Shown here one piece after another: positions 1-64,000 of a DNA stretch of 64,000 nucleotides. The stretch spans positions 64,001 to 128,000 of the forward strand of contig CAWGSK010000011.1 in assembly GCA_963825055.1 (NCBI GenBank), given 5' to 3'. The translations under genes and the position numbers were made by a program. The DNA comes from an uncultured Gemmatimonadales bacterium (GTDB lineage Bacteria; Gemmatimonadota; Gemmatimonadetes; Gemmatimonadales; GWC2-71-9). Position 1 is the first letter of the stretch; the number at the start of each line of letters is the position of its first letter. The notes under the pieces are model-generated. The model was not told where the DNA came from. It searched no databases and worked only from the letters and a program-made list of their open reading frames with translations.

Positions 1-153
1 CAGGCCGCCCTGGTGGCTGACGTCATCGCCCAGTGGAATGCCTTCGGGGGAAGCGATGGAATGGACTTCCCACAGCCGATGCTGACCGCAACCGCGCAGC
101 GCTGAGCGCGGCAGCGGCAGATCGGACTTCACCGGATCCCTGGAGACCCGCCC

Positions 154-468
154 ATGTGGCTGCTTCTGGTCGCCCTCTTCGGCCTCATCGTCCCCAACGG
201 ACTCTTCGTACACTGGCTCTTCAACGATTACCGCGGGGTGGGCCCGATGCTGGAGGACCAGCTGGCGTTGAGCTTCATGCTCGATGTCCTGCTGGTACTC
301 GTCATCCTGTGCGTCTATTTCGCACGTCGGCCGATCGGGCCCGTCCGGTGGCCATGGTTTCTCCTGCTCTCGCTCCTCGGTGGGCTCGGCTTCAGTCTCC
401 CGCTCTATTACTGGCTCAACCATCGCGAGACCAGCCCAGCCGGCGGGCCTGACCGCGGCCGGGCTTGA
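154..468 (+). CDS. Small integral membrane protein (DUF2834-like)
   Basis: 104 aa with about 3 hydrophobic segments; C-terminal LSLLGGLGFSLPLY resembles DUF2834-type proteins; GGAG upstream. Confidence 0.6.
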   Translation: MWLLLVALFGLIVPNGLFVHWLFNDYRGVGPMLEDQLALSFMLDVLLVLVILCVYFARRPIGPVRWPWFLLLSLLGGLGFSLPLYYWLNHRETSPAGGPDRGRA

Positions 469-536
469 GGAGCGGGATACATATCCACGATACTGTACGG
501 AAGCGCGTCCCTGCGCTTCACCAGCCCGGAGGTCCC

Positions 537-968
537 ATGCGTCCTCAGCCGCTCATCGCCGTCCACGACGTCGCGCGCAGCAGCCAGTGGTACCAGCACG
601 TTCTGGGCTGCCAGAGTGCCCACGGCGGCTCCGACTACGAACGCCTGGAAAAGGACGGCCACCTCGTGCTCCAGCTGCACCGGTTCGAGCTGGCCCATCA
701 CCATGGGCCGATCGGGAATCCCGACGACCGGCCCTACGGCAACGGCGTCCTTCTCTGGTTCGAGATCGACGACTTTGACGAAGCTGTCGGACGGGTGACC
801 GACCTCGAGGCCCCGGTCGTGCTGGAACGTCACCGCAACCCGCCGGACGGAGACGGCGGTCCCAATCACTGGGAAACCTGGATCCTGGATCCCGATGGGT
901 ATACGGTCGTCCTGGCGAGCCCGGACGGCACGGCGGACGGGACCTGGCAACCCGGCTCACCGGCCTGA
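537..968 (+). CDS. VOC/glyoxalase/bleomycin-resistance family protein
   Basis: ATG at 537 after GGAGG; motifs IAVHDVARSSQWY, LLWFEIDDFDEA, ILDPDGYTVVL. Confidence 0.85.
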   Translation: MRPQPLIAVHDVARSSQWYQHVLGCQSAHGGSDYERLEKDGHLVLQLHRFELAHHHGPIGNPDDRPYGNGVLLWFEIDDFDEAVGRVTDLEAPVVLERHRNPPDGDGGPNHWETWILDPDGYTVVLASPDGTADGTWQPGSPA

Positions 969-4222
<3,254 letters not shown>

Positions 4223-4234
4223 AGCGGCGCCGGT

Positions 4235-5128
4235 TTACTGCTGGTCCGCGAGTTTCTTCTGGAACCAGGCCTCCGACCGGTCGATGTAGCCGAGATAGCC
4301 GGCCCGGTCGATGAACGGCTCCACCGGGTCGGCCGCGTCGGCCCGCGCACGGCGTTTGTCTTCCAGGTGGAACCAGCTCGAGTGCGAGGCGAGGAAGATG
4401 TCGGCGGGGAGGCTTCGCAACATAGAGAAGCTGTGCTCGAAATCCTCCCGGATGCCGGGGTAGGTCTCCGGCTCGGTCAGCGAGGTGAACGGCAGCAGCG
4501 TCAGGCTGCAGATATCGACAGCCAGCAGCGTGCGGTCCCCGTCCTGGACGGGGAACGACCACGACGTGCAGCCGGGGGTATGCCCCGCCGTGATGTGCGC
4601 GGTGAGCTCGATCGGACCGAGGCGGATCGTGTCGCCGTCCGTGAACCGGTGGTCAATCCGGGGCACGGCGAACTTGCCGAAGCCGAGGAATTCCAGGTAC
4701 CGGAAGGGCCCGATCGCGTGGCCACCCGCCACAATCGCCTCCGCATCGGGCTCGCTGATCCACAGCTCGGCGCCGGACGCCTCCTGCAGTTCGCGGAGTC
4801 CGCCGGCGTGGTCCGAATGCGCATGGGTGTTGAGCAGTACCTTGACGTCGGCGATGTCGAAGCCGAGCTTCGCGATGCTCCCCATGATCAGCGGGGCCGT
4901 TTCGGGATACCCGCCGTCGATCACGACATGACCCTCCGGCCCGGTGAGCAGGAAGCTGGTGACACCGGTGGAGCCGACGTAGTAGAGGTTGCCGGCGATA
5001 CGGAACGGCTCGTCCGGGATGGAGCGGTTCTTCCTGATGGCCTGCTGCCACTTGACGAAGGCCACCGCCAGCAGAGCGAGCACCACGCCGAGAATGATCA
5101 TCCGCCTGCGTCGCCAGATACGCGCCAT
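4235..5128 (-). CDS. bla: Subclass B3 metallo-beta-lactamase
   Basis: PFRIAGNLYYVG, THAHSDHAGG (HxHxDH), GHTPG, LASH, C-terminal PFIDRAGY. ATG at 5128 gives 297 aa. Confidence 0.88.
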   Translation of the reverse strand: MARIWRRRRMIILGVVLALLAVAFVKWQQAIRKNRSIPDEPFRIAGNLYYVGSTGVTSFLLTGPEGHVVIDGGYPETAPLIMGSIAKLGFDIADVKVLLNTHAHSDHAGGLRELQEASGAELWISEPDAEAIVAGGHAIGPFRYLEFLGFGKFAVPRIDHRFTDGDTIRLGPIELTAHITAGHTPGCTSWSFPVQDGDRTLLAVDICSLTLLPFTSLTEPETYPGIREDFEHSFSMLRSLPADIFLASHSSWFHLEDKRRARADAADPVEPFIDRAGYLGYIDRSEAWFQKKLADQQ

Positions 5129-5164
5129 CGGTTGGGACTTCCTGAATGAAGGAGAGGTGTCAAG

Positions 5165-5183
5165 TACTTTGCAATACAAAGTA
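5165..5183. promoter_or_regulatory. Palindromic operator TACTTTG-N5-CAAAGTA
   Basis: Perfect 7-bp inverted repeat, AT-rich in a GC-rich background, in the divergent intergenic region 36 bp upstream of the bla start. Confidence 0.6.
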
Positions 5184-5291
5184 TGTGCCCTCGCCTGCCC
5201 GGTCAACCCGAACCTCCCGCCCGGGACACAGCCGTCCCCGGGGACAGGCGCGGACTCCCGTGGCTCTTCCTGTCGTGTGACGGCCCCGTAG

Positions 5292-5891
5292 ATGGGGGTG
5301 TCCAGGACGCCCCGGTCACCCGTCGTCAAGCAGCTCAGACTGGCGAGCCTCCTCGCCGCGGGATGGGCATTCGGATACGGGCTGTATCGCTGGTACTACG
5401 CGCTGGGCGGAACCATCGGAATGCATGGGACGCCGGTGTCACTGGCCCAGTGGCACCGGATCAACGCCATTGGTGGTGTCGTGATGTTTGTCGCTGCGCT
5501 GCTGCCCCCGCTGTTGATGCCACTCTGGCAGCGAGATCGGGCACGCCCGTTCCTGCTGGTGATCTGCTGGCTGGTCGCGGTCGCCTGCGCCTCCCATGCC
5601 CTGATCGACATCCTGCAGCGCATCCTGAGCCTCGGTGGGGTTCTTACAATCAGCTACCCTTTCTGGCAGACGATTGATCGGCGACAGGCCGACCTGCAGA
5701 TTCTGTTATTCAACGAGCCGTGGTTCCTCGTCGAGGGGCTGTTGTGGGCTGCCATCGCCTGGGAGGGCGCGCTGGCGATTTCCCCCCGGCGCCGGTGGTG
5801 GCTCGGCACGGCACTCGCGGCTACCCTGGTGTTGACGGGAATCGGGCTGCTGTCGGCGTTCGGGGTGATCGGGAAGTGGATCGTCGGATGA
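5292..5891 (+). CDS. Integral membrane protein (DUF3995-like)
   Basis: About 5 TM segments; YWYYALGG-like start and 'LFNEPWFLVEGLLW'; stop overlaps next start (ATGA). Confidence 0.6.
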   Translation: MGVSRTPRSPVVKQLRLASLLAAGWAFGYGLYRWYYALGGTIGMHGTPVSLAQWHRINAIGGVVMFVAALLPPLLMPLWQRDRARPFLLVICWLVAVACASHALIDILQRILSLGGVLTISYPFWQTIDRRQADLQILLFNEPWFLVEGLLWAAIAWEGALAISPRRRWWLGTALAATLVLTGIGLLSAFGVIGKWIVG

Positions 5892-6682
5892 CGACCCTCG
5901 CCCGCGTGGCCCTCGCGAATCTCCGGTTCCCGGCTTCACGGGACGACTCCGTCGTGCTGGCGTGTGATGCCGTGCTCGAGGCCGGAGACAAGGGGGCGGC
6001 GATCATCTGCTTTCCGGAATGCTTCGTCCCCGGCTACCGGGTACCCGGGCGGGTAATGCCGGCTCCCGACGCCACCTTTCTCCAGCACGCCTGGACCACG
6101 GTGGGCGCCGCCGCCGCGCGCGCGGGCGTGGCGGTGATCCTTGGCACGGAGCGCGTCGTTGAAGGGCACCTCGTGGCCTCTGCCGTGGTGATCGACGCGG
6201 ACGGGACCATGGCGGGGCATCAGGACAAGGTCCAGATCGATCCGACGGAGGAAGGCACATACACGCCGGGGACCGATCGACATATTTTTCGAGCGGGCGG
6301 CATGACGTTCGGGGTGGTGGTCTGCCACGAGGGCTGGCGCTATCCGGAAACCGTCCGGTGGGCTGTCCGCAGCGGGGCGGCGGTCGTCTTTCATCCGCAC
6401 TTCCACGCCGCGGACGGCACGAGCTTTCGGCCCACCGTGTTCGGAGACCCGGCCAATACCTTCCACGAGAAGGCCCTGCTCTGCCGGGCGGCGGAGAACA
6501 CCTGCTGGTTCGCCTCGGTGAACTATGCCGGGGCCGGGTCGCCCACCACCTCGGCGGTGATCGACCCCGATGGCACCGTGGTCGCCTACCAGCCCTACGG
6601 CCGCGAGGGTTTGCTCCTCGCGGACCTGGACCTCGACCGGGCGACCGGCCTGCTCGCCAGGCGATACCGTGTGGTCGAATGA
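5888..6682 (+). CDS. Carbon-nitrogen hydrolase (nitrilase/amidase) family
   Basis: Glu-Lys-Cys triad motifs CFPEC, QDKVQ, VVCHEG; RAAENTCW. Confidence 0.88.
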   Translation: MTTLARVALANLRFPASRDDSVVLACDAVLEAGDKGAAIICFPECFVPGYRVPGRVMPAPDATFLQHAWTTVGAAAARAGVAVILGTERVVEGHLVASAVVIDADGTMAGHQDKVQIDPTEEGTYTPGTDRHIFRAGGMTFGVVVCHEGWRYPETVRWAVRSGAAVVFHPHFHAADGTSFRPTVFGDPANTFHEKALLCRAAENTCWFASVNYAGAGSPTTSAVIDPDGTVVAYQPYGREGLLLADLDLDRATGLLARRYRVVE

Positions 6683-6784
6683 ACACCCCCCCTGCACGCG
6701 GAGGTTCTCATGTACGTCGTCATGCTCGGCAGCCCGGCTACCTGCCAGCCCCGCGCGCCAGCCCGCGGGATAGGCGGTTAGGCG

Positions 6785-7795
6785 GTGTACAGCACCTGCC
6801 TGTTCTGTAACCGCCCCCTCGGCACCAACCAGGTGCTCGAGGAGTTCCCGGTGGGCCGGCGCCTGGCATTCGACGCCGCCAGGGGGCGGCTGTGGGTCGT
6901 GTGCCAGAAGTGTGAGCGCTGGAATCTCACGCCCATCGAAGAGCGCTGGGAAGCGGTGGAAGCCTGCGAGCGAATCTTCCGGGAAACACGGCTGCGCGTC
7001 TCGACCGGCAATATCGGACTTGGCAGGCACGCGGAGGGGCTTCAACTGGTTCGCATCGGCGAGCCCCTGAGGCCCGAGTTCGCCGCCTGGCGCTATGGTG
7101 ACCAGTTCGGCCGGCGGCGCAGGCGGACGATGCTCTACACTGCCGGAGGCCTCGGGCTCCTCGCCGGAATCAGCCTTGTGGGGCCGGTTATCGTTGGTGG
7201 GTCGGGACTGGGTGGTTACTGGCTCTGGCAGGCGTGGGAGGGCATTGCGGCTTCACGGACCCGCGTCCGGCTCCACACCGATGATGGACGACTGATCAAG
7301 CTCAGGCGGGATGATCTGCCCACGGCGCGCCTTCGTCCCATGGACGACGGGACCAGCTTCCGACTCTCGCTCCTCAAGGGCAGGAAGCAGGAGTGGTTTG
7401 AAGGGGACGAGGCCCGGCGCTTCGCCACCCGGATCATCCCCAGCATGAACCGGATGGGTGGCCGCAAGGTCACAGTGCAGGCGGCCGTCCAGGAGATTGA
7501 GGCGCGCGGCCATCCTGATCGCTTCCTGGCTGACGTGGTTCACGGTGACCGTTTCCGGGGGAGAAAGGGCGCGCCGGGCTACATCCACAAGATGCCGGCG
7601 CCTACGAAGCTCGCGCTGGAGATGGCTCTGCACGAGGAAGAGGAACGCCGGGCGCTGGACGGCGAGCTGTGGCGCCTGGAGCGAGCCTGGCGGGAGGCCG
7701 AGGAGATCGCGACGATCGCCGATGACCTCCTGCCGGCCCCAGGTGCAGGCACGTTCATTGATCGGCACCGGGGGGCGAAATCCGCCGATTCGTAA
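6785..7795 (+). CDS. Conserved hypothetical membrane protein with N-terminal zinc-ribbon (two CxxC)
   Basis: CLFC and CQKC near N-terminus, central TM hairpin, coiled C-terminus. Confidence 0.7.
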   Translation: MYSTCLFCNRPLGTNQVLEEFPVGRRLAFDAARGRLWVVCQKCERWNLTPIEERWEAVEACERIFRETRLRVSTGNIGLGRHAEGLQLVRIGEPLRPEFAAWRYGDQFGRRRRRTMLYTAGGLGLLAGISLVGPVIVGGSGLGGYWLWQAWEGIAASRTRVRLHTDDGRLIKLRRDDLPTARLRPMDDGTSFRLSLLKGRKQEWFEGDEARRFATRIIPSMNRMGGRKVTVQAAVQEIEARGHPDRFLADVVHGDRFRGRKGAPGYIHKMPAPTKLALEMALHEEEERRALDGELWRLERAWREAEEIATIADDLLPAPGAGTFIDRHRGAKSADS

Positions 7796-7911
7796 CGGTA
7801 CGCCACGGACGATACGGGCTTCCGTCCAGCGATATTCGGCGGCCCCGTCAACACTACTCCCGCGGACCGGGGCGTTGTCCCCGGGTGGCTGTGCCCCCCA
7901 CACCCTCCCAC

Positions 7912-7917
7912 TACATT
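7912..7917 (+). promoter_or_regulatory. Putative -10 element (TACATT) of a leaderless transcript
   Basis: TAnnnT hexamer ending 7 nt before the ATG at 7924; no Shine-Dalgarno. Confidence 0.4.
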
Positions 7918-7923
7918 TCTGCC

Positions 7924-8550
7924 ATGGACCAGGCAGACCTCCAGGGCGTCTTGGCGTTCCTCCGGGCGGCCGAGCGACTCAAGACCGTGACGAGAAGCGC
8001 GTGGACCTCGACGGGTGAGCCCGAGAGCGTCGCCGAGCATACCTGGCGTGTCACCCTTCTCGCGCTCCTGCTGGGGCCTGAGTTTCCCGAGGTCGATTTC
8101 TCGCGTCTGGCCAGGATCTGCATCGTCCATGACCTCGGCGAGGCGATCGGCGGCGATGTGCCCGCCCCGGAGCAGGAACGCCGCGGGGCGGCGGGGGAGG
8201 CCACCGGCAAGGGCGAGGACGAACGGCGTGACCTGGTGACGCTGCTGGGCCCCCTGCCGGAGCCGCAGCGGAGGGAAATCCTTGCCCTGTGGGACGAGTA
8301 CGAGGCGGCGGAAACGCCGGAGGCGAGGCTCGCGAAGGCGATCGACAAGCTGGAAACCATCCTCCAGCACGTCCAGGGCCGCAACCCGGCCAACTTCGAC
8401 TACCAGTTCAATCTCGATTATGGCCGGACCCACACCGCCTCGCCCCCGCTCATCGCGGAGCTGCGGCGGATGCTCGATGCGGCCACCGGGGAGCGGGCCG
8501 CGGAGCAGGAGAGGCGGGCAGCCAGGATCCCTCCCGATAGCGCACCGTGA
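7924..8550 (+). CDS. HD domain phosphohydrolase (HD_3/YfbR-like)
   Basis: LKTVTRSAW, ESVAEHTWR, IVHDLGEA, KAIDKLETILQH. Confidence 0.88.
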   Translation: MDQADLQGVLAFLRAAERLKTVTRSAWTSTGEPESVAEHTWRVTLLALLLGPEFPEVDFSRLARICIVHDLGEAIGGDVPAPEQERRGAAGEATGKGEDERRDLVTLLGPLPEPQRREILALWDEYEAAETPEARLAKAIDKLETILQHVQGRNPANFDYQFNLDYGRTHTASPPLIAELRRMLDAATGERAAEQERRAARIPPDSAP

Positions 8551-8581
8551 TGTCCACCGTCCCATCCGCCGCGGCCAGCTC

Positions 8582-9448
8582 ATGAAGCCCGAACCGCCGG
8601 TCCGCGGCCTGGCGGACACCGCCCGCTGGGTCGCCCTCTACCGCGCCGATGAAACCGAACGCCCCGACGCCCATTTCCATGATCCCTGGGCACGCGACCT
8701 CGCCGGCCCCCGGGGCTCGGAGGTCTATGCCGCCCTGCCCCGGCCGGTCCGGAAGATCGGATGGTCGTTTGTCGCGCGCACGGTGCTCTTCGACCGTCTT
8801 GTGCTCGACGAGGTCGCCTCCGGGGCCACGACGGTCCTCAACCTCGCCGCGGGCCTCGATACCCGACCCTACCGGCTCGCCCTGCCCTCCACCCTGCGAT
8901 GGATCGAGGTGGACCAGGCCCAGCTGCTCGAGGAAAAGGCGTCGGTCCTGGCGGGGGTTGAGCCGAGGTGCCGTCTCGAGCGCGTCGCCCTTGACCTGAC
9001 CGACGTTAGCGCCAGGCAGGCCCTCTTCCGGAAACACGCCGGACCGGGGCAGCGGGTGCTGGTCATGACGGAAGGCCTGCTGATCTACCTGACGGAGCCC
9101 CAGGTGGCCAGCCTGGCGGAAGATCTCCGGCAGCCCGGGTTCGCCGCGTGGGCGACTGAACTCGTTTCGCCGCGGCTGTTCCAGATTATGCAGCGCGGGG
9201 TGGGGCGGCAGCTGGAAACCGGCGGAGCCGGATTCCGTTTCGCCCCGCAGGCGGGGCCGGCATTCTTCCCGCCCCTGGGCTGGGAGCCCGCGGCGGTACA
9301 TCCGATCATGCCGGCCGCCGCGCGGCTCAAACGCCTCCCGCTGCTGCTCCGCCTCTTCGCCAGCCTCCCCGGCGCCGGTACGTTTCATCCGCGGCGGCCG
9401 TGGTCGGCCGTCTGCCTGTTACGACCCATCGCCCGTACTGCATCCTGA
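8582..9448 (+). CDS. SAM-dependent methyltransferase (LCM/TIGR00027-like)
   Basis: TARWVALYRA, ARTVLFD, VLNLAAGLDTRPYRL, EGLLIYL. Confidence 0.88.
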   Translation: MKPEPPVRGLADTARWVALYRADETERPDAHFHDPWARDLAGPRGSEVYAALPRPVRKIGWSFVARTVLFDRLVLDEVASGATTVLNLAAGLDTRPYRLALPSTLRWIEVDQAQLLEEKASVLAGVEPRCRLERVALDLTDVSARQALFRKHAGPGQRVLVMTEGLLIYLTEPQVASLAEDLRQPGFAAWATELVSPRLFQIMQRGVGRQLETGGAGFRFAPQAGPAFFPPLGWEPAAVHPIMPAAARLKRLPLLLRLFASLPGAGTFHPRRPWSAVCLLRPIARTAS

Positions 9449-9468
9449 AGCACGACTGAGGAACGACC

Positions 9469-10233
9469 ATGAGAAATCCCTTCACGGCCCCTGGCATGGC
9501 GACCGCAGCCCTGATCATCCTGTTCCCCTGCGTGGGTACGGTGGAGGGCCAGCAGGAACCTGATCCAGCCGCCACCGAGGTCTGGGAACCGGTCCCGCCG
9601 ATGGTGACGCCGGGCACCGGCGGGGCGGCACCCTCTGACGCCATCGTACTGTTCGACGGCACTAACCTGTCCGCCTGGGCGGATGACAGCGGACACGCCG
9701 CACGGTGGAAGGTGGCTGCCGGCGCCGTGACCGTCGTCGCCGGCACCGGCGCCATCCGCACCCGGCAGGCTTTCGGTGACTGCCAGCTGCACATCGAGTG
9801 GCGCACGCCGGCCGAGGTGAAGGGCGAGGGGCAGGAACGCGGCAACAGCGGCGTCTTCCTGCAGGAACGCTACGAGGTGCAGGTGCTCGACTCCTGGAAC
9901 AATCGCACCTACTCCAATGGCCAGGCGGCGAGTATCTACAAGCAGTACATCCCGCTGGTGAACGCCAGCCGCCGTCCGGGCGAGTGGCAGACATACGACA
10001 TCTTCTTCCGCGCGCCGCGATTCACGCCCGACAGCACGCTGGTGAGTCCGGGGTATGTGACCGTCGTGCACAATGGCGTGCTGGTCCAGGATCACGTCGA
10101 GCTGAAGGGAGTCACGGTCTACCGGGGCGAGCCGTTCTACCTGGCGCATGGGCCTCTGCCCCTCCTGCTCCAGGACCACGGCACGCCGGTCAGCTACCGG
10201 AATATCTGGATCCGTGAACTGCGGGAACCGTGA
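9469..10233 (+). CDS. DUF1080 family (3-keto-disaccharide hydrolase-like), secreted
   Basis: Signal peptide; PSDAIVLFDG, FGDCQLHIEW, GNSGVF, YEVQVLDS, LQDHG, YRNIWIREL. Confidence 0.9.
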   Translation: MRNPFTAPGMATAALIILFPCVGTVEGQQEPDPAATEVWEPVPPMVTPGTGGAAPSDAIVLFDGTNLSAWADDSGHAARWKVAAGAVTVVAGTGAIRTRQAFGDCQLHIEWRTPAEVKGEGQERGNSGVFLQERYEVQVLDSWNNRTYSNGQAASIYKQYIPLVNASRRPGEWQTYDIFFRAPRFTPDSTLVSPGYVTVVHNGVLVQDHVELKGVTVYRGEPFYLAHGPLPLLLQDHGTPVSYRNIWIRELREP

Positions 10234-10604
10234 ACGGCGCATCATCGCGAACGACGCGGTGGCCTTCACCCGAGCAGGCCCTTCGCGCCGTGCGGACCCT
10301 CCATACGACCGTCTGGGTGTTCTTCGTGGGCGCGATCCTGGCCATCCCCGTTTTCGCATGGCAGGGACGGTTCATGCCGGCCCTCCTGTCCGCCGGCATC
10401 GTGCTGGTCGAGGTGATCATCCTCGCCGCCAACCGCATGCGCTGTCCGCTGACCGATGTGGCTGCCCGCTACACGGACGACCGCCGGGACAATTTCGATA
10501 TCTACCTGCCACTTCTCGTGGCCCGGTACAACAAGCAGATTTTCGGCCCCCTCTACGTGGCGGGCCTCATGTTCGCCCTGATTCTCTGGCTCCGATCCGC
10601 CTGA
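10230..10604 (+). CDS. Hypothetical membrane protein
   Basis: 3 TM segments with CPLT and NFDIYLP motifs; overlaps upstream stop. Confidence 0.65.
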   Translation: MNGASSRTTRWPSPEQALRAVRTLHTTVWVFFVGAILAIPVFAWQGRFMPALLSAGIVLVEVIILAANRMRCPLTDVAARYTDDRRDNFDIYLPLLVARYNKQIFGPLYVAGLMFALILWLRSA

Positions 10605-10630
10605 CCAGTCATTCCCAGCCATCCGACGAC

Positions 10631-11152
10631 ATGATACCCTTCGACCCCCAACCGGTGCTTTCCGGTGACCTCGTTCACCTCCGGCCTCTGTGCGAAACCG
10701 ACTGGGACGACCTGTACGCCGTCGCCCGGGACCCGCTCATCTGGGCGGAGCACCCGATGCACGACCGCCATCAGGAAGCCGTCTTTCGCGGATTCTTCCG
10801 GGAGGCCATGGACTCGGGGGGTGCCCTGCTCATCCGCGAGGCGACCAGCGGGACGGTGATCGGCTCCTCACGGTATCACGGCTACGACTCCTCCCGCCGT
10901 GTGGTAGAGATCGGCTGGACCTTCCTGGCGCGGGCCTGCTGGGGCGGACGCTACAACGCGGAGGTCAAGCGCCTCATGATGGACCATGCCTTCCAGTCGG
11001 TCGATAGCGTCATTTTTCTCGTGGGACCGGAGAACTACCGCTCCCGTCGGGCGGTGGAGAAGGTCGGCGGGACGCTGGACGGCACCCGGAAGAACGGCCG
11101 TGGTGAAGCGAGCCTGGTCTATCGCATCTCACGCGGGTCACGCGTCCCATGA
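10631..11152 (+). CDS. GNAT N-acetyltransferase (RimJ/RimL-like)
   Basis: VIGSSRY, VEIGWTFLAR, N.RSRRAVEKVG. Confidence 0.88.
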   Translation: MIPFDPQPVLSGDLVHLRPLCETDWDDLYAVARDPLIWAEHPMHDRHQEAVFRGFFREAMDSGGALLIREATSGTVIGSSRYHGYDSSRRVVEIGWTFLARACWGGRYNAEVKRLMMDHAFQSVDSVIFLVGPENYRSRRAVEKVGGTLDGTRKNGRGEASLVYRISRGSRVP

Positions 11153-11697
11153 ACAACGTGGTCCGAATCCACTGCCCATCGGTCCTGATAGGCGTCCTGC
11201 TCGGGGGCGTCCTGGGCATTGCCGCCTGCGGGAACCATGCGCGCACTGGAACCGACGCGCGCACCACAGCCGCCCGGGGCAACCGGGAGCCCCCGGCGGA
11301 TTCGGCCTTCCCGGGCGTGCCGGATTCAGCCTGGGTCGAACTGACCGGTCCAGCCATCATCGCGTTCCATCCCCTGGCATCGAATGAGGAGCTCGAGGTT
11401 GACGAGGGGCTGGCATCGACACTGGACGATTTCGCCTACTACCTGGGGACCGGGATGGACTCGCTGGCGGCAACGGGTATCGTGGTTTCCTATCATGCCG
11501 GAGACACGGTGTGGCTCCGCGCTGGTCACCGCGGTTCGCGATTCATCCGGAACCCCGACAGCGCCACGGTGGGGTACCTCTTTGCGGATACGCTGGGGCG
11601 CCGCGCCGTGGTCTATGGGGTCCGCACCGATGACGACCTGCTGGGTTATGCCCGCGAGTTCATCCGGACGGGCCAGATCGGGTCCGGATTGCGGTGA
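11149..11697 (+). CDS. Hypothetical lipoprotein
   Basis: Lipobox-like IAAC after hydrophobic stretch; ATGA overlap with GNAT stop. Confidence 0.55.
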   Translation: MNNVVRIHCPSVLIGVLLGGVLGIAACGNHARTGTDARTTAARGNREPPADSAFPGVPDSAWVELTGPAIIAFHPLASNEELEVDEGLASTLDDFAYYLGTGMDSLAATGIVVSYHAGDTVWLRAGHRGSRFIRNPDSATVGYLFADTLGRRAVVYGVRTDDDLLGYAREFIRTGQIGSGLR

Positions 11698-11777
11698 GCC
11701 TGAAGGAGGTGCGTGGCCAGCCCCATGTTTGCCGGCCCGCACCCCGGTTCGTACATTCCGGAAGACCGGGAGGAATC

Positions 11778-12218
11778 ATGCGACATCTGCTCGTGGCGCT
11801 CGCCTGCGCCGGTCTCGCGGCCTGCTCCTCGGGGGGCTCGGGCGGGACCACCGGACCCGGCAACACCCCCGCACCAACGCTGACGTGGACGGGCGACTTT
11901 CACCCCGTGGCACACACCGTCACGGGCATGGCCGATGTCTACATGACGGGCAGCGCATCGGAGGTACGCTTCACGTCCACCTTCGCCACCCAGGCCAACC
12001 CGAATCTGGAGGTCTGGCTGGTGGGAGCCGACGACGTCACCGACAACATGACGGTGCTCCAGTCGGCGCACGTGAGCCTGGGGCCGCTCCAGAGCGCCAC
12101 CGGGGCGCAGGCCTACCCGGTGCCGGGCGGCGTGGATATCAGCCAGTACCGCTCGGTGGTCGTCTGGTGCGTGTCCGCCCAGGTGAACTTTGCCACTGCC
12201 CCCCTGATGATGCGGTGA
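11778..12218 (+). CDS. DM13 domain lipoprotein
   Basis: GGAGGA RBS; lipobox LAAC; PNLEVWL, SLGPLQS.TGAQAY, YRSVVVWC..AQVNFATA. Confidence 0.85.
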   Translation: MRHLLVALACAGLAACSSGGSGGTTGPGNTPAPTLTWTGDFHPVAHTVTGMADVYMTGSASEVRFTSTFATQANPNLEVWLVGADDVTDNMTVLQSAHVSLGPLQSATGAQAYPVPGGVDISQYRSVVVWCVSAQVNFATAPLMMR

Positions 12219-12223
12219 GCCCG

Positions 12224-12688
12224 ATGCCTCCACGGCGAATCTCCTCCGCCCAGACCTTCGTGATGAAGTTCATCTTCCCGGCCGTGTGGATCGGGGTGTT
12301 CGCGCTGGTCACGCTGGGCCTGCTCCTCCATCCCGCCCGGTCGCCGGAATCGGAGGCGAAATGGATACTCCTCCTGGTGGCCCTGGTGGGCGGGACCTTC
12401 ATCTACCTGTTCTGCGTCCGGCTCAAGCGCGTCGTGCTGGACGCCAGGGCGCTCCGCGTATCCAACTACCGGGAGGAACTCACGATCCCGCTCCAGGACG
12501 TCGAACGCGTGAGCGAGTTCCGGTGGGTCAATATCCACCCGGTCACCATTCACCTCGTGCGACCCTCCGAATTCGGTGACCGCATCGTGTTCATGCCGAA
12601 GTTCCGGATGTTCTCCTGGGCGTCCACGCACCCCGTGGTTGACGAGCTGCGCGAGGCGGTCTCGCGCGCGCGAGGCGCCCCGTCATGA
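12224..12688 (+). CDS. Hypothetical membrane protein (2 TM plus PH-like tail)
   Basis: ATG 5 nt after DM13 stop; two TM helices then beta-rich domain. Confidence 0.65.
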   Translation: MPPRRISSAQTFVMKFIFPAVWIGVFALVTLGLLLHPARSPESEAKWILLLVALVGGTFIYLFCVRLKRVVLDARALRVSNYREELTIPLQDVERVSEFRWVNIHPVTIHLVRPSEFGDRIVFMPKFRMFSWASTHPVVDELREAVSRARGAPS

Positions 12689-13185
12689 CCATGCCGCGGC
12701 GTCGCACCGTGACCACCCGTACCCATCAGGCGTTCGGGATGGCCCATGAGCTGGCGGGCCAGCTCGGCCACGAGGCGACGATGGCTCCGCATGTGCTGAT
12801 CGGGCTGATGCGGGAGGAACGCAACATCGCCGCCGGGATCCTGAACCATGTCTGGGGTATCCCGGTTGATGTCCTGGAGGAAGAGTTACTGCAGGTCCTG
12901 CCGCCGGCCGGGCCGCCCAGCCCCGCGGGCGTGCTCGAATGGACACCCGCCGATGAACAGATGCTGGCCCGGGCCACGGTCGAGTCCTCGGCCCTGGACT
13001 GCGAGTACCTGGCCGGAGAGCACCTGCTGCTGGCCTTCCTGAGGGATCCGGCGAGTACGACCGCGCGGGTGCTGGATCGACACGGGGTGCGCTACGAGGA
13101 TGTCCGGCGTGACATTCTTACCTGGTATGCGGGGGCCATCCCGAATCGCCGGAACGATCCTGCTGTGAAAGATTCTCCCGGTTGA
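12685..13185 (+). CDS. Stand-alone Clp protease N-terminal repeat protein
   Basis: Two Clp_N repeats (AHELAGQLGH..PHVLIGL; ESSALDCEYLAGEHLLLAFL); no AAA+ domain. Confidence 0.8.
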   Translation: MTMPRRRTVTTRTHQAFGMAHELAGQLGHEATMAPHVLIGLMREERNIAAGILNHVWGIPVDVLEEELLQVLPPAGPPSPAGVLEWTPADEQMLARATVESSALDCEYLAGEHLLLAFLRDPASTTARVLDRHGVRYEDVRRDILTWYAGAIPNRRNDPAVKDSPG

Positions 13186-13194
13186 AACGGGCGG

Positions 13195-14880
13195 TCAGGA
13201 CGGCGGATCCACGTGCATGGTCATCATCATCCCTGCGCCCAGGTGCTCCGCAATGTGACAATGGAGCATCCAGTCACCAGGATTGGACGCGTCGACCAGC
13301 AGGTCCACCGTCGCGCCCACCGGGATCAGGACCGTGTCCTTCCACACCAGGTTGGCGGTGGGCACGCCGTCCCGGGAGACCACCAGCATCCGCTGCCCGT
13401 GCAGGTGAATGGGGTGCTGCATCGGGTGGAATGACTTGGGGTCGTTGAAGATCCGGAGCTTTACCACGGCGCCCTGGCGCACGTGCCAGTCAATGTCCCC
13501 GTTTTCCTTCCCCGTCGCGTCGTCCCGCAGGATCCAGCGGACCTGCTTCCCCGTCGACAGCCAGTTCATCTCGGGCATGCCGTCCACCCACTCCACCGGG
13601 TGGTAGTATGCCGTGTCGATGCTCATGAACTGCACTGTGAGGAGCGGGAGGCCCGACGTGGCGACCGTGAGCGTGATCCGCTTGTCCGGCGCCCGGTCGA
13701 AGTACGGGCGGTACCGGTCGATGTCGGCGGTGACCTCGGGATAGTCGTGGAGGGTGTCGAACGCCGCCCGATAGTCGGGCGCGGCGGGTGTACTGTCCAC
13801 CGTGACCCACCCGAGTGTGTCCACCTGGGCCTCGAACTCACCCTTGTAATGGTCGATCGCCTGAATGGCGTTCAGAAGCGGGTAGCGCCCCGGCCGGTCG
13901 AATCGCGCGGCAACCACGTAGCGCTCCGCTGGCGCCAGGACAACACTCGGCACGTATTGCTCGTGTTCGAAGCGGCTCACGTCCGATGCGAGCACCTTGA
14001 GCGGCACCCCCGGGATCGCGAGGTTCCACGTCCGTGAGCTGGCCACGTTGGTGACGTAGAACCGCACAACGTCCCCCCGGTGCATGGTCCACGCCCCCGC
14101 CGGCTCCCCGTTGACCAGCATGACATTCCCCACCCGCCCCATCAGCGCGAAGTCCGGCGCCTCCTTCCCGAACGGGATCAGGGTGTCGGCATGGATCATC
14201 AGGTCGCTCAGGACCAGGGGCACCTCCCGGTTGGCCGGGGAGTAGTAGTCCGGGTCGGGACTGTCTACCAGCATGTTCCCGTACAGTCCCATCGACTGCT
14301 CGATGTCCTCGCGCACGTGCGGGTGGTACCAGTAGATCCCGGCGTCCGGAAAGTGCACCGTGTAGGTGAAGTCCCCCCCCGGCTGGACGGCCGCCTGGGT
14401 CACGTCCGGGACGCCGTCGGACCGGTTGTCCAGGCGGACGCCGTGCCAGTGCACCGTACTGGGCAGGTCGATCCGGTTGTGGAACCGGACGGTGATGGTG
14501 GCATTCTGGGGAACGCGGATCAGTGGCCCGGGCACCTGGCCGTTGAATCCGTACATGACGAACGCGTGTCCCCGGATCGTGCGGCGCAGCAGGGTCGCCG
14601 TGAGGTCGAGGGTGTCCCCATCCGCCAGGGGAGTGATCTCGGACGGCCGCGCGCGGGCGACCGCGGCGGGGTCCACGCCCTCCCCCGGCAGGAACTCCCC
14701 CACCGGCGGCAGGAGGCCGACGAGTCCGGGCAGCATCACCATGCCTTTGGGCATCGGGATCGGCATGGCCATGGCGCTGTCGTGCCCCATGTGCATGCCC
14801 GGGGATCCGGAGGAATCCTGCGCCACCAGCCGGGCAGCCTGGAGGGAGGCCGCCAGCACGATGGGCAACAGCCGCTTCAC
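13195..14880 (-). CDS. Multicopper oxidase with Met/His-rich N-terminus
   Basis: All four Cu motifs: VHWHG, YWYHPH, HPIHLHG, HCHIAEHLGAGM. GTG start overlaps upstream stop; signal peptide. Confidence 0.92.
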   Translation of the reverse strand: MKRLLPIVLAASLQAARLVAQDSSGSPGMHMGHDSAMAMPIPMPKGMVMLPGLVGLLPPVGEFLPGEGVDPAAVARARPSEITPLADGDTLDLTATLLRRTIRGHAFVMYGFNGQVPGPLIRVPQNATITVRFHNRIDLPSTVHWHGVRLDNRSDGVPDVTQAAVQPGGDFTYTVHFPDAGIYWYHPHVREDIEQSMGLYGNMLVDSPDPDYYSPANREVPLVLSDLMIHADTLIPFGKEAPDFALMGRVGNVMLVNGEPAGAWTMHRGDVVRFYVTNVASSRTWNLAIPGVPLKVLASDVSRFEHEQYVPSVVLAPAERYVVAARFDRPGRYPLLNAIQAIDHYKGEFEAQVDTLGWVTVDSTPAAPDYRAAFDTLHDYPEVTADIDRYRPYFDRAPDKRITLTVATSGLPLLTVQFMSIDTAYYHPVEWVDGMPEMNWLSTGKQVRWILRDDATGKENGDIDWHVRQGAVVKLRIFNDPKSFHPMQHPIHLHGQRMLVVSRDGVPTANLVWKDTVLIPVGATVDLLVDASNPGDWMLHCHIAEHLGAGMMMTMHVDPPS

Positions 14881-15374
14881 TGGGAGATGCCGCGGAAGAG
14901 CGGATGCGAGAGGAAGCGCTGGAGCCAGCCGCTCGGTGACGTCCCGTGCAGCACCGTCGGGCCCGCATGCATACCGGGGGCGGAGTCGGCCTCCGCCGTG
15001 ATCACCAGGAGGAACTTGTTCCGGTCGACCGGCCCGACGGCACTCGTACCGTTCCGGACCGTACCGACCCGGCGCCACTCGGCGAGATCCGTGCTGACCT
15101 CCCAGGCCACGAAGGCCGTGTACCCGCCAAGCGACGCAGGTTCGGGAAGACCCTTCGCGGTGATGCGGATGTCATACACGTGATGCCCGTTCCCCGTCAC
15201 CGCCACGCCAAACGGCGAGGCGGCGAAGAACAGGCGGGCCGTTCCTTCCGCCGCCGGGGCGGCGGGCCCGGGGGCCAGCTTGATGTCGTACGGGCCCCCC
15301 GCGGGGAGCCTGGCGCCGAGCAGGAGCCCGGCGCAGAGCCCGGTGACCCGGAGTCCCGGGCCCATCCTCCGCAT
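14877..15374 (-). CDS. Hypothetical secreted protein
   Basis: ATG at 15374 in TAATG overlap with upstream stop; signal-like N-terminus; 'FLLVITAEAD' is reminiscent of anti-sigma-K (RskA) C-terminal beta domains. Confidence 0.7.
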   Translation of the reverse strand: MRRMGPGLRVTGLCAGLLLGARLPAGGPYDIKLAPGPAAPAAEGTARLFFAASPFGVAVTGNGHHVYDIRITAKGLPEPASLGGYTAFVAWEVSTDLAEWRRVGTVRNGTSAVGPVDRNKFLLVITAEADSAPGMHAGPTVLHGTSPSGWLQRFLSHPLFRGISQ

Positions 15375-16738
15375 TACTGCGACGCGGCCCGGGCCGGACC
15401 GTGGTCCCAGTCCTGAACGCTGGAAATGTTCGGCATTCCGACGTCCTTGCCGTTCCAGCCCTTGAAGCCGTCCATCCGGAAGAGCCAGAGGCCGCTGCGC
15501 ATGTCGCTCAGCGCGATGAGCCCGTCGGCGTTGCGGACATCGACCCCGAAGGCCCCCTGCTCCACGCTGGTCGTGCTCTCCCATCCCACATCCGGCCCTC
15601 CGCCGAAGCCGTGCTCGTGGGTGCAGCCGCAGGTGTAGTAGTGGCCGACCGTCCTGGGATGCTTCGGGTCCTTCAGGTCGAAGACGAACAGGCCGTCTTC
15701 GTACGCCGAGACGAACACGTAGGGCCAGCGCACCTCGTGATTGTGGGACAGGTCCTGCCAGTCCGCCGTCCAGGCCGAGATGGGAAGGTCCAGGTTCTTG
15801 CGGGTACCGTCCTGGCCTTCGCGCAGGTCCCAGATCCGGAGCGGGGTGTACTGGTACTCCGTCTCCGTGACGGCGATGTTCCCATCGGGTGAGGGCGTGA
15901 ACGTGTGGGCGATGTCCATGCCGAGGCCGGTAATAGTGAAGAGCTGCTGCGGGGCTTCCGGCTTCGTCACGTCCCACGCCGAATAACCACCGAGCCCGGC
16001 GCCGTAGAACACGTCCCGCTTCCGCGCGGCGTCGTAGCCCACGTAGAAGTCGTGGTACCCGCCGGCGCCGATCTGGCGGAACGGCGTCGGGTTGGCGATC
16101 GTGCCCACGATCCAGCCGGTGGAATCGCCGCCGGCCACGACCTTCGCCAGGTCATAGATGATCGCCTTGGCCTCGTTCACCGTCGCGAAGTAGAGCACCC
16201 GGCCGTCCGAGTGCTTGTAGGCGTAGGTGTTGTGGAATCCGCCGGGCGCCGACGGATAGCGGATCCGGGCGACCTCCTTCACCGTCGCCGGGTCGGGCAG
16301 GCCGGTCACGTCCAGGATGACGGCGCCCAGGTCGGCGTCGGGTCCGCCCTGGAAGAACTGGTAGGACTGTGCGTAGTAGTAGCGGTTGCCGATCTTGAAA
16401 TACTTCCCGTCCATCGCGCCGATCCCGCGGTGCAGCTCGGGGTTGTCGATGGACCAGTCCACGATCTTCTTCGGGTGGGCGGGGTCCTTGATATCGTAGA
16501 TCTGTACATCGTTGCTGATGAAGCCCGAGACGTAGACGTAAGGCCGGCTCATCTCTTCTTCAATCTCGATATCCGACGCCTTCCATGCGCCCGGATGCGT
16601 TTCAACGTGCGCGATCATATGAATGTTGGGAGATCCGCCCGCCTTCTGGTCGGGCCGTGGCACCATGGTCCCCGGATCCTGGGCCGAAGCCGTGGCAGCA
16701 AGAATACACAGGATCAGGGTAACGACGGGCGCGCGCAT
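15374..16738 (-). CDS. LVIVD-repeat / choice-of-anchor-B-like beta-propeller, secreted
   Basis: Signal peptide; repeats IYDIKDP, ILDVTG, AWDVTKP, YVFVSAYEDGLFVFDLKDP; His motifs FHN, YHD, AHT, SHNH. Confidence 0.8.
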   Translation of the reverse strand: MRAPVVTLILCILAATASAQDPGTMVPRPDQKAGGSPNIHMIAHVETHPGAWKASDIEIEEEMSRPYVYVSGFISNDVQIYDIKDPAHPKKIVDWSIDNPELHRGIGAMDGKYFKIGNRYYYAQSYQFFQGGPDADLGAVILDVTGLPDPATVKEVARIRYPSAPGGFHNTYAYKHSDGRVLYFATVNEAKAIIYDLAKVVAGGDSTGWIVGTIANPTPFRQIGAGGYHDFYVGYDAARKRDVFYGAGLGGYSAWDVTKPEAPQQLFTITGLGMDIAHTFTPSPDGNIAVTETEYQYTPLRIWDLREGQDGTRKNLDLPISAWTADWQDLSHNHEVRWPYVFVSAYEDGLFVFDLKDPKHPRTVGHYYTCGCTHEHGFGGGPDVGWESTTSVEQGAFGVDVRNADGLIALSDMRSGLWLFRMDGFKGWNGKDVGMPNISSVQDWDHGPARAASQ

Positions 16739-16939
16739 GGGGTCTCCTCGCGGGGGCGTTCGGTGGCGGGTGGACGAGTGGCCCGAAGTATGGCCCAGGC
16801 AGCCGGCCGGCGGCAAGAGATGGTCGGGCGTTCAGGCGACGACTGCTCCGGGCCGCCTTGCGTAGAACCGATCGCCGCTGGACCTTGCTGATGACCGCCG
16901 CGGCGTCCCGGACCCGGCGGCTTCCACGGGAGGCGGACC

Positions 16940-17365
16940 ATGGCGAAGACCCCGATCGTGTTCAGGAGTTCCCATCGGATCCGGTTCTCCGAACTCGACC
17001 CCTACAATCACGTCAGCACGGCAAACTATGCGACGTACTTCGTCGACCACCGCATGCAGGGCCTGCGCGACCGCATCGGCTGGGACATCGCGACCCTGGG
17101 CGCCCTGCCATTCATGGTCTGGGTCCGGCGGATGGAGATCGATTTCGTCCGCCCGGCCCAGGCGGATGACGAAATCACCATCACCTCGTCCGTTCGCGAG
17201 TTTGAGGGACCCGACGCGTTCATCGACTGCACGATGGTCAGCGCCGCCGGCGTTACGCTGTCGCGTTGCCTGATGGTGGTGGCCTGCGTGGACCGGACGA
17301 CCCTGCGCTCCATGGACTGGCCTCCGGACCAGGCGGCCCTGTTCTACGAGGACGACCGGTCGTAG
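16940..17365 (+). CDS. Acyl-CoA thioesterase (4HBT/YbgC hot-dog fold)
   Basis: IRFSELDPYNHVSTANY, MEIDFVRPA; GGAGG RBS. Confidence 0.88.
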   Translation: MAKTPIVFRSSHRIRFSELDPYNHVSTANYATYFVDHRMQGLRDRIGWDIATLGALPFMVWVRRMEIDFVRPAQADDEITITSSVREFEGPDAFIDCTMVSAAGVTLSRCLMVVACVDRTTLRSMDWPPDQAALFYEDDRS

Positions 17366-17455
17366 CGACGGCCCCTTCCCGGCGATGGCGCCGGCCATTG
17401 CCACTCGCGGGACCGCCCCCCATCTTGCCCGTATCCCGCCACCAGGACCGCTGTC

Positions 17456-19765
17456 GTGGACCACCGCCTGGAGAGCCTGCGGAAAGCCCTTGCCGACCGG
17501 TACCTCCTCGAGCACGAACTGGGCCGGGGCGGGATGGCCACGGTCTATCGCGCCGAGGACATCCGCCACGGGCGGAAGGTGGCGGTCAAGGTACTCCGGC
17601 CGGAGCTGGCCGCGACCCTCGGCCCTGACCGGTTCGTGCGCGAGATCGAGATCGCCGCCCGCCTCTCCCATCCCCACATCCTGCCCCTCTTCGATTCCGG
17701 CGAGGCCGACGGCGTCCTGTACTATGTGATGCCGTACGTCGAAGGCGAATCCCTCCGTGACCGCATCGAGCGGGAGGGGAAGCTCCCGGTGGCAGAGGTC
17801 GTCCGGCTTGCCGACCAGATCGCCTCGGCGCTGACGTACGCCCACGAGCGCGGCGTGGTCCACCGCGACATCAAGCCGGAGAATATCCTGCTCTCCGGCG
17901 ACCAGGCCGTGGTGGCGGACTTCGGGATTGCCCGGGCCGTCGAGGCTGCGGCGAGCGCGCGCCTCACCGGCACCGGGCTCGCCGTCGGCACGCCAGCCTA
18001 CATGAGCCCGGAACAGGCCATGGGCCTGGAGCACGTGGATGCCCGGACCGATGTCTATGCCCTGGGCTGCGTGACATACGAAATGCTGACGGGCAAGGCA
18101 CCCTTCGAGGGGGCCACGCCCCAGGCCCTCGTCGCCGGACACCTGTCGGAGACCGTTCCCGGGCTCCGCGCCAGCGACCCGACCATTCCCCTGTACGTCG
18201 AGCGGGCCGTCGAGCGGGCCCTGGCCAAGCTGCCCGACGAGCGCTTCCAGAGCGCAGCGGCATTCGCGGCGGCCCTGATGAGCGGCACCGTCGTTCCCCG
18301 CGTGCACCGCCGGCGCCACATCCGCTCTGCGCTGGTCGCCGCGACATTTGTGCTCGTCGCCGCGGCCACCTGGTGGCTTGCGACCCACGCGGACACGCCT
18401 CACTTCCGGGCCCTGGCCGTCCTGCCGCTCACGAACCTCACCGGCGACACCGCGCAGGAGTACTTCGTCGACGGCGTCCACGAGGCGCTCATTGCGGAGC
18501 TGGCCCAGACCGGGGTCACCGTGATCGCCCGGCGTTCCGTCCTGCAGTACCGTGACACCGACAAGTCGCTCGGCGACATCGCCCGGGAACTCAATGTGGA
18601 TGCCCTCATCGAGGGGGGCGTGTTTCGCGACGGCGACAGCGTGGAAATCGAGACCCGGCTGATTAATCCCCGCTCAGGGATACCGCTCTGGAACGGATCC
18701 TACGACGGGAACCTGCCCAACGTCGTGGCGCTCTATCGCGGGATCGTGCGGGCCGTCGCCGGCGAGGTCCGGGTTGCGCTGAGTCCTGAGTCCGAAGCGC
18801 GCCTGGCGAAGACGACGACGGTCAATCCGGACGTCTACGAGGCCTACCTCAGGGGGATGCATCACCTGAATGCCGGCACCCCCGAGGACATCGCCCTCGG
18901 CCTGGAGTACCTGCATGGCGCCGTGGACCGCAATCCGGTGGACGCCGGGGCCTGGGCAGCCCTGGCCGGCGGTTACATCACTCTGGGACACAGCTTTGCG
19001 CCGCCACCGGAGGCCCGGGCCCGCGCGGCGGAGGCCGCTGAGCGCGCCGTCCGGCTCGACCCGGACCTGGCTGAAGGCTGGGCAGCGCTGGCGGCGGTCA
19101 AGACCTACTACGAATACGACTGGGAAGGAGCAGAACGGGCGTTCCGGCGGGCCAACGCCCTGAATCCGAGCCTCCCGATGAACCACTATCATTACGCCTG
19201 GTTCCTCGACCTGTTCGGCCGCCTGGACCAGGCAATTGTAGAGCATGAGCGGGCCCGGGAGCTCGATCCGTTTAACCCCCTCCACACCGCGTGGCTGGCG
19301 CCGCTGTACGCCAAGGATGGGCGAATTGAGGAAGGGGTCGCCCAGGCGCGGGCCGCCATGAAGCTCCAGTCCCGCATCCCCGTGGCCCACCTGGCCCTTG
19401 GCTACACGTATCTCCTCGCCGAACGGTGGAACGATGCGATCGACGTACTGAAGCCGGCCGCGGCGCAAGTGCCTCCGCTTCGCGGGTTTCTGGGCGTGGC
19501 CTACGCGCACGCCGGCCGCGAGGACGACGCCCGGGCAATCGCCGTCGAGCTTGAGCGGTCGCCATCGTCCATGAGTGCCCTCGGCCTGGTTGAGATTTAC
19601 GCCGCGCTCGGGGAGTGGGACCGGGCCCTGGACTGGCTCGAATACAAGCCGCGCCACGTCTGGATACCCTGGTACCTGAAGCAGGACGCGCCCGCCGCAC
19701 TCCGCCGGGAGCCCAGGTTCCAGGCGGTCATGCGGGAAATGCACCTGGCCGAGACGGATGGATGA
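17456..19765 (+). CDS. Ser/Thr protein kinase with TM helix, TolB-like domain and TPRs
   Basis: GRGGMATVY, VAVK, HRDIKPEN, DFG, GTPAYMSPEQ; LAVLPL.NL..D..QEYF.DG; TPR tail. Confidence 0.93.
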   Translation: MDHRLESLRKALADRYLLEHELGRGGMATVYRAEDIRHGRKVAVKVLRPELAATLGPDRFVREIEIAARLSHPHILPLFDSGEADGVLYYVMPYVEGESLRDRIEREGKLPVAEVVRLADQIASALTYAHERGVVHRDIKPENILLSGDQAVVADFGIARAVEAAASARLTGTGLAVGTPAYMSPEQAMGLEHVDARTDVYALGCVTYEMLTGKAPFEGATPQALVAGHLSETVPGLRASDPTIPLYVERAVERALAKLPDERFQSAAAFAAALMSGTVVPRVHRRRHIRSALVAATFVLVAAATWWLATHADTPHFRALAVLPLTNLTGDTAQEYFVDGVHEALIAELAQTGVTVIARRSVLQYRDTDKSLGDIARELNVDALIEGGVFRDGDSVEIETRLINPRSGIPLWNGSYDGNLPNVVALYRGIVRAVAGEVRVALSPESEARLAKTTTVNPDVYEAYLRGMHHLNAGTPEDIALGLEYLHGAVDRNPVDAGAWAALAGGYITLGHSFAPPPEARARAAEAAERAVRLDPDLAEGWAALAAVKTYYEYDWEGAERAFRRANALNPSLPMNHYHYAWFLDLFGRLDQAIVEHERARELDPFNPLHTAWLAPLYAKDGRIEEGVAQARAAMKLQSRIPVAHLALGYTYLLAERWNDAIDVLKPAAAQVPPLRGFLGVAYAHAGREDDARAIAVELERSPSSMSALGLVEIYAALGEWDRALDWLEYKPRHVWIPWYLKQDAPAALRREPRFQAVMREMHLAETDG

Positions 19766-19876
19766 GGGGCCCGGCCCCGATCCGCACCCCCCGTCCGTCG
19801 CCTTGCGTCCGGAGGGAGAGCGGCGGTATGGTGAATCGCGCCGCAAGGATTCCCCGGCCCCCAGCCGTCGAGACCC

Positions 19877-21468
19877 ATGTCCCCGACCCGTCGCGAAGCC
19901 ATTGCCCGACTCGCCGCCCTCACTGCCGTGACTGCCCTGCCCCGCGTCCCCTGGCCATTCAGTTCCAGTGACCCGCTGGACGGTACCATCGCCGCCTGTC
20001 AGGCCGGGCTCCGGCGGGAACCTGGACCGCGGTCGAACTCACCGAGCGCGCGCTGGAACGTTGCCGGACCACCGGGCCGCGGCTGAACGCGATCGACGCG
20101 CTGGCGGACACCGCACTCGCCGAGGCGAAGGCCGCCGATGGGCGCCGGCGCGCGGGACGGCTTCGCGGCCCCCTGGACGGCATTCCCGTGTTTGCCAAGT
20201 CCATCTACGATATGCGCGGCCTGCCCACCACCGGATCCAGCGCGGCCTGGGCGCGGCTCTTCCCCGCCCCGGTGGACCGCGATGCGGTGGAGGTGGCCCG
20301 GATGCGCGCAGCCGGCGCCATCGTCCTTGGGAAGACCGCGGCAGACGACTTCGCCTACCGGGGCGTCGGCACCAGCAGCCACACCGGGCAGGTCCTGAAT
20401 CCGCACGACCCGACCGGGACACGCACCCCCGGCGGCTCGAGCGCGGGGTCGGCCGTCGCGGTGGCAACCGGCATGGCCTTCGCCGCCCTGGGGACGGACG
20501 ATGGCGGCTCCAACCGGATCCCCGCGGTCTGCACCGGCGTGGTCGGGATGAAGCCGACATTCGGACTTGTGCCCCGCACCGGCGTCATCCCCACCTGGCC
20601 ATACCTCGACACGCACGGGCCGCTGGCCCGCTCCGTGGCCGACGCGGCGCTGCTGCTCGCCGCCATCGCGGGACCGGACCCATCTGATCCCCTGGCCCTC
20701 ACCACCGCGTGGGAAGGCGCCGCGCTCGTTCAGCTCCCTGACGAGGCGCTCGCCGGTACGCGACTGGGCCTGGTCGAAGCCCACGTGCCCCGTTCGCAGA
20801 TGACGGCGGAGGCCCTGGCCGCCTGGGATCGCGCGGTGGACGACTTGCGCGCCGCCGGAGCGGTGGTCGAGCCGTTCACCCCCGCCGTCACCCGGGAAAC
20901 CGTGCAGGACATGTTCAAGGCATCCGCGGAGCGCCGCGGTGATCCCGCGCCCGACCCCCGCTCGCCGGCGCCAACCGCCAACGCGCTCTTCCTCTATTTC
21001 AGCGGGCGCACCGACACGCCGCGGGAAGCGGTGCGCCAGGGATACGAGGCCTATCGCTCGTTCTATGATGTGCTGCCGGAGACCTTCGGTGCCTGCGAGC
21101 CGCTGCTCGAGCAACCGATGGCCGGGGACCCGGCCGGGCGTTCCTTTGCCCGTTCGCGGGCGGAGGCGGTGACGGTGCTGGCCGCGTCGATGCGCGAGGC
21201 CGGGGTCACGGCCATGGTGTATCCCACCATGCCGTTCAATGCTTTCAGCCTGGCGGATGGCTGGCCCGACATCCGTACCCCCCTGGGATACGGGAACTGG
21301 ATGGGGCTCCCCGAAGTGTCGGTCCCGGCGGGGCTCGGTGCCGACGGGATGCCCGCGCTCAACCTTTCCGTGGTGGGGTTGCCGGGTGAGGATGCCCGCG
21401 TGCTGGCGCTGGCGCACGCGTACGAGCGGCAATCCCGGCGGTTTGTCGCACCCCGCCCCGGCAGGTAA
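19877..21468 (+). CDS. Amidase signature (AS) family enzyme, Tat-exported; frameshift near 20020
   Basis: Twin-Arg MSPTRREAIARL; triad motifs PVFAK, GGSSAGS, GTDDGGSNR. Confidence 0.85.
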
Positions 21469-21480
21469 CCGACGCGCGCC

Positions 21481-21993
21481 GTGTTGCCGCTCTGGCTCCG
21501 CTCGGCGATAACCACGCTGACCTTCCCCGGCGTGGTCGCGGGCCTCGTCCCCATCCTCCTGGGAACGGGCGGATGGCGTCTCCCCCTCCCACTCGGGCCG
21601 GCCCACTGGCTCGGCTTCCTCTTCCTGCTGCCCGGGGTCGCAGGGCTCTGGCTCACCATTGGGGATTTCGCACGGGAGGGCCAGGGCACGCTGGCGCCGT
21701 GGGATGCTCCGACGCGCCTGGTGCGCCGCCGCCTTTACGCGTGGGTGCGCAACCCGATGTATGTCGCGGTGCTTGCTGCCATCCTGGGGCAAGCCATCCT
21801 GTGGGCGTCGGGGGGGATACTGATCTATCTCGCCCTGATCGCTGCCGCATTCCACCTGCGGGTCGTCATCACCGAAGAACCCGTCCTTCGAAAGAAATTC
21901 GGCGCCGGTTTTGATACCTACATGAGCCAGGTTCCTCGATGGGTTCCCCGCCCGCCCGGGCATCCACCCCTGCCGCAGGGAGATAGTCCATGA
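21481..21993 (+). CDS. Isoprenylcysteine carboxylmethyltransferase/PEMT family membrane protein
   Basis: GQGTLAPWDAP..LV, YAWVRNPMY, EEPVL..KFG..F..Y...VPRW. Confidence 0.88.
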   Translation: MLPLWLRSAITTLTFPGVVAGLVPILLGTGGWRLPLPLGPAHWLGFLFLLPGVAGLWLTIGDFAREGQGTLAPWDAPTRLVRRRLYAWVRNPMYVAVLAAILGQAILWASGGILIYLALIAAAFHLRVVITEEPVLRKKFGAGFDTYMSQVPRWVPRPPGHPPLPQGDSP

Positions 21994-22383
21994 GGAAAAT
22001 GGCCGCCGCCGCGACACCGGATGCGTATGTTGCTGCTCTCCGGGGGTGGCGCCGCACGTGCGTCGAAGATCTCCGTGCGGCCGTCCGGGCTGCCCCCGGG
22101 CCTGGAGGAGGTGATCAAGTGGGGGCACCTGGTCTACATCGCCCGGGGACCCGCCTTGCTGATCCGGGCGGAGGATGAGCGCGTGCTGCTCGGCGTCTGG
22201 CGGGGGCAGCGCCTCGCCGCCATTGAGCCTCGTCTGAAGAAGGGCGGGAAGTACGAGATGGCCACGCTCGAGCTACGGAAAGGGATGACCATATCGTCCG
22301 CGACGGTGCGCCGCCTGGCCCGGGAAGCCGTCACACTCAACCGCAGACTCGGAGACCCAACCCTCACCGCCCGGGGCCGGTAG
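21990..22383 (+). CDS. DUF1801 (YdhG-like) protein; frameshift near 22095
   Basis: N-part TPDAYVAAL..LRAAVR in one frame joins LEEVIKWGHLVY...LGVWRG in the next. Confidence 0.7.
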
Positions 22384-22483
22384 AGGACCACGTCACACGG
22401 CGCTCCGTGTTTCGAATCTAAACGTTGGTCGTGCCCGTAAGGGGGGCGTTCCTCGACGTACTCCTCCTCCCACGGAGCACACC

Positions 22484-23725
22484 ATGAGGCGACACGTCGT
22501 CCTGCGCAGCCTGCTGGGAACGGCGCTGCTGGCCGGAGCGCTGCGGCCCGCCGCGGGTCAGACGCAGCCCCTGGATTCCCTGCTCCGCGCCCACCGCCTG
22601 CCCTTGTCCTTCGCGAACGACACACCGTCGGGCCCTGGCTGGAGCTTCATCGTGGAGCAGGCCTCGGCGATGCGGTTCGTGATGATCGGGGAGTCCCACT
22701 ACGTCCGCGAAATTCCGCTCTTCACCAGCCATCTCTTCCATGCGCTCCACGGCCGGGCCGGATTTCAATACCTGGCTGTGGAGGACGGGCCATGGGCGAT
22801 CGGCATGCTGATGCAGCCGGGCGTGCGCGGAGATCGAGCCGCGACCTATGCGCGCGTCGTCCGGTTCCCGAACGCGCTCCAGTTCCTGAATGACCAGGAC
22901 GTCGACCTGCTTGTCGCTGTGGGCGGGATGTCGTCTGGTGGCAGTAACGCGGTCTGGGGACTGGACCAGACCTGGGGCGTGATGCATATCCTGGAGCGGT
23001 TGCAGGCACTGGCAGCCTCTCCTGCGAAGGTGGCGGCCGTGGAACGGATAGCGGCCCGGGCGCGACCCGTGGAAGCCAATCGGCCGGACGAGAACAACCC
23101 CCGCTTCATCACACAGGGCCTGACGAAGGATGATCTCGACACGCTGCGCGCCGCCATTGCGGATGCGCCGCCCGAGGCGACCCGCCTGCTGGACATGCTC
23201 GAGACATCGTCCGAGATCTACGGCGCGCGCACTGATGGCCCCGCGATCTACCGGGCCAATGACCGACGCGAGCGATACATGAAGTCGCGGTTCGTCCAGG
23301 CCTACGATGCCGCGCGTGCCGCAGGCGATCCGGCACCGCGCGTTCTCCTCAAGTTCGGGCACTGGCACGCCATCCGGGGCGTACTCAACTGGGGCGACAT
23401 ACAGCCCCTGGGCACGTTCGTATCGGAGCTCGCTCATCGAGAGGGTGGGGAGTCACTGCACATCTGGACCGGACTGGTGGACGAGCCGGGCCGGTACTGG
23501 ACGCTCTACGATTCGCCGGACTACGTGCCGCTGGCCAGGGCCGGCAGTACGGACGGGTGGTGGGTGGTTGACCTGCGGGAGGTCCGGCCCCTGGTGGCAG
23601 CCGGGAAGGTGGACGGGGTCAACGACGAGATGCGGCGGATCATCTTCGGTTTCGATCTCGCCCTGCTGATCGGCAACGGCAACCGCGCCACCTACGACCA
23701 GCTGATGAAGGCCGCCGGGCAGTAA
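22484..23725 (+). CDS. Secreted EreA/ChaN-like (erythromycin-esterase superfamily) protein
   Basis: Signal peptide; MIGESH, YLAVED, WGLDQ, RERYM, KFGHWH match the EreA/ChaN/TraB layout. Confidence 0.55.
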   Translation: MRRHVVLRSLLGTALLAGALRPAAGQTQPLDSLLRAHRLPLSFANDTPSGPGWSFIVEQASAMRFVMIGESHYVREIPLFTSHLFHALHGRAGFQYLAVEDGPWAIGMLMQPGVRGDRAATYARVVRFPNALQFLNDQDVDLLVAVGGMSSGGSNAVWGLDQTWGVMHILERLQALAASPAKVAAVERIAARARPVEANRPDENNPRFITQGLTKDDLDTLRAAIADAPPEATRLLDMLETSSEIYGARTDGPAIYRANDRRERYMKSRFVQAYDAARAAGDPAPRVLLKFGHWHAIRGVLNWGDIQPLGTFVSELAHREGGESLHIWTGLVDEPGRYWTLYDSPDYVPLARAGSTDGWWVVDLREVRPLVAAGKVDGVNDEMRRIIFGFDLALLIGNGNRATYDQLMKAAGQ

Positions 23726-23947
23726 CCCTCCAGCGGTTTTGCCGTCCGTGGCCAGCCTGGCCTTCGGTCGGCGAGGTCAGGTGACCTGGAGGGCGAGGCG
23801 CTTCGACGAAGCAGTCAGGTCGCAGGGGACAGCGGTGACATGCCCCACAGTCGCAGGCGAAACCTCGATGTACCTTGCTGTAACGGGGCGGCCGGCCCAC
23901 GCCCGGATCGCCCGAATGACCCCGGACCCCCACAGGAGCGCATTCTC

Positions 23948-24214
23948 ATGGAGATCATCGGCTTTCTCGTTTTCGGCCTGGTCGTCGGCGCACTGGCACG
24001 GCTCATCAAGCCGGGCCGGCAGAACCTGAGCCTGATGGCGACCCTGTTGCTCGGCGTGGTGGGATCGGTCATCGGGGGCATCATCGCCAGCTTCCTCGGC
24101 ACCGGCAGCATCATGGAGCTCAACGTCCTCGGCTCGATCGTCGCGATCATCTCCGCCGTGCTGCTGATCGGCGTGGCTGAGGGAATGTCGGGCGGGAAGC
24201 GCCCGCCGGCCTGA
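23948..24214 (+). CDS. GlsB/YeaQ/YmgE family stress-response membrane protein
   Basis: GLVVGALARLIKPG, TLLLGVVGSVIGG; AGGAG RBS. Confidence 0.9.
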   Translation: MEIIGFLVFGLVVGALARLIKPGRQNLSLMATLLLGVVGSVIGGIIASFLGTGSIMELNVLGSIVAIISAVLLIGVAEGMSGGKRPPA

Positions 24215-24219
24215 GAAGG

Positions 24220-24879
24220 GTGACGCCCTTCCAGCGGCAGGTGCGCGCCAGGGTCATCCAGGAGCTCCGTGACCGGTCACACGCGCCGTCGGTTGCGGAG
24301 CTCGAGGCGGGCCTCGATGCCACCGCAGCCGCGGTGCGCCAGGCCCTTCATGCGCTGGTGGATGCTCATCGGCTCGCGCTCCTCCCGGACTCCGATACCA
24401 TATGGATGGCCCACCCCTTCTCGGCTCTCCCGACCGTGCATGCCGTCCGCATCGGCAACCGCCGGTGGTATGCCAACTGCGCCTGGGACGGGCTGGCCAT
24501 CCTCGCGCTGCTCGGCGACGGAACGTTTGCAACCCGATGTCCCGCCAGCGACGAACCGATGGAGTACGAGGTCTATGGCCACCAGGTCCGCGGCACCGGA
24601 CTCGTGCATTTCCTGGTCCCGGCCCGTTCATTCTGGGATGATATCGGTTTCACCTGAGCCACCATCTCGGCGTTCCGGTCGGAACGCGCGCTGCACGAAT
24701 GGCTGGCATCGAAGGAGTACACGCCGGGTGCAACCGTGACCCCCCAGGCCCTCTACGACCTGTCGGTGGACTGGTACGCAAACCGGCTGGAGACCGACTG
24801 GCAGCCGGCGACGGCCGCCCAGGCACAGGCCATCCTCTCGCGCCATGGCCTGACCGGACCGTTCTGGACGCTGGCCTGA
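24220..24879 (+). CDS. MerB-like organometallic (alkylmercury) lyase, probable selenoprotein (UGA at 24655-24657 = Sec146; 219 aa)
   Basis: N-terminal HTH, MAHPFS, YANCAWD (Cys/Asp), WDDIGFT-TGA-ATISAFRSE; frame stays open to TGA 24877-24879 and encodes ...DWYANRLETDWQP...HGLTGPFWTL. Confidence 0.85.
24670..24687 (+). promoter_or_regulatory. Bacterial SECIS element (putative)
   Basis: GCGTTCC-GGTC-GGAACGC: 7-bp stem with GGUC loop starting 13 nt after the in-frame UGA. Confidence 0.75.
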
Positions 24880-24887
24880 CCATGATT

Positions 24888-24910
24888 CCCGGGGTCGCTA
24901 CGACCCCGGG
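24888..24910. terminator. Hairpin between convergent genes
   Basis: CCCGGGGTCG-CTA-CGACCCCGGG, perfect 10-bp stem; no U-tract. Confidence 0.45.
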
Positions 24911-26361
24911 CGCTGCAGGTATTCCCCGCTGAGTGAGTCGTAGACGCCGATCAGCGGCAACACGTTGCCCTGGTCATCGAACAGCCTGCCGCCCCACGAG
25001 ATCGGCTCCCAGATGGCCGCTCCCTTCCCCATGTCATCGGGAAGGCCGAATACGATGTCGTGCACCTCCCGTTTGAAGTCGGAATATTCCACCACGTTGA
25101 GCGGCTTGTGGTAGCGACCGGCCAGGTCGTGCAGGTTGGCGTTCAGGTCCTCCAGGGTGCCGTGCCAGCGGGGATAGTAGGACAGGCCGATGATGTCGAA
25201 CCGGACTCCCCGCGCCAGCATGTTGTCCAGCCAGAAGCGCGCCTCGGCGTTCTGCCCCCCAAGCGCGATGTGCATCATCACCGGGATGGCCGGATCTACC
25301 GCCTCCACGCCGTCCACTCCTGCCCGCAGCAGGCCCGCCAGCTGGTCCGGCTGGTCGATATGGCCGACCGGCCAGAGGAGGCCGTGATTGATCTCGTTCC
25401 CGACCTGGACCATGTCCGGAAGCGTGCCCTGCGCCTCCAGCGCCCGCAGTACGCGGGCCGTGTAGGTGCGCATGGAGTCCTGGAGCGCAGGATAGTCCGC
25501 CTCCGCCCACGCCAGCGGAATATTCTGCTGCTGCGGGTCGGCCCAGTAGTCACTGTAATGGAAATCGAGCAGAAGCTTGAGGCCGGCCGCCTTGACCCGT
25601 CGTGCCATGCTCAGGGTCGAGTCCAGCCCGCAGAAGCCGATGCCGGGGGAATACCCCTTCGGGTTCTCGGGATTCACGAAGATGCGCAGCCGGATGTAAT
25701 TGAAGCCGTGTCGCTTCAGGAGTTCGATCGCGTCCACCTTCTCCCCGTTTTCAAACACCCCCCCCGGTCCGCGGGAGAACCGGCCGGCCCGGTTTTCGAT
25801 CTCGGGGAGCCAGGAAATGTCCGCACCGATCATGCGATCGATGGGCTTGACGGTGGGCGGAAGCTGGTCGGACGCCGGGGTCATCAGCCGGACGTCTGCG
25901 GGGATGGTGTGGATTTCGTGCGCGCCCGGGTACAGGTGATCCGAGCGGGCTTCCACTTTTACCCGGTCCTGGGAGGTGCCGGCGCGCAGGCCCAGCCAGC
26001 GGGTCCCGTGGTCCAGGACCAGTGCGGCATACCGGGAACCCCCGGTGTCCGCCTCCATCGGCAGGGGCTCTCCGCCCCGCGACACGAGCGTGCCGTCCCC
26101 GGTCAGGTAGATCCGGACCGAGTCGCTCGCCGAGGTGATCTCCCGTCCCTGGCTGTCCGTCACGGCCACCCGGAGGCGGGTCGAGTCCGTCCCGTTGGCG
26201 CGGAGCGTGGTGCTGTAGCTCGTGAGCATGACAGCCAGAGGCGTGCCCGAGTCCACCCGGCTGGTCGCGGAGAAATCCGGCTGAGCGGCAGGGGCCCGGC
26301 CCCCGCATCCGGGCAGCGCGAGTGCCCAGAGCGCCGCCGCAGCGAACGGCAATGTCCTCAT
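24898..26361 (-). CDS. GH53 endo-1,4-beta-galactanase lipoprotein with N-terminal Ig-like domain
   Basis: GADISW, NYIRLRIFVNP, LLLDFHYSDYWADP, QVGNEI, GLSYYP, VVEY; lipobox LPGC. Confidence 0.9.
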   Translation of the reverse strand: MRTLPFAAAALWALALPGCGGRAPAAQPDFSATSRVDSGTPLAVMLTSYSTTLRANGTDSTRLRVAVTDSQGREITSASDSVRIYLTGDGTLVSRGGEPLPMEADTGGSRYAALVLDHGTRWLGLRAGTSQDRVKVEARSDHLYPGAHEIHTIPADVRLMTPASDQLPPTVKPIDRMIGADISWLPEIENRAGRFSRGPGGVFENGEKVDAIELLKRHGFNYIRLRIFVNPENPKGYSPGIGFCGLDSTLSMARRVKAAGLKLLLDFHYSDYWADPQQQNIPLAWAEADYPALQDSMRTYTARVLRALEAQGTLPDMVQVGNEINHGLLWPVGHIDQPDQLAGLLRAGVDGVEAVDPAIPVMMHIALGGQNAEARFWLDNMLARGVRFDIIGLSYYPRWHGTLEDLNANLHDLAGRYHKPLNVVEYSDFKREVHDIVFGLPDDMGKGAAIWEPISWGGRLFDDQGNVLPLIGVYDSLSGEYLQRPGS

Positions 26362-26440
26362 GATTCCCTCCCGGTCCGAGTATAGCGCGGTGGGGCGCGT
26401 CGGGACAGCGCACCCGGCTGCTGGCGGGCGGGCGCCCGGA

Positions 26441-26449
26441 TGCTAGAAT
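26441..26449 (+). promoter_or_regulatory. Extended -10 (TGcTAGAAT) for leaderless luxR transcript
   Basis: TAGAAT ends 7 nt before GTG 26456. A divergent TATACT lies on the minus strand at 26379-26384 for GH53. Confidence 0.5.
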
Positions 26450-26455
26450 TGGGGG

Positions 26456-26902
26456 GTGCGCAAGTCCGTCCTCCTTTACGGCATCCTCGGCGGCGCCCTG
26501 ATCGCGCTGCTCAATGCCATCGAGTACCGCTATCTCGTCGTCGAGCATTCGGCGGCGATCTACGGCGGGCTGGTGGCACTGGTGTTCGCCACCCTCGGCA
26601 TCTGGCTCGGCCTTCGCCTCACGGGCCGGAGGGAACGGGTGGTCCTCCGGGAGATCCCGGTACCCGCCCCCGTGCCATTCACCAGAAACGAAGCGACCGT
26701 GTCCGCCACCGGGATCACGCCGCGCGAGCTGGAGATCCTCGAGTTCATCGCCGGGGGCCTGAGCAACCGGGAAATCGCCGAGCGGGCCTTCGTCAGCGAG
26801 AATACGGTCAAGACCCACTCCCGGCGGGTGTTCGAGAAACTCGGCGTCCGGCGGCGGACCCAGGCAGTCCAGCGGGGGAAGCAACTTGGGCTGATTCCGT
26901 AG
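26456..26902 (+). CDS. Membrane-anchored LuxR-family transcription factor (no receiver domain)
   Basis: Two N-terminal TM helices; ITPRELEILEFIAGGLSNREIAERAFVSENTVKTH. Confidence 0.9.
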   Translation: MRKSVLLYGILGGALIALLNAIEYRYLVVEHSAAIYGGLVALVFATLGIWLGLRLTGRRERVVLREIPVPAPVPFTRNEATVSATGITPRELEILEFIAGGLSNREIAERAFVSENTVKTHSRRVFEKLGVRRRTQAVQRGKQLGLIP

Positions 26903-26909
26903 GCTGTGG

Positions 26910-26965
26910 GTCACCCGAAGGAGGGATTGTCCCGGTGTCCGGCGGAAATCACCCCAACGGGTGAT
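26910..26965. promoter_or_regulatory. Tandem palindromic operators upstream of DUF4199
   Basis: ATCACCC-CAAC-GGGTGAT (26948-26965, perfect) and GTCACCC-GAAG-GAGGGAT (26910-26927, imperfect). Confidence 0.55.
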
Positions 26966-27034
26966 GCGCGGACCGGGTGAGCGGCCCATACTGCCCGGGC
27001 ATATTCGGCTCACCCCTCACCGACGGAGTGTCAC

Positions 27035-27574
27035 ATGCAGCGCATTGTCTGGACCTTCGGCCTGATCGCCGGGGCCATCCTGGCGGCCCTGATGGCCGTC
27101 ACCATGCCGTTCGCCGAGAAGATTGGCGATATGGCGTACGTCGTCGGCTACACCAGCATGGTTCTGGCCTTCCTGATGGTGTATTTCGGCATCCGGTCGT
27201 ACCGTGATACGCTTGGGGGCGGCGCGGTACGCTTCGGGAAGGCGTTCACGGTCGGCCTGTTCATCACGCTGATCGCCTCCGCCTGTTACGTGCTGGCCTG
27301 GGAGGTCATCTCCCGCACCATGCTGCCGGACTATGCCGACCGGTATGCCGCGGCTGCAGTGGCGAAAACGGAGGCGTCGGGCGCCTCACCGACAGAGATC
27401 GAGGCCCGGCGCGCGGAGATGGCCAGGTTTGTCGAGTCCTACCGGAATCCCCTGTTCCGGGCCGGCATGACGTTCCTGGAGGTCTTTCCGGTGGGTCTGG
27501 TGGTGGTGCTGGTGAGCGCCGGCGTCCTCAGCCGGCGCCGCGGGGCACCCACACCCGAGACGGCGGAGGCCTGA
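27035..27574 (+). CDS. DUF4199 family membrane protein
   Basis: GYTSMVLAFLMVYFGIRSYRD...FGKAF, PDYADRY, YRNPLF..TFLEVFPVG. Confidence 0.85.
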   Translation: MQRIVWTFGLIAGAILAALMAVTMPFAEKIGDMAYVVGYTSMVLAFLMVYFGIRSYRDTLGGGAVRFGKAFTVGLFITLIASACYVLAWEVISRTMLPDYADRYAAAAVAKTEASGASPTEIEARRAEMARFVESYRNPLFRAGMTFLEVFPVGLVVVLVSAGVLSRRRGAPTPETAEA

Positions 27575-27589
27575 GCGGCTCGGCGACCG

Positions 27590-28165
27590 ATGAAAACCCA
27601 GTACTACACCGCTTCCAGCCTGGACGGTTTCCTCGCCGATCCCGACGATTCCCTCGAGTGGCTCTTCCCGCTCGGCGACATCAATGACACCAGCTACCCG
27701 TCGTTCATCCGGGACGTCGGGGCGCTCGCCATGGGTTCGAGTACCTACGAATGGATGCTGCGGCACGTTATCGCTCCCGACGCGGACCCGCCCCGGGCCT
27801 GGCCCTACGAGCAGCCCGCGTGGGTATTCACCACGCGCAGCCTGCCATCGGTGCCGGGCGCCGACATCCGCTTCGTCCGGGGCGACGTCCGGCCGGTGCA
27901 TGCCGCCATGGTTGCCGCGGCCGGCGGGAAGAATCTATGGATCGTCGGGGGCGGAGACCTGGCCGGCCAGTTCCATGACCATGGCCTGCTGGACGAGCTG
28001 TTCGTGCAGGTGGCCTCGGTGACCCTGGGAGCCGGAAAACCGCTCCTGCCGAGGACCATCACGAGTCCTCCCCTCCGCCTGATATCCGTACGTGCGGTCG
28101 GAACCGGGTTTGCGGAACTCCACTATGAAGTCCCTCGACCGCGCGGCGCCTCGACTGCCCCTTAG
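27590..28165 (+). CDS. Dihydrofolate reductase/RibD C-terminal family protein
   Basis: YYTASSLDGFLAD, MGSSTYEW, WIVGGGDLAGQF, LGAGKPL. Confidence 0.9.
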   Translation: MKTQYYTASSLDGFLADPDDSLEWLFPLGDINDTSYPSFIRDVGALAMGSSTYEWMLRHVIAPDADPPRAWPYEQPAWVFTTRSLPSVPGADIRFVRGDVRPVHAAMVAAAGGKNLWIVGGGDLAGQFHDHGLLDELFVQVASVTLGAGKPLLPRTITSPPLRLISVRAVGTGFAELHYEVPRPRGASTAP

Positions 28166-28178
28166 AGGAGAGGCAAAC

Positions 28179-28827
28179 ATGCTCCAGATGGTCTGCCCTG
28201 TCCTGGCGTGCGACACCCGGGACAACGACCGCCAGCGGGGCGTTACATCATCTACCTGCACGCCAGGATGCTGGAGGGGGCGGCCGCCAGCCAGCTGATC
28301 CCGACTACGGCACTTACGAGTACGAGGCGATCCTCGACAGCCTCCGGCGGCCCGGCTACCGGGTGCTGAGCGACCAGCGCCCGCCCGGACTGGCCATTGA
28401 TACGTTCGTTACGGCTCTCACGCGCCAGGTGGACAGCCTGCTCAGAACCGGGGTATCGCCGCAGGCGATCACGGTCGTCGGCTTCTCCCGTGGCGCGGCC
28501 ATCGCCATCCTGGCGTCATCCCGCCTCCACAACCCCGCCATCAACTACGTCTTCATGGCGGGATGCGGAGACTGGGCCTTCGAGCTGCCTGACCTGCATG
28601 TCACGGGTCGTATTCTTTCCATGTATGAGACGAGCGACTCCCTCGGGGTTTCGTGCGCTCCCCTCTTTGCACGTGCGGGCCCGGGTCGGTCGTCCAGGAG
28701 GTCCCGCTCAGCCTCGGGCTGGGCCACGGCACGTTTTTCCAGCCGCGAACCGCCTGGCTTGCGCCGGCGCTGGCGTGGGCCGCCGGGCATGAACCACCGC
28801 GCACGGGGTCTCCCCAGGCCCGAATGA
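28179..28827 (+). CDS. Alpha/beta hydrolase; several frameshifts
   Basis: YIIYLH, DYGTYEYEAIL, ITVVGFSRGA nucleophile elbow and GHGTFF found in different frames. Confidence 0.55.
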
Positions 28828-28854
28828 ACTGACCCAGCGGAACGGAGCGGTCCC

Positions 28855-29293
28855 ATGGCCATGAATCCCCGCACCTGGTACCCCATCGCCGCCGTCCTGA
28901 CGGCGGTCAACGTCGCCGGCGTCGCCTTTGCCGTCCTGCCCGGCGAGCCATGGCACGCCACGCTGCACGCGGTGCTTGCCGTTGGCTGCGGCGTCTGGGC
29001 ACAGAGCCTTCGGATGCGCAGGGCGGGCCGGAAAGCTGGAGGAAGGTGACGAGGCCCGACAGCTCGACGTCCGGGACGATGTCGATGACCTCCGCGGTGA
29101 AATGGCCGAGTTGCAGGAACGGCTGGACTTCACCGAGCGACTCCTGAACCAGGCGCGCGAGGAAGGCCGGCAGCAGCGGCGCCACTACTCTAATTCCCCT
29201 TCGGCTCATCCGGCCAACGCCGAAACCGCTCTGCACTCCCGGATTACGGATCGTACCGCAGGACGGCCCCGACGTCGGACATGTTCCCGTTGA
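28855..29293 (+). CDS. Small 2-TM plus coiled-coil protein; frameshift near 29030, end uncertain
   Basis: TM hairpin in one frame, AELQERLDFTERLL in the next. Confidence 0.5.
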
Positions 29294-30342
29294 TGGAGAT
29301 GAACACAGACCCGGTGGGACCGACGGCGACTCCCGTCGCGGCGGGCAGTCCGGTCACCACAGTGGTCCGCGTCCCGTCACCGGCGAGATGGATCAGCTGG
29401 CCGGGGCCGGCGAAGAAGACCGGACCGCCCGCGAACTCGAGCACGTACATGCCGCCATCGGGTCCGAACGCGAAGTCGGTCACGGTCTTGAATCCGCCGG
29501 CGAAGAGCACCGGCGCCTGCCCCGGAACGACGCGATAGATCGCGCCGGCCCCGGCCACGAACGGCACGCCCGAGAGAGTGCTGACATAGAGAGCGCCGTC
29601 AGGGCCGCGCTGCACCTCGGTCGGGACCGCCTCCGACTGCAGGAAGGGCGGCGGAGCGGGCGTGCGGGGGAATGTCGCGACGAGCGTCGCGGCCCCGTTG
29701 GCACCGATCTCCAGCAGCGAGTTCCCCCCGGCATCGGTCACGAACCGCCGGGATGGTTCCACCAGGAGCCCGTACGGGTTGGAATCGACGGGCCCGCCAT
29801 CCGGATTCTGGTCCCCCTCGAATCCCGAGATGTCGACAAGCGACTTCCACCTCCCGGAAGGACGGAGCTGCACCAGGAAGCCCAGCCCCTCGCCTGCACT
29901 GCCGAGGCCTTGGCGAATGGAGGGGTCTCCACCCCATCCGAGAGTCACGAAAGCGGTGCCAAGACCGAGAAAGCCGATGTCGTTCGGCCCGGTGACGTCG
30001 CCCGCCGTCGTATTCACGATGGATGGCAGGCCACTGGCGACCCGTTCCTGATGGCCCTTCCACAGGCGGGTGACCGCCCCGCTTCCGCTGTAGCAGTTGG
30101 GGCCGCGGACCACGACCGCACACGGGCCGCGGACGACATGATCACCGGGCGGCGACATAGAGCGTCCCTAGGCACCTGGCCAGCTGGCGGGGGTTGTCCA
30201 GCCGGGACATCACCACCGGGAGACTGGCGCCGGAGACCGCGAAAGTGGGCCGAGAGGGGGAGGGATCGGGCGACGTGGGGGCCACCTCCCCGCAGGCGGC
30301 AAGCAGGAGGGTACCGATGACCAAGGGATGCATTCGAGACAT
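29244..30342 (-). CDS. ScyD/ScyE family beta-propeller lipoprotein; frameshifts near 30110-30170
   Basis: Lipobox LAAC, LDNPRQL, NPDGGPVDSNPYG, VTDAGGNSL, EAVPT.V..GPDGALYV. Confidence 0.8.
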
Positions 30343-30397
30343 GTGAGACTCCGGTTGAGGAATGAGCGAGATTGCTGTCCGGCCGCGGCCAGTGCCG

Positions 30398-31846
30398 TCA
30401 GCCCACCTGCACGTTGAGCATCATGCCGTCATCCTCGTGCTGGAGGTTATGGCAGTGCAGCAGGAAGAGACCAGCGTAAGTGGTGAAGCGCACGCGCACC
30501 GCGACAGTTTCGCCCGGGAAGATCAGAGCAGTGTCCTTCCACCCGGCCTCGTACGGATAGACGATCCCCCGGCCACCGCCGCGTGACTCAACCTGAAACT
30601 GGGTGCCGTGGAGATGGACCGGATGTGGGATCGTGCTGTCGTTCACGAAGATCCAGCGCTCGGTCCGCCCGAGCGGCACCTGAACGTCCACCCGGTCCAT
30701 GTCGAACGTGAGGCCGTTGATCCGGTGCATGCCCGTGCCCGCAGTCGTGCCGAAGACGAAGGTGCGGTCGACCGCTGGGGCCCCCAGCGGCGCCACGGCC
30801 GATAGCGCCCCCGGCATGGGCGACGGTGGCTCGGACGGGGTAGGGTCGCGTCGAATCTCCAGGAGATCCATCCCGCGGCCCTGGGGGAACGTTGCACTCG
30901 TCGGTGCCCCGGTGCTGAAGGGAAGGGACTGCAACATCATGCTGGTTCCAGGAGGCATGCCGGAGAAGTCCAGCAGAATGTCTGCCCGCTCCCCCACGCC
31001 CAGATACACGTCGCCAACCTCCACCGCTGCAGGCAGCAGGCCGCCGTCGTTGCCGATGACGGTCAGGGGCGCGCCGGTACTGACCGCGAGCCGGTAGACC
31101 CGGGCATGGGAGGCGTTCAGAACGCGCAGGCGATACAGGCCCCCCACGACAGTGAGGGTGGGTGACCGGACCCCGTTACCCCACGCCACATCGCGCAGCA
31201 TGCCTTCCTGGAGATCCATAGAGGTCGGGTGGTAGTCGAAGGCCGAGGAGGGATTCGCGTCACGATCCTGGAGCACCAGCAGGATTTCACGCCCGCCGGC
31301 CGGCAGGTCGAGCGCGGCTTCCTCGTGGTCGCTTATAAGGAAGAATCCCGCGAGCCCGGCCTGCACCTGGGCGGCCGTGCGCTGATGAGGATGAGGGTGG
31401 TACCAGTACGTCCCCGCTCGCTGGACGATGGGAAACGCGTAGTCGAACTGCCCTCCGGAGCCAATGACATGACGGGGATGCCCGTCGGCGGCGCCGGGCA
31501 CGATCAGGCCGTGCCAGTGGATGATAGTCGGCTCCGACAGCCTGTTTGCAAGTCGAATGGTGGCCTGGTCGCCCTGCCGGGCGATCAGGGTCGGACCCGG
31601 CAGGTGATCGTTGTACCGCCAGGTCGAGATGGATGATGACCTGGCGGGGGCGGCCGTCAGCGTCACGCTCCCGATGCCCAGGACCCCAGGCACCGGCAGT
31701 GATGACGGGTCGGTGCCGTCGGGGCCGGCGGCTTTCTCCCCACACCCCGACAACCCTGGCAGGCTCCCCAGAGCGGCCGCCGTGATCGAACCCGTGGCCA
31801 GGCGGACGAACTGGCGCCGGTTGAATCGGAGGCCGGAACGGTCCAT
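30398..31846 (-). CDS. Tat-exported multicopper oxidase (CueO/CotA-like)
   Basis: NRRQFV twin-Arg; IHWHG, YWYHPH, HPVHLHG, HCHNLQHEDDGMM. Confidence 0.92.
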   Translation of the reverse strand: MDRSGLRFNRRQFVRLATGSITAAALGSLPGLSGCGEKAAGPDGTDPSSLPVPGVLGIGSVTLTAAPARSSSISTWRYNDHLPGPTLIARQGDQATIRLANRLSEPTIIHWHGLIVPGAADGHPRHVIGSGGQFDYAFPIVQRAGTYWYHPHPHQRTAAQVQAGLAGFFLISDHEEAALDLPAGGREILLVLQDRDANPSSAFDYHPTSMDLQEGMLRDVAWGNGVRSPTLTVVGGLYRLRVLNASHARVYRLAVSTGAPLTVIGNDGGLLPAAVEVGDVYLGVGERADILLDFSGMPPGTSMMLQSLPFSTGAPTSATFPQGRGMDLLEIRRDPTPSEPPSPMPGALSAVAPLGAPAVDRTFVFGTTAGTGMHRINGLTFDMDRVDVQVPLGRTERWIFVNDSTIPHPVHLHGTQFQVESRGGGRGIVYPYEAGWKDTALIFPGETVAVRVRFTTYAGLFLLHCHNLQHEDDGMMLNVQVG

Positions 31847-32477
31847 CAGTGCACCCGGACCGTGCCGGTCATCGCCGGGTGAATGGCGCAGCGATAGGCA
31901 TAGGATCCGCTCTTAGGGAAGGTCCGGCTTGCGGAGGCATTCTGGAGCGGGGCAATGTCCGCGGGTGACCCGACCGTCGTGAAGTCAACCGAGTGGTGAA
32001 TGGAATCGACCGACCAGGTCACGGTCCCGCCGGCGGCGACATCTGCCGTGCCGGGATTGAACGCAAAGTTCACCGCGGTGACACCGATGGCGGAGGAGGC
32101 AACCCGCACAAGGACTGTCATACTGTCCGTCTTCGTCACGCCGGCGGCCGTCGCGGAGGCGAGGATCCAGGTGGTACCCGCGGCTATTCCGGTGACCAGC
32201 CCCGACCCGTCAACGGCAGCCACGGCAGCGTTGCGGATCTGGAACGTCGGCGTGACCGACATGGGGGCACCGTGCTGGTCCTTCGCCGTGACACTGAGGC
32301 TGACCGTGCTCCCCGGACCAGCCGAATAGATCCCGCTGGAGACGGGGCTCACGGCAATCGACGTCAGGATGGGCAGGTCAGGTTCGGTCCCCCCCCCCCG
32401 GAGTCGCCGCCACCGCAGGCGGCAAGGACGGTCAGGCAGGCGGGAAACAATAGCGAACGGCCGGTCGGGCTGTACAT
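31846..32477 (-). CDS. Ig-like (Big_2) plus plastocyanin-like cupredoxin lipoprotein; frameshift in the C11 run at 32389-32399
   Basis: ATG 32477 after GAGGTG; lipobox LAAC; type-1 Cu ligands HSV...YRCAIHPAM; TGATG overlap with MCO. Confidence 0.8.
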
Positions 32478-32557
32478 GGTTCACCTCAGCGCAGGGAGTG
32501 GGCGGCAAGTCGCCAGGAACGCCACAACTGGGCCGGGCCAACGTTCCGGCGATCCCC

Positions 32558-32600
32558 ACGCTACTTCCGGAGGGATAGACGACGGTTAGTTTCCGGTCAA
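32558..32600 (-). promoter_or_regulatory. SARP-type promoter: three heptamer direct repeats plus -10
   Basis: Minus strand TTGACCG-N4-CTAACCG-N4-CTATCCC-N8-TAGCGT. Confidence 0.55.
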
Positions 32601-32619
32601 TTCACCTGGACATACCGGC

Positions 32620-35521
32620 ATGTACCTCCTGCGTACCCTCGGCGCCTCTGGCCTGTGGCGGATTTCGACCCCCGTCGAGGCCATTAATTCGTACCGAAGT
32701 GCGCTCGCCATCCTGATCATCCTGGCCACCGACGGACCCGTGACCCGGGATCGCCTCATGGCCCTGCTGTGGCCCGAGAGCGACACCGACCGGGCACGGG
32801 GCTCACTGAAGCAGACGCTGCATGTCCTCCGTCGCCAGACGGAGGGACCTCCGGTCGTCCTCGGGCGGTCGACTCTCCACCTGAACACCGACGCACTCAC
32901 CAGCGACGTGGCGTCGTTCCGGGCCGCCTTGGACACGGGAGATCATGCGGCGGCCGTGGCCCGGTACGGGGGCCCCTTCCTTGACGGCACCCACCTCGGC
33001 GCTTCCCGCGAGCTCCAGCAATGGGTGGACAGCCGGCGGGAGGCGCTCTCGTCCGGTTATCGCCAGGCACTCCGGCAGCTCGTGGAAGCCGCCGAGGACA
33101 CCGGCAATGCCGAGGAAGCGGTTCGGCTCTGGCGGCGCATCCAGGCGGAAGACCCGTACGACGATGTGGTATCGCTGCGCCTGATGCGAGCCCTGGCTGC
33201 CGCCGGACAACGCGCCGCGGCGTTGCGGCACTTCGCTGCCTACGAAGTGCTGCTCCGGGAAGAGGTGGGCCTCACACCCTCGACCGGCGTGCTGTCCTTC
33301 GCCGGGCAATTGCGACAGAGGGAAGCGGAGGGAGTGTCCGATTCGCCGCCGGAGCGTCTGCGTCCGCCACCCCCGCCGCCGTGCCAGCAGCAACACCTGG
33401 GAGTCGGCGCCGCTGGCCGGTAGTGGCGGCCGTTCTGGTCACACTCGCCATCGTGCTGGCCGTCGGTCTGAGCGTACGAGACGATGATGCGCCGGTCGCA
33501 GTGGATGCCGACCTCGTGGCGATCGCGCCGTTCGAGACGCCGGATACCACCCTGCTCGTCTGGGGGGAGGGACTGGCCGACATCCTGGGGCAGTCGCTCG
33601 ACGGCGCTGGCCCGCTCCGCACCGTGGCCCCATCCGTCGCGATTCGCCGCTGGGAAGGGAGGGCCGACCGCCCCTCTGCCGACCGACTGGGCCACCGGAC
33701 TGGGGCCGGCATCGTTGTTGTCGGCCAGCTGGTCCGACTTGGCCCTGATTCAGTCCGCGTGCGCGCAACCATCCTGGACCGGACGTCCCGGACGGAGACA
33801 GCTGACATCGAGGTGGCCGGGGAGGAAACCCGGATGGGACAACTGTCCGACTCGCTGACTGTCCATATTCTCCGGGCCTTGGGCCGCCATCGCGCGGTCG
33901 GATCGGTCCAGAACGTCTCGATCACCTCCCGGTCGCTTCCGGCGCTGAAGGCCTTCCTCCGGGGAGAACAGTTCTACCGCCGCGGGGATGCGGATTCCGC
34001 GCTCGCCGAATACGATCGGGCCATTGCCGCGGACAGCACCTTTGCCCTCGCCCTCCGGCGCATGGGATGGCTGATCGGATCCGGCACGCCGTCCTCCGGC
34101 CGATACGAACCGCAGCAGTCGTACATCCGTCGCGCCGTACGGTGGAACCGCGGACTCTCGACCCGCGACAGCGTCCTGCTGACCGGCGACTCCCTCCGGC
34201 TGCACTATCTCGACGCCAGCACGGTCGAGGAATTCATCAGCGGCTACTGGCGGTCAGTCCAGAGCCTGGAGTTGCTGGCAAGACGGTATCCCGAGGATCC
34301 GGCCATCTGGTATGACCTCGCCGAGCGACGCATCCACGCCCCTCCACCACTGGGCGGCTTCGCGGGCCCGGCGCTCGAGGCGTTCGAACGGACGATTGCG
34401 CTCGATTCGGCATTCGCGCCTGCCTACATGCACATACCGCGACTCGCGCTCCAGCTCGGTCGGGACTCGACGGCTGCGGGCTACGCCAGCCGCTACCGGC
34501 GCCAGCACCTTGAGGAATCCTTTGCCCGGCGATCCAGCTTCTCAGTGACATTCTGTCGGCCGGCGGGCTCGACCGCCCCAGCATCCGGGAGGAGGTCCGG
34601 GAGGCGAGCCTGGCCAAGCTGGAGTGGACCGGCGCCGACCACCTCCGCTGGTGGACCGACAGCGGAGAGGCGGCCGTCTCGGTGCTCCGTGAGCTGGTCG
34701 AGGGAAACCACTCGGCCCACGGCGCAGACCAGGAAACGCGGGATCCGCTGCTTCAACGGCAGAGACTGGCCATGCTGCTGGCGTTCCGGGGCCATCTCTC
34801 GGAAGCGGCCACGACGGATGCGCAACTACTGGCGGACGAGGAAGCGTCTTCCTTTTCCGCGGTATTCGACCCGTTCCTGGACCTGGCATTGTTCGGTGTA
34901 ATCGCGGATTCCCAGGCACGGCGAACATTCGCCCGTGCCTGGTCGCCCGATGCGGACTGGGCGGTGGGACGACCGCTTCCGCGCCCCCCTCGCTTCCTGG
35001 CCGGCCTGCCCTGGTGGTATGCCAAAGGCGATACGGTTTCCCTGATCCGGCTGATGGAGCGCGCCATCACCACAGGCGAACGAGGCTCTCCGGTCGCAGT
35101 CCTTCGCGCCAGGTACTACGGGAGCTCCGCGGCGGCCTATCTCGCCCTGCTGCGCGGGGACTCGGCCCGGGCCACGCAGGGCTTCAGCGCCGTCCCCGAT
35201 ACTCTGTGCATCGTTGCAGATTGCCTGCCTGAAAAGATCCTGCTGGCTAAGCTTCTCGACGCGAGGGGCGATCATGACCGGGCCACGGCCCTCCTCGATC
35301 AATGGTTCCAGACTATGGAGGCCCGCCCCCTGATCGTGCTGCTCGCCCTGGAGCGCGGACGGATCGCCGAGCGCCTGGGGGATTCCCACGGCGCAGTGCG
35401 GCACTATCGCTTCGTGCTTGAAGCATGGCAGCGGCCTGACCCGCGGCTGGAAGGATATGTGGCGTTTGCACGTGAGGGGCTGCGCCGGGTCGCCGCCGAA
35501 CGGGACCGGAACGCTCCCTGA
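32620..35521 (+). CDS. SARP/BTAD transcriptional activator with TM, TolB-like and TPR domains; frameshifts near 33380 and 34530
   Basis: VTRDRLMALLWPESD..RARGSLKQTL, YGGPFLDG, LMRALAAAGQRAAAL; VAIAPF; TSRSLPALKAFLRGE. Confidence 0.82.
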
Positions 35522-35703
35522 CCGTGCGGGGCATGAGGGTTGCCGCCGGTGTCGCCCGGCACACCCGCCTCCGGCTGGCAGAGACCTCGCACCCATGGTG
35601 GCGCCCGCGCCTGGGATTTCCCGGACCGCTTGTCCCGCTACTCAATGCAGATTCCGGCCATCCCGCCGGCCATCCCTGCACGATCCCCTGGAGCGGACCG
35701 CCC

Positions 35704-38700
35704 ATGAAACGCGTGACCTTCACCTGCGTCCTGCTGGCGATTGCGTGCACCGCCCTTGCCGGCTGGCAGGCCAGCGCGCAGGCCGTGACTCCCTGCTGCA
35801 CCATCACGCTCCATGTCAGGGTACCGGAGGGCACGGGACCCGTGTACCTGGCCGGCAGCTTACCGTCACTCGGCCCCTGGCGTCCGGACGGGCTCCTGCT
35901 CGACGGCAGGGGGCGAAGCCGCACCGGCCACATGACAGTGCCTCCCGGAACGACGTTCGAGTACAAGTTCACCCTCGGCACATGGGAGCGCGAAGCGCTG
36001 ACACATGCCGGCATCGTTCCGCCGAACCATCGGCTCATGGTCCAGCGTGACACGACCGTGCGCCACGTGATAGAGAACTTCAAGAAGGGACAGGAGGCAT
36101 ACATCGCGGACTGGCAGGGCTCCGGGGTCAAGGGTCGCCTGGTCTACTGGATCGACGTGGCCTCCAGGTTCCTCGGACCCACGCGCAACGTGGAGATCTG
36201 GCTGCCCCCGGGCTACGACACGGATACCACCCGGCGTTACCCTGTGCTTTACATGCACGACGGCCAGAACCTGTTCGATCCACGTATCGCGAATACGGGA
36301 ACTGACTGGGGCGTGGATGAGGCCATCACCCGTCTGGTCGAGCAGGGAACAATCCCGCCGGTAATCGTGGTCGGGGTCTGGAACACCAGCGAACGCCTCC
36401 GTGAGTACTCACCGTGGGACGGTGCCCCGGGCTATGCAAGGTTCCTCATCGAGGAACTGATGCCACGCGTGAACCGGGAGTTCCGCACCCTGACAGGGCC
36501 CGGGCATACGGGGGTCATGGGCTCCTCGCTTGGCGGGCTTCTCTCCTTCTATCTGGTGACCCGTCACCCGGACGTGTTTGGCGCCTGCGGGTGCGAATCC
36601 ACCTCGTTCCAGCTCTCGGAGGCGGTCATCGCGCGGTTCCTTCCGACCGCGGTTTCCAGCTCCCAGCCGGACACGACACCGTACATCATTCGTGACATCG
36701 CGAACGGTTTCCAGGCGCCGCCCGGCATCCGGATGCGTTTCGACTACGGCTCGCTCGAGGATTCGTCCTTCACGCCCGCGCACCAGGCCGTCCGCCGCTG
36801 GCTCCTGGGCCAGGGGCTGGTGGAGGGCCGTGATTTCGTGGTCCGGCAGTACGCGGGCGCCAGGCACAACGAGGCATCATGGCGCGCCCGGCTGGAAGAC
36901 CCGCTCCGGTTCATGTTCGGGGCACCCGGCCGAGATGTGAACCTCGACGTGCCGGCGTGGTCGAAGGACGCCATCTGGTACCAGATCTTCGCCGAGCGCT
37001 TCCGGAACGGTGACACGTCGAACGACCCGACCGCGCACGACATCCAGGGGTTCTCGGGGGACTCCGTGCCGCCGGGATGGGCGGTCACGCCGTGGTCGCA
37101 TGACTGGTACGCGCTCGACCCCTGGGCCCGGCAGGCCGGGATGGATTTCAACGGCGAAATCCAGTTCCGTCGCTACGGCGGCGACCTCCAGGGCGTGCTC
37201 GACAAGCTGGACTACCTCCAGCGCCTTGGCGTCACCGCACTCTACTTCAACCCGCTCAATGACGCCCCCTCGCTTCACAAGTACGACGCCCGGAACTATC
37301 GCCACATCGACCGGAACTTCGGCCCCGACCCGCGGGGTGACGAGGCGCTGATGGCGACGGAACGGCCGGACGACCCCGCCACATGGACGTGGACGGCCGC
37401 CGATACGCTCTTCCTCACCGTCGTGCGGGAAGCGCATCGCCGCGGCATGAAGGTGATCCTGGACTACTCGTGGAATCACACCGGCATCATGTTCTGGGCA
37501 TGGCAGAACATCCTCGACCGGCAGGCTGCGTCGCTGTATGCCAACTGGTACATGGTGGAGCGGTTCGACGACCCCGCGACGCCGGACACGAATGAATTCG
37601 CCTACCGCGGCTGGGCCGGCGTGCCATGGCTTCCGGAGTTGAAGAAGATCGGCCGGCCCGACGGGCTCACGAAGGGCCCGATCCCCGGAAACCTCGTGCC
37701 GGCGGTGAAGCAGCTGATCTTCGATGTGTCGCGGCGCTGGCTGGACCCGGATGGAAACGGCGACCCATCCGACGGCATCGACGGCTTCCGGCTGGATGTC
37801 GCGGAGATGGTACCACTGGGCTTCTGGCGGGACTACCGGCGGTTCGTCCGGAGCATCAATCCCGAGGCATACCTGGTCGGCGAGATCTGGTGGGACCAGT
37901 GGCCGGACACGTACTACGATCCGTCCCCCTGGCTCCAGGGGGACGTCTTCGACGCGGTCATGAACTACCGCTGGTACCTCCCGACCCGTGGGTTCTTCGC
38001 CCGGACCCATCCATCCCTCACCGCCACGCAGTACGCTGCCAGGCTTGATGCCCTGGGCGCCGGTATCGATTCCGCGAGCCAGCGGGCCATGATGAACCTG
38101 ACGGCGAGCCACGACACGCCACGCTTCAGCACCTCCATCTACAACCCCGGCCGGTACAAGGTGCACAACCGGGCCTGGGAAGACTCCACGTATCGCATTG
38201 ACCGGCCCGACGGGCGCACCCGCGAGATTCAACGGATGATCCTGGCCCAGCAGTTCACCTGGATCGGGGCGCCGCACATCTGGAACGGTGACGAGGTGGG
38301 CATGTGGGGCGCGGACGATCCGGACGAACGGAAGCCAATGGTCTGGGCCGACCTCTCCTACGAGAACGAGCGAATGGACCCGCTCGGCCGACCCCGGCGG
38401 CCCGATCGCGTCGCTCCCGACACGGCGCTCTACAACACGTACCGCACCCTGATCGCGCTCCGGAAGGCCAATCTCCCACTCTTCGTTAACGGGAGCGTGT
38501 CCTGGCTCCTCACCGACGACGCCCGGAACCTGCTCGTGTACGCGCGCCAGCTGGACGGCCGCCGGGCGATCGTCGCTTTCAATGCCTCGGACTCTCCGCA
38601 GGACATCACCGTGAAGGCCGGCGGCCGGTTCCGCATGGTCTTCCCCGCGGGCGCCGTCACCTCAACGCAGGGCGGCCAGCTCCGCGCCCGGCTTCCAGCC

Positions 38701-38730
38701 CGATCGGCCAGGGTGTGGATCAACGAATGA
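35704..38730 (+). CDS. Secreted fusion: CBM20 + alpha/beta-hydrolase esterase (PF00756-like) + GH13 (neopullulanase/cyclomaltodextrinase-like)
   Basis: VYLAGSLPSLGPW..FEYKF (CBM20); YPVLYMHDGQNLFD, GSSLGG, HNEASW (esterase); WYQIFAERF, GFRLDV, GEIW, SHDTPR (GH13). Confidence 0.88.
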   Translation: MKRVTFTCVLLAIACTALAGWQASAQAVTPCCTITLHVRVPEGTGPVYLAGSLPSLGPWRPDGLLLDGRGRSRTGHMTVPPGTTFEYKFTLGTWEREALTHAGIVPPNHRLMVQRDTTVRHVIENFKKGQEAYIADWQGSGVKGRLVYWIDVASRFLGPTRNVEIWLPPGYDTDTTRRYPVLYMHDGQNLFDPRIANTGTDWGVDEAITRLVEQGTIPPVIVVGVWNTSERLREYSPWDGAPGYARFLIEELMPRVNREFRTLTGPGHTGVMGSSLGGLLSFYLVTRHPDVFGACGCESTSFQLSEAVIARFLPTAVSSSQPDTTPYIIRDIANGFQAPPGIRMRFDYGSLEDSSFTPAHQAVRRWLLGQGLVEGRDFVVRQYAGARHNEASWRARLEDPLRFMFGAPGRDVNLDVPAWSKDAIWYQIFAERFRNGDTSNDPTAHDIQGFSGDSVPPGWAVTPWSHDWYALDPWARQAGMDFNGEIQFRRYGGDLQGVLDKLDYLQRLGVTALYFNPLNDAPSLHKYDARNYRHIDRNFGPDPRGDEALMATERPDDPATWTWTAADTLFLTVVREAHRRGMKVILDYSWNHTGIMFWAWQNILDRQAASLYANWYMVERFDDPATPDTNEFAYRGWAGVPWLPELKKIGRPDGLTKGPIPGNLVPAVKQLIFDVSRRWLDPDGNGDPSDGIDGFRLDVAEMVPLGFWRDYRRFVRSINPEAYLVGEIWWDQWPDTYYDPSPWLQGDVFDAVMNYRWYLPTRGFFARTHPSLTATQYAARLDALGAGIDSASQRAMMNLTASHDTPRFSTSIYNPGRYKVHNRAWEDSTYRIDRPDGRTREIQRMILAQQFTWIGAPHIWNGDEVGMWGADDPDERKPMVWADLSYENERMDPLGRPRRPDRVAPDTALYNTYRTLIALRKANLPLFVNGSVSWLLTDDARNLLVYARQLDGRRAIVAFNASDSPQDITVKAGGRFRMVFPAGAVTSTQGGQLRARLPARSARVWINE

Positions 38731-41316
38731 CACCCATGAAGCGGCGTGACTTCGTGAAGGGCACGGCCGTGACGGCCGCCCTCTCGGCGCTCCCAGCCCT
38801 GGCGGCTCCCTGGCCGGTTTCCCGTGGCGATGGCCCCACCCGACCCGGGTTCAACCGGGACTGGCGCTTCCACCTCGGCGATGCGCCGGGCGCGGAGCTG
38901 GCCGCCTTTGACGACAGCGCCTGGGGCGCCGCGACCCTCCCGCACACCGCCCGGATCGAGAGCGTGGTCACCGGACCGCCGGGAAGCGGCACGTACCAGT
39001 GGCAGGGCACCTGCTGGTACCGCCGGCACTTCACGCTGGACCGAAAGGATGCCGGCCAGAAGGTGTTCCTGCATTTCGAGGGCGCCATGAACGTGGCGGA
39101 CCTCTGGCTCAACGGGGACCACCTGGGGCGCCACCGGGGAGGCTGGCTCCCGTTCGCTTTCGACATTTCCTCTCGGGTCAGGGCCGGCGACAACGTCCTC
39201 TCGGTGCGGCTCGACAACCGGGACGACCCGGTGACCGGCCCCAAGCCGCTCGACCAGCTGGACTTCAACTCCTATCACGGGATCTACCGGAACGCGCACC
39301 TGGTCCTCAAGGACACGCTGTACATCACCGATCCGATCCTCGCGGACCAGCCTGCGGGCGGCGGGCTCTTCGTCACCTTCCCTGATGTTTCAAAGGACGC
39401 TGCGACCGTGCGGGTGCAGGTGCATGTCCGGAACGACGGCTCCACCGCGCGCCGATTCAGGGTGCGGACGATGCTCCGGCACGATGACCGAGTGGCGGCC
39501 GAGGGCGGCTCCGGCATCGTGGAGCTGGCACCGGGGGAAGACCGGCACGTGGTGCAGGAAGTCCGGGTGAAGTCACCCGCGCTCTGGAGCCCGCGCCGGC
39601 CGGAACTCCATACCGTCCAGGCCGAGGTGGTGGAGGATGGCGCGGTGGTGGACATCGTGACGGCCCGCATCGGGATCCGCCGGATCGAGATGTCTACGGA
39701 GGGATTCCGGGTCAACGGCGAGCCGATGTTCCTCCGCGGCACCAACCGGCACCAGGAGTACCCGTACGTGGGCTACGCGCTGTCCGACGAGGCCCAGTAC
39801 CGTGACGCCAGGAAGATCAAGGAAGCCGGCTTCGACTATATCCGTCTGTCGCACTACGCCCACGCTCCCGCCTTCATGGATGCCTGTGACGAGCTGGGGC
39901 TCGTGGTCATGGACTGCATTCCCGGGTGGCAGTTCTTCAACCGGGAGGACCCTGCTTTTACCCGGCTCCAGTATGCCAACTGTCGCCGGCTCATCCGGCG
40001 GGACCGGAATCATCCCTGTGTGATCCTGTGGGAGGTCTCGCTCAACGAGACGGGCATGCCACCGGAGTTCGTCAGGACCACGCACGCCATCGCGCACGAG
40101 GAATACCCGGGGGACCAGTGTTACACCTGCGGCTGGATGCGGGGGTACGACGTCTTCATCCAGGCCCGCCAGCACGGCGGATGCCGCGACGTCACCGACG
40201 TGCCGTGCGTGGTGAGCGAGTATGGCGACTGGGAATATTATGCCCAGAACGCCGGGCTGAACCAGCAGACATGGGCCGACCTGGCGCCCGACGCGGCCAA
40301 CAGCCGGCAGCTCCGCTGGCACGGGGAGGCCGGGTTGCTCCAGCAGGCCACCAACTTCCAGGAAGCGCACAACGACAACCGGAAGACCATCGCCTTCGCC
40401 GACGGCCTGTGGGTCATGTACGACTACAACCGGGGCTATGCGCCGGACATCGAGTCATCCGGCTGCATGGACCTCTTCAGGATCGCGAAGCCCTCATACC
40501 ACCTCTTCAGGAGCCAGCGCGACCCTGGCGAGCGGTTCGTGACCGCCTCCACGGGCCCGATGGTGTTCATCGCCAGCGACTGGACGCCCGACTCCCCGCG
40601 GGAGGTCCGCGTCTTCAGCAACTGCGAGGAGGTGGTACTGACCCTGAACGGGGCGCGGGTGGATCGGCGGAAGCCCGACACGGACCGGCTCTCGACGGAC
40701 CTGGCCCATCCGCCGTTCACGTTCACCCTCGAACGGTTTACGCCAGGCACGCTGCAGGCGACGGGCTATGTCGGCGAGCGCGCGGTGGCCCGGCATGCCG
40801 TGCGGACGCCGGGAGCGGTGGAGCGGCTGGAACTCGCGCTGGACGAGAACGGACGTCCGTTCGCCCGCGGGGGAAAAGACGTGGCGTTCCTGTACGCGGC
40901 ACTCCGGGACGCGCACGGCACCGTCGTGCCGGGCGCGTGGGAGAACGTCTTCTTCGGGGTGACCGGTCCGGTGGAGCTGGTGGGCGCCAATCCCTTCTCT
41001 TCAGAGGCTGGTATCGCGAGCATCCTGCTGCAGGCACCGGCGGCCGGACCGCGTGCGACGGTGCATGCCCTCGCCATCCTGCGGGACGGGGACCAGGCCC
41101 GCATCCTCCACGGCAGCTTGAGCGTGGGCCGGGGGGGCCGGCCCCGTGGAGATCCGGGTCACCACGGACGGCAGCGCGCCCGGAACCGATTCCGACCTCT
41201 ACCGGGCGCCCTTCGCGGCCCCCGGCCGGGTGCGGGCCGCGCTCCATGCCAGGGGGAAACGGATCGTCGAGGCGGATACGGAAGCTTCCCGGTTCCGTAT
41301 CCCCGGCAGCACCGCC
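38727..41316 (+). CDS. GH2 beta-galactosidase-like, Tat-exported; frameshift near 41140, 3' end runs into junk block
   Basis: MKRRDFVKG; LHFEGAM, RGTNRHQEYPYVG, RLSHY, WEVSLNE, VSEYGDW; tail EIRVTTDGSAP in next frame. Confidence 0.88.
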
Positions 41317-43225
41317 AAGAAGTATGAGGTATATGTAAATAGTTAAGAGAGAGAGAAGTTAGAGAAAAAAAGAATAAAAAGAAAAAAGATTAAAATAATA
41401 GAATGATGAAAAATATAAGATATGTTGTGCTAAAAATTATATTATAAATGTATTATATAGCAAATATGCGCATCGAAATATTTATACATACGATAAGATA
41501 AATAACAAATACAAAGATGCGAGTGAAAAAGAAGATATGATAAAAAAAAAGAGAAATAAAAATGAAGCAATGATAAAATTGAAAAAAATTATTCTATAGA
41601 AAAATATGATTCTCGTTTCGTGATCTGAAGATATCACTCTAGACATGCTATACGCCATGTTAGATAATCAAATAAGTTGACTAGACAAAAGAATAAATAG
41701 AAAATTTAAAAGGAAAAATGAGAAAAGATATACAAATAAACTATAAAAAAAACTATAAATTTTTATTATTTTTATATAAAATTATAGATTATACTCTCTA
41801 ACATATAATTATAATTATTCGCTAACCTAAAATATAATAAATAAAAATAATAATAATAATAAAAAAATAAATATGATAATATTAGATAATTAGATACTAT
41901 ATAAACCAATAGATAATTTTCTACTCGACTAATAATAATTTATATTACTACTATCCTCTCCCCTTAAAATAAATTCTATCCAAATAAATACTATATAAAT
42001 AAACTAACACGAACTAAAATTTCTACAATAAAAACAAAAAAAAAAAAAAATACGACAAATAAAAAAATATATAATCCACGACATATTTACTCAAAAATAA
42101 TAATACTAAAAATAAATAAAAACAAAGATTAACAAAAAAATAAATACTACCCTAATAATACAACTCGATAAAACATAACCGATAACGATATTTACTGACA
42201 AAGATATACGAACATCTTATACTAAGAAAAAGAGAAGAAAAAAGATATAGATTATGAGAAAATATAAGATAAAAAAAAGATAAAAAATGAGATAATTATA
42301 TAAGTTGATTCTCTTCCAAATAATATTTACATACATGAAAGAATATATCACCGCTTTCCGTTATTCTTCTATATAAAAATAAAAAAAGAAAAAAAAAGAA
42401 TAGAAGATAAAAGAGATAATGATAGACACTAACCAATTACCTAAAGAAAAACATAAGATAATATAAAAAAATGAAGAGAGAGAAAAAATAAACTTTCATC
42501 TAATAAATATAAGATGATAATAAAACTATATGTCTATGTGCCGTAATCCCCGGCAGCAACCGCCCCGGATTTAGATGATAATTTATGAATACTACTATTT
42601 ATTATTTTAGATGATATTTCTACCTTATTCTCCAAATATAATAATAAATATAACTATATATAATTTACACTAAAAAGATATATTATATATAATGATATTA
42701 TTATATAACTATTCATATGATTCTTCCAATTAAAAAAAAAAAATATTATAAGAGAAGATAATAGAAAAAAATAAAATAATAACTAAAGATAAGTTAGAAA
42801 ATTTATAACTATTCCAAAAAAATTAATAAAAAAGAATATATATTATAAAAATAATTACTATAATAATATAAATTACTACTTTCCCACCAACTACTAATCT
42901 TCCAAAATAAGAAAAATAATATAACTATAAAATCTCCAATAATGATAATCGATAACACTTAAGATTCTATCCTAAAACACAAATAATATTAAACGATACT
43001 ATGCTTACCCCCAATAAAAAAACGATAAATCCTCAACAAATAATAAACATAAAAAAAACCCTAAAAATCAAAAAAAAAGACAACGATAAAAAATAACAAA
43101 TAAAATTCCAAAAAAAAAAAAAAAAAAAAAGATTACTATGATACTATAATAAGATACTATGACTATATACAACGATACTAATACACCACATGCTAACCCG
43201 ATAAAGCTAAAGCGATAAAAAGCAT
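41317..43225. other. A-rich low-complexity block, probable basecalling/assembly artefact
   Basis: Abrupt loss of GC, strong A excess, A21 run at 43110-43130, no ORFs, flanks riddled with errors. Confidence 0.85.
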
Positions 43226-43712
43226 TCCCCCGTCTCGATGCGCTAGCCTACGACGACCTACGTGCCATCGCTCACCGACGCCTGCGCCGAACGATGGATG
43301 AGCTAGCGACCACGACCCTTTACACGAGGCCTACCTCAAGCAAAAGAGACACGCCAACGACAGAGGCAGAGCCGCGCTAACTACTACGCCTACGCCTCCC
43401 GGGCCATGCGCCACATCCTGGTCGAATACGCTCGGCGGAGCTACGCGCAGCGCCGCGTGACGACGCCTCCGTCACCCTGCACGAGAACGCGATATCTAGG
43501 GCGAAAGGCGCTGATGACGTGCTCGGCAACGACGAAGCGATAACCGACTGGCGAGCGCCATCCGCGCATGGCGCAGATCGTGGAACCCGACTACGACGGG
43601 CTCCGTCGAAGAATAGTAGAGGCGCTGCAGACCTCGGTGCGGACCGTCGAGCGTGAATGTACCCGGCTAAATATACCTGCTGGAGGACCTGCGAGGCGAC
43701 GAGTACAGCTGA
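43226..43712 (+). CDS. ECF sigma factor (Sigma70_ECF/TIGR02999-like, kinase-associated); error-ridden, 5' end lost
   Basis: Fragments YDDLRAIAHRRLR, TT.L.HEAYLK, YASRAMRHILVEYARR, HPRMAQIVE, EALQTSVRTVERE across frames. Confidence 0.75.
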
Positions 43713-46315
43713 CCGGCGCTCTGGCGGCGCTGGGACGATGTCGATCGCCTGCTCACACGTGCGCTCGATCAGATACCCGAGACGCGCGTCGGCTAGGTCG
43801 AGCGCCGGAGAGGGCAGATACGGAACTGTGGAACTGGTGCTGAGGCTGCTCAACCGCAGCGGGTACGGCGACGAGCAGTACATGGCACCGGCCGTCGCAA
43901 TGGTGCGTGCCGTGCTGGATACGGATACGGACGCGGACGACCTGCCACCCGACGCGACGATCGATCGCTATCGCATCATCGGTCGACTCGGTCGCGGCGG
44001 CATGGCGACTGTGTATCGAGCCGAGCGGTCGGATGGCAGCTACGAGCAGCAGGTGGCGCTGAAGGTACTGCGGCGTGGCGTGGACACGACAGACCTGATC
44101 CGGCGCTTCCTGGTCGAACGGCAGATACTCTCGTCGCTCACTCACCCCAACATCGCCCGCATCCTCGACGGCGGCTCCACGGGCGATGGTCGACCGCCCT
44201 GGTCATGGAGCTCGTCCCGGGCGAGCCAATCACAGCATGGGCCGATGCACACCGGCTTTCTGTCCCCGCGAGGCTGCGCGTTCCTCAGGTATCGATGCGT
44301 GCTATGCCCACCAGCAGCTCGTGGTCCACCGCGACCTCAAGCCTCGAATACCTGGTAGACGAGACCGGCCGGGTTAAGCTGCTCGACTACGGCATTGCAA
44401 AACTGCTTGACGCTGACGGAGACCACACCGACGTGGGCGCGCGACCTCAGACGCCCCACTACGCCAGCCCGGAGCAGCTCGAGGGCGACGGATCACGACG
44501 GCCACTGACGTTTATCAGCTAGGCCTGCTGCTCCGGGAGCTGCTCACCGGCCTGCGGCCGGTGAGACCTGATCTACGCACCGGGGCGACCACGGCGCGCA
44601 TGAGCGCCTCCGTCCTTGACCCCGGCGCAGGCGCTGCCTCACCGGCAGCCCGTGCCATCCAGCGTGGCACTACTCCGGCACGGTTACGCCGGCGCCTCGT
44701 CGGAGATCTCGACCTGATCGTGGCCAAGGCACTCCGCGTTGAGCCTGAACTGCGCTATGCCTCGGCCGACGAGTTCGCCGCCGACCTCCGCCGCCACCTG
44801 CGGGGGCTCCCGATCCAGGCCCATCCCGAGTCGGCCCGGTACCTGGCGCGCAAGTTCATCACCCGACACCGGTGGTTCATTCCTGCCGTTGGGGCGCTTG
44901 CCATCGGAACCGCGCTGTACGTCGGGACTGTCGTCGATCATAACCGACGCCTGGAGCGGGAGCGCGACGCCGCTACTGCCGCTTCGCTGCTCGCCCGGGA
45001 GACCCGGGACTTTCTCGTCGGGATGTTCCAGAGTCCGGACCCGTTCACGCGGCCGATCCCGAGCGAGGGCGACGGATCACGGTGGTCGAGGCCCTCGCGA
45101 TCGGCAGGGACCGCCTGGAAGAGGACTTCGCCGACCAGCCGGCGTTGCGGGCGGCGTTACTGTCGACGATCGGCCAGGTCCTGACGAGGCTGGACCAGAC
45201 CGATGCCGCGTACGAGATGCTGGACGAGGCCATGGCGACGCGGATCCGGGTGGGCGATACCACGTCGGTGCAGTTTGCGGACAATCTGGGGGATGTGGGC
45301 TATCTCCTGATCGGCACGGGACTCCACGACTCCGCCCTGGTCCTGCTCGAACGGCAGGTCGCGCTCGAACGCCACCGGACTCCCCTCGACGGTGAGCGCC
45401 TCGGCCAGGCCCTGCTGGCTCTGGCCATGGGCGAGGCGAGGCGGAACCCGATCCGCGCGGCCGACCTCACGGACGATGCGGTTGCGCAATTGCGAATCGC
45501 CGGAAGCGATCGTCTCGGTGAGGCACTGCGCCAGGCGGCGGACCGATTCCGCGATGGCAATCGCCTGGAAGTGTCGGAGCGGTTCGCTCGCGAAGCGCTT
45601 GACCTCGACCTCGCCCGGGAGGGCCCCGACGCGCTGCACACCGCCATGGCAAAGCATACCCTCGGAGAGACACTCGGGCTCCGCGGGCAGATCGACGAGG
45701 CCCGGATCCTGATCCGGTCGGCCATCGTGGTGTTCGACAGCATGCTGGGCCGGGATCACGCGTTCACCATGGCTGCGCGCAACAACCTTGCAATCGTCGC
45801 CATTAACGCCGGCGCCTTCCCCGAAGCGGAGGCGAGTTATCGCGAACTCCTTGGGGGCCGGCGGGCACGCTATGGGGAGCGCAGCGCCCGATGGCAGGCA
45901 CCTACCAGAATCTCGCCGTGGCCGTCGCGGGTCAGGGGCGTTACGCCGAGGCCGATAGTCTCACCCGGCTGGCGGAAGGGATCTACCGGAATGTGCTCCC
46001 GGCAGGGTCGATCGTTATCGCGTTCCCGATGCTCACGCGCGCGAGATCCTCCTGACCGGTGGCGATGCCATCGGGGCGGCGCAGGCGGCCCGCGGCGCGG
46101 CGGCCCTGCTGCGCGGGCACGTCCCGACCAACCACCCTGCCGCGATCATGGCCGATTGCCGGCTGGGTCGGGCCACCGCCCGGCTGGGTGACACCGTCAG
46201 GGCTCTGGCACTGCTCGACTCTGCCGTCAGCCGGCTACGGACGGCTGAGGGGGTCCGTGGCCCGCAACAGGCGGAATGCCGGGATGCGCTGGCGGCCCTC
46301 ACTCGAGCGCCCTGA
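43713..46315 (+). CDS. Ser/Thr kinase with TM and TPR repeats; multiple frameshifts, start approximate
   Basis: GRGGMATVYRAERSDG.YEQQVALK, ERQILSSLTHPNIARILDGG, HRDLKP, KLLDYG, TPHYASPEQ, GDLDLIVAKAL, TPRs. Confidence 0.82.
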
Positions 46316-46435
46316 AGGGGTCCACCCGGAGGTGACCCTCGAGAACCGGGGAGCGGGATGGCGGGGTCCGACCATGGATGACGTTGAATCAGGGAAGCAA
46401 GCTTCCCGACGATCACGTCAGCCAAGGGGATCTTC

Positions 46436-47755
46436 ATGTCACCCACCAGCCTCCTGTCCCGGGCACTCCGCGGCGCGCTGTTCCTCATCCTCGCCACCAT
46501 GGGGATGCCCCGTCCCGCAAGCGCTCAAATATTCAAGAAGCTCAAGAAGGCCGCCCAGAATGCCGCCGAGTCGGAACTGGTCAGTCAGGTCGACCAAGCG
46601 GTGCGGGACAAGGTCCGTTGTGTCTTCGACGATCTTGAATGCATCCGGAACGCCGAGGCCCAAGGGCAGGAAGCGGTGCTGACCGACGACAGCGGCCAGG
46701 TTCTGCTGGATCAGGAGGGTCAGCCCGTGTCGGATCCCGACCTCGGCGCGGACCTGGCGGGGGAAAACCGGCGTACCATGCTGCCGGGGGAGGGCGCGTG
46801 GTCCAACTACGATTTCCAGCCTGGCGACAGTGTGCTGGTCTTCGACGACTTCACCGGGGACAGTGTCGGTGATTTCCCGCGCCGGTTCGAGCTGATCGAG
46901 GGCAACTTCGAGGTCGTGGAATGGAACGGGGCGCGTTATCTCCGCGCGACCTCGTACGGTGTTCTCGCCATTCCGCTGCCTGGGACGCTGCCGGACCGAT
47001 TCACGCTCGAGTTCAGCGCCAGCATCCAGCACGGCAACGGATTTGTCCGTGTTACCCCCGGCCGGGCGTTCTGGGGGCCCGCCCGTACGTATCAGGGCAC
47101 GGCGATTTCAGTCGAGCGCGGACGAGCCGGATACCTGCCGGTATCGGGCGGCGGCCCCAGGATACTCACGAAGTTCGAATCCACCCGGGTTACCGCAACG
47201 GTGGCACCGATCCGGGTGATGGCTGATGGGAGTCACATGAAGATGTACCTCGGCGAAGTGCGGGTGGCCAACGCCCCAAACGCCGTCTTTCCACGTGGAG
47301 ACACGCTGTTCCTCGCGGTCGGCACCGCCAGCGAGCAGTCACCGATCCTGATAGGACCCCTCCGGATCGCGGCCGGCGGCCGTGATCTGTATGATCGTCT
47401 GGCGCGAGACGGCCGGGCGGCAACACAGGGCATCCTCTTCGCGACCAACAGCGCGCGCATCCGACCCGAGTCGACCCCCACACTCGACGAAATCGCTACC
47501 ATGCTGCGCGAGCATCCCGCGTTGCGCATCGCGATCGAGGGACACACCGACAGCCAGGGCACCGCGGAATTCAACCAGGCGCTGTCCGAACGCCGTGCCG
47601 CGGCAGTGGTCGCGTACCTTACCGGGCCGATGGGCATCGAGCCGGCCCGACTCGAGTCAGCGGGGTTCGGGGAGTCCAGCCCGGCCGCTTCCAACGACAC
47701 GCCTGAAGGAATGCAACAGAACCGGCGGGTGGAACTGGTGCGACTTGGGAGCTGA
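46436..47755 (+). CDS. OmpA-family peptidoglycan-binding secreted protein
   Basis: Signal peptide; NYDFQPG..LVFDDF; C-terminal IEGHTDSQG..N..LSERRA, NRRVE. Confidence 0.9.
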   Translation: MSPTSLLSRALRGALFLILATMGMPRPASAQIFKKLKKAAQNAAESELVSQVDQAVRDKVRCVFDDLECIRNAEAQGQEAVLTDDSGQVLLDQEGQPVSDPDLGADLAGENRRTMLPGEGAWSNYDFQPGDSVLVFDDFTGDSVGDFPRRFELIEGNFEVVEWNGARYLRATSYGVLAIPLPGTLPDRFTLEFSASIQHGNGFVRVTPGRAFWGPARTYQGTAISVERGRAGYLPVSGGGPRILTKFESTRVTATVAPIRVMADGSHMKMYLGEVRVANAPNAVFPRGDTLFLAVGTASEQSPILIGPLRIAAGGRDLYDRLARDGRAATQGILFATNSARIRPESTPTLDEIATMLREHPALRIAIEGHTDSQGTAEFNQALSERRAAAVVAYLTGPMGIEPARLESAGFGESSPAASNDTPEGMQQNRRVELVRLGS

Positions 47756-47806
47756 GGACTGCCAGCGTGCGACGGGCCTGGACCGCGAGCGGGTGACCGG
47801 AGCAGC

Positions 47807-48845
47807 TCAGGAAACCCTGAAGGCGTAGACGGTCGTTTCCCGCAGGGTCTCGCCCGGGCGGAGAATCGTGCCGGGGAAGCGGGTGGTGGACGGCGTCCGG
47901 GTAGTGCTGTGTTTCCAGGCACAGGCCGGCGTGCGCCCCGTATGGCCGCCCCCCTTTCCCCGTCAGTGTCCCATCCAGGAAGTTGCCGGTGTACAGCTGC
48001 ACGCCGGGCTGCGTCGTCCGCACGTCCATGACCCGTCCGCTCTCCGGATCAAAGAGCCGTCCCGCGTGCACCAGCCCCGGCCCGTCACGGTCGATCACGA
48101 AATTATGGTCATATCCCCTGCGGGAGCCGGTCAATGCGTCCCAGCGCGCGCCGATGAGGGCCGGGCGGGTGAAGTCGAAGGGGGTGCCCTGCACCGGCAG
48201 GAGTTCCCCGGTCGGGACTCCCGTGGCATCCACCGGGGTATAGCGGGATGCCCGGAGCGACAGCTCATGATTCAGGACGTCGCCCGAGCAGGCGAGGTTG
48301 AAATACGCGTGGTTAGTGAGGTTGACCGGCGTGGGGCGATCTGTCCGGGCGGTATAGTCGATGACCAGCTCGTCCTCCGCCGTCAGTGCCACGACCACCT
48401 CCACCTCGAGCCGCCCCGGATAGCCCTCGTCCCCGTCGGGGCTGACATGTACCAGCCGGATCGCGGGATCGGAGCCGGGCAGCGCCTCCCCCCGCCAGAG
48501 GGCCTTGTCGAACCCATGGCGACCGCCGTGCAGGTGGTTGGGGCCGTCGTTCCGGGCGAGGGTGTACGTGCGCCCGTCGAGATCGAAGGTGCCGCCGGCA
48601 ATCCGGTTGGCGACCCGCCCGACCGTGCTGCCGAAGTAGGGATGGCCCGCGAGATAGGAGGCGAGGTCGTCGAACCCCAGGACGACGTCACCGATCGTGC
48701 CGTTCCTGTCGGGTACGTGCAGTTCGGTGAGCGTGGCACCGTAGTCGCTTATCCGGGCGACCAGACCATGGAGGTTGGTGAGGCTGAAAACTCGGGCCGC
48801 CCGCCCATCGGGCAGGTGACCGAAGGCGGTGGCCTCGACGCTCAC
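47807..48845 (-). CDS. galM: Aldose 1-epimerase (galactose mutarotase); frameshift near 47880
   Basis: GRVANRI, NHLHGG, NLTNHAYFNL, GYDHNF, LCLETQHYPD; tail ILRPGETLRETTVYAF ends at TGA 47807. Confidence 0.9.
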
Positions 48846-50509
48846 GGCGTGGAGAGAAGGACCAGCGGGAATGGGGTGTCCAGCACGGCGGCGCCGCCCC
48901 GCACCGTCACCCGTGTCCCGGAATAGCTGTCCACCAGGACCGCGCCGTCGGGGAACGTGCCGTACAGCGGTATTGTCTTCATGCCCGGCGCCAGGTCGAG
49001 CGCCACCAGCACGCGATCGGTGCCGCCCCCGGCGTCGAGGGTCCGGCTGAAGAGGAAGGGCGACGTCCGGAGCGTCCGGTGCACACCCGCCCCGACGGCG
49101 GGATGCGCCCGCCGGAACCGGCCCAGGCGGCGCCAGTGCTCGAGGACCGCCCGGCCGGCACCCGCGGTATCCCCCCAGTTCATCATTGATCGGAGGTTCG
49201 CGTCGCCCTCCGCCCCGGGAATGACAAGGGGACGGGCCAACTCGTCTCCGTAATAGACCTGGGCTCCACCCGGCGCGAGCAGGAGGCGGGTCCCGGCTCC
49301 CATCGGATCCCGGCGGTCCCGGTCATAGGGGCCGCCGTCATCGTGCGAGCTCACGTAGTTGAGCAGCGCGACGCGGTCGAGCGCCCCGCCGTGCAGGTCC
49401 GACGAGTACCGGGTATACAGGCTGTCAAGCGGGCCGCGCGCCACGGCCTTGAACTCGAAGTTGATCAGCGCGTCATATCCATTCGCGAAGAAGTCTACCT
49501 GGCGGTCCCCGAAATCGTACTGGCGCCCCGTTGCGGGGGACCAGCCGTAGACCTCCCCCACCATGTAGAACGGGAGGTCGTCGAGGCCGTTGTCCGGGTG
49601 AGCCCGCTTCCAGTCGGCAAACGCGACTTCCGCCTCCGCCCGCAGTTCAGCGCTCACCGACGGCTCGAAGTGCTTGGCGGTGTCCACCCGGTAGCCATCG
49701 AACCCCACCTCGCGGACCCAGTCGGTCAGCCACTTGATGATGTACCAGCGCGGCGCGCGGGGATGGCCCGTCCGCTTGAAGAACGCGTCCAGTTCCGCCA
49801 CCTCGCGATCGCGGCGTCCCTCGCGATCCCATTTCGCGACAAGCCAGCCGGGCAGGGCGACCGGCTCGTCCCGTTCCGTCCGGACGTCCGGCAGGTTCCG
49901 CACGAGGGTGCAGGTCACCGTGGTGATATAGCTCCGGTAGGTACACTGCGGGCTGGTGCGCACCCAGTCGTCGGGCCACGCCGGCTCGTCGGGCGTCTGT
50001 GGCCCCACGTGGTTGATGATGGCATCCATCAGGACCCGCATGCCATGACGGTGCGCCACGTCCACCACGTCGCGCAGGTCGTCCATGGTGCCGAGCGCGG
50101 GGTCCACGGCGGTCCAGTCGCGAGTCCAGTATCCGTGGAAGGCGTACGTCTTCCCGGTTCCCTCATCGACGCCGGGGTGGATCTGTTCGACGAAGGGTGT
50201 CAGCCAGATGGCGTCGACGCCCAGGCTGTCGAACCAGCCCGCCTCGATTCGCTCCCTGAGCCCGCGCAGGTCTCCGCCCTCGAAATTGCGCAGCTTCATG
50301 CCGTCGTGCGCCCGGCCGAGCGCGTGGTCGTTGCCCGTGTCGCCGTTGGCGAACCGGTCGGTCAGCAGGAAGTAGACGGTAGCCGCGTTCCAGAACGTGG
50401 CTGGTTGCCCCACCGGCGCAGGCGCGAGGTCCGGCGGGGGCGCGGATGTGCACGCACCCCCAAGGGACGCGAGGCCGGTCAGGACGACTGCGGAAATCCG
50501 GGATGCCAT
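48842..50509 (-). CDS. GH13 alpha-amylase lipoprotein (MalS-like)
   Basis: VYFLLTDRF, FHGYWTRDW, GYRVDTAKH, GEVY, SSHDD; lipobox GGAC. Confidence 0.9.
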   Translation of the reverse strand: MASRISAVVLTGLASLGGACTSAPPPDLAPAPVGQPATFWNAATVYFLLTDRFANGDTGNDHALGRAHDGMKLRNFEGGDLRGLRERIEAGWFDSLGVDAIWLTPFVEQIHPGVDEGTGKTYAFHGYWTRDWTAVDPALGTMDDLRDVVDVAHRHGMRVLMDAIINHVGPQTPDEPAWPDDWVRTSPQCTYRSYITTVTCTLVRNLPDVRTERDEPVALPGWLVAKWDREGRRDREVAELDAFFKRTGHPRAPRWYIIKWLTDWVREVGFDGYRVDTAKHFEPSVSAELRAEAEVAFADWKRAHPDNGLDDLPFYMVGEVYGWSPATGRQYDFGDRQVDFFANGYDALINFEFKAVARGPLDSLYTRYSSDLHGGALDRVALLNYVSSHDDGGPYDRDRRDPMGAGTRLLLAPGGAQVYYGDELARPLVIPGAEGDANLRSMMNWGDTAGAGRAVLEHWRRLGRFRRAHPAVGAGVHRTLRTSPFLFSRTLDAGGGTDRVLVALDLAPGMKTIPLYGTFPDGAVLVDSYSGTRVTVRGGAAVLDTPFPLVLLSTP

Positions 50510-52062
50510 GTGTCGCGTTCCGGTTCGTCCCTGTCCTCGACCCGGAGGGTGAGGAGCGCCGCGAGCAGGAGCGATGCGCCCCCGACCGCGAGGGCGTAGA
50601 TCGCCTCTCCGCTGAAGAACCTCGCCACGATGAAGCCGAGCAGTGCGGCGGCGACAATCTGCGGAATCACGATGAAGAAATTGAAGACCCCCATGTAGTA
50701 CCCCATCTTCGACGGCGGCAGCGCCCCGGTCAGGATGGCGTACGGCATGGCGAGGATGCTGGCCCAGGCGATGCCCACGCCCACCATGGAGAGCAGCAGG
50801 AGTTTCGGGTCGTGAAGCAGCAGGATGGACAGCAGCCCCAGGGCCCCGAACGTGAGGCAGACGGCGTGCGCGACCCGCCGGTTGGTGCGCCGGGCCAGGA
50901 CCGGGATGAGGAACGCCACCACCGCCGCGACGCCATTGTACGCGGCAAACCCGACCCCGACCCAGTTGGCTCCATCATTATAGAGGCGGCTGGTGGTGTC
51001 GCTGGTGCCGTACAGGTGGGCGGTCACGGCGGGTGTGGTGTAGATCCACATGGCGAAGAGGGCGAACCACGAGAAGAACTGGACCCAGGCCAGCTGTTTC
51101 ATGGTGCGCGGCATGTCCTGGAAGTCGTTCAGGATGGTGACGAACCCGTTGTCGTACCGCCCGCCCCGCTGCATCATGCCGCTCACGATGAGTAACAGCC
51201 CCACCACCCCGATGCCCGCCGAGAGTATCAGCACCTGGTACAGGGCGGCAATCCCCAGCCAGGCGCTGAGCGCCCCGCCGACGACGAGCAGCGTCAGGCC
51301 CAGCCGGATCTGTCGCGACCCGTTCTGCGTAAAGGCTTCGGGGCTTCGTCGCTCCGGCACGATGTGTTCGCGCTCCTGGTTGTCAGCGAAGCTGGCCATC
51401 TCCCGCGGGGAGTACTCGTGCGAGCGGAGCACCGTCCAGAGCACGGCCAGGAAGAACACCACCGCCCCGAAATAGAATGACCACCGCACCGAGTCCGGAA
51501 TCATGTGGGGGGGCGCCTCGTTGCTCACCCCGAACATCTTGGTGAGCACCCACGGCAGGAGGGAGGCCGCGACGGCACCGGTGCCGATCAGGAAACTCTG
51601 CATCGCGAACCCGGTGGTACGCTGCGACGACGGCAGGTTGTCACCGACGAACGCCCGGAACGGCTCCATCGAGATATTGATGGAGGCGTCCATCATCCAG
51701 AGCATCCCCGCCGCCACCCAGAGGGTCGGTGAGTTCGGCATCAGGACCAGGGCCAGCGATGCCAGCACCGCCCCGGTCAGGAAGTACGGCCGGCGCCGCC
51801 CCAGCCCGTTCCAGGTCCGGTCGCTCAGGTAGCCCACGATGGGCTGCACGACGAGGCCCGTGACCGGCGCGGCGATCCAGAGCAGCGGGATGTTTTCGAC
51901 CTTTGCCCCCAGCGTCTCGAAGATCCGGCTCACGTTCGCGTTCTGCAGCGCGAAGCCGATCTGGATGCCAAGGAAGCCGAAACTCATGTTCCAGATTTCC
52001 CAGAATGAGAGCCGGGGTTTCGGCCGGACGGCGGCGGCGGCGCTGGCGGCGCGTGATCCCAT
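50479..52062 (-). CDS. MFS maltose/maltodextrin transporter (MalT/SLC45-like)
   Basis: LSFWEIWNMSFGFLGIQIGFALQ, GRRRPY, MEPFRAFVGD, YMGVFNFFIVIPQ. Confidence 0.9.
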   Translation of the reverse strand: MGSRAASAAAAVRPKPRLSFWEIWNMSFGFLGIQIGFALQNANVSRIFETLGAKVENIPLLWIAAPVTGLVVQPIVGYLSDRTWNGLGRRRPYFLTGAVLASLALVLMPNSPTLWVAAGMLWMMDASINISMEPFRAFVGDNLPSSQRTTGFAMQSFLIGTGAVAASLLPWVLTKMFGVSNEAPPHMIPDSVRWSFYFGAVVFFLAVLWTVLRSHEYSPREMASFADNQEREHIVPERRSPEAFTQNGSRQIRLGLTLLVVGGALSAWLGIAALYQVLILSAGIGVVGLLLIVSGMMQRGGRYDNGFVTILNDFQDMPRTMKQLAWVQFFSWFALFAMWIYTTPAVTAHLYGTSDTTSRLYNDGANWVGVGFAAYNGVAAVVAFLIPVLARRTNRRVAHAVCLTFGALGLLSILLLHDPKLLLLSMVGVGIAWASILAMPYAILTGALPPSKMGYYMGVFNFFIVIPQIVAAALLGFIVARFFSGEAIYALAVGGASLLLAALLTLRVEDRDEPERDTWHPGFPQSS

Positions 52063-52128
52063 TGGATGACTCAGGGAAGAAGGAAAAGGGACGAGGGAAC
52101 CGGAGCCGGAAACGTCCGCCCGGTTCCG

Positions 52129-54174
52129 CTACTCAGCCGGGTGGATCCGGACGGCCTGGCCGCCGCCCGGCGCCAGCACCACATGCAGCATGGATGTGCT
52201 GGTGACCGGCTGGCTGCTGATCGTCACCGGGAGCGGGTTGTCGAGCCAGTGTGCGCCCGGACCGTCGGCGTAGACCTCCGCCACGTACCGGCGGCCCGGA
52301 TCGAGGAACGAGAGCGGGACGTCGAACGTGCGCGGCTCTTCATCGGTGATGGCCCCCAGGAACCAGGTCGCCTTGCCGCGCTCCCGGCGGGCCACCACGA
52401 CATAGTCACCGATCCGGCCCGCGATGACCCGGGTGGTATCCCAGTCCACCGCCACGTCGCGGATGAACTGGAAGGCGGGCTGGCCCTCGTAATTCTCCGG
52501 GAGGTCGGCTGCCATCTGGAGCGGGGAATAGAGCACCACATAGAGCGCCAGCTGCTTGGCCAGCGTGGTGCGAACGCGGGCATCCTGCGGCCGCCGGGGC
52601 GCCCCGCCGCTCGTCTCAAGGATGTCGAAGATCCCCGGCGTGTAATCCATGGGACCCGCCAGCAGGCGGGTGAAGAACAGGATGGTCTCGTGCTCCGGCG
52701 GGTTGCCGCCGTCCCCGCTCCAGGCGTTGTACTCCTGCCCGCGCGCGCCCTCCCGGGTCATCATGTTGGGCCAGGTCCGCCGCTCTCCCGTGGGGTGCAT
52801 CGGTTCGTGAACGTCGAGCATGATACCGTATTCCGCCGCCTTCTCGATGACGTGGCGGTAGTGCCGGACCATGTACTGCGAGTAGTGCGAGTGCCCCTCG
52901 GTGGTCAGGTCGGTGACGTATCCTGACTTGATCGCGTCAAGGCCGAGCGAATGGTACAGCGCATAAGCGCTGTCGAGCTGCCGCTCGTAATTCCGGACAC
53001 CCCCGGACGTTTCATTGTGGACGATGAGACGGATGCCCTTCTCATGGGCGTAGGCGGCAACGGCGGCGAGATCGTAGTCGGGATAGGACTGCGTGAACGA
53101 GAACGCGTCCCGGTTGGCAATCCAGTCCCCGTCCCATCCCGTGTTCCAGCCCTCCACCAGCACGCCACCGAACCCGTTCGCGGCGGCGAAGTCGATGTAG
53201 CGCTTCGTGTTCCCGGTGGTGGCTCCGTGCTTCGGCCCGGAGTGCCACGTCATCGAGTTGATGTGCATCCCCCACCAGATGCCGACGTACTTCATCGGGT
53301 GGATCCAGTCCGTGTTCGCGATCCGGCTGGGTGGGTTCAGGTTGAGCCCGAGGAGGGAGGGAGAAAGGTCCTCGGGCCGGTCGGCCACCTGGATGGTACG
53401 CCAGGGGGTCTCGAACGGGGTATGCCCCGTGACCTTGGAGCCGTCGGCCATCGGCGCCAGCGCGGCCCGCAGTATCCGGCTCTCCCCCCGGGTGCCGGTC
53501 AGGAACATCCGCGCGTAGTCCACGAGATTGGCCTCATGGATCACCAGGTAGGTCCTGCCGTCCTGCGACTCGATCGTGAGGGGGGTCTGGACACTGTCCA
53601 GGCGGCTGACCGGGCCGGAGGTGTACAGCATCTCGGAGCGGTCCTTCCGGGGCCAGTCGGAGGGAATGGACCAGGCCCGGCCGTTGTCGGCCAGGTTGAA
53701 CTCGGTCAGTTCGTCCTGGATGGTGAACGCGCCCAGCCCGGGCTGTCCGGGAAGCTCATAGCGGAACCCCAGCCCATCGTCGAAGACCCGGAACCGGACC
53801 GTGAACTCCCGGAGGGGTGCGGCGACTTCCCGCACGGTCACCGCCAGCTCGCGGTGGTGGTCCCGCACCCGGCGAACTTCACCCCATGGCTGGGTCCACC
53901 ATTCGTCATGCTCCGCCGGCCGGAACGACTTGACGATGTGGAGCCCGCTCCCCAGGGGCGCGGCTCCCCGGAACGTGAAGCCGAGGCGGGAGGGCAGGAT
54001 GACCGGCCGGCCGTCCCGGGCAAGACTGTACACAAGTTCACCCTCCCGGAGCGCCACGGTCACCTGGTTCCGGCCGTCCGGAGACGCGACGGTGGCCTCC
54101 TGGCCCCGCAGGTCGAGGGGCCCAACCAGGAGGACGGCCTGCAGCGACAGCGCGATGAGGGCTGGACGGCCCAT
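52129..54174 (-). CDS. GH97 alpha-glucosidase (SusB-like)
   Basis: MKYVGIWWGMH, VLVEGWNTGW, HNET, DVHEP, REGARGQEYNAW, GPMDYTPG, SPLQMAAD. Confidence 0.93.
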   Translation of the reverse strand: MGRPALIALSLQAVLLVGPLDLRGQEATVASPDGRNQVTVALREGELVYSLARDGRPVILPSRLGFTFRGAAPLGSGLHIVKSFRPAEHDEWWTQPWGEVRRVRDHHRELAVTVREVAAPLREFTVRFRVFDDGLGFRYELPGQPGLGAFTIQDELTEFNLADNGRAWSIPSDWPRKDRSEMLYTSGPVSRLDSVQTPLTIESQDGRTYLVIHEANLVDYARMFLTGTRGESRILRAALAPMADGSKVTGHTPFETPWRTIQVADRPEDLSPSLLGLNLNPPSRIANTDWIHPMKYVGIWWGMHINSMTWHSGPKHGATTGNTKRYIDFAAANGFGGVLVEGWNTGWDGDWIANRDAFSFTQSYPDYDLAAVAAYAHEKGIRLIVHNETSGGVRNYERQLDSAYALYHSLGLDAIKSGYVTDLTTEGHSHYSQYMVRHYRHVIEKAAEYGIMLDVHEPMHPTGERRTWPNMMTREGARGQEYNAWSGDGGNPPEHETILFFTRLLAGPMDYTPGIFDILETSGGAPRRPQDARVRTTLAKQLALYVVLYSPLQMAADLPENYEGQPAFQFIRDVAVDWDTTRVIAGRIGDYVVVARRERGKATWFLGAITDEEPRTFDVPLSFLDPGRRYVAEVYADGPGAHWLDNPLPVTISSQPVTSTSMLHVVLAPGGGQAVRIHPAE

Positions 54175-54358
54175 GAGAAACCCGGAGGTGGAGGGGTTCG
54201 TGAAATTAGGCCGTCGGCCGCCGGGCCGCCAGCAGGGTCTTGCGCTTCCGTTCACCTTTCCCGTATATGTGGGCGGCGGCGGGCGGCCGGAGCGGCTGAT
54301 ACACCCGCCGAGGCTGCTCCAGGGCCCCCCATCCGACCATTCCTCAGGAACACCGACC

Positions 54359-56068
54359 GTGCACCAGATCCAGCTCGGCTCGATCGACTACGCCATCCTG
54401 ATCGTTTATTTCGCCTTCGTCCTCGGCATCGGCTTTGTGCTGCGCCGGTACGTGCGGAGCAGCGAGGACTTCTTCCTCTCGGGCCGGTCGATCCCCACGT
54501 GGATTGCCGGCCTCGCTTTCCTGTCCGCCAACCTCGGCGCGCAGGAGGTGATCGGCATGGCAGCGTCGGGCGCCAAGTACGGGATCATGACCAGCCACTT
54601 CTACTGGGTGGGGGCCATCCCCGCGATGGTCTTCGTGGGCGTGTTCATGATGCCGTTCTACTATGGCTCCAAGGCCCGGTCGGTGCCGGAATATCTGCGG
54701 CTCCGGTTCGACGAGAAGACCCGCGGTTTCAACGCGATGACGTTCGCCGCGATGACGGTGCTGTCGTCCGGCATCTCGATGTACGCCCTGGCCAAACTGC
54801 TCGAGCTCATCCTGGGGTGGAACTTCCACGCCAGCGTGGTCGTGTCCGCGGCTATCGTCCTGGTGTATATCCTGCTGGGGGGACTCACCTCCGCGATCTA
54901 CAACGAGGTGCTGCAGTTCTTCCTCATCGTCCTCGGCTTCCTGCCGCTGGTACTGCTCGGCCTCAAGGACGTCGGCGGATGGTCCGGCCTGACCGCCAAG
55001 CTGGCCCCCGTGGCCACGGACGCCGGCTATGCCCCTGGTGCCTGGACCGAGTCCTGGCAACACCTCGGGTCCGCGAGCGCCAACCCGATGGGCGTCGAAT
55101 GGTTCGGAATGATCATGGGGCTGGGCTTCGTGCTCTCCTTCGGGTACTGGTGCACCGACTTCCTCGTGGTGCAGCGCGCCATGGCCGCCGAGTCCATGAA
55201 TGCGGCCCGGCGGACCCCACTGGTGGCGGCCTTCCCCAAGATGCTGTTTCCCTTCCTCGTGATCCTGCCGGGGATGATCGCCATTGCGCTGCATGCGCAG
55301 AGCGGCGGCCTGCTGCCGATCGGGGCGGACGGCAATCCTGAATACAACCTGGCGATCCCGGTGCTGCTCGCGCACTACCTGCCGACCGGGCTCCTGGGCC
55401 TGGGCCTCACGGCACTCATGGCCTCCTTCATGTCGGGCATGGCGGGCAACGTGACGGCATTCAATACGGTCTGGACCTACGACATCTACCAGTCGTACAT
55501 CCGCCCGGGCCAGTCCGACCGGCACTACCTCTGGATGGGGCACACGGCCACCGTGTTCGGCATCCTCCTGAGCATCCTGGCGGCATATGCCACCACGAAG
55601 TTCAACAACATCATGGACATGCTCCAGCTGGTGTTCGCGTTCGTCAACGCCCCCCTCTTCGCGACTTTCCTGCTGGGGATGTTCTGGCGGCGCGCCACCG
55701 GTCACGGGGCGTTCTTCGGCCTCCTCCTCGGCACGGTCGGCGCCGCCGTCCATCATGGCCTGACCCTGCCCGCCGGCTCCACGCCCGGGATCAAGGGGGC
55801 CTTCCTCGGTGCCACCCTGCATACCTACCCGAGCGAGATGGCGCAGAACTTCTGGACGGCGATCTTCGCATGGTCCATCTGCTTCTTCGCCACGATCATC
55901 ATTTCGCTGGTGACCCGAAGCCCGCGCACCGATGAGGACCTGACGGGCCTGGTGTACTCCCTCACCCCCCGCGAGGTGGATCGTCACCTTGCCTGGTACC
56001 GGCGCCCCGCGACCCTCGGACTGCTGGTGCTGGCCTGTACGCTCGTGCTCAACATCATTTTCTGGTAA
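54359..56068 (+). CDS. Sodium:solute symporter (sugar, possibly galactose)
   Basis: DFFLSGRS, SANLGAQE, GGLTSAIYNEVLQF, YWCTDFLVVQRA. Confidence 0.92.
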   Translation: MHQIQLGSIDYAILIVYFAFVLGIGFVLRRYVRSSEDFFLSGRSIPTWIAGLAFLSANLGAQEVIGMAASGAKYGIMTSHFYWVGAIPAMVFVGVFMMPFYYGSKARSVPEYLRLRFDEKTRGFNAMTFAAMTVLSSGISMYALAKLLELILGWNFHASVVVSAAIVLVYILLGGLTSAIYNEVLQFFLIVLGFLPLVLLGLKDVGGWSGLTAKLAPVATDAGYAPGAWTESWQHLGSASANPMGVEWFGMIMGLGFVLSFGYWCTDFLVVQRAMAAESMNAARRTPLVAAFPKMLFPFLVILPGMIAIALHAQSGGLLPIGADGNPEYNLAIPVLLAHYLPTGLLGLGLTALMASFMSGMAGNVTAFNTVWTYDIYQSYIRPGQSDRHYLWMGHTATVFGILLSILAAYATTKFNNIMDMLQLVFAFVNAPLFATFLLGMFWRRATGHGAFFGLLLGTVGAAVHHGLTLPAGSTPGIKGAFLGATLHTYPSEMAQNFWTAIFAWSICFFATIIISLVTRSPRTDEDLTGLVYSLTPREVDRHLAWYRRPATLGLLVLACTLVLNIIFW

Positions 56069-56073
56069 CCGCC

Positions 56074-56295
56074 ATGAACCTGGACCTGCGCCTGCCTCTG
56101 GGACTGATGTTCACGGTCTTCGGTGCGCTGCTCACCGGCTTCGGGCTGGTTGGCAACAAGGCGATCTATGAACGCTCGCTGGGCATCAACGTGAACCTGT
56201 GGTGGGGCCTGGTGTTGCTCGCCTTCGGGCTCCTCATGCTGGCCCTGGCCGCCCGAGGCAGGGGCCGCATCCCACCCCCAGTCGACAAGGGCTGA
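56074..56295 (+). CDS. Small 2-TM protein accompanying the SSS transporter
   Basis: DLRLPLGLMF...GINVNLWWG; 5 nt after the SSS stop. Confidence 0.8.
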   Translation: MNLDLRLPLGLMFTVFGALLTGFGLVGNKAIYERSLGINVNLWWGLVLLAFGLLMLALAARGRGRIPPPVDKG

Positions 56296-56387
56296 CCCCG
56301 CCCATCGGCTGGCGCACAGGAGAGCGGCGCGGCATATTCGAACTGCCCCGGCAGTATCACCGGGTCATGCCGTCCAGGGAGTCCCCC

Positions 56388-56777
56388 ATGCGCATCCATC
56401 CGCGGTTGCTCATTCCTGCCATGCTCGTGCTCGTCGCTGCCTGCCACCACGGAATCAGCGAGGAGGACCAGGCCCCGCAACCGGAACTCCCGCCGGTCAG
56501 AATCGAGGTCATCAACAACTTCGCCCTCCCAGTGGAGATCTATGCCTCGGGCCAGGGAACGACCCGCCGCCTCGGCTTGGTCTACCCCGGCATGAGAGGC
56601 AGCTTCGATCTCCCACAGGGCCTGATCGGTTACGGATCGACCGAACTCCACGCCCTGCCAACGAATGGGGACAAGCTCTTCCGCTCAGGCCCCCTGCTGC
56701 TCTCCCCCGGGGCCTTCGTGGAATTCCGGGTCTCGCCGCAGATCTTCAACAGCACCGTCTCGGTCCACGCGCCCTGA
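56388..56777 (+). CDS. Hypothetical lipoprotein
   Basis: Lipobox VAAC; GGGAG RBS; beta-rich body. Confidence 0.65.
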   Translation: MRIHPRLLIPAMLVLVAACHHGISEEDQAPQPELPPVRIEVINNFALPVEIYASGQGTTRRLGLVYPGMRGSFDLPQGLIGYGSTELHALPTNGDKLFRSGPLLLSPGAFVEFRVSPQIFNSTVSVHAP

Positions 56778-56789
56778 GCGGCCCCGCTT

Positions 56790-58169
56790 TCAGTCCCCCG
56801 GGGGCCTGAGTACCAGGGCGCCATACCCCGGTAGAGCGACCTCATCTCCCTCCTGCACGGACCCGGTCAGAAGATCCCGCGCGCCGGCCACGCGCTCTCC
56901 CTGCACGGTGAACCGGGCCTGCGCGGCCCGCGCGTTCACCAGGACCAGCACCGCCCCCCGTCGATAGGCGATGATATCCGCCGGAGCGCTTGTCCCCACA
57001 GACTGAAGCGCGCCGGTCAGCAGGTCGGGGACGCTCCGTGACAGGTCAATCACCTTCCGGTAGAAGGCCCGCGCTTCACCGGCGCCGGCCCGGTCCCAGT
57101 CCACGGGGTCCCGCTCGAAGAGGCGGAGCACCTGCGGGCTCTCGATCGCCTGGCCGTTGTAAAGCAGCGGGCGGCCGGGCAGCAGCGCCATGGCCACGAA
57201 GGCCGCCCGGGCGCCCGCCGGCCCGTTGAACAGGATCAGTGGCGGAGCATCCCAGGCGGTCTCATCGTGGTTGGTGGTGAACCGGAGCCGCATGCCTCCG
57301 GCCGGCATCCCGGCCAGGTCAGCCACCTCGGCCGAGGCGAGACTGTCCGCCCGCGCACCCTTCCAGACCTGCTTCAGCCGCCGGTAGGTATCCCACGCAT
57401 AGGTCAGGTCGAACCCGCGCCGATGTGCCTCCATGTCGCCCGTCTCCGCCAGGAGGAGAATCTCCCGCGGGACGGAGGCCCGCAGCGCGGGGATGACCTC
57501 GCTCCAGTAATCCCACGGCACCCCCCGCGTCACGTCCACCCGGAAGCCGTCCACGTCGAACTCCACGAGCCAGCGCCGCATGGCATGGGTCATGGCCTGC
57601 CGGAGCGCGGGATTGTCGTAGTCGAGCTCGGCGACGTCGGTCCAGTCGGTCGGGTTGTTGTTCTCGTCCCGCGCGGGAATGAGGCCACCCTCGGCATTGC
57701 GGACGAAATAGTCAGGATGCTCGCTGACCCAGACAGCATCCCAGGCGGTGTGGTTCGGCACCCAGTCGAGAATCACCTTCATACCGCGGGCATGCACGGC
57801 GTCCACCAGCGCGCGGAAGTCGTCTTCGGTCCCGAAGTCGGGATTGATCGCCGAATAGTCACGCACAGCGTAGGGCGAACCGAGCGTCCCCTTGCGGTGC
57901 TCCACGCCGATGGGGAAGATCGGCATGAGCCAGAGCGTGTTGGCGCCCGTCGCCGAGATCCGGTCCAGCCCGTTCGTCACACCGCGAAAGTCGCCCCCGG
58001 CGGAGAAATCGCGCACGAAGACTTCGTAGATCGCGCTCCGCGCGACCCAGCCCGTGTCGGAGGCCGTGCCAGTGGCGCTCGTGGCGGCCGGGGAGCGGTG
58101 CGGGGGAGAGGCGTTGCAACCCACGGCCAGCAGGAGGACGAGGGAACTGAGGGCGTGACGGGATCGCAT
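56790..58169 (-). CDS. GH13 alpha-amylase lipoprotein
   Basis: IYEVFVRDF, GSPYAVRDY, DWVPNH, GFRVDV, LAE, TNHDE; lipobox AVGC. Confidence 0.9.
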   Translation of the reverse strand: MRSRHALSSLVLLLAVGCNASPPHRSPAATSATGTASDTGWVARSAIYEVFVRDFSAGGDFRGVTNGLDRISATGANTLWLMPIFPIGVEHRKGTLGSPYAVRDYSAINPDFGTEDDFRALVDAVHARGMKVILDWVPNHTAWDAVWVSEHPDYFVRNAEGGLIPARDENNNPTDWTDVAELDYDNPALRQAMTHAMRRWLVEFDVDGFRVDVTRGVPWDYWSEVIPALRASVPREILLLAETGDMEAHRRGFDLTYAWDTYRRLKQVWKGARADSLASAEVADLAGMPAGGMRLRFTTNHDETAWDAPPLILFNGPAGARAAFVAMALLPGRPLLYNGQAIESPQVLRLFERDPVDWDRAGAGEARAFYRKVIDLSRSVPDLLTGALQSVGTSAPADIIAYRRGAVLVLVNARAAQARFTVQGERVAGARDLLTGSVQEGDEVALPGYGALVLRPPGD

Positions 58170-58205
58170 GAAACAGTTCTCCCTGCGTGTTGTGGACGGA
58201 AAACT

Positions 58206-59819
58206 TTACGGACGGCTGCCCAGGTCGATCGCGAATGCGGTGCGGGGGGCCAGCTGTAGGTTGATCGCGCCGGAGGCATCCACGGTTCCCGCGGTCCCGA
58301 GGCAGATCCCGGTGCCGGCACCGCCGGTCAGGCGGTCACAATAGGAACCCGGCGTCAAGCCCGTGGGGATGGTGGCCGTGATGACAGTGTCCTCCATATT
58401 GATGGCCACGAACCCACGGTCCCCCCGCGAAAAGGCGATGGCATTTCGCCCGTCATCCCACCAGAGACTGACGGCAGTGCCGGCGACCACCCGCCGGAAA
58501 GCCACCATGGACCGGAGGGCCGGGTCGCGATGCTCGCAGACCCACTGCCCGGGGGTCGCACTCTCGAGGCTCGCGGCGCAGGTGACGTTGTTCGTGTTCC
58601 CGAGGCCGTCGGAGGGCGGCCCGACTGCGTTGCCCGCGGGACAGGTGAACGCGTAGCTCGATAGGATGGACGGATAGCCGTAGGGCTGGGCCAGCATCCA
58701 CACGTTCGCCAGCCGGAACACATCCCCATCGTGGTAGCCCAGGCCGCAGTTGTGCTGTGTGTCATGATTCTGGAGGAAGACGACAGCCTTGTCCGCGGGC
58801 ATCAGCCCCCAGGCGGCGGGCGAGAAGCGGCTGCCGGGAGGACCGTTGGGGTTGAGCTGGGCGATGTACTGCCCGCCCGTCCCGAGAAACTTGTCGGCGA
58901 CGCCGGAGAAGGTGAACTCGGTGATGTCCGCCGCCGCCCCGGAGCGATAGCCGGCCCCGTAGTAGTCCGACGGCCCGACGGCCTCCCCCGCTCCCCCACT
59001 CACCTCGAGATAATAGTACGGGATCGCGTGCCCCTCCGCGGTCATCGTGGAATCGACCGTGGCCAGGATTTCGTCCAGTTCCGCCTGCTGGATGTGCTTC
59101 GCGGCGTCGATCCGGAAGCCTGCCACGCCGAGCCGGGCCAGTCCGCTCAGGTAGGCGGCAATCTTCGCCCGGACAGAGGGCGATCCGGTGTCGAGGTCGG
59201 GGAGGGAGAACAGTTCGCACTCCTGCACCGTCGCGGCGTCCTGGTAGTTGTCCAGGGCACAGGGCGGGTGGAAGTCGCCGGGACTGTAGAGGCCCGGGTA
59301 GGAGTACTTCGAATACGCCGTGCCATTGCTGCCCGTGCCCGGACTCGGGAAGTTGGTCATGTGGTTGATGACCGCATCCACGTAGATCCCGACCCCCACC
59401 GCCCGGCAGCGCTGCACCATGTTTGCAAATTCCGTCCCGGTGCCGGAGCGGCTCCGGGCGAGACTGTAGCTCACCGGCTGGTAGCGCTCGCTCCAGGGGT
59501 AGTTGGGCGGCTCGAGGCTGTGCTCCTGGGGCGGGGAGACCTGCACGGCCGCAACGCCGGCCGGACCGAGGACCTGCTCGCACTCGGTCGCGATATCGGG
59601 CCACTTCCATTCGAAGAGATGCACGAACACGTCCCCGGCCGCGGCATGCCCGCTGGGCCGGTAGGTGGCCGGCAGGGTCGGCCGTCCGGAAGGAGGCTGG
59701 CCCGTAGACGGTGGCCCCCCCGGGTCCCCGCAGGCCAGAAAGGCAGCCGCGAGCAGGGCCCCGGAAAGGCCACAGCCCCGCCGCCACGAGGGCGGCGGGG
59801 CTGCGGGAAGAAGGTTCAT
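58206..59819 (-). CDS. GH13 alpha-amylase lipoprotein (animal/actinobacterial type)
   Basis: VHLFEW, VQVSPPQE, ERYQPVSY, DAVINHM, GFRIDAAKH, QNHD, WVCEHR, IAFSRG. Confidence 0.92.
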   Translation of the reverse strand: MNLLPAAPPPSWRRGCGLSGALLAAAFLACGDPGGPPSTGQPPSGRPTLPATYRPSGHAAAGDVFVHLFEWKWPDIATECEQVLGPAGVAAVQVSPPQEHSLEPPNYPWSERYQPVSYSLARSRSGTGTEFANMVQRCRAVGVGIYVDAVINHMTNFPSPGTGSNGTAYSKYSYPGLYSPGDFHPPCALDNYQDAATVQECELFSLPDLDTGSPSVRAKIAAYLSGLARLGVAGFRIDAAKHIQQAELDEILATVDSTMTAEGHAIPYYYLEVSGGAGEAVGPSDYYGAGYRSGAAADITEFTFSGVADKFLGTGGQYIAQLNPNGPPGSRFSPAAWGLMPADKAVVFLQNHDTQHNCGLGYHDGDVFRLANVWMLAQPYGYPSILSSYAFTCPAGNAVGPPSDGLGNTNNVTCAASLESATPGQWVCEHRDPALRSMVAFRRVVAGTAVSLWWDDGRNAIAFSRGDRGFVAINMEDTVITATIPTGLTPGSYCDRLTGGAGTGICLGTAGTVDASGAINLQLAPRTAFAIDLGSRP

Positions 59820-59836
59820 ATTCTTGCGTCGCGGGC

Positions 59837-61408
59837 TCAGTAGCCCGGGTTCTGGACCAGGTTCGGATTGGCCGACAGCTCCGTGACCGGAATCGGGTAG
59901 AGCTCGAGATGCGGGTCCGTCGACTGCCCGGCCGCCGTCCCGCCCTTCCAGGCCCACAGGTAGCTGCTGCCGCTGAACTGCCCGAAGCGGATCAGGTCGC
60001 TCCGGCGCTGAGCCTCCCAGAGCAGTTCCCGCCCCCGCTCATCCAGGACGAACTGCAGGGTCAGCTCGGGCGCGGTGATGTCGCCGCTGTTGTCCCCGTA
60101 CGCCCGCTGACGAAGCGCGTTCACATAGCCGAGGGCCGTGGTGCCGCTCCCGCCACCACCGCGGAGGAACGCCTCGGCATAGATCAGGTAAGCATCGGCC
60201 AGGCGGAACATCGGGAAGTCCGTGTCCGCGAACGAAATATTGGAGCCAACGCCACCCGTGGACGTCACGTTCTGGTACTTCGGTGCCGCGATACCCTCGG
60301 CAAAGTTGGAGAGCGAGGTGATCGCGACCGTCTGGTTGGTGGTGAAGAAGTACGACTGGCGCGTGTCACCGGCGGCATAGAGGTTGTACGCCTCGGGCCG
60401 CAGCCGGATACCCCACCAGCAGCCGTCAATGCCGTAGACGGCCGGGTCCATGGTATTGCCGCAGGAGGCATGAGTCAGGAAGGTCGTGCCCCCATAGCTC
60501 TGCGCGTGCTGGCCGTCCTGGATGATCGGGAAGATGATCTCCGGGGAGGTGTTGTTGTCGGCCAGAAAGATGTCCTGGTAGTTGTCATCGAGTGTGAATG
60601 GACCCGCGATGGCCGCCTGGGCCGCCGTCAGGGCCTCCGCATAGTGCGGCGTCCCGGTGTAGACCTCGGCGTTCAGGTACACGTGGGCCAGGAGCATGGA
60701 GGCCGCGGCGTCAGTCGCCCGGCCGTACGTTCCCGCTCCGGCAACCGGCAGCTGGCTCTGGATGCTGGTGAGTTCGCTGACGACGAAGTCGTAAATTTCC
60801 GACCGCGTGGCCTGCTCCGGCGGGGTCGACCCCAGCGGGAAGTTCTCGTCCACCAGAGGGATATTCCCGATCAGGTCGAGCCCGTGCCAGTAGGCCAGGG
60901 CGCGGAGGAAGCGGGCCTCGGCGCGGAAGGTGCCGATGTCGGTCCGCAGCTTCCCGCTGACGCCCCGCTCATCGAGCTTGGCGTCGGTGGTCTGGCGAAG
61001 GAACTCGTTCGCCAGGGCCACCTCGAAGTAGATCCGGGAATACATGCCCGAAACAAACGGGTTCGAGGAGCCCCAGACCATGGTGTTCAACTCGGGCAGG
61101 CCCTGGTCGCCCCAGGCGATCACGGCCTCGTCGGTCGGGAGCTCCTGGAGTTCCCAGTACAGTCGCATGTACTGGGAGAAGCCCTCGTCGGTGATGCTCT
61201 GGATGTCACCATCACCGGCCGGGCCCTGCTGGCCGCTCACGGCGAATCCGGCGTAGATCTTGGCCAGGAAGGCCCGGTAGGACCCCTGGTCTGTGAAAAT
61301 ATTGGTCTCCGTCACGGTGCTGGTCGGAGCCACCGTCGGGTCGGTACAGGCGGCCAGGCCCAGCAGCAGGGCGGCGCCGGTGGCGACCATGTGGATACGG
61401 CGGTTCAT
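59837..61408 (-). CDS. susD: SusD/RagB family glycan-binding lipoprotein
   Basis: Lipobox LAAC; ELPTDEA, EARFLRAL, FRLADAYLIYAEA, LDERGRELLWE..RRSDLIRFG, QNPGY. Confidence 0.93.
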   Translation of the reverse strand: MNRRIHMVATGAALLLGLAACTDPTVAPTSTVTETNIFTDQGSYRAFLAKIYAGFAVSGQQGPAGDGDIQSITDEGFSQYMRLYWELQELPTDEAVIAWGDQGLPELNTMVWGSSNPFVSGMYSRIYFEVALANEFLRQTTDAKLDERGVSGKLRTDIGTFRAEARFLRALAYWHGLDLIGNIPLVDENFPLGSTPPEQATRSEIYDFVVSELTSIQSQLPVAGAGTYGRATDAAASMLLAHVYLNAEVYTGTPHYAEALTAAQAAIAGPFTLDDNYQDIFLADNNTSPEIIFPIIQDGQHAQSYGGTTFLTHASCGNTMDPAVYGIDGCWWGIRLRPEAYNLYAAGDTRQSYFFTTNQTVAITSLSNFAEGIAAPKYQNVTSTGGVGSNISFADTDFPMFRLADAYLIYAEAFLRGGGGSGTTALGYVNALRQRAYGDNSGDITAPELTLQFVLDERGRELLWEAQRRSDLIRFGQFSGSSYLWAWKGGTAAGQSTDPHLELYPIPVTELSANPNLVQNPGY

Positions 61409-61452
61409 GTTCCTGTCCTTTCTCGAATGCTCGAGAGCCATGGGGGCGTTGC

Positions 61453-64000
61453 CTAGAACCGGAGGGTCAGCCCACCCGTGAAGGTGCGCGACCGCGGATA
61501 GATGTTGTTGTCGATCCCGTTGAGGCCGGACGTCGGGTCGACGCCGCTGTATCCGGTGATCGTTAACGCGTTCTGGATGGTCCCGAACACGCGCGCCGGG
61601 ATCCCGCTGTAGTTGAACGAGTACCCGAGCGTGATGTTGTCCATCCGGAGGAAGGACGCATCCTCCACGTAGACGTCCGAGAAGTACTGGGGGGTCACAA
61701 ACCCGGTCTCGAGCACCGAGGCGTGCAGGTTGTACGGCGATCCCCGGGTGACCTCGGAATAGGTCCCGAGGTTGGACGCCACGTTGTTGTAGACGTAGTT
61801 CCCGAAGTAGGCCCGGAGCGTGAACCCGAGATCCCACTTGTTGTACGTAAGGTAGGAGGAGTGGCCGAACTGCCACTTCGGCGCCGGATCGTGGAACGGC
61901 CGGAGGTCGTTCTGGTTGATGATGCCGTCCGCGTTCTGGTCCTTGTACAGGTCCTGCTCGTTGATGGTCCCGTCGTTGTTCACGTCAGCGTAGATGGGGT
62001 TGCCGCTCGCATCGCGGATGTGCTCATATACGTAGAACGAGTTGACCGGCACGCCGGGAGTGAGCACCTGGATGGTGGAACCCACGCCGCCCGCGATGCC
62101 GCCCGTCAGGATCTGCTGGGCCCCACTCCCGAACGGGTTGATGGTGGTGAGTTCGTTGGAGTTGTGGGCCGCGGTGAAGTCAGCCGTCCAGCCCAGCCGC
62201 CCGCCCGTGCCCTCCATCACGCGAGCGCTCAGGCTGAACTCGACCCCGCGATTCCGCATGCTCCCGATGTTGGTCGTGACGAAGTCGCCGAGGTTCGTAC
62301 CGGCGGCCACGGGAACCCGGAAAATCATGTCCGAGGTCTTCTTGTCATAGACGTCGATCGCGCCGGTGAAGCGCTGGTCCTTGAACCCGAAGTCGATGCC
62401 CAGGTTCCAGGACCGGGTGGCCTCCCACTTGATGTTCGGGTCCACCGCGCTGGGGCGGATCGTCGTGAAGAAGGAATCGGCAAACGCATACTGCGCCTGC
62501 GAGTTGCCCACCGTGTAGGTCGAGTACTGCAGGTAGTTGCCGAAGGACTGGTTGCCCGTCCGCGCCCAGGAAGCGCGAAGCTTCAGGTCCGAGACCGAGG
62601 TGTACTTCTGCATGAATGGCTCGGACGACACCCGCCACGCCACGGCAACGGACGGGAAGGTGCCCCACTGCCGGCCTTCGCCGAAGCGGGATGACCCGTC
62701 ACGCCGGAGGCTGACATTGGCCAGGTACCGGTCATTGATGTCGTAGTTCACCCGCCCGAAGAACGAGATCAACTTGCTGTCCTGCACGTTGAGGGCGTTC
62801 TGGACCGTGCGGGCTGTCGGGATCCCGTCCGTCCCCAGCAGGTCCGTGCTGAGGCCGCTCTCCAGGAACGTGGGATACTCGGCGTGGGCCTTGGAGTAGG
62901 AATACCCCGCCGTGAGGTCCAGGTTGCCCGGCCCCACCGTCCGCGGCACTGCGTAGGCGAGGTAGCCTTCCAGCACCGTGTTGAGCGAGGTGGGGTTTGT
63001 CCGGAACAGCGTGCCATCGGAACCGTTCTTGATCTGGCTGTGCAGGACACTCGGCGTGAACGTCGTCTGGTCCACCTTGGTGACGTCGTAACCCAGGCTC
63101 AGGTTTGCCGCGAGCCCGTCCACCCAGGGAAGGCGATACTCCGACTGGATGTTGCCGATGCTGCGGAAAGTCGTGCTCTTGTCCTTCGCGAGCGCCAGGA
63201 TGGCCACGGGGTTGTCCGCCGACTGGATGCCGCCGGTCCAGTCGAAGTAGCCGGTGGGGGTGGTCGAGTCGTAGATCGGCTGGGTCGGCCCCATCTGCGC
63301 GGCATTGGACAGCACGCCGCCGGGGGTAAACTCGTCGGCCGACCGTGCTCCGCGCAGGTTGACCTTCAGGCTCAGGCGGTCATCCATCAGGCGCTGGTTG
63401 TAGTTCGCGCCCAGGGTCAGGCGCTTGGCCTCGGAGCCCTGAATAACGCCCCTCTGGTCCAGGAAGTTGGCGGAGAACCGGTAGTTGCTGCTGCTGCCGG
63501 CACCGGAGACGGCCAGGTTCTGTTCCTGGCCGAAGGCCGTCCGGTCCACCGCCCCGAACCAGTCGGTGTTCGCGGCCTGCAGCTGGCTCGAGTTCGAAGG
63601 GGCATACTGGTCCACCGCGGCCTTGAACTGCGCGGCGTTCAGCATGTCGGGGAGCCGGGTGACGGACGACGCGGAGAAGCTCCCGCTGTATTCCACCCGC
63701 GGCGCCTGGTTGGCCTCGCCCTTCTTGGTGGTGATCAGCACGACGCCGTTCGCGGCGTTCGCCCCGTAGATCGCCGCCGCCGAGGCATCCCGGAGCACCG
63801 TGATGCTGGCAACGTCGTCGGCATTGAGGAAGTTGAGCGGGTCACGGCCACCGGACAGTCCACCCCCGGCGCCGGAGCCGCCGACCGGCATCCCGTCGAT
63901 CACGATCAGGGGCTCGCTGCTCGCGTTGATGGAGGTCTGCCCGCGGATCCGGATCGACTTGCCGCCGCCCGGCTCGTTGTTGTCCACCACCTGCACGCCG
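61453..64000 (-). CDS. susC: SusC/RagA TonB-dependent transporter (5' end outside window)
   Basis: IRIRG..S...SEPLIVIDG, DASAAAIYG..AANGVVLITTKKG, RRDGSSRFG, IKWE, YPRSRTF, C-terminal F. Confidence 0.95.
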   Translation of the reverse strand, partial: GVQVVDNNEPGGGKSIRIRGQTSINASSEPLIVIDGMPVGGSGAGGGLSGGRDPLNFLNADDVASITVLRDASAAAIYGANAANGVVLITTKKGEANQAPRVEYSGSFSASSVTRLPDMLNAAQFKAAVDQYAPSNSSQLQAANTDWFGAVDRTAFGQEQNLAVSGAGSSSNYRFSANFLDQRGVIQGSEAKRLTLGANYNQRLMDDRLSLKVNLRGARSADEFTPGGVLSNAAQMGPTQPIYDSTTPTGYFDWTGGIQSADNPVAILALAKDKSTTFRSIGNIQSEYRLPWVDGLAANLSLGYDVTKVDQTTFTPSVLHSQIKNGSDGTLFRTNPTSLNTVLEGYLAYAVPRTVGPGNLDLTAGYSYSKAHAEYPTFLESGLSTDLLGTDGIPTARTVQNALNVQDSKLISFFGRVNYDINDRYLANVSLRRDGSSRFGEGRQWGTFPSVAVAWRVSSEPFMQKYTSVSDLKLRASWARTGNQSFGNYLQYSTYTVGNSQAQYAFADSFFTTIRPSAVDPNIKWEATRSWNLGIDFGFKDQRFTGAIDVYDKKTSDMIFRVPVAAGTNLGDFVTTNIGSMRNRGVEFSLSARVMEGTGGRLGWTADFTAAHNSNELTTINPFGSGAQQILTGGIAGGVGSTIQVLTPGVPVNSFYVYEHIRDASGNPIYADVNNDGTINEQDLYKDQNADGIINQNDLRPFHDPAPKWQFGHSSYLTYNKWDLGFTLRAYFGNYVYNNVASNLGTYSEVTRGSPYNLHASVLETGFVTPQYFSDVYVEDASFLRMDNITLGYSFNYSGIPARVFGTIQNALTITGYSGVDPTSGLNGIDNNIYPRSRTFTGGLTLRF

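Follow-up and report, generated by a model that had tools for sequence, protein, structure and literature searches.

The reading frame that opens with the GTG at position 24220 (plus strand) of the 64-kb stretch of DNA analyzed here (the window) meets an in-frame TGA at 24655-24657, and the question is whether this triplet ends a protein of 145 amino acids or encodes selenocysteine (Sec, U) in a longer one. Directly before the TGA the translation reads WDDIGFT. Behind it, the same frame continues for 73 sense codons up to the TGA at 24877-24879, giving a full coding sequence (24220..24879) for a MerB-like protein of 219 amino acids. A first-pass annotation of this DNA had already treated the ORF-track stop as an internal codon of a 219-residue read-through product with the motifs YANCAWD and GFT-U, and the frame, the length and both motifs are confirmed on the sequence. 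Based on the comparisons below, 24220..24879 appears to be a real, misannotated selenoprotein gene that belongs to a large MerB-like branch separate from SaoL, and its apparent internal stop, UGA146, is almost certainly a Sec codon read by SelB-dependent insertion.

The Pfam profile MerB (PF03243) matches residues 67-186 with 77.1 bits against a cut-off of 27, and this match spans the UGA. Alignment to solved MerB, with the register fixed by the C160S entry, pairs Cys87, Asp90, Cys107 and residue 146 with Cys96, Asp99, Cys117 and Cys159, respectively. Cys87-Ala-Trp-Asp90 (24478..24489, plus strand) is the equivalent of the Cys96/Asp99 pair, Cys107 (24538..24540, plus strand) that of the structural Cys117, and the UGA (24655..24657, plus strand), in the motif F-T-U, occupies the Cys159 column. 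Cys96, Asp99 and Cys159 are called essential in MerB (PMC10114901).

The in-frame UGA and its hairpin

Neither the length of the open frame nor the energy of the hairpin was accepted as sole proof of recoding, the former being too common and the latter too weak. In this GC-rich genome, at least 73 open codons follow 23% of the TGA triplets (19,084 of 81,888). The open frame and the hairpin, weak on their own, become decisive through conservation. Scanning species-representative genomes yielded 258 confirmed relatives. The best 80 were kept, and TGA occupies the same column in 80 out of 80 of these loci, each time with another 70-85 open codons downstream. They come mostly from Actinomycetota and further from Acidobacteriota, Chloroflexota, Gemmatimonadota and others; pairwise identity within the family has a median of 62% and a minimum of 31%. 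Within a sample of 251 genomes of the gene's own phylum, a full-length TGA form is present in 29, with 30 copies in total, and a full-length TGC form in two.

A database search returned 845 matches. Among the best 120, 118 cover at most 66% of the 219-residue query, and among 17 sequences that were inspected, 15 stop at the residue that precedes the UGA, and the other two carry Trp in its place. A profile search resulted in 355 clusters at E ≤ 1e-30. Of the best 150 of these 355 50%-cluster representatives, 76 break off immediately ahead of the column; the residue in it is Cys in 61 and Trp in two, and the other 11 show a gap or a different residue. In the homologue alignment that had been proposed as a check on the read-through, the UGA column holds Cys (in those 61 representatives) or TGA (in the 80 loci). 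The pattern by which a selenoprotein is recognized, namely a UGA aligned with the Cys of homologues and similarity that continues past it, is observed here.

That the UGA is a true stop, be it in a pseudogene, through an assembly error or as the end of a 145-residue protein followed by a separately started C-terminal piece, is highly improbable. Databases do list the 145-residue form, an ATG three codons after the UGA offers a possible second start in 70 of 81 loci, and indel errors occur in such assemblies (e.g., at locus L153). However, the conserved triplet is TGA across several phyla and never TAA or TAG, 11 of the 81 loci, the one in the window included, have ATC instead of ATG at +3, a split protein would lose precisely the ligand that corresponds to Cys159, and in the Cys forms one undivided gene spans the same length. 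Moreover, codon 24655-24657 is covered by contigs of three out of four public runs (one soil study), which agree on TGA with no differing letter listed; these are contigs rather than raw reads, and the best run possibly stems from the source sample itself. Elsewhere in the window (28363-28827 and 32620-35521), several genes seem to be frameshifted, each frame overlapping and extending the previous one, which fits indel errors in the assembly.

Reading of the UGA as Trp, through genetic code 4 or suppression, is practically negligible as an explanation. Four database proteins carry W in the column (P0003, P0004, P0122 and P0128), but a metagenome scan with the family motif and TGC, TGT or TGG in the column gave six matches (four distinct) that all have Cys codons and none TGG, while the same pattern with TGA fits 90 of 110 TGA loci. 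Given these all-Cys matches, the Trp entries are most likely code-4 gene calls. P0003 also has a W followed by a 57-residue tail where its relatives stop, as such a gene call would give. In addition, the MerB-like gene and its upstream neighbor both end in TGA, and the genome has a tRNA-Sec with anticodon UCA. One entry, P0128, lacks Cys96 and stands for a cluster with eight members; here the Trp may be genuine, in a degenerate form of the protein.

The hairpin GCGTTCC-GGTC-GGAACGC lies at 24670-24687 (plus strand), its first base being the 13th after the UGA, just as the first-pass annotation had described it. This upper stem-loop of a bacterial SECIS element has 7 bp and an apical GGUC loop (24677-24680) 19 nt after the UGA, overlaps the codons for A-F-R-S-E-R and has a folding energy of -10.5 kcal/mol, with a z-score of -1.8 for a 27-nt piece and of about 0 to -1.1 for longer pieces. 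Hairpins with a GGTC or GGAC loop and at least six pairs at 16-23 nt follow only 34 of the 81,888 TGAs of the genome, the motif having been picked post hoc. According to the bSECIS consensus in a 2026 review, the loop counts 3-9 nt with a G in the first two places, the stem 4-16 bp, the distance to the UGA 16-37 nt and the energy at most -7.5 kcal/mol. The window hairpin lies within these constraints as evaluated with our own script rather than bSECISearch, and the contiguous stem alone reaches -7.5 kcal/mol in 82 of the 110 loci. Also the parallel drawn earlier with Escherichia coli fdhF holds: both elements are stem-loops in the coding region with an apical GGUC loop, at 18 nt after the UGA in fdhF and 19 nt here, while fdhF has a bulge and the upper stem described here is a perfect 7 bp. 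This fdhF-like SECIS suggests that the MerB-like selenoprotein could be produced in E. coli with little change.

Conservation of the hairpin was assessed in 81 aligned loci (78 distinct). A proportion of 97.8% of the upper-stem cells is paired, compared to 38-54% in slid controls, and two-sided changes occur in four of the seven stem pairs, values that none of 500 shuffles reaches; these counts are inflated because the stem overlaps the conserved coding residues F-R-S-E, and the aligned rows are related rather than independent. The window stem itself differs from the family consensus by three two-sided pair changes. The codons of the loop are fixed, with CGG for Arg in 80 of 81 loci and TCG for Ser in 81 of 81, while elsewhere in the same genes CGG makes up 31% of 1177 Arg codons and TCG 40% of 559 Ser codons. 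A hairpin with the GG of the loop starting at 19 nt and at least five pairs is present in 103 of the 110 TGA loci versus two of 10 Cys loci (eight distinct), and in the close Cys forms the hairpin is decaying. Some of these close relatives, with TGC or TGT (L138-L143), represent recent Sec-to-Cys changes; among them, the SECIS is kept in L141 and L142 and decayed in L138-L140 and L143.

The genome (3.53 Mb, 87% complete, 6% contamination) encodes selA, selB, selD and tRNA-Sec above the cut-offs, all on other contigs, and the search for selA, selB, selC and selD that had been suggested as a check on the Sec reading thus found the complete set. SelD of this genome is itself a Sec form with an in-frame UGA (H-G-A-G-U-A-C-K; G000:C3:45499, L085), and its hairpin is unlike the GGUC type. 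A genome scan for GGUC/GGAC hairpins found no selenoproteins besides the MerB-like gene and also missed SelD, of which the hairpin is different; in three molybdopterin-enzyme loci, no UGA occurs in the stretch inspected. Among the 80 carriers, 50 genomes were examined for selA, which is present in 47. In the own phylum, selA occurs in 29 of 29 carriers versus 202 of 251 genomes overall (a tally that includes the unpublished genomes G105 and G205, neither of them a carrier), and in an actinobacterial class in 13 of 13 TGA carriers, with the TGA column checked for three of these, versus 110 of 151 genomes overall. When both taxon samples are pooled, selA is found in 42 of 42 TGA carriers, the TGA form occurs in none of 90 selA-negative genomes, and two selA-negative genomes carry TGC forms. 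Since the background rates of selA are high (73-80%) and related genomes are not independent, this co-occurrence is supporting rather than decisive. The one Gemmatimonas genome in Peng et al. 2016 (PMC5029168) is listed without Sec; together with the selA counts, this leaves room for more unannotated selenoproteins, which both the phylum Gemmatimonadota and the actinobacterial class may hold.

Distribution and genomic setting

The gene starts 5 nt after a small gene of the transglycosylase-associated type and converges on a GH53 gene. A scan for promoters and terminators across 23600-25100 found nothing. In a related strain, one contig (about 85-89% alike; window 24214-25003) has 115 other bases between the two flanking genes and lacks the MerB-like gene. 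Only two of the 30 nearest relatives carry the full gene, plus one that carries a fragment, and the nearest neighbors in a quick tree are an acidobacterial copy (61% identity) and actinobacterial copies instead of copies from the own phylum. Taken together, the strain without the gene, its rarity among near relatives and the foreign tree neighbors point to patchy gain and loss of the MerB-like gene, as far as can be judged from sequences. Phages are not seen as carriers, with no match in 50,697 records. A Gemmatimonadota host, as put forward in the first-pass annotation, is consistent with one marker (SecF has its best matches in two Gemmatimonadota genomes of five compared), which falls short of proof.

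Around 110 loci, no conserved neighborhood was detected: the largest neighbor clusters occur at no more than 12 of the 110 loci and comprise housekeeping genes of the lineage, such as purH and cysteine/cystathionine synthase. No mer or sao families were found among 150 neighbor proteins (150 of the 159 first-neighbor cluster representatives), and a search with MerA, MerR, MerT, MerP and MerC-like proteins as queries found no merA, merT, merP or mer-type merR beside the 110 loci, with one weak MerR-family match at 4 kb distance. Within the 64-kb window, no mer genes were found either. Two multicopper-oxidase-like genes with His-rich copper motifs, recognized by eye, lie on the minus strand within 11 kb of the gene (13195-15078 and 30398-31846).

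These observations bear on a classical role in broad-spectrum mercury resistance, in which the protein, like MerB, would pass Hg(II) to MerA. The catalytic triad is intact, and MerA exceeds the cut-off in five of 78 carrier genomes. Nonetheless, the other 73 carriers lack a MerA above the cut-off, as does the present genome (87% complete), in which no candidate has the C-terminal CC, and none of the 110 loci lies in a mer operon. The general lack of MerA argues against such a role, which we deem improbable. One genome (G146) combines two Sec copies of a C-I-W-D subtype (L105 and L129) with a complete merR-merT-merP-merA operon located on a different contig (L132).

Fold, active site and predicted function

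An AlphaFold2 model built from 35 read-through sequences has a mean pLDDT of 97. Its best structural match is MerB2 (5C17; E 1.3e-9, Z 19.7, TM 0.71, rmsd 2.9 Å over 186 residues), followed by MerB with Z 14.5-15.1, while unrelated winged-helix proteins reach at most Z 11. Sec at the Cys159-equivalent position, as the first-pass annotation had it, is backed by the alignment to solved MerB, by the alternation of Cys and TGA, by the conserved bSECIS-type hairpin and by the Sec machinery of the genome. A C-terminal extension (about residues 192-219; 24793..24876, plus strand) with the motif W-x-P ... G-L-x-G-x-F-W marks the family. It lies beyond the part that aligns with MerB crystal structures, as the structure alignments stop at residues 191-195, and its W194 and W216 are invariant in 35 aligned rows.

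The N-terminal domain (residues 1-63; 24220..24408, plus strand) is winged-helix-like in the model and matches the helix-turn-helix domains of LexA and MntR type with Z up to 11.1. The protein could therefore be a one-component sensor of metals or organometals, with DNA bound through the N-terminal winged helix and the ligand sensed at the Cys/Sec site. Matches to the winged helices of LexA, MntR and DtxR with Z 8-11, a weak GntR profile match below the cut-off and the naming of two relatives as MocR-family regulators by JGI fit with this idea. Yet the same region is the counterpart of the N-terminal part of MerB and MerB2, with residues 1-191 of the model aligning to MerB2 as a whole, and there is no conserved neighbor as a possible target, which makes a sensor improbable as well.

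The reading that we prefer is that of a stand-alone selenoenzyme with a MerB fold that breaks metal-carbon bonds. Its probability is estimated at roughly 0.5, and the lyase activity as such, which follows by analogy from MerB chemistry, is given about even odds. In this proposal, the ribosome would meet UGA146 with the SECIS hairpin 19 nt downstream, SelA, SelB, SelD and tRNA-Sec all being encoded in the genome. Following the established bacterial pathway, SelB-GTP-Sec-tRNA would then bind the GGUC loop and insert Sec, resulting in the 219-residue protein, while without selenium the product would stop at 145 residues and miss one metal ligand. The Cys87 thiolate and the Sec146 selenolate would bind the metal of an organometallic cation and Asp90 would protonate the carbon, after which R-H would be released, with the metal retained until thiols of the cell take it over. 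The underlying MerB mechanism is that described in PMC10114901. By the same analogy, organomercurials such as methylmercury may be the single most likely substrate class, although another soft metal or metalloid is possible. Selenolate binds soft metals more tightly than thiolate. For this reason, the enzyme would capture organomercurials at trace level, that is, at lower concentrations, and would release the metal more slowly. MerB without MerA reportedly lowers methylmercury resistance.

Alternatively, the selenoprotein may not be a lyase. The Cys87/Sec146 pair could hold a soft metal or metalloid (Hg, Cu, Ag, As) with high affinity, as a sink or chaperone, or it could be a selenenylsulfide redox center; the CxxC that most members have nearby would then be the second site. 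We regard this as possible, though clearly the less probable assignment. It would agree with the lack of MerA or a mer operon in most carriers, with the CxxC that 82 of the 110 TGA loci have at the Cys117 position (seven have no Cys there) and with a sister branch that has C-x-x-C instead of C-x-x-D. Furthermore, MerB variants bind Cu(II) (PMC10114901, PMC8261052) and the 2026 review expects a redox role for most uncharacterized selenoproteins. Against it, all 110 TGA loci retain C-x-x-D and with it Asp90, the proton donor in MerB; the window protein lacks the CxxC, and no recurring redox or metal-transport partner appears among the 150 neighbor proteins scanned.

Several natural variants of the scaffold were encountered. 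UGA occurs at both the Cys96 and Cys159 positions in two MerB-like loci, L152 (G362:C3:401963-402622) and L128:2424-3062 (G224). L152 reads W-F-A-Q-U-A-F-E, with Glu for Asp99; its second UGA is followed by the GGUC SECIS of the family, its first by another hairpin. A Cys-only branch has C-x-x-C in place of Cys96-x-x-Asp99, i.e., three site Cys (L121, L137 and about 20 representatives such as P0145, P0146 and P0166). This branch includes a gene on Ralstonia megaplasmids (98 of 100 plasmid records matched) and also occurs in selA-negative genomes of the phylum Gemmatimonadota. The presence of Cys for Asp99 in this large branch suggests that the scaffold is also used for chemistry besides Asp-mediated protonolysis. 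With one scaffold available in natural Sec, Cys, two-Sec and Asp-to-Cys versions, the effect of selenium on metal-carbon cleavage becomes directly testable, and so does the role of MerB-like proteins in the many genomes without MerA.

In any case, a widespread environmental selenoprotein subfamily is added that gene callers cut at residue 145. A more far-reaching view, which we advance only tentatively and consider rather unlikely, is that the family constitutes an uncounted selenium-dependent, MerA-independent lyase of methylmercury or another organometal in about a tenth of Gemmatimonadota and of one soil actinobacterial class. Methylmercury-degrader surveys look for Cys96, Asp99 and Cys159 in called proteins (PMC8261052, PMC12484752), so truncated family members would be dropped. 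If the view were true, merB surveys that demand Cys159 in called proteins would miss a main biological demethylation route in soils and sediments, and selenium supply would directly control that route. The finding would be more consequential if methylmercury cleavage without MerA were shown.

Comparison with SaoL, MerB and MerB2

Sec at the Cys159 position is not a new idea, as it was already published for SaoL, with residues Cys99, Asp102 and Sec162 (Haft & Gwadz, bioRxiv 10.1101/2022.07.06.499078). An inventory of 119 prokaryotic selenoprotein families (PMC13188914, Table 1) lists SaoL (C-U) alone for the MerB fold, and PMC9312934 and the deep-Sep supplement give C-U representatives for the MerB-like selenoprotein. 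The supplement of Peng et al. 2016 (PMC5029168) contains an entry "Organic mercuric lyase MerB2" for a selenoprotein in 17 organisms, which the main text does not mention. This entry shares the status of a selenoprotein with a MerB domain, but the sequence that later came to represent the MerB-like entry, WP_238493467.1, is C-U and of SaoL type; overlap with the present family is possible. BSepDB gathers any TGA that aligns to a known Sec by iterative tblastn (E 0.01), and by this rule it may hold members of the present family under the name SaoL. In the selenoprotein literature searched, no paper on the T-U branch was found; it is absent from the catalogues examined, namely PMC13188914, PMC9312934 and the deep-Sep supplement.

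The likeness to SaoL (NF040728) invoked in the first-pass annotation holds for the site and not for the protein. Both share the PF03243 fold, Cys-x-x-Asp and Sec at the Cys96/Asp99/Cys159 positions and an annotation that is falsely cut at the UGA, and for both the function is predicted. SaoL, however, has the dipeptide C-U, while T-U occurs here; the residue before the UGA is T in 80 of 81 loci and A in one. The NF040728 profile scores 26.8 bits against a cut-off of 140 (22-53 bits for three relatives), and the nine-gene sao cluster is absent around the window gene. A search for saoB and saoC in the genome gave no match, nor did its positive control. The SaoL hosts described are anaerobes, whereas the present family occurs in Actinomycetota, Gemmatimonadota, Chloroflexota, Acidobacteriota and others. 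About 50 codons follow the Sec in SaoL compared to 70-90 here, including the family-specific C-terminal tail, and only the present family has many Cys counterparts.

Canonical MerB (EC 4.99.1.2; 3F0O, 3F2F, 1S6L; NF033555, PRK13239) shares the fold, the equivalents of Cys96, Asp99 and Cys117 and the position of the second ligand. It differs in having Cys159 where Sec stands here, in Cys160, which is missing here, in an identity of about 20%, and in its mer operon, which is absent here, with MerA mostly missing as well. The equivalog scores are correspondingly low, with 27.2 versus 200 bits for NF033555 and 31.2 versus 193 bits for PRK13239. MerB2 of Bacillus megaterium (5C17), besides being the best structural match, shares the Thr before the second ligand (G-T-C compared to F-T-U here). 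It carries Ser at position 99 and has low activity (PMC10114901), while the present protein keeps Asp. In the quick tree of 124 rows, of which 117 belong to the family (Sec, Cys and truncated) and none is a true SaoL, the family parts from canonical MerB (97) and SaoL-like rows (96) with an SH-aLRT of 87. Rows with Sec and rows with Cys intermingle in part, and the tree does not settle the number of Sec origins. The protein is neither SaoL nor a canonical MerB, but a member of a separate branch of the MerB fold.
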